From Yuukianura sp. NJ FZ-2021 (taxonomy: Eukaryota): a stretch of DNA of 64,000 nucleotides. Made by a program: the position numbers and the translations under genes. The DNA lies in contig CM102284.1 of NCBI GenBank assembly GCA_046563655.1, forward strand, positions 5,766,001 to 5,830,000, read 5' to 3'. Position 1 is the stretch's first letter; every line of letters starts with the position of its first letter. Positions 1-64,000 of this stretch are shown piece after piece. The notes beneath the pieces were generated by a model. That model searched no databases. It was not told the origin of the DNA and saw nothing but the letters and a program-made list of their open reading frames with translations.

Positions 1-1440
1 CATATCTACTTGAAGCACATTAGTAAACGGGTGACTCAAATAATCTACGTTGACAAGGATGATTCCCTACTTGAGTCGGTAAGATTCACACTTTTCATTT
101 TTTTTTCTCAACAATTTAGCATGAACGGGTGAACATTGGATAATTTCCAGTTATGATTTTGCTTACTAGGTTAAATACCGTATTCGTCCTTTGGCTTTCG
201 AGTATTTACAAAAGCGAGAAACGCCGTTGAAAGTGGACGTGTATTCAGGAGACATCGTTCAGTGTGATCCAAGGATTTTGAACACCACCCCGCCTACATT
301 TGCAGTAATAGGAATCGAGCTTATCGAACATTTAGACCCAGACGTTTTGTTAGGTTTTGAACGAACCGTTTTTGGTCTACTTCGTCCACCCTTGGTGAGC
401 TGATTCAATTTCAGTTAGTATTAAGGAGTCAGCGTTAATTCTGTCATTTTGTATAGGTAATTCTAACCACTCCAAATTCAGAATTCAATGTCGTTTTTAA
501 TATGGCACCAGGAGCTTTTCGTCATTGGGATCATAGTAAGTTGAGAATTTCAATTCTGAAAACAATTGCTAAAACTTACAATGGATCATTCGTAGGATTC
601 GAATGGACACGAGCTGAATTTCATCAATGGTGCCATCGAATATGTCGTCAATACGGTGGATATAACTATGAAACATTCGGGATTGGATCATGCGGCGAGG
701 CAACAGAACATTTAGGATGTGTTTCACAAATGGTAGTATTTCGCAAAGTCGTAGAAGAACCATCTAGTCTTCGCGATTATTCTCAATTCTCAGGTGACTG
801 TCCAATATTTTTTTCCATGTAAAAATGTAACTTTGTCTTACTGAATTAAATGGTTTATTATGATTTGTGTATAGATATTATCATTCCAGACGCATATCGG
901 CTTGTTTTCGATGAAAACTACCCGTTCTTTGTGGATACCACTCCGAGAGACGAAAAAATTTTCAATGCATTTAAATATCACATCGCCAACTACATTCTAG
1001 ACTACTCAAACCTTCAAAACTACATTGCAGAGCAAAAGACTGAAGTAACGCTTCCTATTGACGCCGCCAATTACATGAGTGGACTACCTCCGAACATTCC
1101 GGAAGACCTGGAGGAGGTTCGGTAGGTTGCACATAGCAGAACTTCTTGGTTATTCTTCATTCCGAAAAGGATTTAGTTATTCTTATGTTTGTTTTTTTTT
1201 AGATTAGCCTTGATCAAATGGGGATACAATCTCCAGCGTAATCCTGATACTCTTGCCTGGGAAATCTTGCTCAAAGTTCCGGAAGAAGATGCCAATCATG
1301 GACGTTATTGGGATGAAGATGAAGAAGAAATGGAAAGCGAAAATAATCTAGCAGTGGACGCAGAAGTGTGTAATATCAACGATTCCGTTCCTACCACGAG
1401 TGTTCCTGGAGATGTCGATTGGGATAACGAACAATGGTAA
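1..1440 (+). CDS. HEN1: Small RNA 2'-O-methyltransferase HEN1, 5'-truncated by the window edge, multi-exon
   Basis: Exons give IGIELIEHL, TTPNSEFN, FRHWDH and FEWTRAEF motifs typical of Hen1; GT-AG introns; stop at 1438-1440. Confidence 0.9.
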
Positions 1441-1599
1441 ACCAGAACCGTATTTGCAAAACGACAGGAGTAATTCGTAGAGTAAGATCTAATAATCTAT
1501 TTAATTTTATAATTTCTTATTACTGGATAGTAATTAGATTCTCAACTTTTCCTGGTGTAAACGTTACCATTCTAATTGTCCTTTTTAAATTCCTTGCAT

Positions 1600-4355
1600 T
1601 TTGCAAGTTGGACGAAATTTGGAAGGTACGCTTTTTTGCAAAAGTTTTTTTTCACTAATTTGTGCCAAATGGTATTCCGCAACTTGAGCTGAGCGATGGA
1701 GTTTGTGTCAAAATTGAAACAGAAACTGAGGATTTTTATTGATATATCAATTGATATAACTTACACGCCGCATCAAAATCAATTCTCTTCTTTCATATTC
1801 TTTAGACAGAAATATATGGACACCCACAATCAAATTTTTAAACGTCGTGAGGATATAGCAAGAGAAAAAAGATATTTTTCACGACATTTTAATTGAGAAG
1901 TTTTTTCCAAAACGTTCAAAAAAGTGTTTAACCGCTCGTTTTAGATTTGCCAAGTTTGCTGGGATGCTGGAAAAGCTTTTCTAAAAGTGAAAACTGTTAA
2001 TTTTTTTTAATTAATTATGGAAGTTGATGTTGGTTATGAATGATTTTTTAGAATAAAAGAAATGCTACATTCTGCAAGTAAAAGTTATTTTAAGTTCATT
2101 ATTATTATTATTTTTAATGAAAGAACAGTGAACAGCGCTCGATCCGTAGAAATCGCTGGAGAATAAAAATTTTGGAAGTTTATTTCGGTGAAAGCGAAAC
2201 ATTTGTTTTGATCTGTTTAGACGCCAGTTAAAATTTAAAATCATTCAGTCCATGTTTTTCATACAGTTTTACCTTACTTGAATTGATTTATTTTTCATAT
2301 GGCTTTGAGATTAGAAAAGAAAATTAAATTAGTTTCATATTTATTTTAGTGAATTGGTTTTTTAACTAGAAATAATACTCTGATGAAACTTTGTTTGGAA
2401 AATTAACTTAAGCTTTTGAACATAATTTTAAATTAAGCTCCAATTTCTATCGTTTTCCTATTTTTTAAAATTAGACAAAATTTTGAAAGTGCACTGTTTT
2501 GTCTTAAACCGTTTTGGGCCAAATTACGGTTTATGAAATGTTATTTTGCAATTTGAGGCACTTTAGGTTAAATCGCGAACATTTTGAAAGTACGTTTTTT
2601 TTCTGTTGCAAAAATTTTGCACCAAATTATGCGAAAAGATGTGTTTGAGTGACGGAGGTACAACAGTCGCTGCAAATTTGAAATTGTTAGACTTTTCTAA
2701 ATTGGGAATTGTGCTTGTGTTTACGAAAATTTTGTCAAACAAAATTTGAAAATGCAATTTTTGCAATAAAGTGTGCGAAATTTTGTTCTGCGACTTCAAC
2801 TGGTCGATGGAGTTGGCAGAATTGCATCAAAGCTGGAATTTTTTGAATTTTGTAATTTGAGAAATTGGAAAGTGTCCGAAGTGAATTTGGTCGATTTGAG
2901 ATAGGGGATTATACGGAGCGAAAAGGTGAAAGGCAGATAGCTCCTCTCTGCTTTTGGGGCTATTGTATGGGAAGGCCGCCAGCGGGAAAAAGTTGAGGAA
3001 GGTGAGGAGCCTTTCTGACTCGCCTAATCTCCGCATAGCTCCGGACAGTTTCCAAGCAGAGCCTACCCCTCTGCAATGTTAAATCTCTTTCCAAAATTTC
3101 AGAAAATTAAAAAACTTTAAAAATTCATATCTCTTGAACGGATTGTGTTAGAGAGCTAATCTCTTCACACCTAAATTCACAATGATCATTAGAATATTTC
3201 AAGTCCAAAAAACCGAAATCGAAATTTTTACTAATTTTTAACAAAATCTCTTAAAATTTTTCAAATTTCATCAAAATTTTGAAGATGAATTTTTTGCGAA
3301 ATTTTTGCACCAAATTACATGAAATACATGAAATACTATTTTGGATCAATGAGCTGAGCGCTTGATCCACAGAAATTGCTGCAAAGTTGAAAATTCAAAA
3401 TTTTGCTCAATATAAGTGAAAGTTTTTTTATGATTTGGTTTAGACGCTAGTTAAAATTTAAAATAATTCTGTCTAAGTATTTTACACTGGTTTATCTAGC
3501 CTGAAATTATTAATTTTTTATACAACGTTGAGGAACTCTCTGAAAATTCGATTTCCCATTTTTCAAAAATTGATAAAATTTTTAAAATGTGTTTGGAAAA
3601 GTTTTAAAGCGAAGTGTTGTTTTGCAATTTGACTGCTGAATTTTTTAAAACGAGCATATTTTGAATTTGAATGTGCGTTTTTTTTTTTTTGCGAAAATGT
3701 TGCAGTAAATTATGCGAAAAGATGTTTTGCAACTTGAGTCGAGCGATGGAGTCACAGAAATCGCTGCAAGTTTGAAATTTTTAGAATTTTTTAAATGAGG
3801 AATTATGCATGTGTTTTTGGAAGTTTTTGAAAGAGTCTTTTGCATGGGAGGCCTTCGGGAGAGGCAAAAAGTAGATCGGAGATTATACGAAGCGAAGAGG
3901 CGAGATAGGTCTTTTGCTCTTGTGTGCTTTTTGTATGGGGAGGCCGCCAGCGGGAGAAAAGTTGAGGAAGGAGAGGAGCCTTTCTGACTCGCCTAATCTC
4001 CGCATAGCTCCGGACACTTTTTCAGAGAGCCTCCAACTTCACAATGGAAAATCTCTTTCCAAAATTTCAAAAAATACAGAAACTTTAAAAATTCATATCT
4101 CTGGAACGAAATGCAATAAATTGCTAATTCCTTCACCACTCAACTCAAAATGATCTCTAAAATATTTTAAGCACAAAAAACAGAACTCGAAATTATTAAA
4201 GAATTTTAACAAAATCCCTGGACTAAAGGCCATGGATTTTTTCAAATTTCATAAAAATTTTGAAGGTGCGTTTTTTTGCGAAATTGTTGCACCGGATTAC
4301 ATGAAAAACTATTTTGGAACAAAGCTGAGCGCTTGACCCACAGAATTCGCCGTAA
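1600..4355. repeat. Degenerate tandem repeat block, about three copies of a ~1.0-1.2 kb unit
   Basis: Recurring anchors: cgct(c/t)ga(t/c)cc..agaa at ~2136, 3359, 4330; ttagacgc.agttaaaatttaaaa at ~2217, 3440; GC-rich core aggccgccagcggga...ctcgcctaatctccgcatagctccggaca at ~2973 and ~3941. Confidence 0.85.
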
Positions 4356-5747
4356 AATTATATTGTTTTTTTTTTTTTCATTTATTCAATCCTTTTTATT
4401 CATTAGAATGTTTTGCCAAAAAACAGAAAGTAAAACATATCAAATTAATCTTTAGCTTACTCCTAGCAGATTCTGTTCCATTTTTTGTGGAGATTCAATT
4501 TCATTTTAGGTTGTTGACCTTTGACCTAGCTCTCAGAGATTTCTTAAACCAGGATCAGTTTTTGATGAGACCAGAAGGACACTCGGGCTTGCATTTCCAA
4601 AAAGGCAAATTGTTCAATATTGTGCTTGTCAAACTGTTAGGAAGGTGTGGATGTGGAAATGCTAAATTCTAAATGTGTGGTTAGCGGTGACATTAACTTT
4701 AAATTCCTAAATTAACCCCATTAATTAATTAGATCTTACAATTAATTAGAAGATTCGTTCTTTATAATTAATAATCCTTAAGCCGCAATAAATAACCAAT
4801 AACAAACAAGTAGTAGGCACTCCATCATTCGTCACTCACTGGTTTAAACCCCTATGTTTTTTGTAACTTAAAGTTTAGCAAAACCATCACAAAAGTTTAC
4901 CTTGATCAAAAATCAAAAGGAAACGATTACAACCAAAGTGAGCTGCTTATTGATCATTAGTATTTAAGACTTTAACCAAAATATAAACAAAATTAATTTA
5001 ACAATTAACTATTTTACACTCAAAAAACAAAACACCATAAATTATGAAATACTTCAAAAACACGGGAGTCAAAAAATACTTAAAAAATTAAATTAAATTA
5101 AAGCTAACAATTACAACCCAAAATCAAATTAAAGTTAAGTTATCCAAACCCAGTGCCAATCCTAATAAGTTTGAAAAATTCTGCTTCGAGATTCACAATC
5201 GATTACTTTAGCATTTTAGACAAAATTTTAGTCACCTTTGGTGCAAATTAATTGTGACTTAACTTCCTACCTTACCAAATTACTATACACATTTCATTTG
5301 CAACAGATCCTTACATTACTGAAATGTTTTCGAACCAATTACACAAGTTATAAGGTACCATACCACATAGTAATTAAGTTGATCCTAACTTAATCATCAA
5401 CTTATAAATCAAAGGTAGTATAAACTGTTAGAAATTCAGAACACAAGTCTTTGAGATTTTTCGTTTGAAAAATTATGAGAGAGCTGCAAAATATTTAGAA
5501 CTGCATTTTTTGTGTTTAGAAATTTTGGAGACCATTTTGAAAGATGAAGATTTTGAAGTGGAATATAGTAAAAGCTGATAGGGTCGTTTGTTCGACAGGT
5601 CAGATCTAAGAAGTGAAGTGTGGCATTTCAACTTGTTTTTGGTTTTCGTAGTAATTGAGGGAGAAAGCGTAGAGAGATGAGGTGGGTGATAAAGTTCGTT
5701 CGTCGTTGAAACAATTAAATTCACTGGTAACAATTTGGAATTCCAGC

Positions 5748-8700
5748 TCAAACGAATGTGGCCAGCGGAGAAGGAAGATTTGGATCCTTCTTCTTCACTC
5801 CATACTGACCAATGAAAGATCCATCTTCTGTGAATTTCGCAGCTGCTAAGAACAATGTGTCGCAATTAGAAATGAACAAAACTTGTGTGCACGATACGTT
5901 TTTCAGAATTTCCACTAACCTTCATCTCCGTACTCAATCATCGAATCCGTGTCAGATTCATGTGGCGGTTTAAAATCACTGACCAAGGACTGTCTTCCTG
6001 AAGGTTCTTCAGCAGGCCTATTCAATAAACTATTTCTGTTGAGTATTTACATTCTACAATTCATAACTTTGCAAAATTTCGATTTCGGAAACTTACGGCT
6101 GAGCATATTCTCGAAATCCACCTTCGTCGTAATCGAGGCGTCCATGAGCTACCTCTCGCTCGTACACGGCGTATTTTCCTCCTCGATTCCTTTTGATGAT
6201 GCACACCAAGATGAGGACGAAGAGAAGGAAGGCAAGAGCAACTATTTAAAAAATATTAATCAAAACATTTATCAAAACAAAAATAATTAACAGCTCGGTT
6301 TATGTTTACTTACCGATAAGACCAATATACCAACCAGTTATTGGACTAGCTTCTTTGGCTCGTCTTGTCGGAGCATCTAAACATTTTTATAAAAAAAGAA
6401 AACAAAACAAATCATTTGAGGCCCATCTTCATACTCTATTAAACTGAAGTTTAGAATTTACCGATAGCATAAGTATAAATTTCTTGTTCATCGGATGGCG
6501 TAGATTTACTTCCATCCACTGCAACTACTCGGAAAAGATAAGTTTCACCAGGATTCAATCCCCGAACTATATCAAAATCTTCATTAAAAACTTCTGGGGC
6601 AGTGTTCCAGTTTGTTTTTCCATATGTTCTGTAAAGAGGAAGCGAATGTTAACAACTTCAACTTATGAAACATATTCAGAACTTACGTGTTGAAATGGCT
6701 TGACAAAATTTACCTGTATTGGACATAAAAATGAGAGCCAGGACCCGTGCCTGGAGCATCAAAAGTAGGTTTCCAATTGACCCGCACAGCGGCAAGTCCA
6801 TGTTCACTCCGTTCATGATCCCACAGAAAGCCTGGTTTGGCAATGACAGTTGCGTTGTCCGCGAATGTCTTCTCTTGGACAAAGGTTCTGAAAATAACAA
6901 AAACATCAAAGCTTAGATCTTTCTTAGCTCAACTTTTAAAAGCAAACGTCTTACTCTTCTCCCGGGCCCATTTTAGTTAAAGCTGCCACGTAGACGCGGT
7001 AGGATGTGTCGGGATGCAATCCCGCTAATTTCGCACTGACAATTTCTGGATGGTTGATGGGTGGACGTCGTTCCGCGAGCTCACTCCATTTTACTTCTGT
7101 TCCAATCACCTGCAAACAGAAATCAACTTGTAGTTACAAAAGCAACAAAATATTTAAAAACATTACACAATCAATTGTATTTATCAAAATTTTTACTCTG
7201 AAATCAACACTTACTCGAACGTATTTGATTTGATAACCGAGTAAAATCCCATTAGGCTGTTCCGGCCTATTCCACTTGAGATGCAGTGAAGAAACCCCTA
7301 CAAAATTCGATTAGAAAAATTAGAAAGTGAAACTTCATACGCTAAATGCTAAATATAAAGCACTTACCAAGTGGTCGAACTTCTAATTCATCTACTGGTC
7401 CAGGAAGACCTTCGTCCGTGATTACTTCCAGAACATGGCTGTAGGGTCCATGATGATCTGAATTGTAAGCATAAACTCTCAAATAATTTCGAGAGAATGG
7501 AATTAGCTTGTCAACAATCGCATCGGTAGCATCAAAGTTGACAGCCATGGTTCGAAAGACGTCTTCGCCATCCGCATCCGTCCAAGTTTCTATTTTGTAT
7601 CCTTCAAACTTTCCTTGAAGACTTTCTGGCCTGACAGGATTCCATGACACATGAGCACTTTTAGAGTCGATCTTGCTTCTCAATGTGAAATTCGAAGGTG
7701 CTTCAGTCGGAGCTACAAAATTCAAACAATTCCAGAATTGAGCAACATCTCTAATAATATCAGAAAATTGTTGAAGACAAACTTACTGTCTTGGCCCGAA
7801 AATCCACGGACGATAGCTGGTGCAACATTGCTGTCACCCTTTGAATTGACTGCTTTCACTTTGATGAGATATGGACGATATATCGGTTGGCCATGGATGA
7901 TTAGTTCACTTTGTCTCCAATCAGTGATGGTTTGTGTCTTCCAAGTATGATGGTCATCGTCTTCTTTCCATTGTACTTCGTATTTAAAGCCGGGCGCGTT
8001 GTGGTCAATTTCGGGCATCGGCGTCCAAGTAATTCGTAGTGTCCGGGGATCCGTTTTATCTGCTTTTACATTTTCTGGATTCGAGAAAGGAACGTCCTCC
8101 GAAGTGGTGCAAACATCCGAGTGAAGAGATGGCAAAGATGGTCCAATAACATTTTTCGCTATCACACGAAAGGTGTAGTTGCCCCACGGTTTCATCGAGA
8201 CCTAGAAAAAATACAAAAACATCAATTTTTGAAACTAATGATCTGATGAAAAATCTAGCATTAAGATTATCAACTTACAGTGTAGCTAGTTTCTGAAGCA
8301 GGTACGGTGGTAGCAAATTCCCACGAATCAGGCGTGAAGCTAGTGTTGAATTGAATATTGTAGTGCAGAATAGCTGCTCGACCGTCTCCCTTTGCAATCC
8401 ATCGTACTGTTGCATCTCTTGGCTTACATTCTATTGAAACCAATTCCGGTCTGTTTGGAACATCTCGAACAATTAGATTGGCACTGGCTGAAGCGTTGTC
8501 GTAGAGTGTTTTGGCCAGACAAGTGTAAACACCACTATCCAATTCTGTGGTTTTGTCAATTGTTAGTGAATTGTCTTGGTGTTTGACATATCGAGGATTA
8601 GCGTCGAAATCTATTGGAGCACCATCATTCAACCACTCAATGGTCAAGTCCAAACTTTCGTCTGCCACTGCAGTACAACCAAATTTTACCGGATGACCAG

Positions 8701-11408
8701 CCGTAGCTTGATAATTTTCTGGACCTTCTTTTATAACTGTAGGAGCTGTGAATTTCAGAAGAAAAACAGTTAATTGAATCCAACCTCAATTCGATTGATT
8801 TTGATTATTATGATTGATTTCTTACATTTGACATCCAGCGTTCCACTGGCAGTAGCATTTCCAAACTTATTTGTTGCAAAACAACTGTAAGGTCCGCGGT
8901 CCAGGAAGCCGACTGATGTGATATTCAGATCTCCATTCAGCAAAATGTCATAATTTCCACCAGTCAATTCTTTATCTTTTCTAATCCATCGAACTAGCGG
9001 TCTTGGTGCTCCAAACACACGACACGTAACCAACGCACTGGATCCTTCAATTGCTACAACATCTTTGGGTGGATCCGTAATTTCTGGTGGCAGGGCTGCA
9101 ACCGAAAATCATTCACTTGAATTCAGGAATCCAAAAAGTATCTAGACTTCAAAATTGAAATTTTGAAAACTTGTTGTACCAAGAACATTGACGTAGACAT
9201 CTTTGTAGACATATCCAAAAGTATTGGAAGCATTGCATCCGTAATTGCCAGTATCCATTTTTGTTATATTCCGAATAACGATTCTGTCACCCTCCAAGGT
9301 TCTTCTGGGATTTGGCGCAGCTTCTTCAATTGGTTTTCCGTTATGAATCCATTTGATAATCGGTCCTGGAACACCATCCGCTGTACATTGAAATTCTACA
9401 GTCTCTTCTTCAGCAGCATTTACAACTTCCGGTTCGATTTTAAAATACGGAGCAGCTACAATTTCAGAAAACAAAGCCAATTAAAATGAATTACGAGGTA
9501 AACAGGATATGAGACAGGATAACATAAAACGTAAGGCACTCACATTCAACCTTGACATCAATTGAATAAGATACTGGCGTTCCTACACCGTTTGAGGCAT
9601 CACAATCGTAGCTTCCTGTGTCATTGAATGTTACGTCAGAGATACGCATCGTTTTTCCATAGTTGTCGTAAGACACGCGATCAAATGGGAGACGACCTGC
9701 CTTTCTTGACCAGCGAATCTCAGGAAGAGGCCTGAAATTGCATATACACTTTATTTTTATGTATCTCAGAACCAACATCTGCCGAATTCATGTCAAAAGG
9801 GAGCTCATCTTACGTTCCACCGACGATACACCATAATTCCAGAGTTTGGCCTCTGATTGCCACAGTTTGTCTTTTTGTCATGTATTGTGCAGTGGGAGGA
9901 TGTTTATTTTGCACAGCAGACCCAGTAGTCGGATTAACATTCAAGTACACTCGATTTCCCAGCTTGTACTCGTGTCTGTAACACACAAAAAGTTAGAAAC
10001 CACTAATTAGCCCGTCGTAATATAGCGGAACCATAAAACGATGCGCGAACTCACCGAAATGGCGAATAGGCTGAACAAGCGTAGTTGAACTGTAGACTCT
10101 TGTCAAATCGAGTTACATTGGAGAACCACAGGGTTCCTTCTGGATCCACCGTCATACGAGATGAATTAATATTCTTGAAAGCGCCTTGGCTGTTTTGCAG
10201 CATCCAGTCCACACGCGGTTTTGGCCAACCATCCGGAGCGTTACATGGCAGTTGAAATGGCTTGCCTTCTTCTGCAAAAACTGTTTCCACGACCACATCA
10301 TCTTTGAAAGCATTGAGTTCCGCCTTCCGCAGAAAGACAGAGTTGGAAGTAGCCGTCCCAAAGGAATTGGTGGCAAAACACTGATATTGTCCAATGTCTT
10401 CATCTCTGGGTTCTGTAACCACGAGGGTACCGCGACCCGGCTGCTGCAGAATCCTGTTGTCATATGCCTGCAGCCCAAAAAAAACATTCATTAGAGTTCA
10501 AAATTTTGGATTGAGGCATGAAACTGCAGTGGCTTAATTACAGAGTCCAGAAACGTACCTGCCAATCAAACTTTTTGCCGTTCTTGATCCATGAATACTG
10601 TGGTTCTGGAGTGCCCTCAGCCTCACACTCGATAATGAATGGCTTATTATTTTCATCCACTCGTTGTGCTACTTGGAACAGAATTAAGTCCGTAGGGGGT
10701 TGTTTTGTGATCAGTGGAGGGGAAGATACTGCAATTTTAAGCAAAACAATAAACCCACAATTAGTTCCTTTGAGTTGGAATTTATGAATAACTAAGAATT
10801 ACACTAAATCGTTTTACTCTCAAAAGTTCTATGGGCATTTTGAATAAATATGGATACAAAGATGATGTCTCGTCGTTCGATATTTCATTAATTTCATTTT
10901 TTGATAAAAAAAAAAGAAAGAAATTATGATATTTCAAACAATTTTCAAATATTCATCAAATTGTTTTTTTTGTGTCACATCACATCCACCCACAAAATTT
11001 CTCCACCTAAACGACGTATTTGGGTGAAAGTTTGTTCAGTTGTGTTTTTCATTCATTTTCCATTCACTTTTTGATAGTGCTTATTAACTTACTATTTCAA
11101 TCTTTTCAAAACTCTTATAGTTCTTACATTGATTTTGTTTTTAAATGAATGTTTTGTTTACCTTCAGCATTTATTGTGCCCACTTGAAGGGCCAGCAGGA
11201 GGCCAAGGAGGGAGAGACAGATAGGGAGCGGCGAGGCGGAAGAGAATGATGAGCTTCTTCTGCCTTTCCCCGAACTTTCACTTCCTCCAAAACATCTTCT
11301 GGATTTCCATCCTTCCGCAGACATCTTTCCACTACTTCCACCAACCCTTAATGAAACTTCCACTGAATCAACACTTCTCTTCCTTGTCCACAAAGATACA
11401 AAGGACAT
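5748..11408 (-). CDS. Nrg: Neuroglian / L1-type Ig-FN3 cell adhesion molecule
   Basis: Signal peptide, Ig domains (CEAEGTPEP, YQCFATN), FN3 repeats, TM segment, cytoplasmic ESDTDSM.EYGD and FTEDGSFIGQY ankyrin-binding motif; ends ATFV* at 5748. Start ATG could be 11408 or 11324. Confidence 0.95.
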
Positions 11409-14400
11409 TCCCCAACTTGATTGTCTTTCTGGCTCCAATTCTTTCTCAACTTCAGTCACTCCATCCAAAGTTAATAAAGTCCTTAAAATTCCTAAAAACA
11501 AACAAAAAGAATCAACTTTAGTTACAAATGTCGCACATTTTTCTATTTCAAGTAACCCAAAACGCTCTTGTCGTCCAAAATCAAATAACTTTTACGTTAC
11601 ACATTAATTTTTCCATTTCCTAGTTCCACTTTCACCACTCCCCTCAAACCCTACCCTAATCCTGTCTAATTTCTTTGATTGAACCACCAGAAAGAAACCA
11701 CTGGTTCAGAAAAAGTCGTGTCTCGTCTCCACCCCTCCTTGTTCAACTGATTGTCATGTTCAGTTGAGCTTCTTCTTGTCATGATGGGATGTAATAGGAT
11801 TTGTCTAAACGAGATAATTGCTTCCCATGCTCAACTTCCCTCTTCCCAACATCAGCCTCAGTTTGTTCGTATTTCCAAAAACAGACAATGGAAAGGCAGT
11901 AAAAGCTGCGTTGGCTCAAAAAATACCAACCAGAAATCCTAAAACTCCACAAAAATAAACTTATTTCTCCAAAAGCAAAAAACGGCCAATGTCATTGTCT
12001 CCCTTTCCTTCAAACTTGATTATCATGGATGAGATGCAGACCATAGTAGTGTGAGCATTCCCATGTCATAGATCACCATCTCAGCAGGGAGATGTTCAGA
12101 TTTCATACATCTTCTAAACCTAACTTTACATAAACTAGTTCAAAAACTTCTTTTGGTCTAGTACATAACATCCCTTGCACTCAAAGTACTCTATTATACC
12201 TAAATGTGATTTCGGCTTTCCAACAGTCACAACTTACAGAATCTCCCTTCGTAACATCTTTCCTGCATAGTCCAACCTTCAGCATAGGGAAAACAGAGGA
12301 AACGGAATATTTCAGTTTCAGTAATATGACACCGATGGGCCTCGGTCTGCTTCCAAACCCTGCCAACACGCGCCGGTACCCAAAACAGAAATAATGTTAG
12401 TAGCAAACCTGACAACTTAGGCAAAAACCATCGCATTACTCCGAAGTTTCACAGGAGAGCTCAAAGTTTCACCCTGGTTTTAGCTTATCCGTGACCACGG
12501 TTAGGGTCTGCGCGCCCATATTCAACAAATTGAACGTTAGAAAGCTGCCCAACCCCCAAAATACGGAACATCACCTTCAATTCTTCATAAATCTCAATCT
12601 TCCGGAGCAAGAGACAGGCGGAACTCTCCCTCAGTTTAGTTCTGATCATTTATCATCACAGAGACACTCCGATTTTACCGCAAGAGAAGATTAAAGTATC
12701 CAACTCAACCTAACTACTGCACAAGACTGCACCAAAACTGCAACAGTCTCAAATTTCATTTTCCAAAAAAGTAACAACTTTCACCCCAAAAATGATTTTC
12801 TCCCTTGCACGATTTTCAGTTTCCTGGAAGCCTCTGTCGCCGCACTATTTCATATCGATTCTTCACCCCTCCTCACCAGCAGTACTTCCCAAGTACTCTA
12901 CCAAGTCTTCATTATTTGTCACCCCATTATAAATCATTAAGCTCCGACTCTCGGTCCTTTTCCCTCTTCTCGCTTTTCCTTACTGCTTGTTCACCATCAT
13001 ATAAAATTTATTTCCAAGAAGACAATCATAAAATAACTTTTTCGGATTCTTCACCCCTTTCGTTGTTCAGCTTCTTTGCTTCCCTCAGTACACAGAGTGC
13101 ATTAGCTAAAATTGACTCCTACATTTTCTTACTTCAAGTTAAAAGCAATACCATCATCCCCTCAAACGACCGCTTTGTAAAAATAACCAAGGGAAATTCA
13201 ACTTTCTCTCAAAATAGAACGGAAATGCAGCTTTCTCTAAAAATACAAACCTCCCCAAGACAAAATAGAGGAAGAACCTCCCAAAATTTCATTAAAACTT
13301 TACATGAACTGTCTACTCGGAAAGGAAATTAGGAAAATAGCATTAACTCAACCTAGCCTATGTTAGTTAACCTAAGAACCAAAGTTCATGAACTTTTTTC
13401 CAATACTTTAAGACACAGGAAAACATGCGTTGCATTTATAAAACTCTAGAAACGTAAGCTTGAGGTTAGATTCAGCCAATAAAACTTTCTAGTGAACCTA
13501 AATCAATATTTTCTTGCAAGACAGAAACCGAATAAAACCAGAAGGAGCATTAAACACAACTTTTACCTTTGCGGATGCACTGCCTTAGATGTTGGAAAAG
13601 CAACAAGAAAAGTGAAAGTGAAACCAATTCATTACTTTCCCCTCCCAGCAGTGTCTAGAGACAAAATTTCCTTATTCCCTCTGGTTCTGTTAAGTGCCTC
13701 CACCATCCAAGTCCTTTGCTGTCACAGCAAAATAATAGAAGAAAAAACCTTAGAAACTAATCACTACTACTTTCCCTTTACCAAAAAAGAAAAATTTAAT
13801 TACATTTTCACCAGCTGAGAACAGACCGAACTTTCACTTTCAAAAACTTTCACGTCCTCGAGGCCTCAAGCTCCAAATTTCCAATCTTTTCTCACTTTCT
13901 CCCGCCGTCTTTCGATCTCTTAAATCTTTGAAAATCTCAGATCCTTCCAAAACTTGAAATTTTTTAAAGATTAAAATCTAAAAGAAGCTAATCTCCACTC
14001 CCCACCCCCTTCAAACTGCCAACAAACTTTAATTTGATAGAAATTGCTTCTCTTATGGACTCCAACCGGGAAATTTCGTTAGTGAAAGAGGTGATGAGAC
14101 TAGCAGTTTTTGAAACTCAATTCCAAGTAACAGTAGATTCCAAATTTAAACCCCATAACAATAACCCTCAACACTAGTAGCCTTTCTAGAAAGTCTATAA
14201 CCTAACCTTAGCCTTAAAATCTCAATTTCCTGGTTCAAAACTTCATCCTATTAAAAGGTTAACAGCTTATTGTTACGACACTGCTTTCTCCTAGAAGGGG
14301 GAGAAATAGAAAGCACAACTTCTAGTCTAGAAACTAACTTTTTTCACCATTGTGCATCTAAGTATAGCTGCAAAAGTGCGTTTTTGTAGTAGACTGGTTT

Positions 14401-16313
14401 AAGTTCTTGACAAAAGTTGAGCTGCATCAGACCAAACAACTTTACACTTCGTACTGCCTAACAATAAAACTTCCAGGAAACGAAACTTTCTCCATTTCGA
14501 AATTCGAAAAAGATGTTTTCAAAAAAGGTGACATTAAATAAAACTAAATTTTTATCCCATCGTTACCCAAGGACGACGACGGACTTCCCTCCTTGCTTTC
14601 CTGTTCCTCAAAATACAATTAACTCCGTGTCTTCCCTGCTTTCAAAACCATAAATCACCGTCATTTCTCCACTTTCTCTTTTTTTCTTTTCAAAATAGCC
14701 AACTTAAGAAAAAACTTGAAAGTGCTAGACATTTCATTTTCGCCGGAAAAAAGTAGCAGCAACACAAGGTGTCTGAAGAGCCACAAAAAAGTTTAATTTC
14801 GTTTCTGAGTCCGTTTACCCCTGTGATCCCCAAGGTGTGTAAAAGATGAAAGTCAAAAGTGTTTTTCACACTCAGAAAAAGTGAAAGTACGTCTTTCACG
14901 CCTATGCTACTGAAATCCCTTTGAAGTTTATTTTCCCACCACTTCCTTCACTATGTCTCGTTAATAAAAAAGTAGCTAAGTAAAAAAAAACTGGTGAAAG
15001 ACAAGCCCGGATTTTCTCTCAAAGTTAGCTGAGCGTTCCTAACGTTAAATTCCTCTTTCCTCTAAAAGCTAAATTACCATGTGAAATGTCACGTTTCGAA
15101 AGACAGCAAAGCGAAAGACAAGGATAGATTGATCTGTCGTGCATCGTACCAAGCAGGAAACTGTACGAAAGAAAAAATTCACAGACTTTCACTAACTTTC
15201 TCCTAGGCAAAATCCAGCTTATAAACTTATAATCCCAAAATAAAACGCATCAAAATTTCCTCTTCCATTGTCTATTTCTGCAAAAGCACAACACTGAAGC
15301 TGCAGACGAACACTAAAGTTTAATCAATCGAGTAAAACTCAAACATAAAACTAAAATAAGAACTTTTGTTTTGCTCATCCGTGAACACATGTCCCCTGCT
15401 ACGCTTTTCTCCTGCTTAACAATCATTTCCGTACTACTTTTTACATCCTCGAGGATTCCGAAGCTCAACGGAACTGGAATTTCACAATTCAGCCATTAGA
15501 CAGTCCCCAACGCACCATTTTTACGACCCTGTAGCATTACTCTACTCGGCCTTTCAAAAACTGACTGATGAAAGTCCTTTCTCCTTTCTCCCATAACTAA
15601 AACCAACCCAAAATAGCAAAGTTATACTTTTATATGCACACACATAGCTCTTACTTTTACAACTGAATCGATTTTCACTTCCAATTCTTCCATTCTCCAG
15701 TTCCAAAAAGAGACTTTCTACCTCAAAATTTTCTTTTCAGTGAAAGTCCAATAATTTTTCACCGTAGCTACAGCCTGAAGGGGTCTTTGGCCCAAAATAA
15801 ATGTGAGTTTAGCATTTCAAATTCCAACCAAAAACCAAAATGATTTCCCATTACCATTCAAATTTCCAGCTGGGTTCATTTTCATAGCCTCCGAAACTGT
15901 TGAGAACTTTCTCCATTTCATTTCATCCAAAAACCCTTGTTTTCTTATTACTTTCTACCTAAACCCAAATGCCTGGAAGCCTCTCCAGGATCAAACGGAC
16001 TCCCTGGAACAAGTAGGAATCGATACCTTTCCCAAACACTAACAAACCCCAACCACTTTCTCAAATTCCCAGAACTCACCTGCGTCACCACCAGAATCCT
16101 ATGTAAACCATAACTCTATCTCTCTCCTGTCCACTTCACTTGGCAACCTAAACCTAACTTTCTTTTTTGCTTTCACCAGACACAAACAGCTCCATCCCAT
16201 CTCCTATGGCAAGAAAAAACGAACCATAGGGCACAGGAAATATGAGTCACTTCAACTCACCGGTTACTGCCCACCATACTATCATTCCCCTTCGCCCACC
16301 ACCATTACAAATA

Positions 16314-16430
16314 CAGGTAGGGCCCCAGAAGAGTTTACCCATGTGAAAGAAAGAGAAACTCTCACATGAGTTTCTTATCACAATAGTGAGAGGAAAAGAA
16401 AGAGGGTAAACTCTTCTAGGGCCCTACCTG
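16314..16430. mobile_element. 117-bp MITE, Tc1/mariner-like (TA target duplication)
   Basis: 27-bp TIR CAGGTAGGGCCC(C/T)AGAAGAGTTTACCC with one mismatch, flanked by TA on both sides. Confidence 0.8.
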
Positions 16431-19400
16431 TACCTAATTGTGAAGGAGGAGCAACTTCATTTTTTGAAAAACGAAAACAAACCACAAGTTTTTCCCCCTC
16501 GTTCACTCACCTGGTTCCGTTTTCACAAAAGTTAGTCAGTCGGGTAGCATGGTAGTAACAAACTTAACAAAAAATTCTGGATCCATACCACCCTACCTGA
16601 CAACTCACAAAAACATACGCTAGTTTCATACTTCCTACATTTCCTTTTCTCCTGTCAAAAACTAATTCCAACTTCTGCTTTTTAGTTAGTTAGATCCAAA
16701 ATAGACGGAAAACCACAAAGTCTCTCCGGCTTCCGCCACCTTTTCACCCATTTAGAAAATAGACAGCAAAGAGCAATTCTTTTCCATTGTGTTTTTAATT
16801 CGACACAGTGCATACCCAGCAGCCGAACCCCCCGACTGCACAACGTTGGCAAAGTCAGCAGTTGCTAACAATACCCTGACACACAACACATGAATTCTTA
16901 ATGGACTCCTTCCACATCCGGAGTTTAGCAAACAAACCGTTCCCACCAGGAGCATCCTCAATCTAAATCCTTTCAAATTCTGCCTTCCTCTTCCTAACCA
17001 GAGAAACTGTTGATTGAATCCACGCGTATCTTTCACTTTAGGAGGTCGCGGGTTCGCTTCCCCCGAAAAACTTTCATTAATACAAAACGTCATTCACCTT
17101 TCACCCCTCCACACACCGCTGCCGTCATTGTCAACAGTACGGTCGTCATTAACCGAAATCGATCCGAGGCACTTAAGCACCGCCGCGGCGGGCGGTCAGC
17201 TCTGTGTGACCTTTTCCCGAAAAAGGCTGACCGGACTTTTGTTTGGAAACTAATTCATTAAAAGCGGAGATTTTTCAAGCCAAAACTTTCCCGGGAACTT
17301 TCAAATAAACCACAAAACCATATACCTCCCGACCTCTTTTGAAATAAAAGTTCTAGACATCGAATTTGTTTTGGTCTTACGTAGGGAACATTAATGGGAC
17401 TAATGGGAATAAAGGTAAAGGTTGGAACAGGAAGGGAAACTACCATATGTAGTAAGTTACTGCCACTTTTCCTACCCTCCCGCACTGCCAAACTTCATAA
17501 AAGCCCGGACCGAAAAGGTCTCACCCGGGCATTACGCAATCAGTCTATGAATCCGGAAGGGAGGGAGAAAATCTTCCCAAATTCCAAATTTCCCCTGTTT
17601 CACTTTTCTTACAAGAAATCACGTAATCCACTTCAATGCACTTCCACTTCTCAAAAAAAGTTAAAGTTCACAGAACTTTATTTTCTCTCTTTTGGGAACA
17701 AAAACAGAAAATTGCAGTTCCTGCAGTGCAGTGCCCTTCGCCACTCAAAGAAAACTTCAAACTCTGCCTAACAATTTTCCCAAGAGGTTTTCTTTTCCTC
17801 CAAAATTTCACAAAATATCCCTCATCTCTCCAAAATTTCAAAGAGAATGTTAGAAAAATGTATTTTATTTACAAAAAAAGCATGAACTTGAGATGAAATT
17901 GGCTGATAAAAGCCATTGGGCAGTTCTGAGAGTCTGACTCACCGAGATTTCCTTTTTCGATGGTCAATTTTGTCCAAAAAAGTAATAATTTTGATGAACC
18001 TATGAAAAAGTCTCTGATACAATCGAAACCAAATGGTTTTGTGAGAAATGAATCAGATGTGCTATGATAAAGATCTAAAATCTAAATTCAGAGATACAAA
18101 ATCTCTTATTTACTCAACACCTAAAATCATAGAGACTGTCACTGTTCTACTCCATTTAAGCTTTTGTCCAAACAAATCAACTCTACAGTGAAAGTAAACT
18201 TTCTCCCATAAAAATTCAAAACCCTCAAATCTTATCGAAAATCCAAATTGCATTGCTTGATTGAATGCATTTAAAAAAAATCAGTTCTAGCAATACCCTT
18301 CCGCGTACTTTTTCGAAAAAAGCCAATTTATTTCTCTAACAATCTCTGAAAAATCTCTTCCTGGGTGGTTTTCTACCCAAAAAGAAAGCCAAGTTAAGTC
18401 ACAAACCAGTTTGTTCAATGACTTTTTGGCGAAAATAATTACACAAGCCATTGAAATTGTTCAAATACCCTACCAAATTCCTAAACAAAAACCTCCCACA
18501 CATGATCTTCAGATGCGACAAGCGACATGTCATTCCAGCGACATCCTTCTCCATCAACCCCTTCGCAAGTACATACTGCCAGCATCCGTCCTCGTCTCAG
18601 ATCCAGGAAAGACAAGATCCAACTGTCAACCTGTCAAGTGACATAACCCGACTAAATGCACTGAAAATCATCTAACACAAAACAGCACTTTGTTCTTTCG
18701 GAGAGTGTCTCCCATCACTGAACCTAGTCCCATCATCATCTCATGCATGCATAAGGATCAACGCTTGCAAAAGAGCCCTTAAAACAGGAACATACACAAC
18801 ACTCTGCCAAGTGATAAGCAAACAATCCGCTTCAAAGCTTTCCAATCTCCCACTTCAGCCCCCTCTTCATCCTCAAAATAATTATTTCAAAATATACAAA
18901 AGCGAAAATGAAAATTCCTAGCATCCTCCTAGCACCGAGATACCAATCTCCTACTTCACCACTTTCTACTTTCTCCAACTAACCAAAATATTTAGGCCTG
19001 GCTCAATTTTCATAATTTTATTACTTTGCTCCTTTCTCATTTGATTAGTTTGAAAGCCTACACCGCTTATGCAATAGTTCCAGCAAATCCACTTAATTTT
19101 CAAAAGTATGCTGGTTCCAGCACAGATTCAAAATAATTTTAATTTTCCAAAATGAAACTCTTAAATCATTAGCCAAACTAAAACCGAAATTTCTGCATCA
19201 GCATGCTGAAGTGCTTCCAGAAATTCCAGATCCTCTTAAAAGTGTTCATCTTCACAACTTTTGCTTAATCCCTTGACAAAACATCCCCAATTCTCCCATG
19301 TCCAAAGTCATAGTTGAACAACATTATTAATCACCCTTGAAATTAATAGAACCAAGATTCATTGTGCTCAGCAAGCATCTTGACATGACTAATCTTTCCA

Positions 19401-21957
19401 TGTTCTCAAGTGTAAAACTGTGAACGTTTGGAAATAAAATACGAGGTCATCAGATCAAAGACAACAAAACCCAATGTAGAGCATAAATTGAGACTTAACT
19501 AACCATAATTCACATTTATCTCACGATACTCATCTTTACCCTAGTGCTCAAGTATCCTGCTGATTCTCAAGGTTCAGTAGTTCGTAAGTGAAGGAACTGG
19601 AAATAAATCCTTGAAAATTGTGTCTAGCATGATGATACACAAGAACTGACATGATGAAGATGCTGACTGAAGTATTATGATTTAAAAAAGCTTAGTCTAG
19701 TTATGAATTTTCAAAACAAGCCCTTCCAAAAATCCATTTAAGCTTCAACTTTAGAAAAAGCAAACACAAACAGTACGACCCCCAATATCCATAAATTACT
19801 ACAGCTTCATTTCTGTTTAGCTCTCTCGTTAGTTTTTTTTTTCTAAAAGTCTAATGATTACTTCACGGTCTATTATGCTACGAGCTTATTTCTTGTTCTT
19901 GGGAAGATGACATCATAAATCACGAAATCACATCAACTCTATTTCTGGACCACACCGATGATCATGATGATGACCAAGAACAGAACTCTGTTTGGCCATC
20001 TTTTTCTGAAGATTCAACAAAGGATTTAGGACAAAGGCTCCTCATGATGTCAAACAATAGACAAATTTGTTAAACTAAAGCACAAACACAAACAGATTTC
20101 AAAAACTTAAGCCTTCTAGGCTCTCTTCTTTTCAAAATAGCAAAGTTACTCTAATTAAACAAGTTTTTGTTTCCAGTTTGAGGCAGTTGACTTCTACTGC
20201 TGGAGGCAAAGAAACCATTTCTACACACCAGATACATCGTTTCCAATTACTGAAGTTAGGACTGGACTAGTATCGCTCTAGTTAAGAAATTTAGACAAGA
20301 TTTAACCTAAAAGTATGTCAATGTCATAAAAATAAAATCTGCTAAGCCACTTTGTAGTAAAGCTTAAGCCACTTTGTCTAGTTGTAAGTGTGTTAAACGT
20401 AGCTCTGATAAAAGTTGGAATCTACAACGAAAAGAGAAATGACCTCAAGAGTTCAAGATATTTAACAAGCCACTGTTAATTTGAGCTATGAACATTGTAC
20501 ATTTTAGCGCTTCTTCGCAAATTTCTAGGCTAAAAACCTTGTAACCTAAAGTTATGTCATCTCGTGACGCTAGTTTGTACAAAAAAAAAGTACGATATGA
20601 ACCTACTACACAGAAATAGGTTTTTAGGAAGATGAACTTTTTGGGATGGGCTGCTGCTGGAAAGCTACTAGATGAAGATGATGTGATGATTGTTTCTACT
20701 CGCACCTAATTACAAAGATGACTTCATGTTGTTGACCTAACTGTCTTCCCCGTTACCTAATACATTAGAGACGCCAGTTGTGCTAAAACCTAAATGGGTC
20801 TTCAATCACTAGCCATAAGTCATTGTAAATCAAATAGAAACTTCATGCCAACAAAAACTACTATATAAAAAGCAGAACAAAGACTGCAACGTACGCCTTC
20901 CGCTAAATAAGTCATCAATTGACATCATCACTGGCGGCATAAGGGGGCTTGCCGTTAGGATTTGACTAAATAAGACCTACATTTGTCACCAACAACATTA
21001 GAGGGAACATGATGCCAATGGCGGTCTCATTCCGGCAGTCGTCAACCCTGAACTTATCACTTGACTTGGCAATAGTTTCCGTAAAATGATATTCTAAATT
21101 AAGAAAATTCTAGGGATTTTGGTAAATTTGTGACGGTCCTGGCCTTAAAACTGCATCTTTGAATGGAGTGAGCAAATTTAAGAACTAAGATGACGAAGGG
21201 CTATGGATCGACTGGTGTTAGCAGTGACTCATAACGTGTACTTGTTAAAAGTAAGTCTTCGTTTCTTGCAAAAGAAAAAAGTGTGTTTGCAAATTCCGAT
21301 TTCACTCATCAGCGGAAATCCCTGGGAGTGGTTTTTAAAAAGACCTAAAAACCGAGATCTCAAATGAACCTGGTTCTTAATAACCGGATGGAGACTATTA
21401 TTATTGAGCTCCTTCGATAGTTATTTTTAGCAATAAGCTTCGGATTCCCATAAACACACTTTAGTTGAAAAGAGGAAATCGAATTTAGATATATCGGTAA
21501 TTCTTTACATCCGTTTGGGATAAAAATAAAAACAAACCTAATGTATCAAAATGCGATATGTTTACATTTTAAAGTTAAGTGGCTGAAAAACGGTGCAGTG
21601 GTCTCCTACTATCCTCAATTCAATCATTCAGCACGATAATCGCACTGTTATTTTTAATCATAGTATGAATAAACAAATCCCGTTCTGATTACGAAGTATA
21701 ACGGAACTTGTATGTTAATTTACAACGTTATCGGTAAATTGGAAATACAGTTCCATTTGTTTTAACTGCGAAGCTCTAGATACTACTCATCCTGTGTTTG
21801 TTTTTTCCAAATCAAAACAAACCAATAAAATGTACACTTGCCTGACGTATTACACGCTAATCGTACTTGCCACAAATGGAAACGCAGCGATTTTAAGGTA
21901 AACTACAACTAACCTACGAAAGACAGTACACAGTTAAAAGAAAACAATGATACTTAC

Positions 21958-22490
21958 CTGAGTAGGCTCAGTTCACAGCATCGTTCGAAAGAATGTGATG
22001 AGAGGTACAGCAGATTCGGTTGACTTGACTGACGGGTGTGGCACTGGCAATAAACGTTTCAAATGTCACCTCACCGTGTTTCACGTTCGAGTTCGATAGT
22101 CATCTGATTTCCAGAGATTCTTAGAGATGTCCAGAAGACCTTTGTAGTAAAGTTAACTTTCACATTTAGTGTATAAATTAAGGTTAATAATAACGTTTTT
22201 TAACCTGAAGACTTTGAAACTTGGTGTAAATCGGGAACGTTCTGCGAGTGAGTCAGTGCAATGCTGGATATAGTACTGGATGACTTGACCTTAATTTCAC
22301 CGAATCACTACTGCTGCTTGGTGTTCTCTTCCTAAAGTGCTACTGACGGCCGACGAAGAGTCACTGACACTGAAGAAGACGTGAGAGATCTTCTCTGCCT
22401 CTCTGCCGTTCGTTGCTTTTTGTTTGTTATTTTTTTGACATGAGTGTTCAGAAGTGGGCGCTCTTTTTCCGCTCACACCCAAAATTCAAC
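21958..22490 (-). other. Probable non-coding 5' exons and promoter of Nrg
   Basis: CAG|GTAAGT donor at 21957, acceptor cttcag near 22205, no coding ORF; same strand as Nrg with no intervening gene. Confidence 0.45.
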
Positions 22491-23266
22491 TCACTCACGG
22501 GAGAAACCAGACGGCGGCGCGCAGGGAAAAGGTCACAGTTCAACGAATTCCCTAGAAAATATTAACAAAACAGACAAAAACGTATTAAATTACTATTAAA
22601 CTATTATTAAAACGTTTAAATTGCATTGGTTATAACCTTGGTGGTACTCCAAGCAATCGGCACAATAGGCGTTGCCGTTTCAGCATAAAATTCAGCACCA
22701 GGTTACGAAAAAAAGCGTAGCTAATAATGTTGCGGCAAAGTTGATGAGTGCAGAAATAAATTTAATGACTTTCGTTAATTTTCACTAACTCAGAGGATAG
22801 CTCAAGGACATGACAATGGAACGACTAGGAGCGAGAATGAGAAAGCAATGCTTCAGAGGAAAAACCAAACAACTTATACAGTTAGAGTTTAAGCAAACGC
22901 AGAAGCAAAAGTTAGTGCAATCGTGTCAGCACAAAATTTAAACGTTCATTGTTACTGAAACTTTTCGGTTAGTAATGTATAATATTGTAGTCAGTATTGA
23001 GATGCACTTACTTTGAGAAGAAATAAGATACCAGAAAATACTGGGTAGGTGTTTGAGGCTTAAAACTTTCCAGTGACTGTCACCGTCATGTCGTCTACGT
23101 ATGGTCAAACATGGTCAGGTCACAGATTGTATCAAGGCAAGACGAAAGTTGAGAGAGACTGGAATCATATCTGTGTATGACTGCTGGACAGAAACACGGT
23201 TCTCTGGAACTTCCGGTTTGAATAGCGAATAACAGAACAAAGCAGGAAAACATCACTGAAAAGTCT

Positions 23267-25548
23267 TCATTCCTTTTTCTTTTTCTTCTTGTCTTTCTTT
23301 TTCTTTTTCTTCTTCTTTTTGCTCTTCTTTTTCTTGAGCTTTTTAGATTTCTTTTTCTTCTTCTTCTTCTTCCGATCTTCGTCATCACTATCGTCATCAT
23401 CATCAACGTACTTTCTGGTTCTAATCAGGAAATAAATACTCTAAGTAAAAATTCTCACTTAGGTTTAGGTTATGCTTTCAGTAAAAATTCTGATTAGCAT
23501 GAAGTACTAACTTTGTTTGGTGGAGTGTAAACTGTGGATTGAGAACAACATTTTGAGGTCCAGCCGGCGTTTCAGTCGGCAATGGTGCGGGGATTGGTGA
23601 TGGTTCTGGTGCTGGAGTTGGTGACGGTTCTGGCGCAGGGGCTGGTGGTGGTGGTGGTTCTGGCGTAGGGGCTGGTGGTGGTTCTGGTGCAGCGGGTGGT
23701 GGTGGCGGTTCTGGTGCAGGGGCTCGTGCTGGTGCTGGTGCATACGTGTGCTCAATTGGTGCAGGTTGCATTACTCCTCCGGGCAATTGGATGAAGTTAA
23801 TTTGTGGAGGAGGAGGCATGTAATACCTTGGGTCATACCCTGGACCCGGCGGCATCCCTTGATTTGGATTGTATTGTCCGGGAGGAGGATTTGCGAAGGC
23901 TCCTTGTTGGTCTTGTGCATTTTGTGAATTGCGTACATGAGAAATCCGTGCAGCTATTTCTTCAGGTGTAGCGCCATCTCGAGTCTGGATTCGTACTAAG
24001 TCTGTTATGGAGTCCTCATCATGACGATGGAGCAGAAATCGCTTCACCGCGCGACGCTGATCGTCCTTGTCAGCGGTAATATTTTCGTCTAAGCTATCCG
24101 CGAAAGACCCGGTGGACGAACTAGATGAACCGGACCCCCTCTTCTCCTTTTTGTGTTTACTTTTTTCGGTTGACCTTCTTTTTTCAACTTTTTTCGGATG
24201 ACCTTCGGTTGACTTTCTGAGCATGTTTGTTACAACATAGTAGTTAAAAGGAGCCAATACACAGACGATGATGACACAAGTGAGACCACATATTCCCATT
24301 ACGCCAAGCCACACACCTAAAACGTAATTTTTTAAAATATCAAATTCATTCGATGCATAGTAAATTCTAACCCGAACATCATGAATACTACTATAAGTTT
24401 GTGAAATATTAAAATCAATTTACCGTAGTACGTGTAGAGGGTCGATTTCCCTTCCTTTTTCTTTGTGTCTTTTTGCTCCGTTGTGTTCCGTTTCATAGCT
24501 TTGTCAACATAGACCCCGTATGCATCAGCCATATCATTCGGAGGCTCGACACGAAGAATGTGTGTATAGTTCCCTGCACAATGTCCCAACACTTCTGAGA
24601 GCTTTGAACTATTTAACGCGTCTAGAACAATCAATCCCACGCAGCCAGTGATAATATCCATCTACAAAATCCATGACAGGTTGGCGTCAAGATGAAGATG
24701 TCAAGGGTTAACAAAAACAGTCACCAATTACTAACATCAACTTACCCGTCTAACATATGGCGGCAATACGCCTTCGCCTTCCAATGACGATTTGTTGGGC
24801 TTGTTCTTCGCGCAGTCCATAGTGTAACTTAGGACCGTTTCTTTGTTGATCATAATTAGAGTAGACAGCGTAAACCCATTGGCAGCCAGAGCTGCCACAA
24901 GAAGAACATTGATCTGCAAGACAATTTTAGTTAACCTTTAGTAGAATGTACAGATTTAGGACTTCTTTTAGAGCAAAATAAAACATACCACACCAAAGGC
25001 GACCCACCGTAGAGCAGTAGGACCACTTTTAAATAGTTCTTGACAACAAGCAGCAATACATATGAGGAAGACGAAACCCAAAATACCGGCTGGATTGCCG
25101 CATAAAATTGCCCAATGAGCCCAATACCCAAGCCAAGTGGGGAATGTGCCCAACTTCTCCTTATATACTAGGTAGACCATTGCTACAGCTGCTGCGGCCA
25201 AAAGTAGCTAGATACAAATGAAATCACAATTCAGAGAAATCACTAACACAGGTCAACTGCAACATTTAAAAAAATACTCACAATGCTAAAGATGGAGACT
25301 ATTGCGACAGAGACCCGCCAGCAAGTGCTAAGTTTGGTATTGGCAGTATTATGAAGATGATGATGATGATGATGTTCGTGATGAGACGGAGGAACGGTAT
25401 GGTCATCTGGGAAGTACTCTTCTAGACGATATTGATCTTCTCCACTGTATTCTGGATTGGCAAATGACACAACATGATCTTGGGAAAATTGCGGTTGGCT
25501 GATGCTTTGTCTTGGTCGGTGGGTGGCTTTTGATGGTTTCCTCTGCAT
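23267..25548 (-). CDS. Divergent tetraspanin-like 4-TM protein A with His-rich N-tail and Pro-rich / poly-Lys C-tail
   Basis: Six exons splice in frame; four hydrophobic helices in tetraspanin order; GCVG at the CCG position; last exon encodes DDDDDSDDEDR K8-S-K2-L-K4-S-K9-D-K6-E*. Confidence 0.7.
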
Positions 25549-25981
25549 ATCTAAATGGATATCGCCCAGCTATTAGTGCTAACCCAGTTAACATTGTGAT
25601 GGTAAACGGCCAGCGACGATGATGATCCGCAGACCCGAGAATATGAAAACATTCTAAAAAAAATTATAATTTATTACAATTTTTTACAGAGATAACAAAA
25701 TAGTGATAATAAAAAAAGCAAAACAAAGCTAAAGCGTCGTCCTAGAAACGAGATTGAAAAAAAGTGGAAGATAAAAAGATGATGTACAAAATGTATTGCA
25801 GGTTTTCAAGAACATAAAAGCAAAGTAAATTGTTAGCATTTGAATAAAATTCTTTAGTTATAGATTGAGTAAGCTGCGAGTTTGGGTAAACGTTAATTCA
25901 GAATTTGGCCTGGAACGTTTTTGTTGCGGTAGGTTGACTTGTCGTTGTGAAATTGTAGTTTTTTGTTGCTGCTGGTTACTC

Positions 25982-27981
25982 CTAAGCCGCTTCGGCTTCT
26001 CCAGCATCCGGATTAACTTCAGCGGGAGCATCGCCGGTGGGACTGGGTTGCTGAGTTGGCGCTTCTGCTGCAGTTGCTGCCTCATCCGGAATAACTTTGT
26101 TCTTCTTTGGGAAAAACGGAAGATTGAATTTGTCAGGAAACAGGACAGTAGGAATGAAGTAGTAGTTGAAAAATAGCAAGTTCAAAATGACATGCACCAA
26201 GAAGATGATGACAAAAGCGAGAATGATCCCGTGTACCGCCATGATGAGTTTAAACAAGTGTTCCCCGCCTGGGATGCCATTTTCGAAAGCAAGTTTGACG
26301 AAGTTATTTCCTTCCAACAACAACTGCAGAAATTCACCGCACCCCTGGAATAGTTCTTAGTTTTGTAAGCGGACAAAGATATTGAACCGTAAGCAAGGTT
26401 TTTTAGCTAACCAAAACTGCAGTTCTGACTTCGTGTTTTACTGATTCGATATAGTTGTCTCCTGCGTCCAGCTTGGTTTTCATGCCGAGAGCGTCTTTCT
26501 GAGCTTGGGTACCGTTGAATTCCCATTCAGTTTCGTTATCCCAGTTACCAATATGCGTCTTTCAATTTAGAATTAAAAGACAAATTGAATAAAGTTTAAC
26601 TTTCTGTTGTAAAACCAGAAGTATTGGTAAATTACCTTCATTTGCGTTTTCACGGCATACGGACAATCAAGTTTCGGCGAATATGTAATGTCCTTATTAC
26701 TAGGTGGTAGTTCACCTTCTCCGAAAACCTTCTTTTTACCGCCTTCATCGCCTGCTCCAGAAATCCAATCCGAAAAATTTCGTCCAAGTATTTTGGAAAG
26801 AGCTTTAATATCATTCCAGTTCTTGGTATGCTTTGCCTTAACGTTGAACAGGCGATGAATAAAGAGCTGAATGTCATCTAGTGCATCAATTTAAAAAGTT
26901 AAAAGATATATACATATCGCAGTAAGAGGTTTTATGTTGACACATAACTCACATGACAGGTAGACATTGCTTTTCAGTAACGTCAAGTTGCCACAATACT
27001 TGTCTTTGCAACAACTCGGTACTGCGTTGAACAGTATCGGCTTGCGATCCGTAATGTCTTTGGTGTCGTTATCACATTTTTTTAACTCTTGGGGGCCCAG
27101 GTAATCGTTGAAGTCCTTATAACCGCAACATCCCTAGTAGACAAAGAATTCGAATATTTACTTTACTTGATATCATTCTATTCTTATTCCTATGGACATG
27201 AATAAGTGCATCCTGCTATCTCACCAAGGGAACTCCATCCTGTATTAACATGCTGGAATATTTCTCGGTTACGTGGATGCCAGCAGGCATGTTACCGTTT
27301 GCGACATAGTGATCGCGAGAATAGCTGATGACGTCCTCCTTGGTTACTTTCTTGGCTAGAGATCAGAATTCAGAAATACATTGAACAAAACCAAAGAAAA
27401 ACTGCAGCGGAGGTATGGTTCCAGTTTCGCAAAGATGGTCAACTCAAAACGTATCTATCTGGATGATTAATCAATCGCGTCCTTACCAATGAGAATCGTA
27501 GCTGAGAGGAGAAGTAACAATGTGATCAGAAGCAAAGCATTGGTCTAACAACATCATAAACCTTTTGTAAATTATAATCCAAGTCTCGTATTCAATTGAC
27601 TCAAATAAGAATGACAATGACTTACGACTCCAAAGATAATCCAACGAAACAATGAACCCAAACGCAAAATATTGTCAGAAAATTTCGTAATAGTAATAAA
27701 GATTCCAATAGACGTCAACACTGTGAAGACACTGCTGGTGTAGATCAGTGCATGTCCGGTTTCCCAATTTTGAGTAGGTAAGGTACCGCCTAACGCAATC
27801 CGAATTGCAAGAAACATGGCGAACAGCAGCACTGCAAAAAACTAAACAAAGGATTTCAAACGTTAACTTAACTTTTATCATTGAAGGAAGTTGGAAGTGG
27901 AACAGGAATCGGACTTACAATTGAGCTGAAAATCCATCCCAAGCAATTATACCCCTTTACGCAGCTACTACAACAGCACAT
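25982..27981 (-). CDS. Divergent tetraspanin B with expanded large extracellular loop
   Basis: Eight exons splice in frame: MCCCSSC start, three TMs, GCCG (27133-27122), PSCC, GC before TM4. Confidence 0.8.
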
Positions 27982-28015
27982 TTTGTTGAGACTGAGTCGT
28001 GACCGTTACAGAAAT

Positions 28016-28069
28016 GTCAACTAATTGCCCAATAACGTCAACTAATTGGCCAATAACGTCAACTGATTG
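28016..28069. repeat. 21-bp tandem repeat, about 2.5 copies
   Basis: gtcaactaattg(c/g)ccaataac twice followed by gtcaactgattg. Confidence 0.75.
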
Positions 28070-28268
28070 ATTGTTATTGAGATTCCAGCAGCAGTGTAAA
28101 ATTCATCGCACAACTCACCGTAAAATTAGATTTGAGGATTTGACTCACTGACTGACACGGAAACAAAGAAAGCAGCAGACTGGTGCTCACTCAACTTCAC
28201 GCACATACCCCGAATTTCCCGCCAACAGCTGAGCAGAGTGAAACAAACAAAAATAACTTAATATTTCA

Positions 28269-28282
28269 GTTGCCATGACAAC
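28269..28282. promoter_or_regulatory. RFX X-box upstream of tetraspanin B
   Basis: GTTGCCATGACAAC, ~290 nt upstream of the ATG at 27981. Confidence 0.7.
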
Positions 28283-29817
28283 CGCAAATTTTAGTTGACC
28301 TGAGACCTTTTAAAATGTTCTGATTGTGTGATGAGAATAACTCACTGCTCCTTTAACGTTGAACTCTATCACCTCAACTTTACTTTGTCGTTCTTAGTTA
28401 ATAAACTCTTGCAGTAATTATAAGGTCAGGTTTACAAATATCTTGGAACTGAACGCAATAAAATGTTAACATTAATCTTAATTAACAAAAAAAGAATAAA
28501 TACAGATGAAGACAAGTTAAGTTTTAGAATTTAACTCAAAATTAAACTTAAAATCATAGATGAAAAAAGCAGCAATTCGAATTTGCACAAACTCAACGCC
28601 AAGATTCAAAATTGTTACATATTTCAAAGGGAAAAAGAACAGAAAACAAAAAATGAACAGCTACTAGACTGATTCAAAAATGAACCAAAAATTATAAACT
28701 CTGTATACAGTAAAGGTAGTAAGTTATTAGGAATTTGATGACATTAATTACTTCTTATACAAATTACAACTTAAAAGTCTGACTCTGTGAGATCTAATAG
28801 TACAATTTAGTTAGTTTTAGTTACATATAAATAATTTATAGTCTACGAATCCGGATTCCGGAGAAATTACTCTGCTTCAGAGACAGAAGTTCTCAGAAAA
28901 CACACCAAAAAACACTGAAAATCTCCAATTTTTTTTTAAAAAGTGACATTTTAGATAAGTTGAAGATTATCCCCAAACTTTTTAAAGTTCAAGTTTACAT
29001 CAAACGGAAAATAATATGATTCTCTCGTGAACTTTAAAACTGTTAAATAGTAAAGTTCTAAAGTTGGCTTATCATCGAAGTTGTGCTTGAATTTCAATAA
29101 TCGACCTTAATTTTTTCTAAAAGTTGACATTTGTCATAAAACAAAACACAAGAAAAATCTTAGGCTAGAAAATGCTGCTGGGAAAATACTTACTTGAAAC
29201 AGACGAAACTTGATTTTTAAACAAGGAATTTTATACTTTATAATAAGAGTAAATCTGGGTGTAATTTATCTACACTTAAGTTAACATTCCTTAATTACTT
29301 CAATAATCAGTTCTGAGACAAATGAACAAAAGGAAACCAAGGAATTTTAACAAAAAAAAAGCCTATTATAAACTATCATAGTTTAGTTAATTAGCAAAAC
29401 TAGTTCATTAACTTCTAACACTTAATTTCTAAGTTTAAGTGTGGGAGAGTGTTGTTGCCTTTCTCTGTAACTTTAGTAAACAAATACTTGTTGCATAAAA
29501 TCTAAGCCCTCAGCATCGTGTGTTCTTCGAGAGATTATCAAGAGAGTAAATAGCGTAAATGGAAGTCCTAACTCTTACAGTTTACCACACAATTACTGTT
29601 AATTATGAAACATCAACAAAACTAATTAATATACAGAATGACTTGAGATGTGATAATTATTACCTCGGGAGAGGGAAGAGTTAACTTTCTTCTGCCAAAT
29701 GGGAGGAGAGTGTTTGGCTTCCTAAAAGTCGTCCATCATCTTCTTTTCCAACACTTTTTGGAGCGACTTGACTGGAAAGTTTGAAAGAATTGAGGTTTTC
29801 TTTTGTTCAACTGTTCT

Positions 29818-32800
29818 TCAACTTTGACTGGAAACGGGTATTGATTCAGTTGGAGTTTCTTCAGAGATTTGAACTTCCACGGACTCTTGAGTGGCTATTT
29901 CCTGTTCCTGTGCGTCCTCTTCATCCTCTTCCATTTCTCTCATTTCCTCTGTCGGAATCTCCTCTGTCATTTGAATTGATTGTGCCTCAACGACTTGGAC
30001 TTCATTCACATCATTCATCGATGGTCGGATCGTATCCACTTGAGCCATCTAAAAACGCGAATTGACAATACAACGATACAGTTTCACAGATTTTGAATAA
30101 GATTTCCAATGTTGACTTACCATAATCACCTTTTCATTTCCTTCACCTTTGAGAAACTCACACAATTGGTAGACTTTGTCATTCTGAAACAATAAGAGAT
30201 AAACCAATTATTTCAAACTACTTGCGCAACATCAAAAGTGTCAACACCAAAAGTAGCCAAAATCACTCACATGTATAACTTGTCCTTGGGGATTGAGGGT
30301 AATGAGTTGCGTTTGCGTAGGGTCACCAGTGAGCGCTGAAAGTGGAATTGTCGCTGTTTCACCCTCTGTTCCAGGTTCCATTTTCGGCAGTACCATCGGA
30401 GTCACAACCTGCAAACATTCATCAATTTTAGTATTTTCGCAACGTAACAACATTTCGCAAGTTATTCAATGCAGAAGCAGTTGAAAAAAGCAACGAGTCA
30501 GTGTAAAACGAAATCGAACTTCAAATTTCAAATATTGACAAGCAGTTTTTGCTAAAAAGCTTTCCCGCGGATCCCAGCAGTCATTAAGCTTTTTTGCGTT
30601 TTTGGCGGTGCACTTACTCCTCCGCCATGATCAACGTAAGTAATTACGCTAGGCGTTTCCTCGACTGTGGCAATTGTGGATTCCCTGGCTAATCGAATGA
30701 ACCTTTGCTGCTGCGTCCTCTTACGCCCGACAATATTTATCCGCTAATTTTCGTTTTTAAAAAACAAAAGAAAAAGCAAAAACCAAATCACATCGAAACA
30801 CTTTCAAAAAAACACTGCGAAATAATAGTTAAAATGCCACTGAATATTTTTAGTTTCATAACTTTGGTGAAGCAGACACAAAGAAAAATGAAATTACCTG
30901 GAGGGTTCCTTCCGAATTTTGTCCAGGGATTTGAGAAATGTTGGCAACAACAGTTTGATACATTGTATTCGAATGTAAACCGCTCAGCATTCCAGAAACC
31001 GTAACTGGGTAAGTGTTTCCATCCTCGGCAGTCAAAATTATTTGTCCCTCGTGACCAATCGACGCTACAGAGTTGAGGTCAACCATGCTCATTCCATCAG
31101 ACCCATCTTGATTATGGACTTCATGTAGTTGGCCATCGCTTAACGTCTGAAGCTGGAAACATGAAAAATGAAACAGTTTTAGCACAACAATTCGAAATTG
31201 ACATATTTATAATCAAGACGTACGTGTCCAATGCCTTGAACTTGGGCAGTGGTACCATCCGGGAGGTGAATAATGGAATTGGCAGGATCCACTTGGATAA
31301 TAGAAACCGTACCATCAGGATTTGTAATTGTCTGTAGAACTTGAGAACCATATTGGCCCAACTGCAATGATGCATCAAGGAACTTCTTTTAGACCAAGAA
31401 AAAGAGTTTTACAAAACAAGAAGCAAAGCATCAGAAATCCAATTTGTTCAATGTTTAGTTTACACAAAGCTTACTCCTGCGAAAACCAAAATCATAAATC
31501 AATCCATTGCTCATTTCTAAAGACATGCGAAAAACAAATACTTAAGGTTGGAGAGGAATTAAAATATTCTCGAAATCGATTAAAATCATGCTCAAATATG
31601 TCAAGGCTAAGAAATGTTTCAAAACCAAAACAAGTTTAAATCATGAAAACGAAAATTCAAACACAGAGTTGTTAAACGGAAAACGTTTTTCCACAAAACT
31701 TGATGCAGAACCGTGCAGGAAAAGACTAAAGGGTAAAAGTATAAGCAGTGAGAGTGAGTTTGAAGAGCCAGTTACCGTTAAAGCTTGCGTCGAAATGGAT
31801 TGATTTTGAGATTGGGAATGAATATTGAGATTAAGATTGGAAGGACTGTTGCTGGAGTTCGTGTTAGTGATATGAGAATCAGGGCTTGCCTTGGGCATCT
31901 TCGTTATTGTTGGCTTCACGTCAACTTCTTCGTGATCTCCACTAAATACTGGCAGCAGATCCTCTCGTCCATGGTACTTGTAACAATTTATAACTATTTG
32001 TCGGAGAGCGTGTGTCCAAGAAACCTAAAAACACAAGTAACGTTCCAGCATTGTAAACTCTTTTTCATATAGCTGTCACTTACTTTCTGTTTCTCAATGT
32101 CCGTTCGTGCATCCATTCTGACATTGGCCCAAGGGAGGTCCTGTGGCCACCAATGAGGCCTAGTCGATTCCTTGCCCCATCCTGGTTTCCCACGACCCGT
32201 TGAGTACTTGAGCATCAGTGGGATAAAAGCTCTGAGTTGAGCTTGAGTCATCTTTTCTACCGGCGTTGGGATTCCATCGATTACCTAAAAATCCAATCAA
32301 TACTAAAGTGAAATCAAATCATAAATCAAAATGTTGAACTGGCAAAGTTGGAGATTTATTACAAGAGGTGGCATATCATGGAGAGAAGGATCGTCTGGTG
32401 GGGCTGCTGGAGTATTTTGTGCCAATGTCGCTTCCAGATCTTGCATCACCACTGGCCTCAAATTTCGAATGACATCTTCCAGTGGCTTTGCACCAAAACA
32501 TTTAAAGCTATTTTGAGGTTTCGCTGGAATTGCCACTACCACGACTGCTTGCATTCCAACCCGAATTGTGAACTCATCTATAGTTTGCTAAAATTAGAAA
32601 AACAAAATTAGAAATCAATTTGATCAAAAACAAAATCAATGCTGCATCATTTGTCTCCCTTACTCGTAATTTCCTCAGAAGTCTTGTCTGTTGCCTTTTC
32701 CTAATAGAGGGATTTGTTTCAAATTGATGCGGACGCTTGCGCTTCTTCGCTGATGCTATTGCGGCCGCGGCTGCCATTCCAATAGGACCTGTCCATCCCC

Positions 32801-33231
32801 AGACCAGGGAAAGAAGAAAGCAAAAAAAAAAGAAAGTTTCAGACATGTGAAAGTGCGGATTTGACTCCAAAAGTCCAACACGAAAACGCTGCCACGAAAG
32901 CCTTTTGCGTCAGTCAACGTTCAGCACATGTCCCGATTTTTGGCTCCAACAAAAATTGCTTCTACTACCACAACCTTTCATGCTTTTTCCTAGAAATTCA
33001 TTCAGTTGGAAACGGATACTCACCTGAAGTGGCTAACTGAGCTGTTACTTCATCTTCCATTGTCGCCGCCATGAGGTCACTTCCGTCTTCATATCCGTCA
33101 CTGTCATCCGACATAACGTCGTCTCCATCCTCTTCCATCACGGCATTCATTGCATGGTCCAGAGTCGAGTTGACTCCGCCCGACGACATTAGTATTGTCC
33201 CTGCTGCCTCGTCTCCGTTCATCGTCACCAT
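29818..33231 (-). CDS. ewg: Erect wing / nuclear respiratory factor 1 transcription factor
   Basis: KKRKRPHQFETNPSIRKRQQTRLLRKLR, MTQAQLRAFIPLMLKYSTGRGKPGWG, SWTHALRQIVINCYKYHGREDLLP, VLQTITNPDGTVSIIQVD. Confidence 0.95.
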
Positions 33232-35361
33232 TGAGAAAACGTTTTAGTTTTTAGTCCAGAAAAGAAAGTTGACTTTCTCACTCTGGATCTGCCTACTAGT
33301 TTCACTGAAAAATTAAACAAACTCAGGGTTTTAATGTTGCCTTAAATTCACACTGTCACTGAAAAATGTAAGGATCAGCCATTGCTCTGTTTGACACTGG
33401 AAATGGAAGTTTGTAGACGTAGAAGAAGCAAAGGGAAAGGTCTCCCTTCGCTTTCACTTTGTTAGGTTAGGAAAGGGAAAGCACTTTCGCTTTCCCCGAC
33501 ATTTCTCGGATCCAACTATAAGGAGAGAGGATCCTCCTTTCCCTGTATCCCGGAATAATTGATTTTTTCCCTCCCGGATCCCTTGTAAGGCCGTCGTAAA
33601 CGTCCAGGTTGAACGAACCTGTCCGAACTAAAATCCTGCTCCACCCAAAAGCCCTTCACTTTCAATTCTTCATCGAAATAGCAATCGGATCAACCCAGTA
33701 TCGATCGATTCATTATCCATATGCTGCCAGTGCAAACCCTACCCGGGTGACCATATCAATACCGTTATGTCATGGATACAAATCATTCCATATCAAAATA
33801 TAATTTTTGAAGGATGCCTATTCAAACTGAAAAGTCCATTCCAGATTTCCCTGCTGGATAGGAAAGCATTGTACTTTCCCCTAGTTTTCATTCTAAATCC
33901 GAGATCACATTCTGTTTTGTTTGGATTCAGTGCACATGAAGTGCGGGGTGCATACAAATGATTCATAATCTAATTAATTGAATTGTTTCGCTTCCGATTC
34001 ACCGAATCCGATCTGCTTCCCTGTTCCATTGATCGCCTTTCTTTCTCCCCCTACTGAGAAAGGAAATGTTTTACATGCAATTCTTATGACATACTTTGCT
34101 GAATCGGTAACTCAGTCCTCAGTCAATTAATTTAAAGTTAAAGATAAACTAACACTAATCATTCGCCGTCCTGCCAGTCCTAGCCCGAATTCAACCGAAC
34201 TCTGGACCATGAACAGCTGATTCGGCTTACTAACTTTAGTTATCATAACCTTCATCAAAAATGCATCTTAAACTGACCTCTGAAGATCTCAAATTGGAAA
34301 TTAACAACAAATGATAAAAGATCATGCAAAATTCATGCAATTTAGCGTTCACGGAAGTTATTTACACTGCTTTCCCAAGGAAGTCCCCGCCGTATAAAAG
34401 TTGAGCAAGCTCAGAGTATATTAAAATTGTACGACTGCGCCACGCACCTGCGTTACTTTGTGTTTGTGTAAAAAATTAAATGTTTTGGTTCTTACCTTCT
34501 TTGTTGACGTTGTAGACTCCAAAAACAAGCGTTGAAAGAACACAATTGACAATTGACAGTAGTAACTGCTGATTAATCAGTGACCGTCGTAGTAACTTTA
34601 ACTCCTTCCAAGACCACTCGATCCTTTGGACCGTATCTGTTCCGTTGTGGTTTTTATGGACAAAGTACTATAGGAGGTTCCATTTCATTTCTCCATAAGG
34701 ATATACACAGTCAGTATCTAGAAGGTAAGAAAAAAACTTGGTCAAATTCACCATTGGAGGAAAGGGAACTACACTGTCTCAAAATAAAGTTCACTTTTTG
34801 CCCCCTTTTCCGTTATGTTTTTCATACTGTTTTTTGAAAAGAAAATTACAAAATTTGAACTTTGCCGCACAACGCCTAAGCGGTTTTTTTCGCTGTGTTT
34901 GTTGGTTCTTACAATAACGAAATTATTATTGCTGGTGATTGCGATTGTTGTCCTTACATTTGATCAATAATTGTTAGTTATTCATTAAAATAAATCTAAG
35001 TTGAATTGCTATTTACTTCAATGGTTAATTGCACAGTGGAAGAAAGCTAACGGCTCTTATTGGGCTAATGGCGTTGGCTAATAATGGATTAAGATATCAC
35101 TTCACACTAAAAACACAGCTGAATGAGTTTAAAACGTTTCTTTGCTTAAAAGAGTGAGAAAATCCCGATTTGTGTGCTTTCCCGGACATTTTCTTTTCAA
35201 AAGAAAGTTACTATTAAAAAATATTCACATGAGGGAATACTTTGAAAATTCATATCTCGGGAACGGACCGTCTCCAGAACCTATTCTTCTCACGGCTGAA
35301 CTCAGAATGATCCACAAAACCGAAAATTGTCTTAAAAATTTCAAAAAATTTAAAAAAAATG

Positions 35362-35433
35362 TTCCCATGCCGGGAATTGAACCCGGGCCTTCTGGGTGAA
35401 AGCCAGATATCCTAACCACTAGACAACATGGGA
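35362..35433 (-). tRNA. tRNA-Glu (TTC)
   Basis: 72 nt TCCCATGTTGTCTAGTGGTTAGGATATCTGGCTTTCACCCAGAAGGCCCGGGTTCAATTCCCGGCATGGGAA; cloverleaf, followed by an oligo-T Pol III terminator. Confidence 0.95.
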
Positions 35434-35792
35434 TTTGATTAGAAGAACGCGTCCAGATTCCGTGCTAGGAACTACATTCAATAGGTTAGGTTAGAATTTC
35501 AGAATTCAAATTGCAAATTCTCTCCAAACAAAAAACAACAAGTTCATCTCACTATTGAGAACATATGTCACATACGAACATTTTATAACATATTTTTCAT
35601 AATTTTTAGACCATTTTTGGTTTTAAAAATCATATGCAATGTGAATTGTTAAAAATTTTTAACTTTAAAAATTGATTTATTGCTAAAACATGCACCTGTC
35701 AATGGCAGGTTAAAGACATAAATCTGAGCAATTAAAAATATAGTTGGAGATAAAATAATTGATCCAAATCTTTTCCTGGTGGAAGGGTTCCA

Positions 35793-35882
35793 TTGTTAAA
35801 TTGTTAAATTTAAATTTAAATTTAAATTTAAATTTAAATTTAAATTTAAATTTAAAGGGTTAAATTGTTAAAAATTGTTAAA
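35793..35882. repeat. (TTTAAA)n self-complementary microsatellite with TTGTTAAA flanks
   Basis: About 8 consecutive tttaaa units at ~35809-35856. Confidence 0.85.
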
Positions 35883-36182
35883 GTATTTCAGGTCTACGAC
35901 GGCAATAAATAAAAACGCTTCTGGCTTTGAACTCTAACAATTTAGACAATTTAGTAAGCTCTCTTTATTAAGCATTTTGTATCATAGTATTGAAATAGCA
36001 TTTTTCATATTGCCACGATTTAAAAACATATCGAACCATTTATGTACACTGAAATAACCATAAGTTTAGTTTAGCAAATAAGTTTAGCAAATACAACTGA
36101 AGGTCAAGGTCAGACTTTCGATTTAACAAACGACGGGTGGGAGAAGGTTATCGCAGGTCATTTTGAAATGGGCTGTGTCATG

Positions 36183-38932
36183 TCATCTTAGAAATTTTTT
36201 CCGCTGACACCGCTTTCCGTACCAGCCATCAAAGCATTCACATTTGTTCGGTCCAATGCAACTTCCATTTCGACAAGGAAGAGAGCAGGAATGACGCTGA
36301 GACATTGTACGACTTGCCAAACCAATTTCACAATGGTCGCCCGAAAAATTATGCTGACATCTAAAAACGAAAAGTTAAAAACAAAATTAATCTAAATCAA
36401 GTCCCTAACTAAAATAAGAAAGTTTCAAACTAACCTACACACATTGACTCCCCTGCATCTTCCTCCATTTAGGCATGGAATCATGCATTTACCTGCAAAA
36501 ACAATTTAAAAATTGTAGTCAGTGATATAAACTTGCGCTGTCAATCTACGATTCACAACTCAGAAGAAGATTGGATTTTAAAAAACGTTATTTTTGAAGT
36601 GGGCGGGGCGTGGGAATTGAATTCCAACAATTTTGAATTGCGTCTTACTAAATTGGCAGTTTCTTCCGTAGTAACCACCGGCACATTCACACGTATCCTT
36701 CGATAGGCATTTCCCACCGTTGAGACACTTCTCAGCACAGATTCCTGTTAAAAAGCCAATTTTAAGAAACTAAATTGATTGATTGACATTTCAGGTAACT
36801 AAATGGCATCACTGAAGTTTACACGCTGCACGAACAATCTCGTGTTGCCAATTTCGTATTCGGCATTTGGAATTCGTCAATTGTCAGCGCAGACAGCCAG
36901 CGCAAGCACTTCCAAACCGAATCAACGTTTTGAATCGAAAGAGGAAAAATTGAAAAATTTGAGAGACCGAGTTATTCGCGTAGATCATGCTGGGGAATTC
37001 GGTGCAAATCGAATTTACGCAGGACAAATGGCCGTGTTAAGTAAGAAGCATTTTTCAAATTTCGAAATTCCAGGAAACCAAAATATTTTCTCTCAAAATT
37101 TTCAAATTTTAGGAAACACCAAATCTGGACCGCTGATTCAGCATATGTGGGACCAAGAAAAGGAACATTTGAGGATCTTTGAAACTCTTATTCCAAAGTA
37201 TCGTGCTCGGCCTACTGCTCTGCTTCCATTTTGGAACGTTGCTGGATTCGCGCTTGGTGCAGGTAAAGACAAAATTTTGTAACTTTTTCAAAAATTTTGG
37301 CATTTTTATAAATTTTCTGTTGCAAATTTTAGGAACTGCCTTGCTTGGGGAGAAAGCAGCAATGGCTTGCACAGTGGCGGTTGAGGACGCTATTACGGAG
37401 CATTACAATAATCAAATCCGGGAGTTAATGTCCGTTTCATCCGATTTGTCTGAGAACAAAGAATTGCTCGACTACATTCAAAAGTGCCGCGACGAGGAAC
37501 AAGAGCATCTTGACACAGGAATTGCAAATGATGCTGAACAAGCTCCAGCATATAGCTTGCTAACGGGAGCAATTAAGGCTGGATGCAAAACGGCCATTTG
37601 GTTGTCTGAACGCATTTAAGCAATTAGTTTTAATGTGGAGTAATTAAAAATTGAAATTACCCGATTCACAATTGCTCCCATGAAATCCTAGAGAGATATA
37701 AAGATCGAATTTCAAGAAATTGCAAAATTCAATTGAATTTTTATTGCCTTTTGTTTATTTTTTCGTACCGAGTTGACAGGAACATTTTCCCGGAGCTATG
37801 CAGACTCCGCCGTTGAGACACTGCGGAAAACAGAGAGCCGTGGAACAGTTGACACCGTGGTAGCCTTCTTTGCAAATACAAAGTCCCTCTGAATTGCACC
37901 TTCCGTTGGCACCACATTTGAGGTCACATTCGGGGTCAGGACTTTTTTCTTTACATTCTTTTCTGAGTCGAAGACGAAGTGGCGTTCCAGGCAGCGGACG
38001 CCCATTCCTTGTTTCAATTAGCAAACCTAAAGTAATTGAAAAATTGAAATCGAGACTAGAAAACTATTGTTGTAGGGGGTTTTTACTCTGTTTTGAAATC
38101 GGGGTTACTGAAATTCTTAAAAGTTTGTGAAAATGTCAAAATAATTTAATTTGTTTACCAATTGTGAAAGATGCAACTCCGGATTTCTTCCCAGAGCAAG
38201 GCAAATTGACACTGAAAGCTTCAAATTAACAAATCATTAAGTTTTCAAATTCAAAAAAGTGTTTTAGAAAACTGTTTTAAAAAATGGTTTAGTTTTTTCC
38301 TACATCTAGGCCTTCTAGGAATCCTCCCACGAGGAGGTAAAGATATAACTGGATTGTCCAGAATTTCTGGATTGAGGGACTCCAGACTGTCGAAATTGTA
38401 AAAGTATTTCCGATGTCCAGCTTTCCATGTGAAATTTACTACCCCGACCTGAAAATGACAAGAAGAATTTTTGCAATTTGCGAACAATGTTAAATTCTAA
38501 ACTTTGAACCTTGCCGTACTTCTGTAGGAATCACCGGTAAATAGTCCTGGAAGTTCGGATCTAAAATGTAAGGCAGGACGTGACCTTCTGAAATCGCTTG
38601 AATCTCCATCGGAAATCCTGGAAAAATCGGAGTTTTCTTTTGAAATTGAAAATTCGTTATTACGTTTACACAGATGCACTTTTACCGCTGAACATTTTGA
38701 CTTGTTCGTTTGGTATCCAAAGACTCAGTTTGTCTTCTTTTGATCCTTGTCTATGTCGCTTCGGTCTTTCTCGTTCAACTGTTGAAGCTTCCGGTGACAC
38801 CGAAGGTGCAACTGAAATGAACAAACTCAGGAAAACGACAATTCTGATCAAACTGCACTTGAGCGTCGTCTTGAAAATGAAATTGGCTGTTTTTCCAAAA
38901 AGTCTTTCAGAGATCATAGCGTCAGTTTCCAC
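36183..38932 (-). CDS. shf: Shifted / Wnt inhibitory factor 1 (WIF domain plus EGF repeats)
   Basis: [33 protein letters not shown], then EGF repeats ([26 protein letters not shown]); stop at 36183-36185. Confidence 0.92.
36803..37619 (+). CDS. COQ7: 5-demethoxyubiquinone hydroxylase, mitochondrial
   Basis: [45 protein letters not shown] di-iron motifs; three coding exons. Confidence 0.97.
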
Positions 38933-39889
38933 TTCAAATGATCTCCGACTTCATCCATGACCTTTGACCTTGCTATATTCTTTTGACATCAGCGGCGTTC
39001 AACGCACCGGCAGCTCAACCATTTGTTTTAGAAATATGTCTTTACTGGGACGCTCGGAACTTGAAACTTCAAAATTGTGTAGAAACGTTGATCAGCACGA
39101 GCAATTCAGAGGCTCCAAACTTTCTGAAAATCTTTATGGTCCATTTGAGAGTCCTCCGGCAATATTCCTGATTGTTTTGAGACCCTTAACCTGCTTGAAT
39201 AAAAAATAAGAACTGAAATGAAGGCCCCTTAGGATATTGGATGACTTAAGCCTCACCTCTGTCCACCTTCTCGAACAATTCCTTTAGTTCTGCCTGGATT
39301 GGATGGTTACTACTCTGATTCTAAAAGCACTTTACTCAAGTGCCAAGGAAGTGTAGACACTTTATTAGGCCTCTTCCAACCCACTTATCATCTTCTTAAC
39401 GACGTACCTCATCTTCACAGCAGCACCCTCAGGACCAAACACATCTTTTAGTCACCTCTGAACCCTCCCCTGCCAACACCACATGAATTATGGACAACAG
39501 ACTTCCCTTCCTCCACTTATCCATCTAAGTCCACTCAAATTTCAAGGTAGCCAAGTACCTTTGTGCTGATTCAAAGAACAATACAAGAGAAAAGGACCCT
39601 TCAAGGGCCCAAAGCCCTTTTTTCTTCAATTTTGCTGTTCAAGTACTCAGGTGAAGGTGGTGCAAAACCGATTTGACAAGTGCGTGATGCTTCTAAAACT
39701 TGTCAGAAAGTTGTCAGCGTCATCCTAACCCCCTGTTGTTATGATTCTGAAATTTTGGAAAAATAGGATTTGAAAGAACCATAATTTTGAAATTGCTCCT
39801 GTCATGTCAAACTTACTGAATGAATTTAGATTTTCGCATGGAAAAGAATGGGACGCGCTTTTTAAATTCAGTAGACTTTAGCATCGACA

Positions 39890-39902
39890 GTTGCCTAGCA
39901 AC
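39890..39902. promoter_or_regulatory. RFX X-box upstream of TTC26
   Basis: GTTGCCTAGCAAC ~145 nt before the ATG of an IFT gene. Confidence 0.8.
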
Positions 39903-40045
39903 GAAATTGTAAACATTCACTATGGCATGTTTTGCTGCGCTCAATAACGAACTACTTCAAAGTCGTCATCATCATCAGTCCGAGTGGAATCGATGGCTTG
40001 AAGTTTTGGTGACTTCGACAAAACTAAAGCGAAACTGCACTGAAA

Positions 40046-42731
40046 ATGGTAATTAGATATCAATTAAATTATTAAAATTAAATTAGTTTTGTTAAAATCT
40101 TAATCTAATTATTTTCAGTTGCTGTCACGCGCAAGACCGGAGGAACGTCAAGCAGGAAGTACTGATAGTGGAAACGGCAATCCAGCATCCAGACTACCAA
40201 AGTTGGAAGATTTCCTTAGCAAGCGGGACTTCGTTGGAGCTCTGACTTTGCTTGAGGTAAGAAATCCAATTCAGCGTATTCGTAAACGAGTTTGTGCGTT
40301 TTCGAAAACTTTGAAAACGTTTTCGAAATTGCTTTTGATTTTTTTCTAGTTTCTAAAAAGCATTCCAGCGGATCGTCACCAAGAAGGCGGAAATGTCATC
40401 ACGTCGGCTGCTGCTGCTCGACTCATTCCTTACTGTGCTTTTCATCTTGGCGACTACCAAAAAGCCTTGAACGACTACTTGACAATCGCACAGGTAAAAT
40501 ACCAAGTACAAAACATGAAACCTAAAATGAAATGATTAACGTAGGTGAGTGAAGATGACGACATGACGAGAACAACATGGCTGAACGCAGCTTGCTGCTA
40601 CTTTTCGCTTGGAATGTACTCAGAAGCACTGGAAGCCACTGAGAAAGGGAAGCCCTCTGACCTCCAGACAAGGCTTCTATTTCATTTGGCCCATAAACTG
40701 GAAGATGACGATCGACTCATGGAAATCCATGAGACATTGGCTGACAACCTGGAGAATTCACTGTCTCTAGCGTCAGTCCACTACTTAAGAGGAGACTTCC
40801 AGAACTCAATTGACATCTACAAAAGAATTCTCATCGATAACAGGTCAGCCACAGTTTGGTCAATCGCTGGCAGCGATTCGCTGATGCTTTATGACCTTCC
40901 GCTTCATCCTGCTTCACTTCCTTTTTCCAGCGAATTGACCTTGGGCCATGACTTCTTTGATGCTGACGACGACATACAGTTGGACATGTCTGACCATTTG
41001 CAAGGCCTTATCAAATCACGCTGCCGAAAACAGCTTACGCTTATTCAAATGCTTCTAAAGAACAAGTTTGCACTGAAAACTTCGCTTAAATGTGAATTCC
41101 ATTTTTGAAATTTTTCAAGTTTTATTTTAAAAATTTAAAATTTCAGAGAATACTTGGCCCTAAACGTGTACGTTGCACTCTGCTACCATCGCTTGGAGTA
41201 CTATGACGTATCTCAGGAAGTGCTTGCGGTGTATCTTCAGACGCATCCAGATTCAGCGATTGCTCTCAATCTTCGCGCTTGCAATACCTACAGACTGTAC
41301 ACTGGAAGCGCTGCAGAGAAGGAACTCAAGCCGCTTTTGAATTTGATGGTAAGAATTGTGACAATCGTGTCAAGGTCACCGTTTCACGAAATTTGTACTT
41401 GGTGTATTACTGAATTTCTAAGCATCATGAGGAACAGACGAAGCATGGACCATTTTCAAATGCTTATGACCTCATCCGGCACAATCTGGTTGTATTTCGA
41501 GGCGGTGAGGGGGCGCTGCAAGTGCTGCCGAAATTGGTCGGGGTCATTCCGGAAGCAAGACACAATCTCATAATTTACTACCTTCATCAAGTAATCAACA
41601 AATTCTCATTTCAGCATTAACTTTTGCTTTAAGTTTTCTGATTTAACTTCTTTTAATTTCTCATTTGCAGGATGACATCCGGAATGCTTACGAATTGGTC
41701 AAAGATGTCAAACCGAAAACAGTTCCGGAATACATTCTGCATGCTATCATCAACGTACTCTTGTCGCAGCAGAATCTAACAACTACCGTATGCGTAAGTT
41801 CAAAATCAAAGATTAATCGTAATTCTAATTAATGTAGAGATAGTATCAGACTTTTTATGCACTTAATTTTGTTCCAGCGGGAGTACATGTCCTTGGCCCA
41901 AAGTTACTACAACCGTATTGGGTCAAGCGATTCAGAACATGACTCGGTTTTCGGAAGACTGTGCATGGCCTCTGCTCATTTTCTAAATTCAAATTTTGAG
42001 CACTGTGCCCTGTACTTGAACTCTGTTCGAACCCACTACTATACTGACGATACTTTCAATTACAACTACGCCCAAGCCCTGGCCATGCTAAATCAATTCC
42101 AGGACGCTGAAACTGTTTTGTTGATGGTTCAGAGCGAAAAGCTCCGGAATGACTACACATACATGCAGTGCCTGGCTCGATGTTGTAAGTAGCAAACAAA
42201 GTATTTCTAAACTTTGTTCAAAAAAATTACAAGCTCCTGGTTTGCCTTCCAGTGATAATGAACAAGAAACCGAGAGTGGCTTGGGAAATGTACGAACGAA
42301 TGGATACTGGACCAGAGTCGTTTCAATTTCTATCGGTTTCACTCATAATTTTAGAATTCATTTGAAAAGTTGTCTAAATTGTTCTTCTTGTCTTTAGCTG
42401 ATTGCAAATGAGTGCTATCGTATGGGCCAATTCTACTACGCTGCAAAGGCGTTTGACACCTTGGAAAAATTTGACCCAACGCAAGAAAACTGGGAAGGCA
42501 AGAGAGGCGCATGCGTTGGTGTGTTTCAGCTCATAATTGCCGGTCACGAACCAAAGTAAGAACGACGTTAGCAATGAACTTGGAAGTGTCGATTCAATCT
42601 ATGAATTGTCTAAAAACAGAGAATCGCTGCCTGACATAATCACCTTGCTTCGTCGCTCTTCGAATCCCAACGTGGAGATAATCCTGTCGGTGATGAAGAA
42701 GTGGGCAAAAGACAATCAATTCAATCTCTAG
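40046..42731 (+). CDS. TTC26: Intraflagellar transport protein 56 (TPR protein 26)
   Basis: M|LLSRARP start, [62 protein letters not shown]. Confidence 0.93.
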
Positions 42732-42850
42732 GAAACTGGAACTGAAATACATACTGGAGAGAATCTAAGTAGAATGTTGACGAAGGTTTAGGATATGAAT
42801 TAAAAATGGGGTTTATTCAATCCAACCTTAGAAACGATCTACACATATTT

Positions 42851-43539
42851 TTAGTTACGGTTTTGCTGGGGCTTGTCTCCGGGACGAGAGAACCTTGGTG
42901 GCGGAGTTCGGATTCGTCGATCTTCCTTTGACCTGTTCCGTACGACTTTGGAGTGAATAGCGCATGAGACACAGTAGTGAAGCTTAGCGTAGAGTTTGGG
43001 AAGCTGATACTGAGGATAGACCGATGCTTCTGTAATATCTCGCACTGCTGCTGCTTCCACGATGTTCCGGATCACGAACTTCTTGATGGCCTTTAGAAAA
43101 AAAACAGTCGTAGAAACATTTGTCATTGTTTTCTCATGGTCAATTGATCAGAAAATGTTTAGCTGTCAATTACCTTATCTTTCGGCACACATCTAGCGCA
43201 GTTGGTACAGCGGACTGGCTTTACATGTCCACGGCCGTGCTTCGATCGTCCATTATTTCGTCGTTTCTGAGTCTGCAAAAACAAAATACATGAAAATTAC
43301 TTCGGCGAAGACCAAGTTTTGGATACTAAATTCCTTGTAATTTTGTAACAGTGTTTCGGCACATTTCAACTGACAATTTACAGTCAAATGCTTCTTTAAC
43401 TGTCTAATTATTTAGTTTCCCCCTTTCTAATTGAATTGGCACTGTTCAATGACATGTAAAAGGTCATTGCAGCGTGGCGATTGGGGACGTTAAAATTCAG
43501 TTCTAGGAACGTCCAAAGTAAGGCCAAATAACTTACCAT
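42851..43539 (-). CDS. RpS26: 40S ribosomal protein S26 (eS26)
   Basis: ATG-only first coding exon, [51 protein letters not shown]. Confidence 0.98.
43341..43488 (-). ncRNA. Candidate intronic box H/ACA snoRNA in RpS26 intron 1
   Basis: Hairpin 1 (TCCCC/GGGGA base, CGCTG/CAGTG, CAATGAC/GTCATTG), hinge AAATAA (ANANNA), hairpin 2 (ACAGT/ACTGT, GCATTT/AAATGT, GACTG/CAGTT), then ACA plus 3 nt, ~68 nt from the 3' splice site. Confidence 0.7.
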
Positions 43540-43626
43540 GATTACAACCGATACCGGAGTCTCTTATCCTTTTAATCTGGTGAATCGAATGATGTTAATT
43601 TATCAATCAATCGGTGTGAAAATACC

Positions 43627-43641
43627 GGAGAAGGAACAGAA
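43627..43641 (-). promoter_or_regulatory. Possible TCT / 5'TOP pyrimidine initiator of RpS26
   Basis: TTCTGTTCCTTCTCC ~90 nt upstream of the ATG. Confidence 0.4.
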
Positions 43642-44130
43642 TCCCAGTGATGAAACAAGAACAAGGCGGCGTGGAATTTGCAGGATACCTTATAACATAC
43701 GGTAGATTTTTAGTGGCGACTCGAACTGCATGAGTGAACGGCAGAACGAGTAAGTACTTTTGCAACACTTGGAATTTATCACAAGTCTCTTCTCTATCCT
43801 AGATGGCAGCAAGTACAGTCTGTCCAAATCGATCCTTTAAATTAAACAGCTGATACATTTTGCTAAAAACCAAAACATAACACAAATTGTGTAATTTTGT
43901 ATTGTGTTTAGACAGAAGGCACTTACGTTTACGTAACACGAACAGGCAATTCATCTAATCGATCACACTGAATAACGGGAACGGGACCAAAGAAGTCGCA
44001 ATTGACTTACTATAAGGTAGGTCACCTCTTGCCAGTCGCGATTTATGCCTAGTAATAGTAAACTTAACTGAGTTTTCAGGATCTGGAATTACGAAAGCAA
44101 GTGTGAATCGTTTTCGGGTATTCTTATAAG

Positions 44131-45160
44131 ATGAACAACATTGGTAACAGCATACCGGAGTCTTCCGCAACTGAACTTGAAGCCCAATTTATATTAAGAT
44201 TACCCGAGGTAAGTGATGAACTCTTGTCACTATGTTTTCTATTTCTGCAACTCTACAGTATCATCACGCCATGCCGTTTTTTTTCCAGGCTCCGGCAACA
44301 GTACTGCGTGACATATTGAAAAATGCTGGTTCAAGCCTCAAGGAAAGACTCAAAATCAAAATCGAAAATGACATGAGGCATGGAACGTTGTTTTTGGATG
44401 AATTTGTTCTACCGGGAAAGGTATGGGTGGGACACAAAGTTATGATCATTGTGACTAAGCTCCATTATGCTAACTTTGTAATTTGAAGAATTCATATTTT
44501 TCAGATAATGGATTTGCCATGTATTATCGAGTCACACAAAACAATTGACAGGAAGAACATTTACAAAACGGCGGACATTTGTCAAATGATGATCTGTACA
44601 GAGACGGAGGAGCCAGAAGAGGAATCTAAACCAATGAAGAAGAAAGACGGAATTCCGAAAGTTGACAAAAAGTATTTGTATCCTCATGGTATTACTCCTC
44701 CACTCAAAAATGTCCGTAAGAGACGTTTTCGTCGAACGCTGAAGAATAAGGTACAGAATTCCTGTGTTATAAATGCGAAGTATTAGTGCTGAAGTACATC
44801 AATGACAATCTCATAAGTGTTTTTCTTTTGTAGCAATACATGGACCAGCCGGAAATTGAAAAGGAAGTTCGACGCCTTCTCAGACAAGACTATGAGGCCC
44901 ATCATGTCAGTTGGGAAGTAATTGACGAAGAAGATGATAAGAAGGGCGAAGGTGGATCCAAGGACATCCTGATGCAAGGATCCAAAACCAACGAAGATCC
45001 GCATCCCGGGGCATCTGGAAAGATTGACGTTGAGCATATTTTTGGCGAAGCCCTTAGTGATTCCGATGAAGAAGAATACGGAGACGATAGTGAATTGGTA
45101 GACGATGACAGCAAGATGTCTATGCCAATGTCAGCTGAAGGATTAGAGGATAGTGTGTAA
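44131..45160 (+). CDS. TAF7: TFIID subunit 7
   Basis: [60 protein letters not shown]. Confidence 0.95.
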
Positions 45161-45244
45161 CTTTATTTATTTGTGTATAATAATGTAAATACTGTATAAA
45201 AATCTTTTGTTACCTTAATCGTAAAATAAACTGTGACCTAAGAT

Positions 45245-46084
45245 TTAGGAGGAATCATCAGAACTGGATTCACTGGAGCTATTGCGTCTTCGTTTCTTAC
45301 TTTTGTGTTTACTTTTCTTAGATTTTTTCTTTTCCTTCTTGCGTTTCTTGGATTCCTTGTGCCTCTTGCTCGATCGATGACTGCTTTCTGGTTCGGATTT
45401 GATTTGCTTCAGTGATGGATCGGGTGTATAGTCCAGCAATTGTTCGTCGTCTTCAAACCTTGAAGTGGAACTGGATGCTGCTGGTTGCGCTTTAGGGGCA
45501 CATCCTTCTTCCATCAACTTCCTAGTTTCATCATCGTATTTATCGGAATCCTTTGGTGGTTTGTAATCTTTTACATGATCAACTCGAATCGTCCGACTCA
45601 GGATCTGAAACGAAACATTATTCAGTGTTGTCCAGTGTGACCTTTGATACATTTGAACAAACCAGGATAAAAATCGTCAGCATACCTTGATACCATTGAA
45701 ATTATCCACAGCCAGTACTGTTGAACGCTGATCCTCATAACATAGAAAAGCAAATCCCTTTTGCTTTCCACTAACTTTATCACGAACCAAGTTAATGTTG
45801 ACAATTTCTCCATACTGTGAAAATATAGCGATGATGTCTCCTTCTGACAGGTCATACGGAAGTCCACCGATGAAAATCCATGCAGATTCTTTGTATTCGT
45901 CATGCCAAGATCCTTTGCCACTCTTCAGGCTCAGCTCCCGTTGGCTCAATTTAGTGATGTTTCTGGTATTCCTGAATCAAAAAAGATAAATATAGTGCTT
46001 CAATTGCATTGCCACTTTTGACCTCAAGCGAAAAAGTATCGGAATATTAAACGTTTTCACGGTAACTTACGTTAGCGGATTCAT
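45245..46084 (-). CDS. RBMX2: RNA-binding motif protein X-linked 2 (RES complex Snu17/Ist3 ortholog)
   Basis: MNPLT start, SWHDEYKESAWIFIGGLPYDLSEGD, FLCYEDQRSTVLAVDNFNGI, RTIRVDHV. Confidence 0.95.
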
Positions 46085-46833
46085 TAGTTGCTCTGTAATT
46101 GGACGTGGTTAAAATAATTACTCCTGGAATAAGCTTCCTCCTTGACTACTAAACAACGGGAATGGCGATGTCAAAAACAAATTAATATCAACTTATAGTA
46201 ATGCAAAATCAAAATCTACTGATTGATTGATAACAAAACTAAATGTTAAAATTAACGAATCTAAAGTCATAAAAACAATCAACCAAAATGTAAAGATGAG
46301 CAGCTGATTTATGAAATGACAGAACCGAAAAAAAAAGTTAGTGCCGAGTGTCGACGCCACATAAAGTATTAAATTTCTCAACATGCTTTTAAACGCGAAG
46401 AAGTAAAATTTTCCTCCCATGTATTTTTCCTATCTCATTCCCTATCTCTCACAATGCAAATGATTCTCAATCCTCCCTAGAAAAGCACGAGAAGAAAAGT
46501 AGTAATTTTTATTTGACGTGCACGTTATAGCAATGTCTTTTTTTTTTTTTATGTCCGGGGAAGATTAATTGACTCACTTATTAAATTATTGTCAACGTAA
46601 CTCAATTTAAAACGAAGCTGTTTGAAAGATGCATGATATGCACGATGCAGTTCAACAAGTTTTAGTTTTGTAAGTAAAAATGGTTGGATTGCTTGATTTC
46701 GTGAAGCTGTTGTACAGAACTAAAATTATTATGGAATCAAACAAATATTACAAGAATGAGTAGCTATTCTTGGCATATAACTAAATTTAAAATTAAGATT
46801 CTAAATTGAATTGAATAGTTAATTGACTCCAGG

Positions 46834-49800
46834 AATGGCGAGTACAAGCAAAGTGGAAGTGAGGATATCGATTTCAAACATTCAAAATTCAGGCGTTACA
46901 CAAACCAAAGGTCAGAATGAGGCAAATCCCGTTGTGCAATCCTCAGGTCAAAGGCCAGAAACACCGCAAACTGGAACCACAACGTCAGTGAGCTCTTCAG
47001 CTTCCGCATCTTCCGCAGACAATTCGGCTCAAGCAAACTCATCAGCGTCAGTTCAAGTTCAACTGTTATATAACAAGGATCAAGAAAAAGTTGTCAAATC
47101 TGCTTCAGAACCTACTACAACGCAGCAAAAGCAACTCAAAGTTCCTGTCAAATCCGCTTCAGAACCTACTGCAACACAGCAAAAACAACTCAAAGGTCAA
47201 AAAAGTCCAGGTCAAGTTGACCAAAGCCAAAAAGGTCAAAAAGGTAAAGGTGCAACGTCATTCAAAATAAAATCGTTGTAAAATTTGTGCTAAATTTGAG
47301 CAAGGAAACTGAAATTCCAAATGTTTTTATTCGATTTTTTAAATTATTAGGAAACGATGCGAAGCCGGAGCGCGTTTCGCCTCAAACGAAAGGAAAAGGT
47401 CTGAGGAAACACAACAAGTTTAATTAAAAATTTCGCAATTAGGAATAAGTTACTTTAAAAAACGTGACCTTTGACATCAAATTGTTAGAACAAGAAAAAC
47501 CTTCAGGCTTGGACAAAACCGGAGTTGCTCTGTCAGATTTACCGCGCTATAAAGTCGGTAAGTGTGTTGTCGATTGGAACAAATTAAAATTTTTAGTTTC
47601 GACATTTCTCTGGATTTGCAGAAGATCCTGGAACAACTCCGCAGGTTTATGATCCACAGTTCAAAAACGATGCTTCTCGGCCAGGAACAGTATGGGATGA
47701 CACCAAATCCCCTGCGCAGACTCAGAAGAGTCCAAATTCCAATAAGATTCCAGTGCCCATGACAAGTACAGGTCAACCTGTCGAATCCAAGGGGTCAACA
47801 GAACCACCTAAACAACAGCCTGATCCGTCCAAGTTTCCAACCCCAAATGCTGCTGCCTCATCTCAGCCACCACCAACAAATGACTCCAAATTAACAAAAA
47901 AGAACTCCAGTGAAACACCAGCAGTTGGATCCAAGTTAGCCAAGAAGAATTCCAGCGAACCTAAACCGAAGAATGTGCCAGGATTCCCCAAAAATCGAAC
48001 TCTCGGCAAATCAGCGTCAAATCCCGAATCCAAACGTCGCAGTTTAGAAGTTCTTGGGACAAATTCAGGTCAACCGGCAGATCCAAAGGAAGGAAACCTA
48101 TCCCAAGCGTCACCAAAAGAAAAACTTGATCGTCCAAAGCCTCCTCGTCAAAATTCTGGTGAACAGTCGACTGAAGCATCACCAACTTCATCGAAGTTGC
48201 CAATAAAAATTCCCAAAGGAACCAATGCGAAGACTCCAGCCCAAAGCGAATCAGCGTCAAGTCGATCATCAAATCCCAATACCAAAACTACTGGTTTCGA
48301 AACGCCTGCGGAAAGCTCAAGTCAATCTGCCGGATCAACAAGGTCACCAAAAGAACAGCGTACAGGTCAAAAGTTTCTTACGGGAAATGCTGGCTCGACT
48401 CAGCCAGCATCATCAACTGAGTCCAAGTTAGCCGCGGAGACTCCCAGTGAAAGTCTAACCCTCACCGAATCCAATTCAAGTCCATTCACAGTTCCCGACT
48501 CCAAGCGTCCTAAAAAACCTAATCTTGGTAACGCCCTTTGGAAACAAATAATTTTTTAATTTTGGAAGTGAAGGTCAAAGGTCAAAACTATTTAAAAAAC
48601 GCGTTTTCTAGGAACAGAGCCTTCCAAGTCCGATTCTCAAGAAAGTATATGGACCAAAATAAGCAGGAATGACGCAGTAGAAACAAAAGGCGACAAAAAT
48701 GCAAAAAGGCAACTTGGAAATTCCAAGGAACGTCCTGGAGTGGACGCTGAAACGAACACTGCCAAGCGTACTGAAAGAGTCTCATTCGACGGAGCTGACA
48801 AAAAAAGTCCAAAACCCGGTACAAATTGAGTTCTATACAAACAATTAAATTTTGAAAATTCAAAAATTGTGTTTTTGAATTTTGAATTTCGTTAACAGGT
48901 AAAACCTCCAACGGAAAAAACTTGGCTGACACGGCTCGTAAAAAACGAGGTTCTCACGACAATACACACTTTTTGGACGAATGCGCAGGCGAAGAAGCTG
49001 AGGTCGACGAAGGTGAAACGTCAAGAAATTTTGAAAAATGTTAAACCATTTGAACAAACTAGCTAATTCCTAGTTTTTCTGATTTAAAGATGCTGTTCGA
49101 GATTTTCTAGACTCGAATCCCATATTTCTGAATTCCTTTGTGGATGAATTTGTTGACCGCACAACAATTTTAAACTGGATTCATTGCAAATCTCCTCCAA
49201 CTGACAAGGGAAAGAAACGCAGAGGGTCAAAAGGTCAAGGAGGAGATGCAGTGGCTAAAGACAAAAGGAAAACAGAGAAAAGAAAATCAGTTGAAGCTGA
49301 GACAGAAACGACTGACGCCGCCTCGAAAGTTGACGAAAGGAAAAAATCCAAGAAACGAAATGACGCTTCTGAAACTGAAGAAACGACAGCGTCAGAATCA
49401 GTGTCAGACTCTGAGATTGACAATAAAAAGTTAAGCGAAAGAAAAGAGAAACGGAAGAACTCTACTGAAGATCCGGAAACGCCAGAAACACCGTCAATCA
49501 CTGACATTAACGACATTGACAGCGAGAAATCAAAGACAAAGAAGCGTAACAGTGGTAGCCAAGCCGTAGATGATGATGATAATGATGAAGCAGAGAAGAC
49601 ACCCTCAGAATCTGACGTTAACATTAGCAACATCTCGAAATCTACCAAAAACAAACGGGATGACGACACTGAAACTCCGGAAACTACGTCAACCACTGAC
49701 ATCAACGACAAAAAGGAGTCACGGAAAAACAAACACAAGCGAAATAGCAAAACTGAAACTGCTGAACCGGCAGACGCTGAGCCCAAAGACAGAAAAAAGT

Positions 49801-51038
49801 CCAAAAAAAAGAAACATCGTAAAGCCGACGACACTGACAGTGACGCTGAAGCTGAAACAGACGCCGATACAGATGAAAAAAAGGAACGTGATGCTGATAA
49901 CCAGAATGCTTACGAAGATGACAACTGCGACTGCCACCCTCAACCTCTACCATACTTTTCCGCTTGTGTCGGCAACGTCGCTATTCCAATTCCGTGTCCT
50001 CGTCCACCTCAGCAGTGTGCTCCGCCGCCTCGGTATTCAACGCCAAATCATTTTTGGACTAAATGTTTCCCTTCAAAATTAAAATGTTGTTTCTATAGGC
50101 CCAAAAAGTGCAAAACCCACGGTCGTTCCAAAGGCCACCATCGAAAAAAACAAGAGCGAAGTCCTGACGACGAAGGTGACAAAGACGAGGACGACACGCC
50201 ACGACGTTCCAAAAAGGATCACCGTAAAGAAAAACGACGTACTGAAGAAGACACCGCGGACGACGATGATCCACCCGCCAAAAAGCAGCATCGCAAAGAA
50301 AAAGAGCGTAGCGATGAAGATGCTGAAGACGACGAAGATCCGCCGCGTCGTTCTAAAAAGCACCACCATAAGGAAACACAGCGTAACGATGACGATACCG
50401 AGGATGAAGACGATAAGCCGCGGCGTTCCAAAAAGCACCACCGTAAGAAAAAACAGCGTACAGACGAGGATACTGAGGAAGATGATGACAGGTTAGCTTC
50501 TAAATTTTTTCTTGGTAGTTTAGCTTTCTGTAAACTTCTAAAATTTGTGGAATCCGTTAACAGCCGGACTTCAGGCGCAAAATCTTGGAGTGATTCGAAG
50601 TCGCAGGCAACAGAGACAACAGAAGCTCCACACAATTGTGGTCCAGCTCAAGCCGACAGAAACTGGAAACGGGGAAAGAAAAAGTGCCCTGCTGGAGGTG
50701 CTGGAGCTCGTTGTTCTCAACCAATGATGAACGATGCAGAAATTGAGTGCTTCAAGAATCTGTACGGAATTGACCTCCGACAGGTTCGGCTCTAACATGG
50801 TAATTTGGAGAAAGGTTGACCTTGACCCGAAGTCATAATTATAATTTGACCTCACTAACAGTGCCAAGCAGTTTGCTCCTCTTGGGCTTGTGATGTCGCA
50901 CTTCAAGAGACGCATAACATGACCGAGCAGGAACTGGACAATTTTGAGAACCTTTTCAATCTAGACCTGCGTGAATGCCTGGACAGATCAATCCAGTCTT
51001 TACGAAATTCCAGATTTCAAAATTCAAGATTTTTTTAA
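46834..51038 (+). CDS. Large multi-exon low-complexity protein of unknown function
   Basis: ORFs at 46823, 47753 and 49140 linked by GT-AG introns; S/T/P/K-rich then D/E/K/H-rich repeats; final exon 50862-51038 ends RFF*. Splicing of the small middle exons is only partly verified. Confidence 0.6.
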
Positions 51039-51103
51039 TAATACAATCCAGATTTAACTAAAATCGTTCAAAATTTTATTGATTACCTTTCAGCTTAAAT
51101 TGC

Positions 51104-53160
51104 TTACGTAAAATCAGAAGTAGTATCGTTTTCATCCTCATCTTGTCTCAGAGAGAGATGATTCCTGTCGGGAACTTCCTTCGGTTCAAAGATGGCTTCA
51201 ATTTCACCTGAATTCAAATTTCTTGTTTCTGGAACACAGAAAATGACAAAGAAAACCGACAAGAAAGAAATTCCAGCGTAGAACCAAAACGTTCCATAAG
51301 TGTCAAAGACGTCAATCATGTTTAAAAACGTTTTGACAGCAACAAATTGACAGCACTGACAAAATCCAATTGCAATTGCCGATGAAACTCCACGCATGTC
51401 ATTTGGAGACAACTCAGTTACCAGGAACCTAAAACCAAAATTGAAAAAAATTGACCTTTGACCTGACATGCTTAGTTGTAACTAAAAATCGCAAATGTTT
51501 ACCAAGGAATGACTCCGATTCCAAAGCTGAAAAACGAAATGTAGGTAAGGAGACAGGCCAGTGGCACCCATTCTAGGCTCTGTGAATTCAGTTCCACAAT
51601 GATACTGCGACTGAACTCGGTAGAATTTCCAGTATCTCCAGCCATCACTTCGCGCAAGTAAAAATATCCACCAAGGACTCCAGTAGAAAGACTCATCAGA
51701 AGACCTAAAGTAAACAAAAACGATTTTTTTTTGTGAAACATTTCGCTTTGTGGTGCATAAAAACTTACCAGAAGAAATTAGAAGGACTCGGCGTGGAAAA
51801 AACTTGACAAGGAATAGAGCCATGAATGCCGAAAACGCACGAACCACTCCGATTGCAATCGTTTGCAGGGAATCATCCAGCCAGTTGTTGGCGTAGTTGA
51901 AAATCAGCGTAGCGTAGCAAATAATCCTGTAGTGACAATTTTTATAAACGTTTACATGTAACAATTTTCAGTTAATTCAATTTGTTAAGTACTCACGGGT
52001 ATATTCCAGAGAATTGTTGAAAAATGAACATGATGCATCCAATTGCCAAAGGTTTGAGGACAGCCATGTCCGTAAATCTTGAACAAGATCTTGAAAATGA
52101 ATTCCGCCTCACCCGTTCCTTCAGATACTGAAGTCGCATACATTCCTGTTCAGCTTCTTCACGATCGTTCCGGAGCCACGCTAAAGATCTGAGTGCTTCT
52201 GGTTGTCTCCCTAGGTTAATCAAATTATCAAAAATTATGATTCTATTGATTGATATTGCCGATTAACGGAGCGATTAACATACCTTTGGCTATGAGCCAA
52301 ACCGGGCTTTCTGGTAAACACAAAGTGTAAATAAGCACAAAGATAGGAAAGAAGCTGCAGATGTAAGCAGCAGTGTGCCAACGACTGATGCTACCCACGC
52401 AGTAAATACAAAGAATTCCAAGAGAAACCATCAGCGTCGGAAGTGATCCAGCGACGCCACGAATGGTCGGAGAAGTAACTTCACAAATGTATACCTGCGG
52501 AGTAAATTTCAAAAATCGGAACAATTTTCTTCTAAAACCTTCAACATTTTGTTTGAATATTCGAACATGCATCAAGAAACAGTTCGAACCTGAACAGCAG
52601 AACTGTAAGAACCAGAAGCCAACCCCGTGAGGACTCGGCCCATCAAAATTTGCCTGCAATTCAAACTAAACGCTGAAAATACTTCGGAACACTTTTTAAA
52701 ATTAGAAGAATTAAAGCAGATAAATGTTAAAAGTGAACTTTTACATTAGCGTTTCAGCACGGGCAATACAAATCCATCCAACACAAAATACAACTGATGC
52801 CACGATGATCGTTTTCTTACGGCCAATCCAATCAGACAAGAATCCACCGAAGAGTGCACCTAGTATGCAACCGATGTAAACCAAACTAGCAACCCACGAC
52901 AGATCGTCATGCGTCACTCTAATCTCCGACTCTTCATCATTCATCAGTTCTGGAATTGTGAACGAAGAGTATCCCATGATCGTTCCAGTTGCAAACAAGG
53001 ACAGTGTTACCCCCGCCACAGTCAGCACCTTCAAATCAATTTTCAATTAGTTAGTTGCTAACATCTTGAAAAATTTGTGAAATCAGTGACATTAACGTAC
53101 CTGGTTCCGGTGGTGGAGGTAATCCGCCCGCTCAATAAGCGGAATCTGTTCTTTCCTCAT
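51104..53160 (-). CDS. Tret1-like MFS sugar porter (paralog a)
   Basis: DWIGRKK, YICEVTSPTIRG, PESPVWL, QQFSG, IPW, VPETR motifs. Confidence 0.9.
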
Positions 53161-53543
53161 GGTTAAGTAAATCGAAACTAACCGTAAACGTAAAACGCAA
53201 TTGATATGGTAGGAATTGACAAATTATCACGAAAAAAATGTGACGCTGCGAGTGATCTTTTCCTCGCTGAAAAATGGTCGTACGCGCAGATTAGTCATAC
53301 TTACACAGGATTGCTGCTACTGAAACTAACCTGGCCTCCTTCTGGAAAGGGATTAGGAAATGGAAAACAGATCTTAATTAAACACAAGGCGGAGTCTGTA
53401 CTACAAAGTAATCAACACCTACCTGCGTCTGGATTAGTCTCTACATATATCATCTAACATAATAGTGGCCAAGTGATCTATAAAGTGTAAATGGTTCAAT
53501 GTCTAAAGTTTATTCGCACAAGTTGATTTTGATTACCGAAGAT

Positions 53544-54394
53544 TCAGAAGCCATCAGATGCTCCACGGCTGCTCTTGATGGAGGCTCGGTCACGTTTTTG
53601 TCTTAAACGTTCTCTGGCTGCTTTCTCGGCTCGTTTTCTTAGTAAATCTGCAGTTTCGGGAGTAGGTTCGGCGGCTTTAACTGGTTCACAAGATCGGATG
53701 AGTTCTCGTATTTTTTCAAGGGCATCGGCAGTATTCATGTGTTGATATCTAGTTCGATCCGAAGCAACAAACATGTACCCGTCCTTCGTTATCCAACTCC
53801 GAGCCTAAAAATGACAAAATGAACATGAGGATTCAAAATTCCAAGGACGAAAAGAATTTTATAAAGGCAGTCGCCCGCCCGGTATACACTGGAAGTGGAA
53901 ATGCGTGTAGCATCCCTGAAGTTGTTACCTTAGATTTCATGATGTTTCGGATAGATTCAGGAATCCAATCTGCCGAATCCACATGGAACCTCACTTCAAC
54001 TTTTGTATTGACCGTATTTACGTGTTGACCGCCTGGACCACTACTTCGGCAGTGACTGATCTTAAGACTTTCTATAAACACAAATAAGAATACTTTAGTT
54101 TTAAGACAGAATCCATAATTCAATTTAAAATTATGCAAACTCACCCATTGGGATATATCCGGAAAATACTTCATCACCATTTTGTGGAACCTAAAATAAT
54201 GTAAGTTAATAATCAACATTCAGTTCATCAATCAAGCATTTAACTATTGGATTTCTTACCGTAGGCTTCTTAGCAATATTTAGTGTACTGTTTGGATACA
54301 GTTTGTCAAGGGAGATTGAACTTTTGTAAGCACTGAATTGTATACCAGAACTAGCACAGGAAAGCAATCGACGATGAATACTACTAAGCGCCAT
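53544..54394 (-). CDS. ICT1: Mitochondrial peptidyl-tRNA hydrolase ICT1 / mL62
   Basis: YKSSISLDKLYP, RSSGPGGQHVNTVNTKVEVRF, SDRTRYQHMNTADALEKIR, basic C-tail. Confidence 0.95.
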
Positions 54395-54460
54395 GGTTCT
54401 TCCAGATCCAAGTAGTGTACTTCACCTTGTGTTCTTCCAAGAGTTTAACCGATTAAAATA

Positions 54461-55817
54461 GGGTCGGTGCACCTAAGTGTGATCGTTTTTTCTGACTTTC
54501 GACTTTAAGCAGCAAAATCTCTCAATCTAAACGGATTTTGACAAATCCAAAGCATCAGTTCTGTAGTACAACTTGTCTCCAATGAGATCAACTAATTTTT
54601 TATTCAAATCTTGCAGCATAACCTTGTTTTAACGAATTTTTAAAAAATTTGAACAGCCAATCACACTTTCCCCCAAAATGGGGCAAGTGTGATTTTTCTG
54701 TGGGAAAGTGTGATCTATTGAAAAGCATTATGTATTCAAGTTTTTTAATTTTACATTAACACAAAACACTGCAATTCACACTTTTAGGTATTCTGTAGGC
54801 TGTTTGATTCACTCGAAATTCCGGTGTAGTATCGGATATTCCGCATTTCTCGAACCCTTTTTGATAATGTTCGGACTTACTGCGCTCCATGTTTTCCAGA
54901 AGATATAGGCAAAACCTGACTTCGGTAGTAACGTTCTATAGTTATGTCGTGCCCATTCCGCCATTATCATTTCTACCCTAACCTATCATTTGCACTTAAC
55001 ACCTTAAAAAACTGTAACGTCGAGCGGTTGAAGGATATACGAAGTGTGAGGTTGCAATTACAAAATTGCAACATTGACAACTTCCTTCCCAACTCCAAAT
55101 CCCCATTTGCTCATCGTTTTCAGCACGTCCGAAAGTTCTTTCTCCTTGTCAATTGAAATGCTTGCCAATCTGCCTCCTCCACATACGCTTTCTAGTGCTG
55201 ACTTCCTGCCTTTCCTACCTTTCGTTTTCATTATGAGTGCAGTTTTTGGTAGGCCGAATTTGGACACGGCTTTAGCAATTAGAAGTGCATTTTGTACCGC
55301 TTCATGTGTCCAGGCGCCTCCACATCCCCTGTTTGTCTTTTGTACGTTCATTTCGTACCATTTTGTACAGAATCATAAGTTAGTTTTATCAGTTTTCCCT
55401 TCTGGTTTCGGTAATCACACTTCCCCCACTTTTTGAAAAATCGGGGGGAAAGTGTGATTCCAGTGCTGTTAAACACTGGAGTATCGTACCACTCGAAACT
55501 CGACGTACATTGTTACTTAACGCTTTGGAGAAGAGAATTGTCGGAACAGCTGATTCCTGACCTCAAGGTTTGACCTTTTAAATTCCAACTCTCTTTGGAA
55601 AATGAGAATTAGAAAGTAAAGTTTAGAGTTGGTCCACAAATAAAACCCACCTTTTCTTATATGCAAATTAGCTGATAAAATCCCGCGAGCTCTAAATCTT
55701 GTAGCACATTACCCCCTGAACAACGTGTACTTTTTAGAATTTTAAAATTCATTACCCCTGTGATGCTATAAGCTGCGATCACAATTGCCCCGCAATCACA
55801 CTTAGGTGCACTGACCC
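54461..55817 (-). mobile_element. Internally deleted pogo/Tigger-family DNA transposon
   Basis: TA-flanked TIRs GGGTC(G/A)GTGCACCTAAGTGTGAT; subterminal AAGTGTGAT repeats; HTH-like ORF 55351-55058 followed out of frame by PHTSYILQPLDVTVFK. Confidence 0.88.
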
Positions 55818-56549
55818 TAGTCTAATTACTAATTTGATCAGCGATGGAAGGTTGAAAATCTAAATATCTATGTAAACAATAACAGCTGACGTCCCAGTAG
55901 ATTTTTTCCACACATTACTCTTCTACCTCTCACTCAACTTCAACAGATATGGGGTGAATCAAGGTGAATTGAGTTTAACTATTACAATTGCTAAACATTT
56001 CAACTAACAAAACTAATTAGTACATTAAAGAATAACGTTAATTAATAAATATAAATATAAAATTAATATTTCAATAGAAAAAGTAATCGTGTTAGGTTGA
56101 GCTCAGCAGTAGCAGAGTGAGTGGTGAACGGATGCAGTTAAAGAATCAATACCGGTGGAAATTGAGCCATTACACAAGTTTTTTGCATCCAGCATTCAAC
56201 GCATGCGGCGTAGCGACATTTCGAATGGAATTCTCGAAACTCCTTCCTTCCCTTCTGGAACGAACGGGATTTCGAAAGTTTAGTTGATTTTTAGAACTTG
56301 ATTGACTGGATTTCATCTCTTAATTGATCTTAATTGTGTAACAAACTACATTTGACAACTTTCATCAATCGACGTAGGAAGCACCAGATCGCGTGCATTA
56401 TATTTCCTGAATCGTTTAAAAAGGTAAGGCAAAACTCCTTCATTCACTCATCATCTGCATCGCTTGGATATGACAAATTGTCATTGAAAATTTACGTGTA
56501 TTTTTTTCCTGTAGGCAGACAAACCAATTTTGGAACATACAACTTGAAA

Positions 56550-57176
56550 ATGCTACCATCTTACGCTGCGTCTAGCTTTACCTTAACGTCGAATTTGCAA
56601 GAGGCCGGATCCTATTCTATTCTGTCACGGCTCAAGAACGTTCGGGTTGCCGACGACGTGCAGGGGCATTCTCCGCCACAGTCACCCGTCCCAAGGAATC
56701 CTATCATGGAAACATCAGCAGTCATCCCCAGCTTGAATCTGAATAGCATCGGACCCGGAGCCAGCTCATTGCCGTTCTTGAGTTACTCGGCTGCCACTGC
56801 AAGCTTGCAGTGTACTGTCAGGCGTGAGGAAGAGCCATATCGAGAACGTGATTCATCTGTTTCACGAGTCTCGCGATGCACCACAACAGCTCGAGCCAAA
56901 CGTCGGGGTTCTACTACCGCACCACAGCAGTTCTACAATTCGGCTCAACGTCGCAAGGATCAGGACCGGAAGAACGATAAAGGATGTTCGAGAGACATGG
57001 GTGTGCCGCGCGTTTCACTTGCTCCGCCTCCTCCACGTCCTCGACCACCTAAATATATTTCACTGATTCCTGGAGAAGAGCCGTTTCATCCGAACATGTT
57101 ATTCATTTTGCAAATGGAGATTCAACGCGGATTTATTGGAAACATCATTGAAGAAATGGCAATGGGAAAGGATTAA
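56550..57176 (+). CDS. Orphan 208-aa Ser/Pro/Arg-rich protein
   Basis: Uninterrupted ORF after a canonical 5'UTR intron (~56424-56514); no recognised domain. Confidence 0.55.
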   Translation: MLPSYAASSFTLTSNLQEAGSYSILSRLKNVRVADDVQGHSPPQSPVPRNPIMETSAVIPSLNLNSIGPGASSLPFLSYSAATASLQCTVRREEEPYRERDSSVSRVSRCTTTARAKRRGSTTAPQQFYNSAQRRKDQDRKNDKGCSRDMGVPRVSLAPPPPRPRPPKYISLIPGEEPFHPNMLFILQMEIQRGFIGNIIEEMAMGKD

Positions 57177-57790
57177 GCTCACTCCAACGTGTCGGATTCG
57201 TAAGTTCAACTTGATTCAATCGAAACGTATTTACGTATTTATCTTCCTGCCCAACCCTTCTGTTTAAAGTAGCAACTTCTGTTTTCACTAATTTTCTAAT
57301 ATCTAGTAGGTTAGGTCTTTAAAAAAATATAATGTTGCAAATTAATTTATGTTTCTTAGAGCAGAGAATCGACTCACACAAAGTGTTTTATGCCACTCTT
57401 TTAAGTAATCCAACGTTTAATTCAAGCAATCTAACTTTTCCTGAAATTCTACAATAAAGATTAAGATTTATATGATGCTGAATTGTCAAGTTTTAAACTC
57501 CTCCATTTGCTTCTACCGCAACACAACAACGTAAAATTTTGTTTGGATACAAAAGCGAACTTTTAGTACTAAAAATGGAGGAAAAATGGTTTGAAATGAG
57601 TTGTTCTCGGTACTTTGCGAAGTTATCAAAAATTTGATCTGCGTCTGCGTCAGTTTTGCAAGGCGTATCACTGGACAGTGACTTGGAAATCTAGACAAGA
57701 GGTAATTGAAATGCTAAACTTTAGAAACTTTTATGGAAAAGGCACAACGTTTGCTCTGGATTCTTTGCAGGTTCCAAAACATTTGAAGAG

Positions 57791-58060
57791 ATGCTGATCT
57801 TTTTCTGGGATTCGGGAAATCTTATAGTCGAAGCATTCCAATTCGCGACGTGGATGATCATTTGGCTTTTAATCATAATGTGCACGTACAATTTGGTCAT
57901 AATCCTGATGAACCATCTCCGAGATACGCTGATTCTCTATGCAGTACTATTCATCATTTACATTGTACTGAAGCTCTACTACTGCAGCTATTACGACTGT
58001 TCTTCCACTGCCAAAGATGGACAGGGGTGGTTTCCATTTTGGGGTGCGTCTCCTAAATGA
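57791..58060 (+). CDS. Small 89-aa two-TM membrane protein
   Basis: Two hydrophobic helices, upstream GT-AG intron 57702-57770, AATAAA just after the stop. Confidence 0.5.
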   Translation: MLIFFWDSGNLIVEAFQFATWMIIWLLIIMCTYNLVIILMNHLRDTLILYAVLFIIYIVLKLYYCSYYDCSSTAKDGQGWFPFWGASPK

Positions 58061-58201
58061 ATCTAAATAAATTCCACACTCCACTAGCGTAAGATTTTCA
58101 AAATTCGTGTTTTAGAATTTAATCGATAAAAGGATTTTATGAGAGGTTTGACTTAACATTTCCATTTGAATTTGGATAAATTTTCAGAACGATGCAGCAG
58201 T

Positions 58202-58821
58202 TCAGTCAAGAAGGGAGCCTCGTCGTGGTCGATAGGGTCCATATTGGAATTGTTCTGGAACCGGTGCACCAAATCCTTCCTTGCGATAAAACCCCCAATC
58301 TTCCAGGATTGAATTGCATTCGGCTCTTGACTTATCCCACAGAGGAATGGACTTTAGAATTTTATCATCATGGTTCAGTAGTAGAAGAATCGTTTCTTGG
58401 TCACCGCCATCTTCTAAGGTCAAATTGTGGCTAGAAATAAAAACAAAATGACAAAAAAACAGACACTATCAAGCTTGAGCCTTATGCAGTTTCAGTTCCT
58501 TAGGCATTTTGGAGCTGGTAGCTCAAACTTTAGAATTTATGACGCTAACTTACTAAAGGGGCAGATCCTGGTCCAGAAACGCATATACTTCTGGACGATG
58601 CTTGAGCTCACATGTGATGCACGTTGACTGCAAAGACACCAAAAACAATCAGTAGAATCTCTGATCTTCGACTTCTGACTCTAAATGAAACCAACCTGGA
58701 CAACTGCTCTCATGACATCTAAATCCGTAGTAGGGATTCCCGGTAATCTGCTTGGAGTGACTCTCATCAACGCTCTGGAAACTCTTGGATTTGCACGCAT
58801 CCTGGATCGACCACACCCCAT
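58202..58821 (-). CDS. Selenoprotein M-like thioredoxin-fold protein, Cys homolog
   Basis: Exons 58821-58696, 58627-58554, 58430-58202 give RAVVQSTCITCELKHRPEVYAFLDQDLPLYHNL...IPL..KSRAECNSILEDWGFYRK...VPEQFQYGP, matching the SelM pattern. Confidence 0.85.
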
Positions 58822-61123
58822 CTCTTCGCAATTAATCAAACGTTACCTGAAAACCCAAATTAATCGTTTGTCCAATGAAGGAACATCAAAAAATTTTATT
58901 CAAGCATCTCCTCCAGTAAATCAATGTTACTAGTTTGCGTTTACCTGATATTGTCTGTCCAGGTTCCGGAAACCTTACAGTACACCGTACAATCAATCAT
59001 AGTTGAGTCACTGGAGAAATCATTAATTGAAAAACACTGATCAGTTTCTTCTATCGTTGCATTTTTTTGGAATTCAGAAATTCAAATGTCAAAGTGAAAT
59101 TGCAAACGAAATTTTAAATTGAATGTTGAATAGCACCTCAATTCAAATTTTTTCCCGCTATTTGCTCCCCACCCAGGCAAAGAGTAGATGTGGCGAGAGG
59201 TGAGGAAGCTTTTTGCTCCGCATAATCCCCGCATAACATCCGGCCAAAATCGAGGGTACACTTTTTGGATAGCAGTCTGCACGACACGCAAAAATCAACG
59301 CAAATCAGACTGTGCTGCGTTCTCAACTGACACTTACTGTTTTCCCTGCACTGCGTTATATTATTATTTAAGTGGCGGAAACATGCAATAATCAATGACA
59401 CATTCGTAATGTCATCATAATAATTACGACCCTCAACTTATTCCCTTCATTTCTACATTTCAATTAAGTAATTACTGAAATGTGCTTCATTTCCTACGCT
59501 CTTGCGTCCAAATTCAAGCAATTTAAACCTTAGGTTTAATATTAGGTTAGAAATTAGTTGAAAATCAATTAAAAACTTTTCGATCGTCAAACCGAGTTTA
59601 CTTTAGTGCTTACGGAACTTGTGGCAGAAAAGCAGTTGAGTTGAGGTGTCAAGTTTTGTGAAAGCTGAATTCATACTGCAGAACTACAAAATATTTCAAA
59701 ATTTTCAATTCATTTTAGTTTAAAATTCAGAATTAAAAAAATGAAGAATTAAGAATTTAGACAGTTTTTTCTTCGAAGGTTTTGTAAGCAAAAATATGGA
59801 ATCCAAAATTATGAAAATTTCATACGGAATGGACATTAAGCAATTTTGTATTTTTGTTGTTGAAAAGCCAATTGGATATTAAAAAGACTATTAATAGAGG
59901 GATTTATAGTTTAACCTTCAAATTAACTGTTCTCATGTGCAAATTTTTTGGATTGCGTTAGGTTTAGGTCTAACCTATTAGAGGTCACAAAAGGGCAGAG
60001 GTCAAGCCCTTCAAAAATCAAGCTTCATAAAAATGTTTATCAAGAGGGAAAGTGGCAAAAATGTTAACTCAAGGGCTCAATTTCCACGTTCGTGACCTTA
60101 AAACTTTTCAAAAAATATTGAATTTTGAATAAAAGTTAGAGACTGGAGGTCATTCCAGCATACTCTCCTGCTCATAAAAGTAACAAAAATTGTTGACCTC
60201 TGACATTGACTATCGCTACTCAAGGCCGTATAAAATGAATGGAAAGAGTGTGCTCCTCACTGTTGCTAAGTGACACGCGCGTGGGCAATCCGCTTCTGAC
60301 CGGGGATTAGTTCAGAAGCACTGACTTTGACCAGTGATCAGCAAGCCAAAGCTTGAGACTTTAAGCTCCTCGGAAATTAAAATCTGTTTCTAGCGGTTTA
60401 CGACTAGCTGAGATCCTTCAACCTTCAAATTCTCAAAAATCTGAAATTTTGAATTTAGCGAATTTGAAAAAAAAAGTTTCCACTAATTAAAATACAATGC
60501 CAAATTCTCCAACTTCTGGATGTTTTTAGGACTTTGTTTTCGAACAGCAATTGAGGTCATGGAATCTTAAGAATGATGAAATTGTGTGAATGGTATTGGA
60601 TATGCCAATGGTACAAGTTTTAGTGAAGAGAATAATTAACTGCGGAGTTAATTAACTTTTGAATGCTTTAGCAGATGCTGTAATATTCCAAAATCATACG
60701 ATTGACGTCTGATCCAAAACTACTTTGATGTAGAAAGAAGAGACGCAGTTGACATAAGCCGCTTGGACCAGAAGTGGCTGTCTAATCCTCAGAAACCGTA
60801 TAAATACACGATCAAAAGATGCTATCGGTTTCCAAAGGAAGAACTCCTCCTTCAGTAAATTTATAAACCAAATCCACTACTTTTAGGACTTTGTCAATTT
60901 AAATCGTAGGACTTTTTTAAAAGATAGAACAAATCTTAAGGCTTTTGAATAAAACCCAGTTGGACATAACAAGCGGAAGCAATAAACGAGGCTTTTATGT
61001 ACATGACTGGAAAACTTATTTAAAAACCAAATTTTGAAAGAATTTAAAAAGCGGAGAAAGCGTTAAAGTGAGAGAAAGTTGGAAGGCGAAGTAGTAGCTG
61101 CGAAGAAGCGATTTCTAAAAAAT

Positions 61124-63888
61124 ATGAAATTGAAGACTAATAATGCGGACGAAGAGCGTCACGCTACGCGGAAAGATGGAAAGAGATATCCCAGTTTTCA
61201 CCAGGTACAGCAAAACTCCCAGGTCAAAGGTCAAATACTGCCTTGACAATCCTTTCTTCCTAAAACCGAACCTTCCTGATGACCATGCGTCCAGAATTCC
61301 AAAAATTTCAGCAAAGTTGCGTCAAAATTTTCAACTTGACTGAATTCACACGTAAGATGGGTCAAAGGTCAAATCCACGAGGTTGTCTAAAATCCTTGTA
61401 CCCCTGCCATTGAACCCGTGAAATCCTGAATGAATTCTTGAAATCCTGAATTTCAAATTCTTTCGGTTTTTCCATTTTCCTCCTCAAGGTCAAAGGTCAT
61501 GCAATCCTTAACTCCTATGTCCACTTTTCTTGCAAAAGCCAAAATTTTGCCAAGGAAAGCTCCTTTTTCCAATAGAGATCCGTCCAAAAAACCTATTTTC
61601 CAAGAAAAATCCAAAAATTTTGGAATAAAGTTCCATGAAACACCTAACTAAAGAAATAAATTTTTAAAATCGCTGTTTTTTAATTTGTAGCTGATAACGG
61701 TAGCTGGAATTTCGATGAGTTTATTTGCAACGGGTAACATCACTGGATTTTCGTCTGTAACGACTTACCAACTGACACAACCAGGAGCGTCATTACAAGC
61801 AGATCACGATGATCTGTCATATATAGGTAAGAAAAATTCACAAAATTTTTGTATTACAAAATACAATTTTTCTTTTCCTAAAATCCAAACTATTCTTCAA
61901 AATTTTCACCTCTTTCACCATATTTGATGTTCCAAGAGGTTGATGCTACACAGTTTCATTTCGTATCCAATTGTACAAAGTGTTGTGCTTGTGACCTCAA
62001 GTGAAACTGAAACTGAATTGAACTGATTTTGATTTCAGCGAGCTTGGTAACAGTTGGAATGTTCATCGGAACGCTAGTCGGGGGTGTCGTGGGAGATGTA
62101 CTGGGTCGACGCAGAACAATTATGATGAGTTCAATCCTCTTCTGCGGTGGTTGGATTATAATTGCTTTTGCATCGGACGTTTGGCACATTCTTATGGGAC
62201 GACTTATGACCGGAGCTGCTAGTGGAATCTACTCAACAACTGTTCAAGTAAGAGGATTAAACGATTAAACTTAAACCCAAACAGAAGTTGACCTGTGACC
62301 TCGTAAGATTAGTAAGAAGAATACTTGAGGTCAAAGTGTAACGCGTTCCGTGTTTGGGTGAAAGTCGGACCCGAAATGTTGACGTTCACTTCATGCAACT
62401 TCTAAAACTTTCTTTTTCAGTTTATAATTTTCGAAATTCTAATTTTGATTTTTTTTAACAGTGTTACATTTGCGAAGTTGTGGACAAGAGTATTCGTGGT
62501 GTTAGCGGGTCAATTCCAACGTTGATGGTGTCACTCGGGGTCATTTGTATGTACACCTTCGGAAGTTTTTTCAACTGGAGAATGCTGGCTCTCGGATCAA
62601 GTATTTTCCCACTCTTCGTTTGCTTCTACACTTTCTTCCTTCCGGATTCACCATCTTGGCTGATTAGTAAAGGCAAGTATGCCGAAGCAGTACGATCTTT
62701 GACATGGCTCACAAATGACGCCGAAGAAGCTGAGGAAGAAGTTGCCAAGTTGACGCGAATCCGAGAACGTCGTCAATCTCTTTCGCATTGTGCACCACCT
62801 TCGCAATTTCAAAAATTCAATCTACGCACATTCATTAGCCGATTTTCGGAACGTTCTGTACTTCATCCACTTGGAATCGGTGTGGCGCTGTTCTTCTTCC
62901 AGAAATTTTGTGGCGTTTCGTCAATCACTTTTTACGCAACACTGATTTTCAAGGTAAGTTCACCAAACAAAGAGAATTTCCGAGCGACATACTTTCTTTC
63001 TGGAAAAAAAAATTTATGCAGGTTGACTAATCCTCAGAATTGACCGATTTTTTTTTAATTTCCGCAGTACGCTGACAGTGAAATCAATGACTACGTTCAA
63101 ACAATTGTAATTGGTTTCGTACGACTCATCGCAACGTTAGTAAGCGTTTTTCTAATCAAATTTTACCGCCGACGTGTTCTGCTCATCACTTCCGGTTTGA
63201 TGATGTTCGCATCCAATGGAATTCTTGGAGGCTACTTTTACCTTAAAGCGAACTATGCGCATGTCGTATTTGCCAACGGTACTGGCACTGATGCTGCTGG
63301 AAACGAAACGATATCGATCATCCACAGTGCTCTAAGGTCACACAGTCTGGATTGTCTACCCCTCATCTGTGTCACAGTTTTCATGATCTTTTCATCAATT
63401 GGATTTGGAATTATTCCATTTTTCTTAGGTAAAGACAGAAAACTTTGAAATTTCGAAATATTTGAGACAAATTTTAAACTTTTCTTGCTTTCTTTTCAGT
63501 TGTGGAACTTTTGCCAACTGATGTCCGAAGTATCTCTACTTCGTTTGCCTACGGATTCTGTCAACTGTGTCAATTCATTGCTGTAAAAACGTTTCTGAAC
63601 ATGCTGGATACACTGAATACTTACGGAACATTTTGGTTCTACGCTGCAGTTGCTTTCTGTGGAGCCTTGTTCGTGGCTCTCTGTGTTCCGGAAACATCTA
63701 ACCTCAATTCAGCCCAAATTGAAAAACTTTTTGAACCTAAAGACAGCGGACTTTCTTCTGGAGAAAGTAGCAACACAAGCAGCGATTTTGAAGATGATGA
63801 GGAAGATGATAAAGTCCCGAGTTCCAAAACACCGCTAATCAAATCCAAGGGAATTGAAGTTGAGTACGGGTCAAGTTCCAAAGTATAA
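61124..63888 (+). CDS. Tret1-like MFS sugar porter (paralog b)
   Basis: DVLGRRR, YICEVVDKSIRG, PDSPSWL, QKFCG, VPETS; shares intron positions and long peptide blocks with paralog a. First exon 61124-61204 is inferred from splice phase. Confidence 0.9.
61221..61499 (+). promoter_or_regulatory. Three nuclear receptor DR1 elements in intron 1 of transporter b
   Basis: AGGTCAAAGGTCA at 61221 and 61487, GGGTCAAAGGTCA at 61359. Confidence 0.6.
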
Positions 63889-64000
63889 TTCCAAACGTAC
63901 GGAAACAGTACGAAGCGAATAGCGGTACGAAAGTTTCGACATCGTGATCATAGCATAATGAAAAGTTGAACAAATTGCCAAACCTAGCTCCTAAGTGACA

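What the first reader, a model, noticed from the sequence alone, without database searches (positions are those of the whole stretch)
58202..58821. SelM homolog with CITC instead of CxxU, no signal peptide, and an MGCGRS lipidation-type N-terminus
Seen: three exons (only partly in the ORF track) splice to a 142-aa protein starting MGCGRSRMRANPRVSRALMR; an in-frame TAA lies 8 codons upstream of this ATG; the active site is TGC-ATC-ACA-TGT (CITC); the C-terminus is RRGSLLD. Known: SelM/SELENOF proteins are ER-lumenal with a signal peptide, and SelM has CxxU and an HDEL-like end; MGCxxS is the N-myristoylation plus palmitoylation consensus, common on plasma membrane and ciliary proteins. Inference: an ER selenoenzyme family member re-routed as a Sec-free, membrane-anchored cytosolic or ciliary redox protein.
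Basis: partly seen in the sequence, partly recalled or inferred. Interest (0 to 1): 0.75.

Follow-up and report, generated by a model that had tools for sequence, protein, structure and literature searches.

The report
SelM-like redox protein without ER signals
A small cysteine-using relative of selenoprotein M has lost both signals that keep its relatives inside the endoplasmic reticulum and instead begins with a conserved lipid-anchor-type motif, so it probably works outside the ER, most likely tethered to the cytosolic face of a membrane.

Summary
Three minus-strand exons with GT-AG introns splice to a 142-aa protein that starts MGCGRS, carries CITC and ends RRGSLLD. An in-frame TAA lies 8 codons upstream of the ATG. 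It is a true SelM-family thioredoxin-like protein: exon 3 matches mouse SelM (2A2P) at E 5.5e-8, and the spliced protein scores 112 bits against a profile of SelM-family members.

A syntenic orthologue on metagenome contig L001 has the same three exons, the same start (MGCKNS), CITC and no ER-retrieval end. Synonymous sites between the two are saturated, while exon 1 shows a coding pattern of change (pN/pS about 0.3). Gly2, Cys3 and Ser6 are each kept through different codons. Neither protein has a hydrophobic signal-peptide core, and neither locus has a credible upstream signal exon. In contrast, 39 of 48 SelM hits end in [DE]L.

Leaving the ER is therefore well supported. N-myristoylation plus palmitoylation is the best reading of the N-terminus but is not shown. 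The main rival is a mitochondrial presequence, since the first 31 residues are basic with no acidic residue. No RNA data and no whole genome could be consulted. Verdict: a new variant of a known family, of moderate interest.

The parts
58696..58821 (-). Exon 1 coding part: 42 codons. It covers MGCGRS, a basic stretch without acidic residues (residues 1-31), and the first SelM-homologous residues (32-42, TDLDVMRAVVQ).
   Evidence: The profile alignment begins at residue 32. The orthologue L001 4621-4746 aligns without gaps, with codon-position identity 28/42, 36/42 and 16/42.
58804..58821 (-). Codons 1-6, Met-Gly-Cys-Gly-Arg-Ser: a dual-acylation-type start (Gly2, Cys3, Ser6, followed by Arg7).
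   Evidence: In L001 Gly2 is GGT against GGG, Cys3 is TGC against TGT, and Ser6 is AGT against TCC. It is the only 1 of 1404 open ATGs in the window with this pattern.
58843..58845 (-). In-frame TAA 8 codons upstream of the ATG. All three frames hold a stop between the acceptor-like AG at 58847-58848 and the ATG.
   Evidence: and direct reading. L001 has its own in-frame TAA 5 codons upstream of its ATG.
58628..58695 (-). Intron 1 (68 nt, GT..AG, phase 0).
   Evidence: The position and phase are the same in L001. Identity falls to 49% with gaps.
58554..58627 (-). Exon 2 (74 nt): STCITCELKHRPEVYAFLDQDLPL plus the first two bases of the next codon. The redox motif CITC lies at 58610-58621.
   Evidence: Pfam Sep15_SelM match to profile positions 5-24, 16.9 bits, below the cut-off. 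Own profile gives 19.0 bits, E 1.8e-4. L001 has TTCITC in the same place.
58431..58553 (-). Intron 2 (123 nt, GTAAGT..TAG, phase 2).
58202..58430 (-). Exon 3: the rest of the thioredoxin-like domain and the C-terminal tail ending RRGSLLD, then TGA. There is no [DE]L retrieval end.
   Evidence: phmmer against mouse SelM 2A2P gives E 5.5e-8. There are 49 library hits. Own profile gives 64.8 bits. No GT occurs between the GPY codons and the stop, so no further coding exon can be spliced on after the conserved GPY (direct reading).
58118..58123 (-). Candidate ATTAAA polyadenylation signal, 79 nt after the stop. This is inferred only.
   Evidence: Direct reading. The hexamer's meaning is recalled and was not tested.

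Best explanation
This is an intact, selected gene for a Cys-type (CxxC) member of the SelM family of thioredoxin-like thiol-disulfide oxidoreductases that no longer enters the secretory pathway. The N-terminal signal peptide and the C-terminal ER-retrieval motif of its relatives are both gone. In their place the protein starts Met-Gly-Cys-x-x-Ser-(Arg/Lys), followed by about 25 basic residues with no acidic one and a Pro-rich linker.

Proposed mechanism, all steps inferred. Met1 is removed, Gly2 is N-myristoylated co-translationally, and Cys3 is S-palmitoylated at a membrane. The basic stretch adds electrostatic binding to acidic lipids. The linker (residues ~22-32) tethers the thioredoxin-like domain (residues ~33-125). 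Its CITC site then faces the cytosol and exchanges disulfides or reduces oxidised thiols of membrane-proximal proteins, recycled by the cytosolic thioredoxin or glutathione systems.

Shown: gene structure, family homology, Cys not Sec, absence of both ER signals, and conservation of the start and the motif in one orthologue. Inferred: lipidation, membrane location, and the direction and targets of the redox activity.
For: Family: exon 3 matches mouse SelM 2A2P at E 5.5e-8 over residues 2-70. The library search gave 49 hits at E<=1e-3, of which 48 are SelM-like. The spliced protein scores 112.3 bits (E 8e-37, single target) over residues 32-137 against a profile built from 6 homologues. Five of those 6 pass Pfam's Sep15_SelM cut-off; P0041 scores 24.7 against 26.

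Real and selected: L001 is an orthologous locus. Its downstream convergent neighbour is also conserved (L001 5456-5668 against window 57785-57997, 55% by tblastx). L001 has exons of 126, 74 and 220 nt with the same splice positions. Between the two species pS is 0.77-0.85, which is saturated. pN is 0.24 for exon 1, 0.31 for codons 1-31 and 0.20 for codons 43-136. Exon 1 has no gaps and shows third-position decay (16/42 against 36/42 at second positions), while flanks and introns are 48-54% identical with gaps.

Start codon: translated similarity begins exactly at the ATG (L001 4621 = window 58821). Both loci have an in-frame TAA just upstream.

No ER entry: the highest 10-residue Kyte-Doolittle mean in the first 35 residues is 0.38 (window) and 1.01 (L001). 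For the six full-length homologues it is 2.70-3.22 in five and 1.65 in P0024. No signal-like ATG ORF lies in the 3.7 kb upstream on this strand. In L001 only 487 bp separate the ATG from the end of a 297-codon exportin-like ORF on the same strand, and none of the 10 ATG ORFs there looks like a signal peptide.

No ER retention: 39 of 48 SelM hits end in [DE]L. Eight of the 9 exceptions are vertebrate-type sequences that diverge right after the APAKP/SPAK point, which looks like gene calls running into an intron. The ninth is P0002, the closest relative, which ends GPYKPR. The window protein ends SLLD and L001 ends RSFH.

Lipid-anchor motif: Gly2, Cys3 and Ser6 are kept through codon changes, and residue 7 is Arg or Lys. 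Chance rate is 1 of 1404 ATGs. Met-Gly-Cys is necessary and sufficient for palmitoylation-dependent membrane-domain targeting of Src-family kinases (PMC2200018, abstract passage). A myristoylated form of another thiol repair enzyme, MsrA, is a precedent (PMC6316033, passages).
Against: No transcript, protein or lipidation data exist for this gene. None could be obtained here: no RNA run was listed.

Only one orthologue with DNA was found. Exon 1 is 29/42 identical overall, so joint retention of three residues is expected about one time in three to five without any motif-specific constraint.

The first 31 residues (7 K/R and 0 D/E in the window; 6 and 0 in L001) also look like a mitochondrial presequence.

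Met8 is conserved in both species, so translation from a downstream ATG, or a transcription start downstream of Met1, would remove the motif.

The myristoylation pattern used is recalled, and no dedicated predictor was available.

Pfam itself could only be run on single exons, and none reached the family cut-off.

The organism was not identified, so NMT and DHHC specificity in it is assumed.
Confidence: 0.5

Rival explanations
1. Mitochondrial SelM-like protein. Residues 1 to about 30 are a cleavable presequence (or an intermembrane-space or outer-membrane targeting segment), and the CITC domain works in mitochondria. A mixed version would give two isoforms, acylated from Met1 and imported from the conserved Met8, as is known for MsrA.
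For: The first 31 residues have 7 K/R, 0 D/E, 5 S/T (window) and 6 K/R, 0 D/E, 6 S/T (L001). Residues 12-22 can be drawn as a helix with Arg13, Arg16 and Arg20 on one face (direct reading; highest helical moment 0.79). Met8 is conserved in both species. MsrA is a precedent for mitochondrial and myristoylated forms from one gene (PMC6316033, passages).
Against: The helical moment is not above shuffles of the same residues: 12% and 10% of 1000 shuffles reach it. The stretch holds 3-4 prolines. Presequences usually drift fast, yet this segment is as conserved as the catalytic domain at saturated synonymous divergence. A Gly2-Cys3-x-x-Ser6-basic start would probably be acylated co-translationally, which normally does not go with matrix import (established knowledge, recalled). 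No targeting predictor was available.
Confidence: 0.2
2. Soluble cytosolic or nuclear CxxC oxidoreductase. The ER signals were lost, but the MGC start is not modified, and the basic N-terminus serves another purpose, such as nuclear or nucleolar localisation or partner binding.
For: The evidence for leaving the ER is the same as in the main reading. The Arg-rich N-terminus is also compatible with nuclear or nucleic-acid binding. Motif retention in one further species is statistically weak.
Against: The start fits every position of the recalled NMT consensus in both species, including the preferred Ser6 and a basic residue 7. The positions that vary (4, 5) are the ones the consensus leaves free. 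Such a start is rare by chance.
Confidence: 0.15
3. The 5' end is mis-modelled. A signal-peptide exon further upstream, constitutive or alternative, splices into an acceptor inside exon 1, so the protein is an ordinary ER or secreted SelM-like protein.
For: No RNA evidence could be consulted. Several AG dinucleotides lie inside exon 1. Signal-peptide exons are short and poorly conserved, so tblastx could miss one.
Against: Codons 1-31 evolve as coding sequence in this frame (pN 0.31 against pS 0.85; no gaps). Similarity starts exactly at the shared ATG. There are stops in all three frames just upstream. No signal-like ORF was found upstream in the window or in the 487 bp available in L001. The ER-retrieval end is missing in all three members of the clade, which an ER protein of this family would be expected to keep.
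Confidence: 0.08
4. A decaying duplicate of a canonical SelM-like gene, either a young pseudogene or an unconstrained copy, whose odd ends are just drift.
For: The clade sits on long branches (P0002 end branch 1.99), and the C-terminal tails differ among the three members.
Against: The reading frame, all four splice sites, CITC and the family's conserved blocks are intact in two species whose synonymous sites are saturated. pN/pS is about 0.26-0.36 throughout. A third member, P0002, keeps the same exon-3 blocks.
Confidence: 0.04

Closest known systems
Selenoprotein M (SELENOM; mouse structure PDB 2A2P)
   Same: Same thioredoxin-like domain: E 5.5e-8 over 69 residues of exon 3. The redox motif sits in the same place with two residues between the redox-active positions. 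The HN, GFYRK, VPE and GPY-type blocks are kept.
   Different: Cys replaces Sec and no SECIS was found. There is no signal peptide and no C-terminal ER-retention signal, both of which the reviewed literature gives as features of SELENOM (PMC10650576, passages). The start is of the N-terminal Met-Gly-Cys type.
Cys-type invertebrate-style SelM-like proteins (library hits P0012 with CDGC and P0020 with CSGC)
   Same: CxxC instead of CxxU. The stretch before the motif is very similar (..VVRAVVES.. against ..VMRAVVQS..). The total length after GPY is the same as in P0012. Both pass Pfam Sep15_SelM.
   Different: Those proteins have a strong hydrophobic N-terminal core (2.92 and 2.70 against 0.38) and end RDEL or EDL. 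In the tree the window clade is separate from them.
Selenoprotein F / Sep15
   Same: It shares the same Pfam domain family (Sep15_SelM). It is also ER-lumenal and also lacks a KDEL-type end (PMC10650576, passages).
   Different: Sep15 has a signal peptide and an N-terminal Cys-rich UGGT-binding domain, which is absent here. No Sep15 structure chain was matched at E<=10, whereas SelM was.
Met-Gly-Cys dual-acylation N-termini of Src-family kinases
   Same: Gly2, Cys3, Ser6 and a basic residue 7. That motif drives myristoylation plus Cys3 palmitoylation and membrane-domain targeting (PMC2200018, abstract passage).
   Different: The resemblance is in a targeting signal only, with no homology. Here it is attached to a redox domain, and lipidation has not been tested.
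Myristoylated cytosolic methionine sulfoxide reductase A
   Same: A thiol-based redox enzyme whose family is otherwise organelle-targeted. One form is myristoylated and membrane (late endosome) associated (PMC6316033, passages).
   Different: The fold and chemistry are unrelated. In MsrA the forms arise from alternative starts of one gene. Here the non-ER form appears to be the gene's only product, as far as DNA alone can tell.

Membership tests
Sep15/SelM redox domain family (Pfam PF08806) | Significant match to the family profile over the whole domain. | tested here: inconclusive
   Pfam could only be given single exons. Exon 2 scored 16.9 bits (cut-off 26, E 0.0066), and exons 1 and 3 gave no hit. 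The spliced protein could not be handed to the Pfam tool. Proxy tests are clearly positive: 2A2P at E 5.5e-8, and 112 bits over residues 32-137 against a profile of 6 homologues, 5 of which pass Pfam's cut-off.
Sep15/SelM redox domain family (Pfam PF08806) | CxxC/CxxU (SelM) or CxU (Sep15) redox motif at the start of the domain. | tested here: met
   CITC aligns with CDGC and CSGC, and with the CGG(U) position of other members. It is identical in L001.
SELENOM proper (ER-lumenal selenoprotein M) | N-terminal signal peptide. | tested here: not met
   The highest 10-residue hydropathy mean in the first 35 residues is 0.38, against 2.70-3.22 in five of six full-length homologues. No upstream signal-like exon was found. 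This is a hydropathy scan only; no SignalP-type predictor was available.
SELENOM proper (ER-lumenal selenoprotein M) | C-terminal ER-retention or retrieval signal. | tested here: not met
   The protein ends RRGSLLD. 39 of 48 family hits end in [DE]L. L001 ends RSFH and P0002 ends KPR.
SELENOM proper (ER-lumenal selenoprotein M) | Selenocysteine (in-frame TGA) with a SECIS element in the 3' UTR. | tested here: not met
   Both redox positions are Cys codons (TGC, TGT). There was no Rfam match at E<=1 in 57000-60000. Cys homologues are accepted family members, so this bars 'selenoprotein' but not family membership.
N-myristoylated and S-palmitoylated (Met-Gly-Cys) proteins | Gly2 after the initiator Met, an allowed residue at 3, a small residue (Ser preferred) at 6, and no Pro at 7. 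The pattern is recalled. | tested here: met
   MGCGRSR in the window and MGCKNSK in L001. It is 1 of 5 such starts among 1404 open ATGs in the window and the only one with Cys3.
N-myristoylated and S-palmitoylated (Met-Gly-Cys) proteins | Translation really starts at this Met, and lipids are really attached. | not testable with these tools
   No RNA run was listed. There are no proteomic or labelling data.
Mitochondrial presequence proteins | A basic N-terminus free of acidic residues that forms an amphipathic helix. | tested here: inconclusive
   The composition fits (7 K/R and 0 D/E in 31 residues). The helical moment of 0.79 is reached by 12% of shuffles, and in L001 0.73 is reached by 10%.

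The most novel reading that the evidence does not exclude
An old, conserved lineage of the Sep15/SelM family has been moved out of the ER lumen. The signal peptide and the retrieval motif were both dropped, and a Src-like Met-Gly-Cys dual-lipid anchor plus a basic patch was acquired. The result is a CxxC thioredoxin-like enzyme sitting on the cytosolic face of membranes. It would be the first member of this family outside the secretory pathway. A second, mitochondrial isoform from the conserved Met8 is possible.
Probability: 0.45. Interest if true: 0.6.

Novelty: new variant of a known kind. Interest (0 to 1): 0.5.

Why it matters
In the passages read here (PMC10650576), Sep15 and SelM are described as ER proteins with N-terminal signal peptides. 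Their proposed roles in disulfide handling during protein folding and in calcium homeostasis are all framed in that compartment. A conserved member that has lost both ER signals shows that the fold has been reused in another compartment. It would also be a natural Cys-only, easily expressed form for studying the chemistry of the family. If the Met-Gly-Cys start is lipidated, it adds a membrane-tethered thiol oxidoreductase to the short list of acylated redox enzymes. It would also give a clear example of retargeting by exchange of terminal signals. Three full-text searches found no paper describing a SelM or Sep15 relative that is acylated or lies outside the ER. The library is limited to open-access papers and preprints.

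Tried and rejected
RNA evidence: the look-up of sequencing runs on 58150-59500 listed no RNA holder.

Whole genome: none is held for this window. The search for a separate canonical SelM or Sep15 could not be made. Within the 64-kb window no second SelM-like ORF exists: of 3296 six-frame ORFs only the exon 2 and exon 3 ORFs score.

Word-index protein searches found nothing: exon 3 against longer proteins, exon 3 against similar lengths, and the exon 1 alignment.

Earlier-findings look-ups by place, sequence and words returned nothing.

More orthologues were sought in genome contigs and viral contigs, with no result.

L002 from the metagenome scan is a chance match: 23 residues, 63% G+C, and no profile hit.

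Pfam on single exons was sub-threshold or blank. The spliced protein is not a contiguous window sequence, so it was not given to Pfam, structure prediction or fold search, and no 3-D model was made.

The Rfam scan of 57000-60000 was blank.

The helical-moment test for a presequence was not significant.

A possible fourth exon carrying a KDEL-like end was considered and rejected. No GT donor lies between the conserved GPY codons and the stop, and the tail has the same length as in P0012.

The acceptor-like TTTTCAG at 58847-58853 was considered as an entry point for an upstream coding exon and rejected, because all three frames hit a stop before the ATG.

The organism was not identified. The flanking Sugar_tr genes and short introns say only that it is a eukaryote, probably an invertebrate animal.

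Full report
**1. What is in the sequence**

The gene lies on the minus strand.
- Exon 1 runs from the ATG at 58821 to 58696 (126 nt, donor GTTGGT).
- Exon 2 runs 58627-58554 (74 nt, acceptor ..TTTGCAG, donor GTAAGT).
- Exon 3 runs 58430-58202 (229 nt with TGA, acceptor ..TTTCTAG).

Joined in a script, they give 142 codons and a stop (one search had my wrong exon-2 end and was corrected). The protein starts MGCGRSRMRANPRVSRALMR, has TCITC encoded by ACG TGC ATC ACA TGT, and ends RRGSLLD. Translating 58845-58696 shows a TAA, seven codons, then the ATG.

Just upstream there is an acceptor-like TTTTCAG (AG at 58847-58848). All three frames run into a stop between it and the ATG, so it could only join a non-coding leader.

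**2. Family**

Pfam could only be given single exons, because the spliced product is not a contiguous window sequence.
- Exon 2 (21 aa) hit Sep15_SelM at 16.9 bits, below the cut-off of 26.
- Exons 1 and 3 gave nothing.

Other tests are clear.
- Exon 3 (76 aa) matches mouse selenoprotein M, PDB 2A2P, at E 5.5e-8 over residues 2-70. No Sep15 chain appears at E<=10.
- A scan of 1.84 billion representative proteins gave 49 hits at E<=1e-3. One of them, P0003, is a 782-aa repeat protein matched only on 19-residue stretches, and I set it aside. The other 48 are SelM-like.
- Of the 11 hits I gave to Pfam, 9 pass the Sep15_SelM cut-off, P0041 is just below it (24.7 bits), and P0002 has no hit.
- I built a profile in a script from six full-length hits: P0012, P0020, P0037, P0024, P0038 and P0041. 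It scores the spliced protein at 112.3 bits over residues 32-137.

So residues 32-42 of exon 1 already belong to the conserved domain, and residues 1-31 stand where relatives have a signal peptide and spacer. Among 3296 six-frame ORFs of the window, only the exon 2 and exon 3 ORFs match that profile, so there is no second copy within these 64 kb.

The two redox positions are Cys codons. No SECIS or any other Rfam family matches 57000-60000 at E<=1.

**3. An orthologue**

The closest library protein, P0002 (54% identity), is evidently a gene call on the exon-3 region of a relative. It ends GPYKPR.

A scan of metagenome contigs with the P0001/P0002 alignment returned two loci. L002 is a chance match: 23 residues, 63% G+C, and no profile hit.

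L001 is a real orthologous locus.
- It has exons of 126, 74 and 220 nt with the same splice positions and the same kinds of splice sites.
- The convergent neighbour downstream is also conserved: L001 5456-5668 (minus) against window 57785-57997 (plus), 55% identity by tblastx.
- Its protein starts MGCKNSKMRGNPRVSRAV, has TTCITC, and ends RKRSFH.

No further orthologue was found in the prokaryote-genome or viral collections, or by word-index searches.

**4. Is exon 1 coding from this ATG?**

Between the window and L001 the proportion of synonymous differences is 0.77 in exon 1 and 0.78 in codons 43-136. That is saturated, so dS cannot be computed.

| Region | pN |
|---|---|
| Exon 1 | 0.24 |
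| Codons 1-31 | 0.31 |
| Codons 43-136 | 0.20 |

These values come from Nei-Gojobori counts.

- Exon 1 aligns without a gap, and identity by codon position is 28/42, 36/42 and 16/42.
- The upstream flank, both introns and the 3' flank are 48-54% identical with gaps.
- Translated similarity starts exactly at the ATG (L001 4621 against window 58821). Nothing upstream of it is shared.
- Each locus has its own in-frame TAA shortly before the ATG.
- Gly2 (GGG/GGT), Cys3 (TGT/TGC) and Ser6 (TCC/AGT) are kept through codon changes. Residues 4 and 5 differ, and residue 7 is Arg or Lys.

This shows that residues 1-31 are translated in this frame and are under constraint.

It does not show constraint specific to the motif. 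Exon 1 is 29/42 identical overall (18/31 in residues 1-31), so three given residues would all be kept in roughly 20-35% of cases anyway.

**5. Absence of the ER signals**

The highest 10-residue Kyte-Doolittle mean within the first 35 residues is 0.38 for the window protein and 1.01 for L001. For the six full-length homologues used in the profile the values are 2.92, 2.70, 3.22, 1.65, 3.04 and 2.83. P0024, at 1.65, looks cut at its N-terminus.

On the gene's strand, the 3.7 kb upstream (to 62500) holds no ATG ORF that looks like a signal peptide. The two most hydrophobic candidates either contain an Asp in the hydrophobic run or lie inside the opposite-strand transporter gene.

In L001 a 297-codon open frame on the same strand ends at 4133. 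The language-model atlas places it with exportin-family C-terminal regions (score 0.96, a lead only). That leaves 487 bp before the ATG, and none of the 10 ATG ORFs there is signal-like.

At the other end, 39 of the 48 SelM hits finish in [DE]L.
- Eight of the nine exceptions are vertebrate-type sequences that diverge right after the APAKP/SPAK point. This is what a gene call running into an intron would give.
- The ninth is P0002.

The window tail after GPYRP is as long as the tail of P0012 but reads RRGSLLD instead of ending in RDEL. No GT lies between the GPY codons and the stop, so a further coding exon is excluded.

The passages I read in PMC10650576 state that SELENOM and Sep15 are ER proteins with N-terminal signal peptides and that SELENOM carries a C-terminal ER-retention signal. 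Loss of both signals in two species, and of the C-terminal one in a third, is best explained by a real change of compartment.

**6. Phylogeny**

I built a maximum-likelihood tree from the two spliced proteins and 27 of the 48 hits. I left out 21 rows that are mostly vertebrate-type fragments or mis-called forms: P0004-6, 8, 10, 11, 13, 14, 16, 18, 21, 25, 28-32, 34, 35, 43 and 45.

The tree groups P0002 with the window and L001 proteins (support 94/90). It puts this clade next to a divergent group whose members end in RDEL, or KDEL in P0017 (P0017, P0023, P0027, P0041, P0042; support 93/90), apart from the CxxC/CxxU forms. The alignment has only 118 columns and some branches are long (P0002 1.99), so I take from it only that the three form a lineage of their own.

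**7. What the N-terminus means**

Met-Gly-Cys followed by Ser6 and a basic residue 7 fits the N-myristoylation consensus (recalled). It also fits the Met-Gly-Cys motif whose Cys3 is palmitoylated in Src-family kinases. There the motif is necessary and sufficient for targeting to caveolar membrane domains (PMC2200018, abstract passage).

In this window, 5 of 1404 ATGs with eight open codons fit the pattern at Gly2. Only this one also has Cys3.

The next 25 residues carry 7 Arg, no Asp or Glu, and 4 Pro (L001: 6 K/R, no D/E). This suits a basic membrane-binding patch plus a flexible linker.

The same composition is typical of mitochondrial presequences. Residues 12-22 can be drawn as an amphipathic helix, but its helical moment (0.79; 0.73 in L001) is reached by 12% and 10% of shuffles.

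Met8 is conserved, so a second product starting there cannot be excluded. MsrA is a precedent for a redox enzyme with both mitochondrial and myristoylated forms (PMC6316033, passages).

**8. Verdict**

| Claim | My probability |
|---|---|
| The gene is real and selected | about 0.93 |
| It is a Cys-type SelM-family oxidoreductase | about 0.95 |
| Its main product does not enter the ER | about 0.85 |
| It is N-myristoylated, probably palmitoylated, and membrane-tethered on the cytosolic side | about 0.5 |
| Mitochondrial targeting | about 0.2 |
| Soluble, unmodified protein | about 0.15 |
| Missed signal-peptide exon | about 0.08 |
| Decaying copy | about 0.04 |

Nothing bears on a ciliary location.

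Three literature searches turned up no description of a SelM or Sep15 relative that lies outside the ER or is acylated. The passages I read in PMC3473315, PMC2500217 and PMC2375036 list which organisms have SelM or Sep15 but do not treat this question. I did not open the supplements of those papers, and they may list Cys homologues.

I rate it a new variant of a known kind, interest 0.5. It is a clean and testable case of a protein family changing compartment. However, it rests on two loci from unidentified organisms and has no expression data.

Noticed in passing
window 57785-57997 (+), within ORF 57725-58060; L001 5456-5668 (-): A small ORF rich in hydrophobic residues converges on the SelM-like gene, with 3' ends about 140 bp apart. 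It is conserved in L001 (55% identity by tblastx, 106 bits) and has no Pfam match. It is probably the last exon of an uncharacterised membrane protein gene.
   Followed up: partly
window 51104-53046 (-) and 61691-63888 (+): Two multi-exon genes of the Sugar_tr (MFS sugar transporter) family flank the region on opposite strands. Four exon ORFs hit PF00083 at E 1e-24 to 3e-10. They look like paralogues.
   Followed up: partly
window 53833-54219 (-): This ORF carries a GGQ-type motif and an RF-1 domain hit at 34.6 bits, just under the cut-off of 35. It is probably an exon of a mitochondrial peptidyl-tRNA hydrolase / release-factor-like gene.
   Followed up: no
window 49083-50795 (+): A 570-codon open frame, very rich in Lys, Glu, Asp, Ser and Thr with repeated KK..RK..TE motifs, has no Pfam match. 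It may be a low-complexity, possibly nuclear or secreted, protein.
   Followed up: no
L001 3243-4133 (+): A 297-codon ORF resembles exportin-family C-terminal regions by language-model features only (0.96), with no Pfam hit. It has no counterpart in the window, so synteny upstream of the SelM-like gene is broken between the two species.
   Followed up: partly
library proteins P0023, P0027, P0041, P0042 (and P0017): These form a divergent SelM-like group with a signal peptide (where the N-terminus is present) and an RDEL end (KDEL in P0017). In the alignment they lack the CxxC/CxxU pair; P0041 has a single Cys there. In the tree the group is the nearest neighbour of the window clade.
   Followed up: partly
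library proteins P0024, P0037, P0038, P0047: P0024 and P0037 show W at the Sec position (CGGW, CSGW). P0038 and P0047 have that stretch skipped. These look like artefacts of gene calling over an in-frame TGA, meaning they are probably true Sec forms.
   Followed up: no
window 58798-58800 (Met8) and 58711-58713 (Met37), minus strand: Two further in-frame ATGs in exon 1 are conserved in L001. Met8 has A at -3 in both species. Alternative initiation would give a product without the Gly2/Cys3 start.
   Followed up: no
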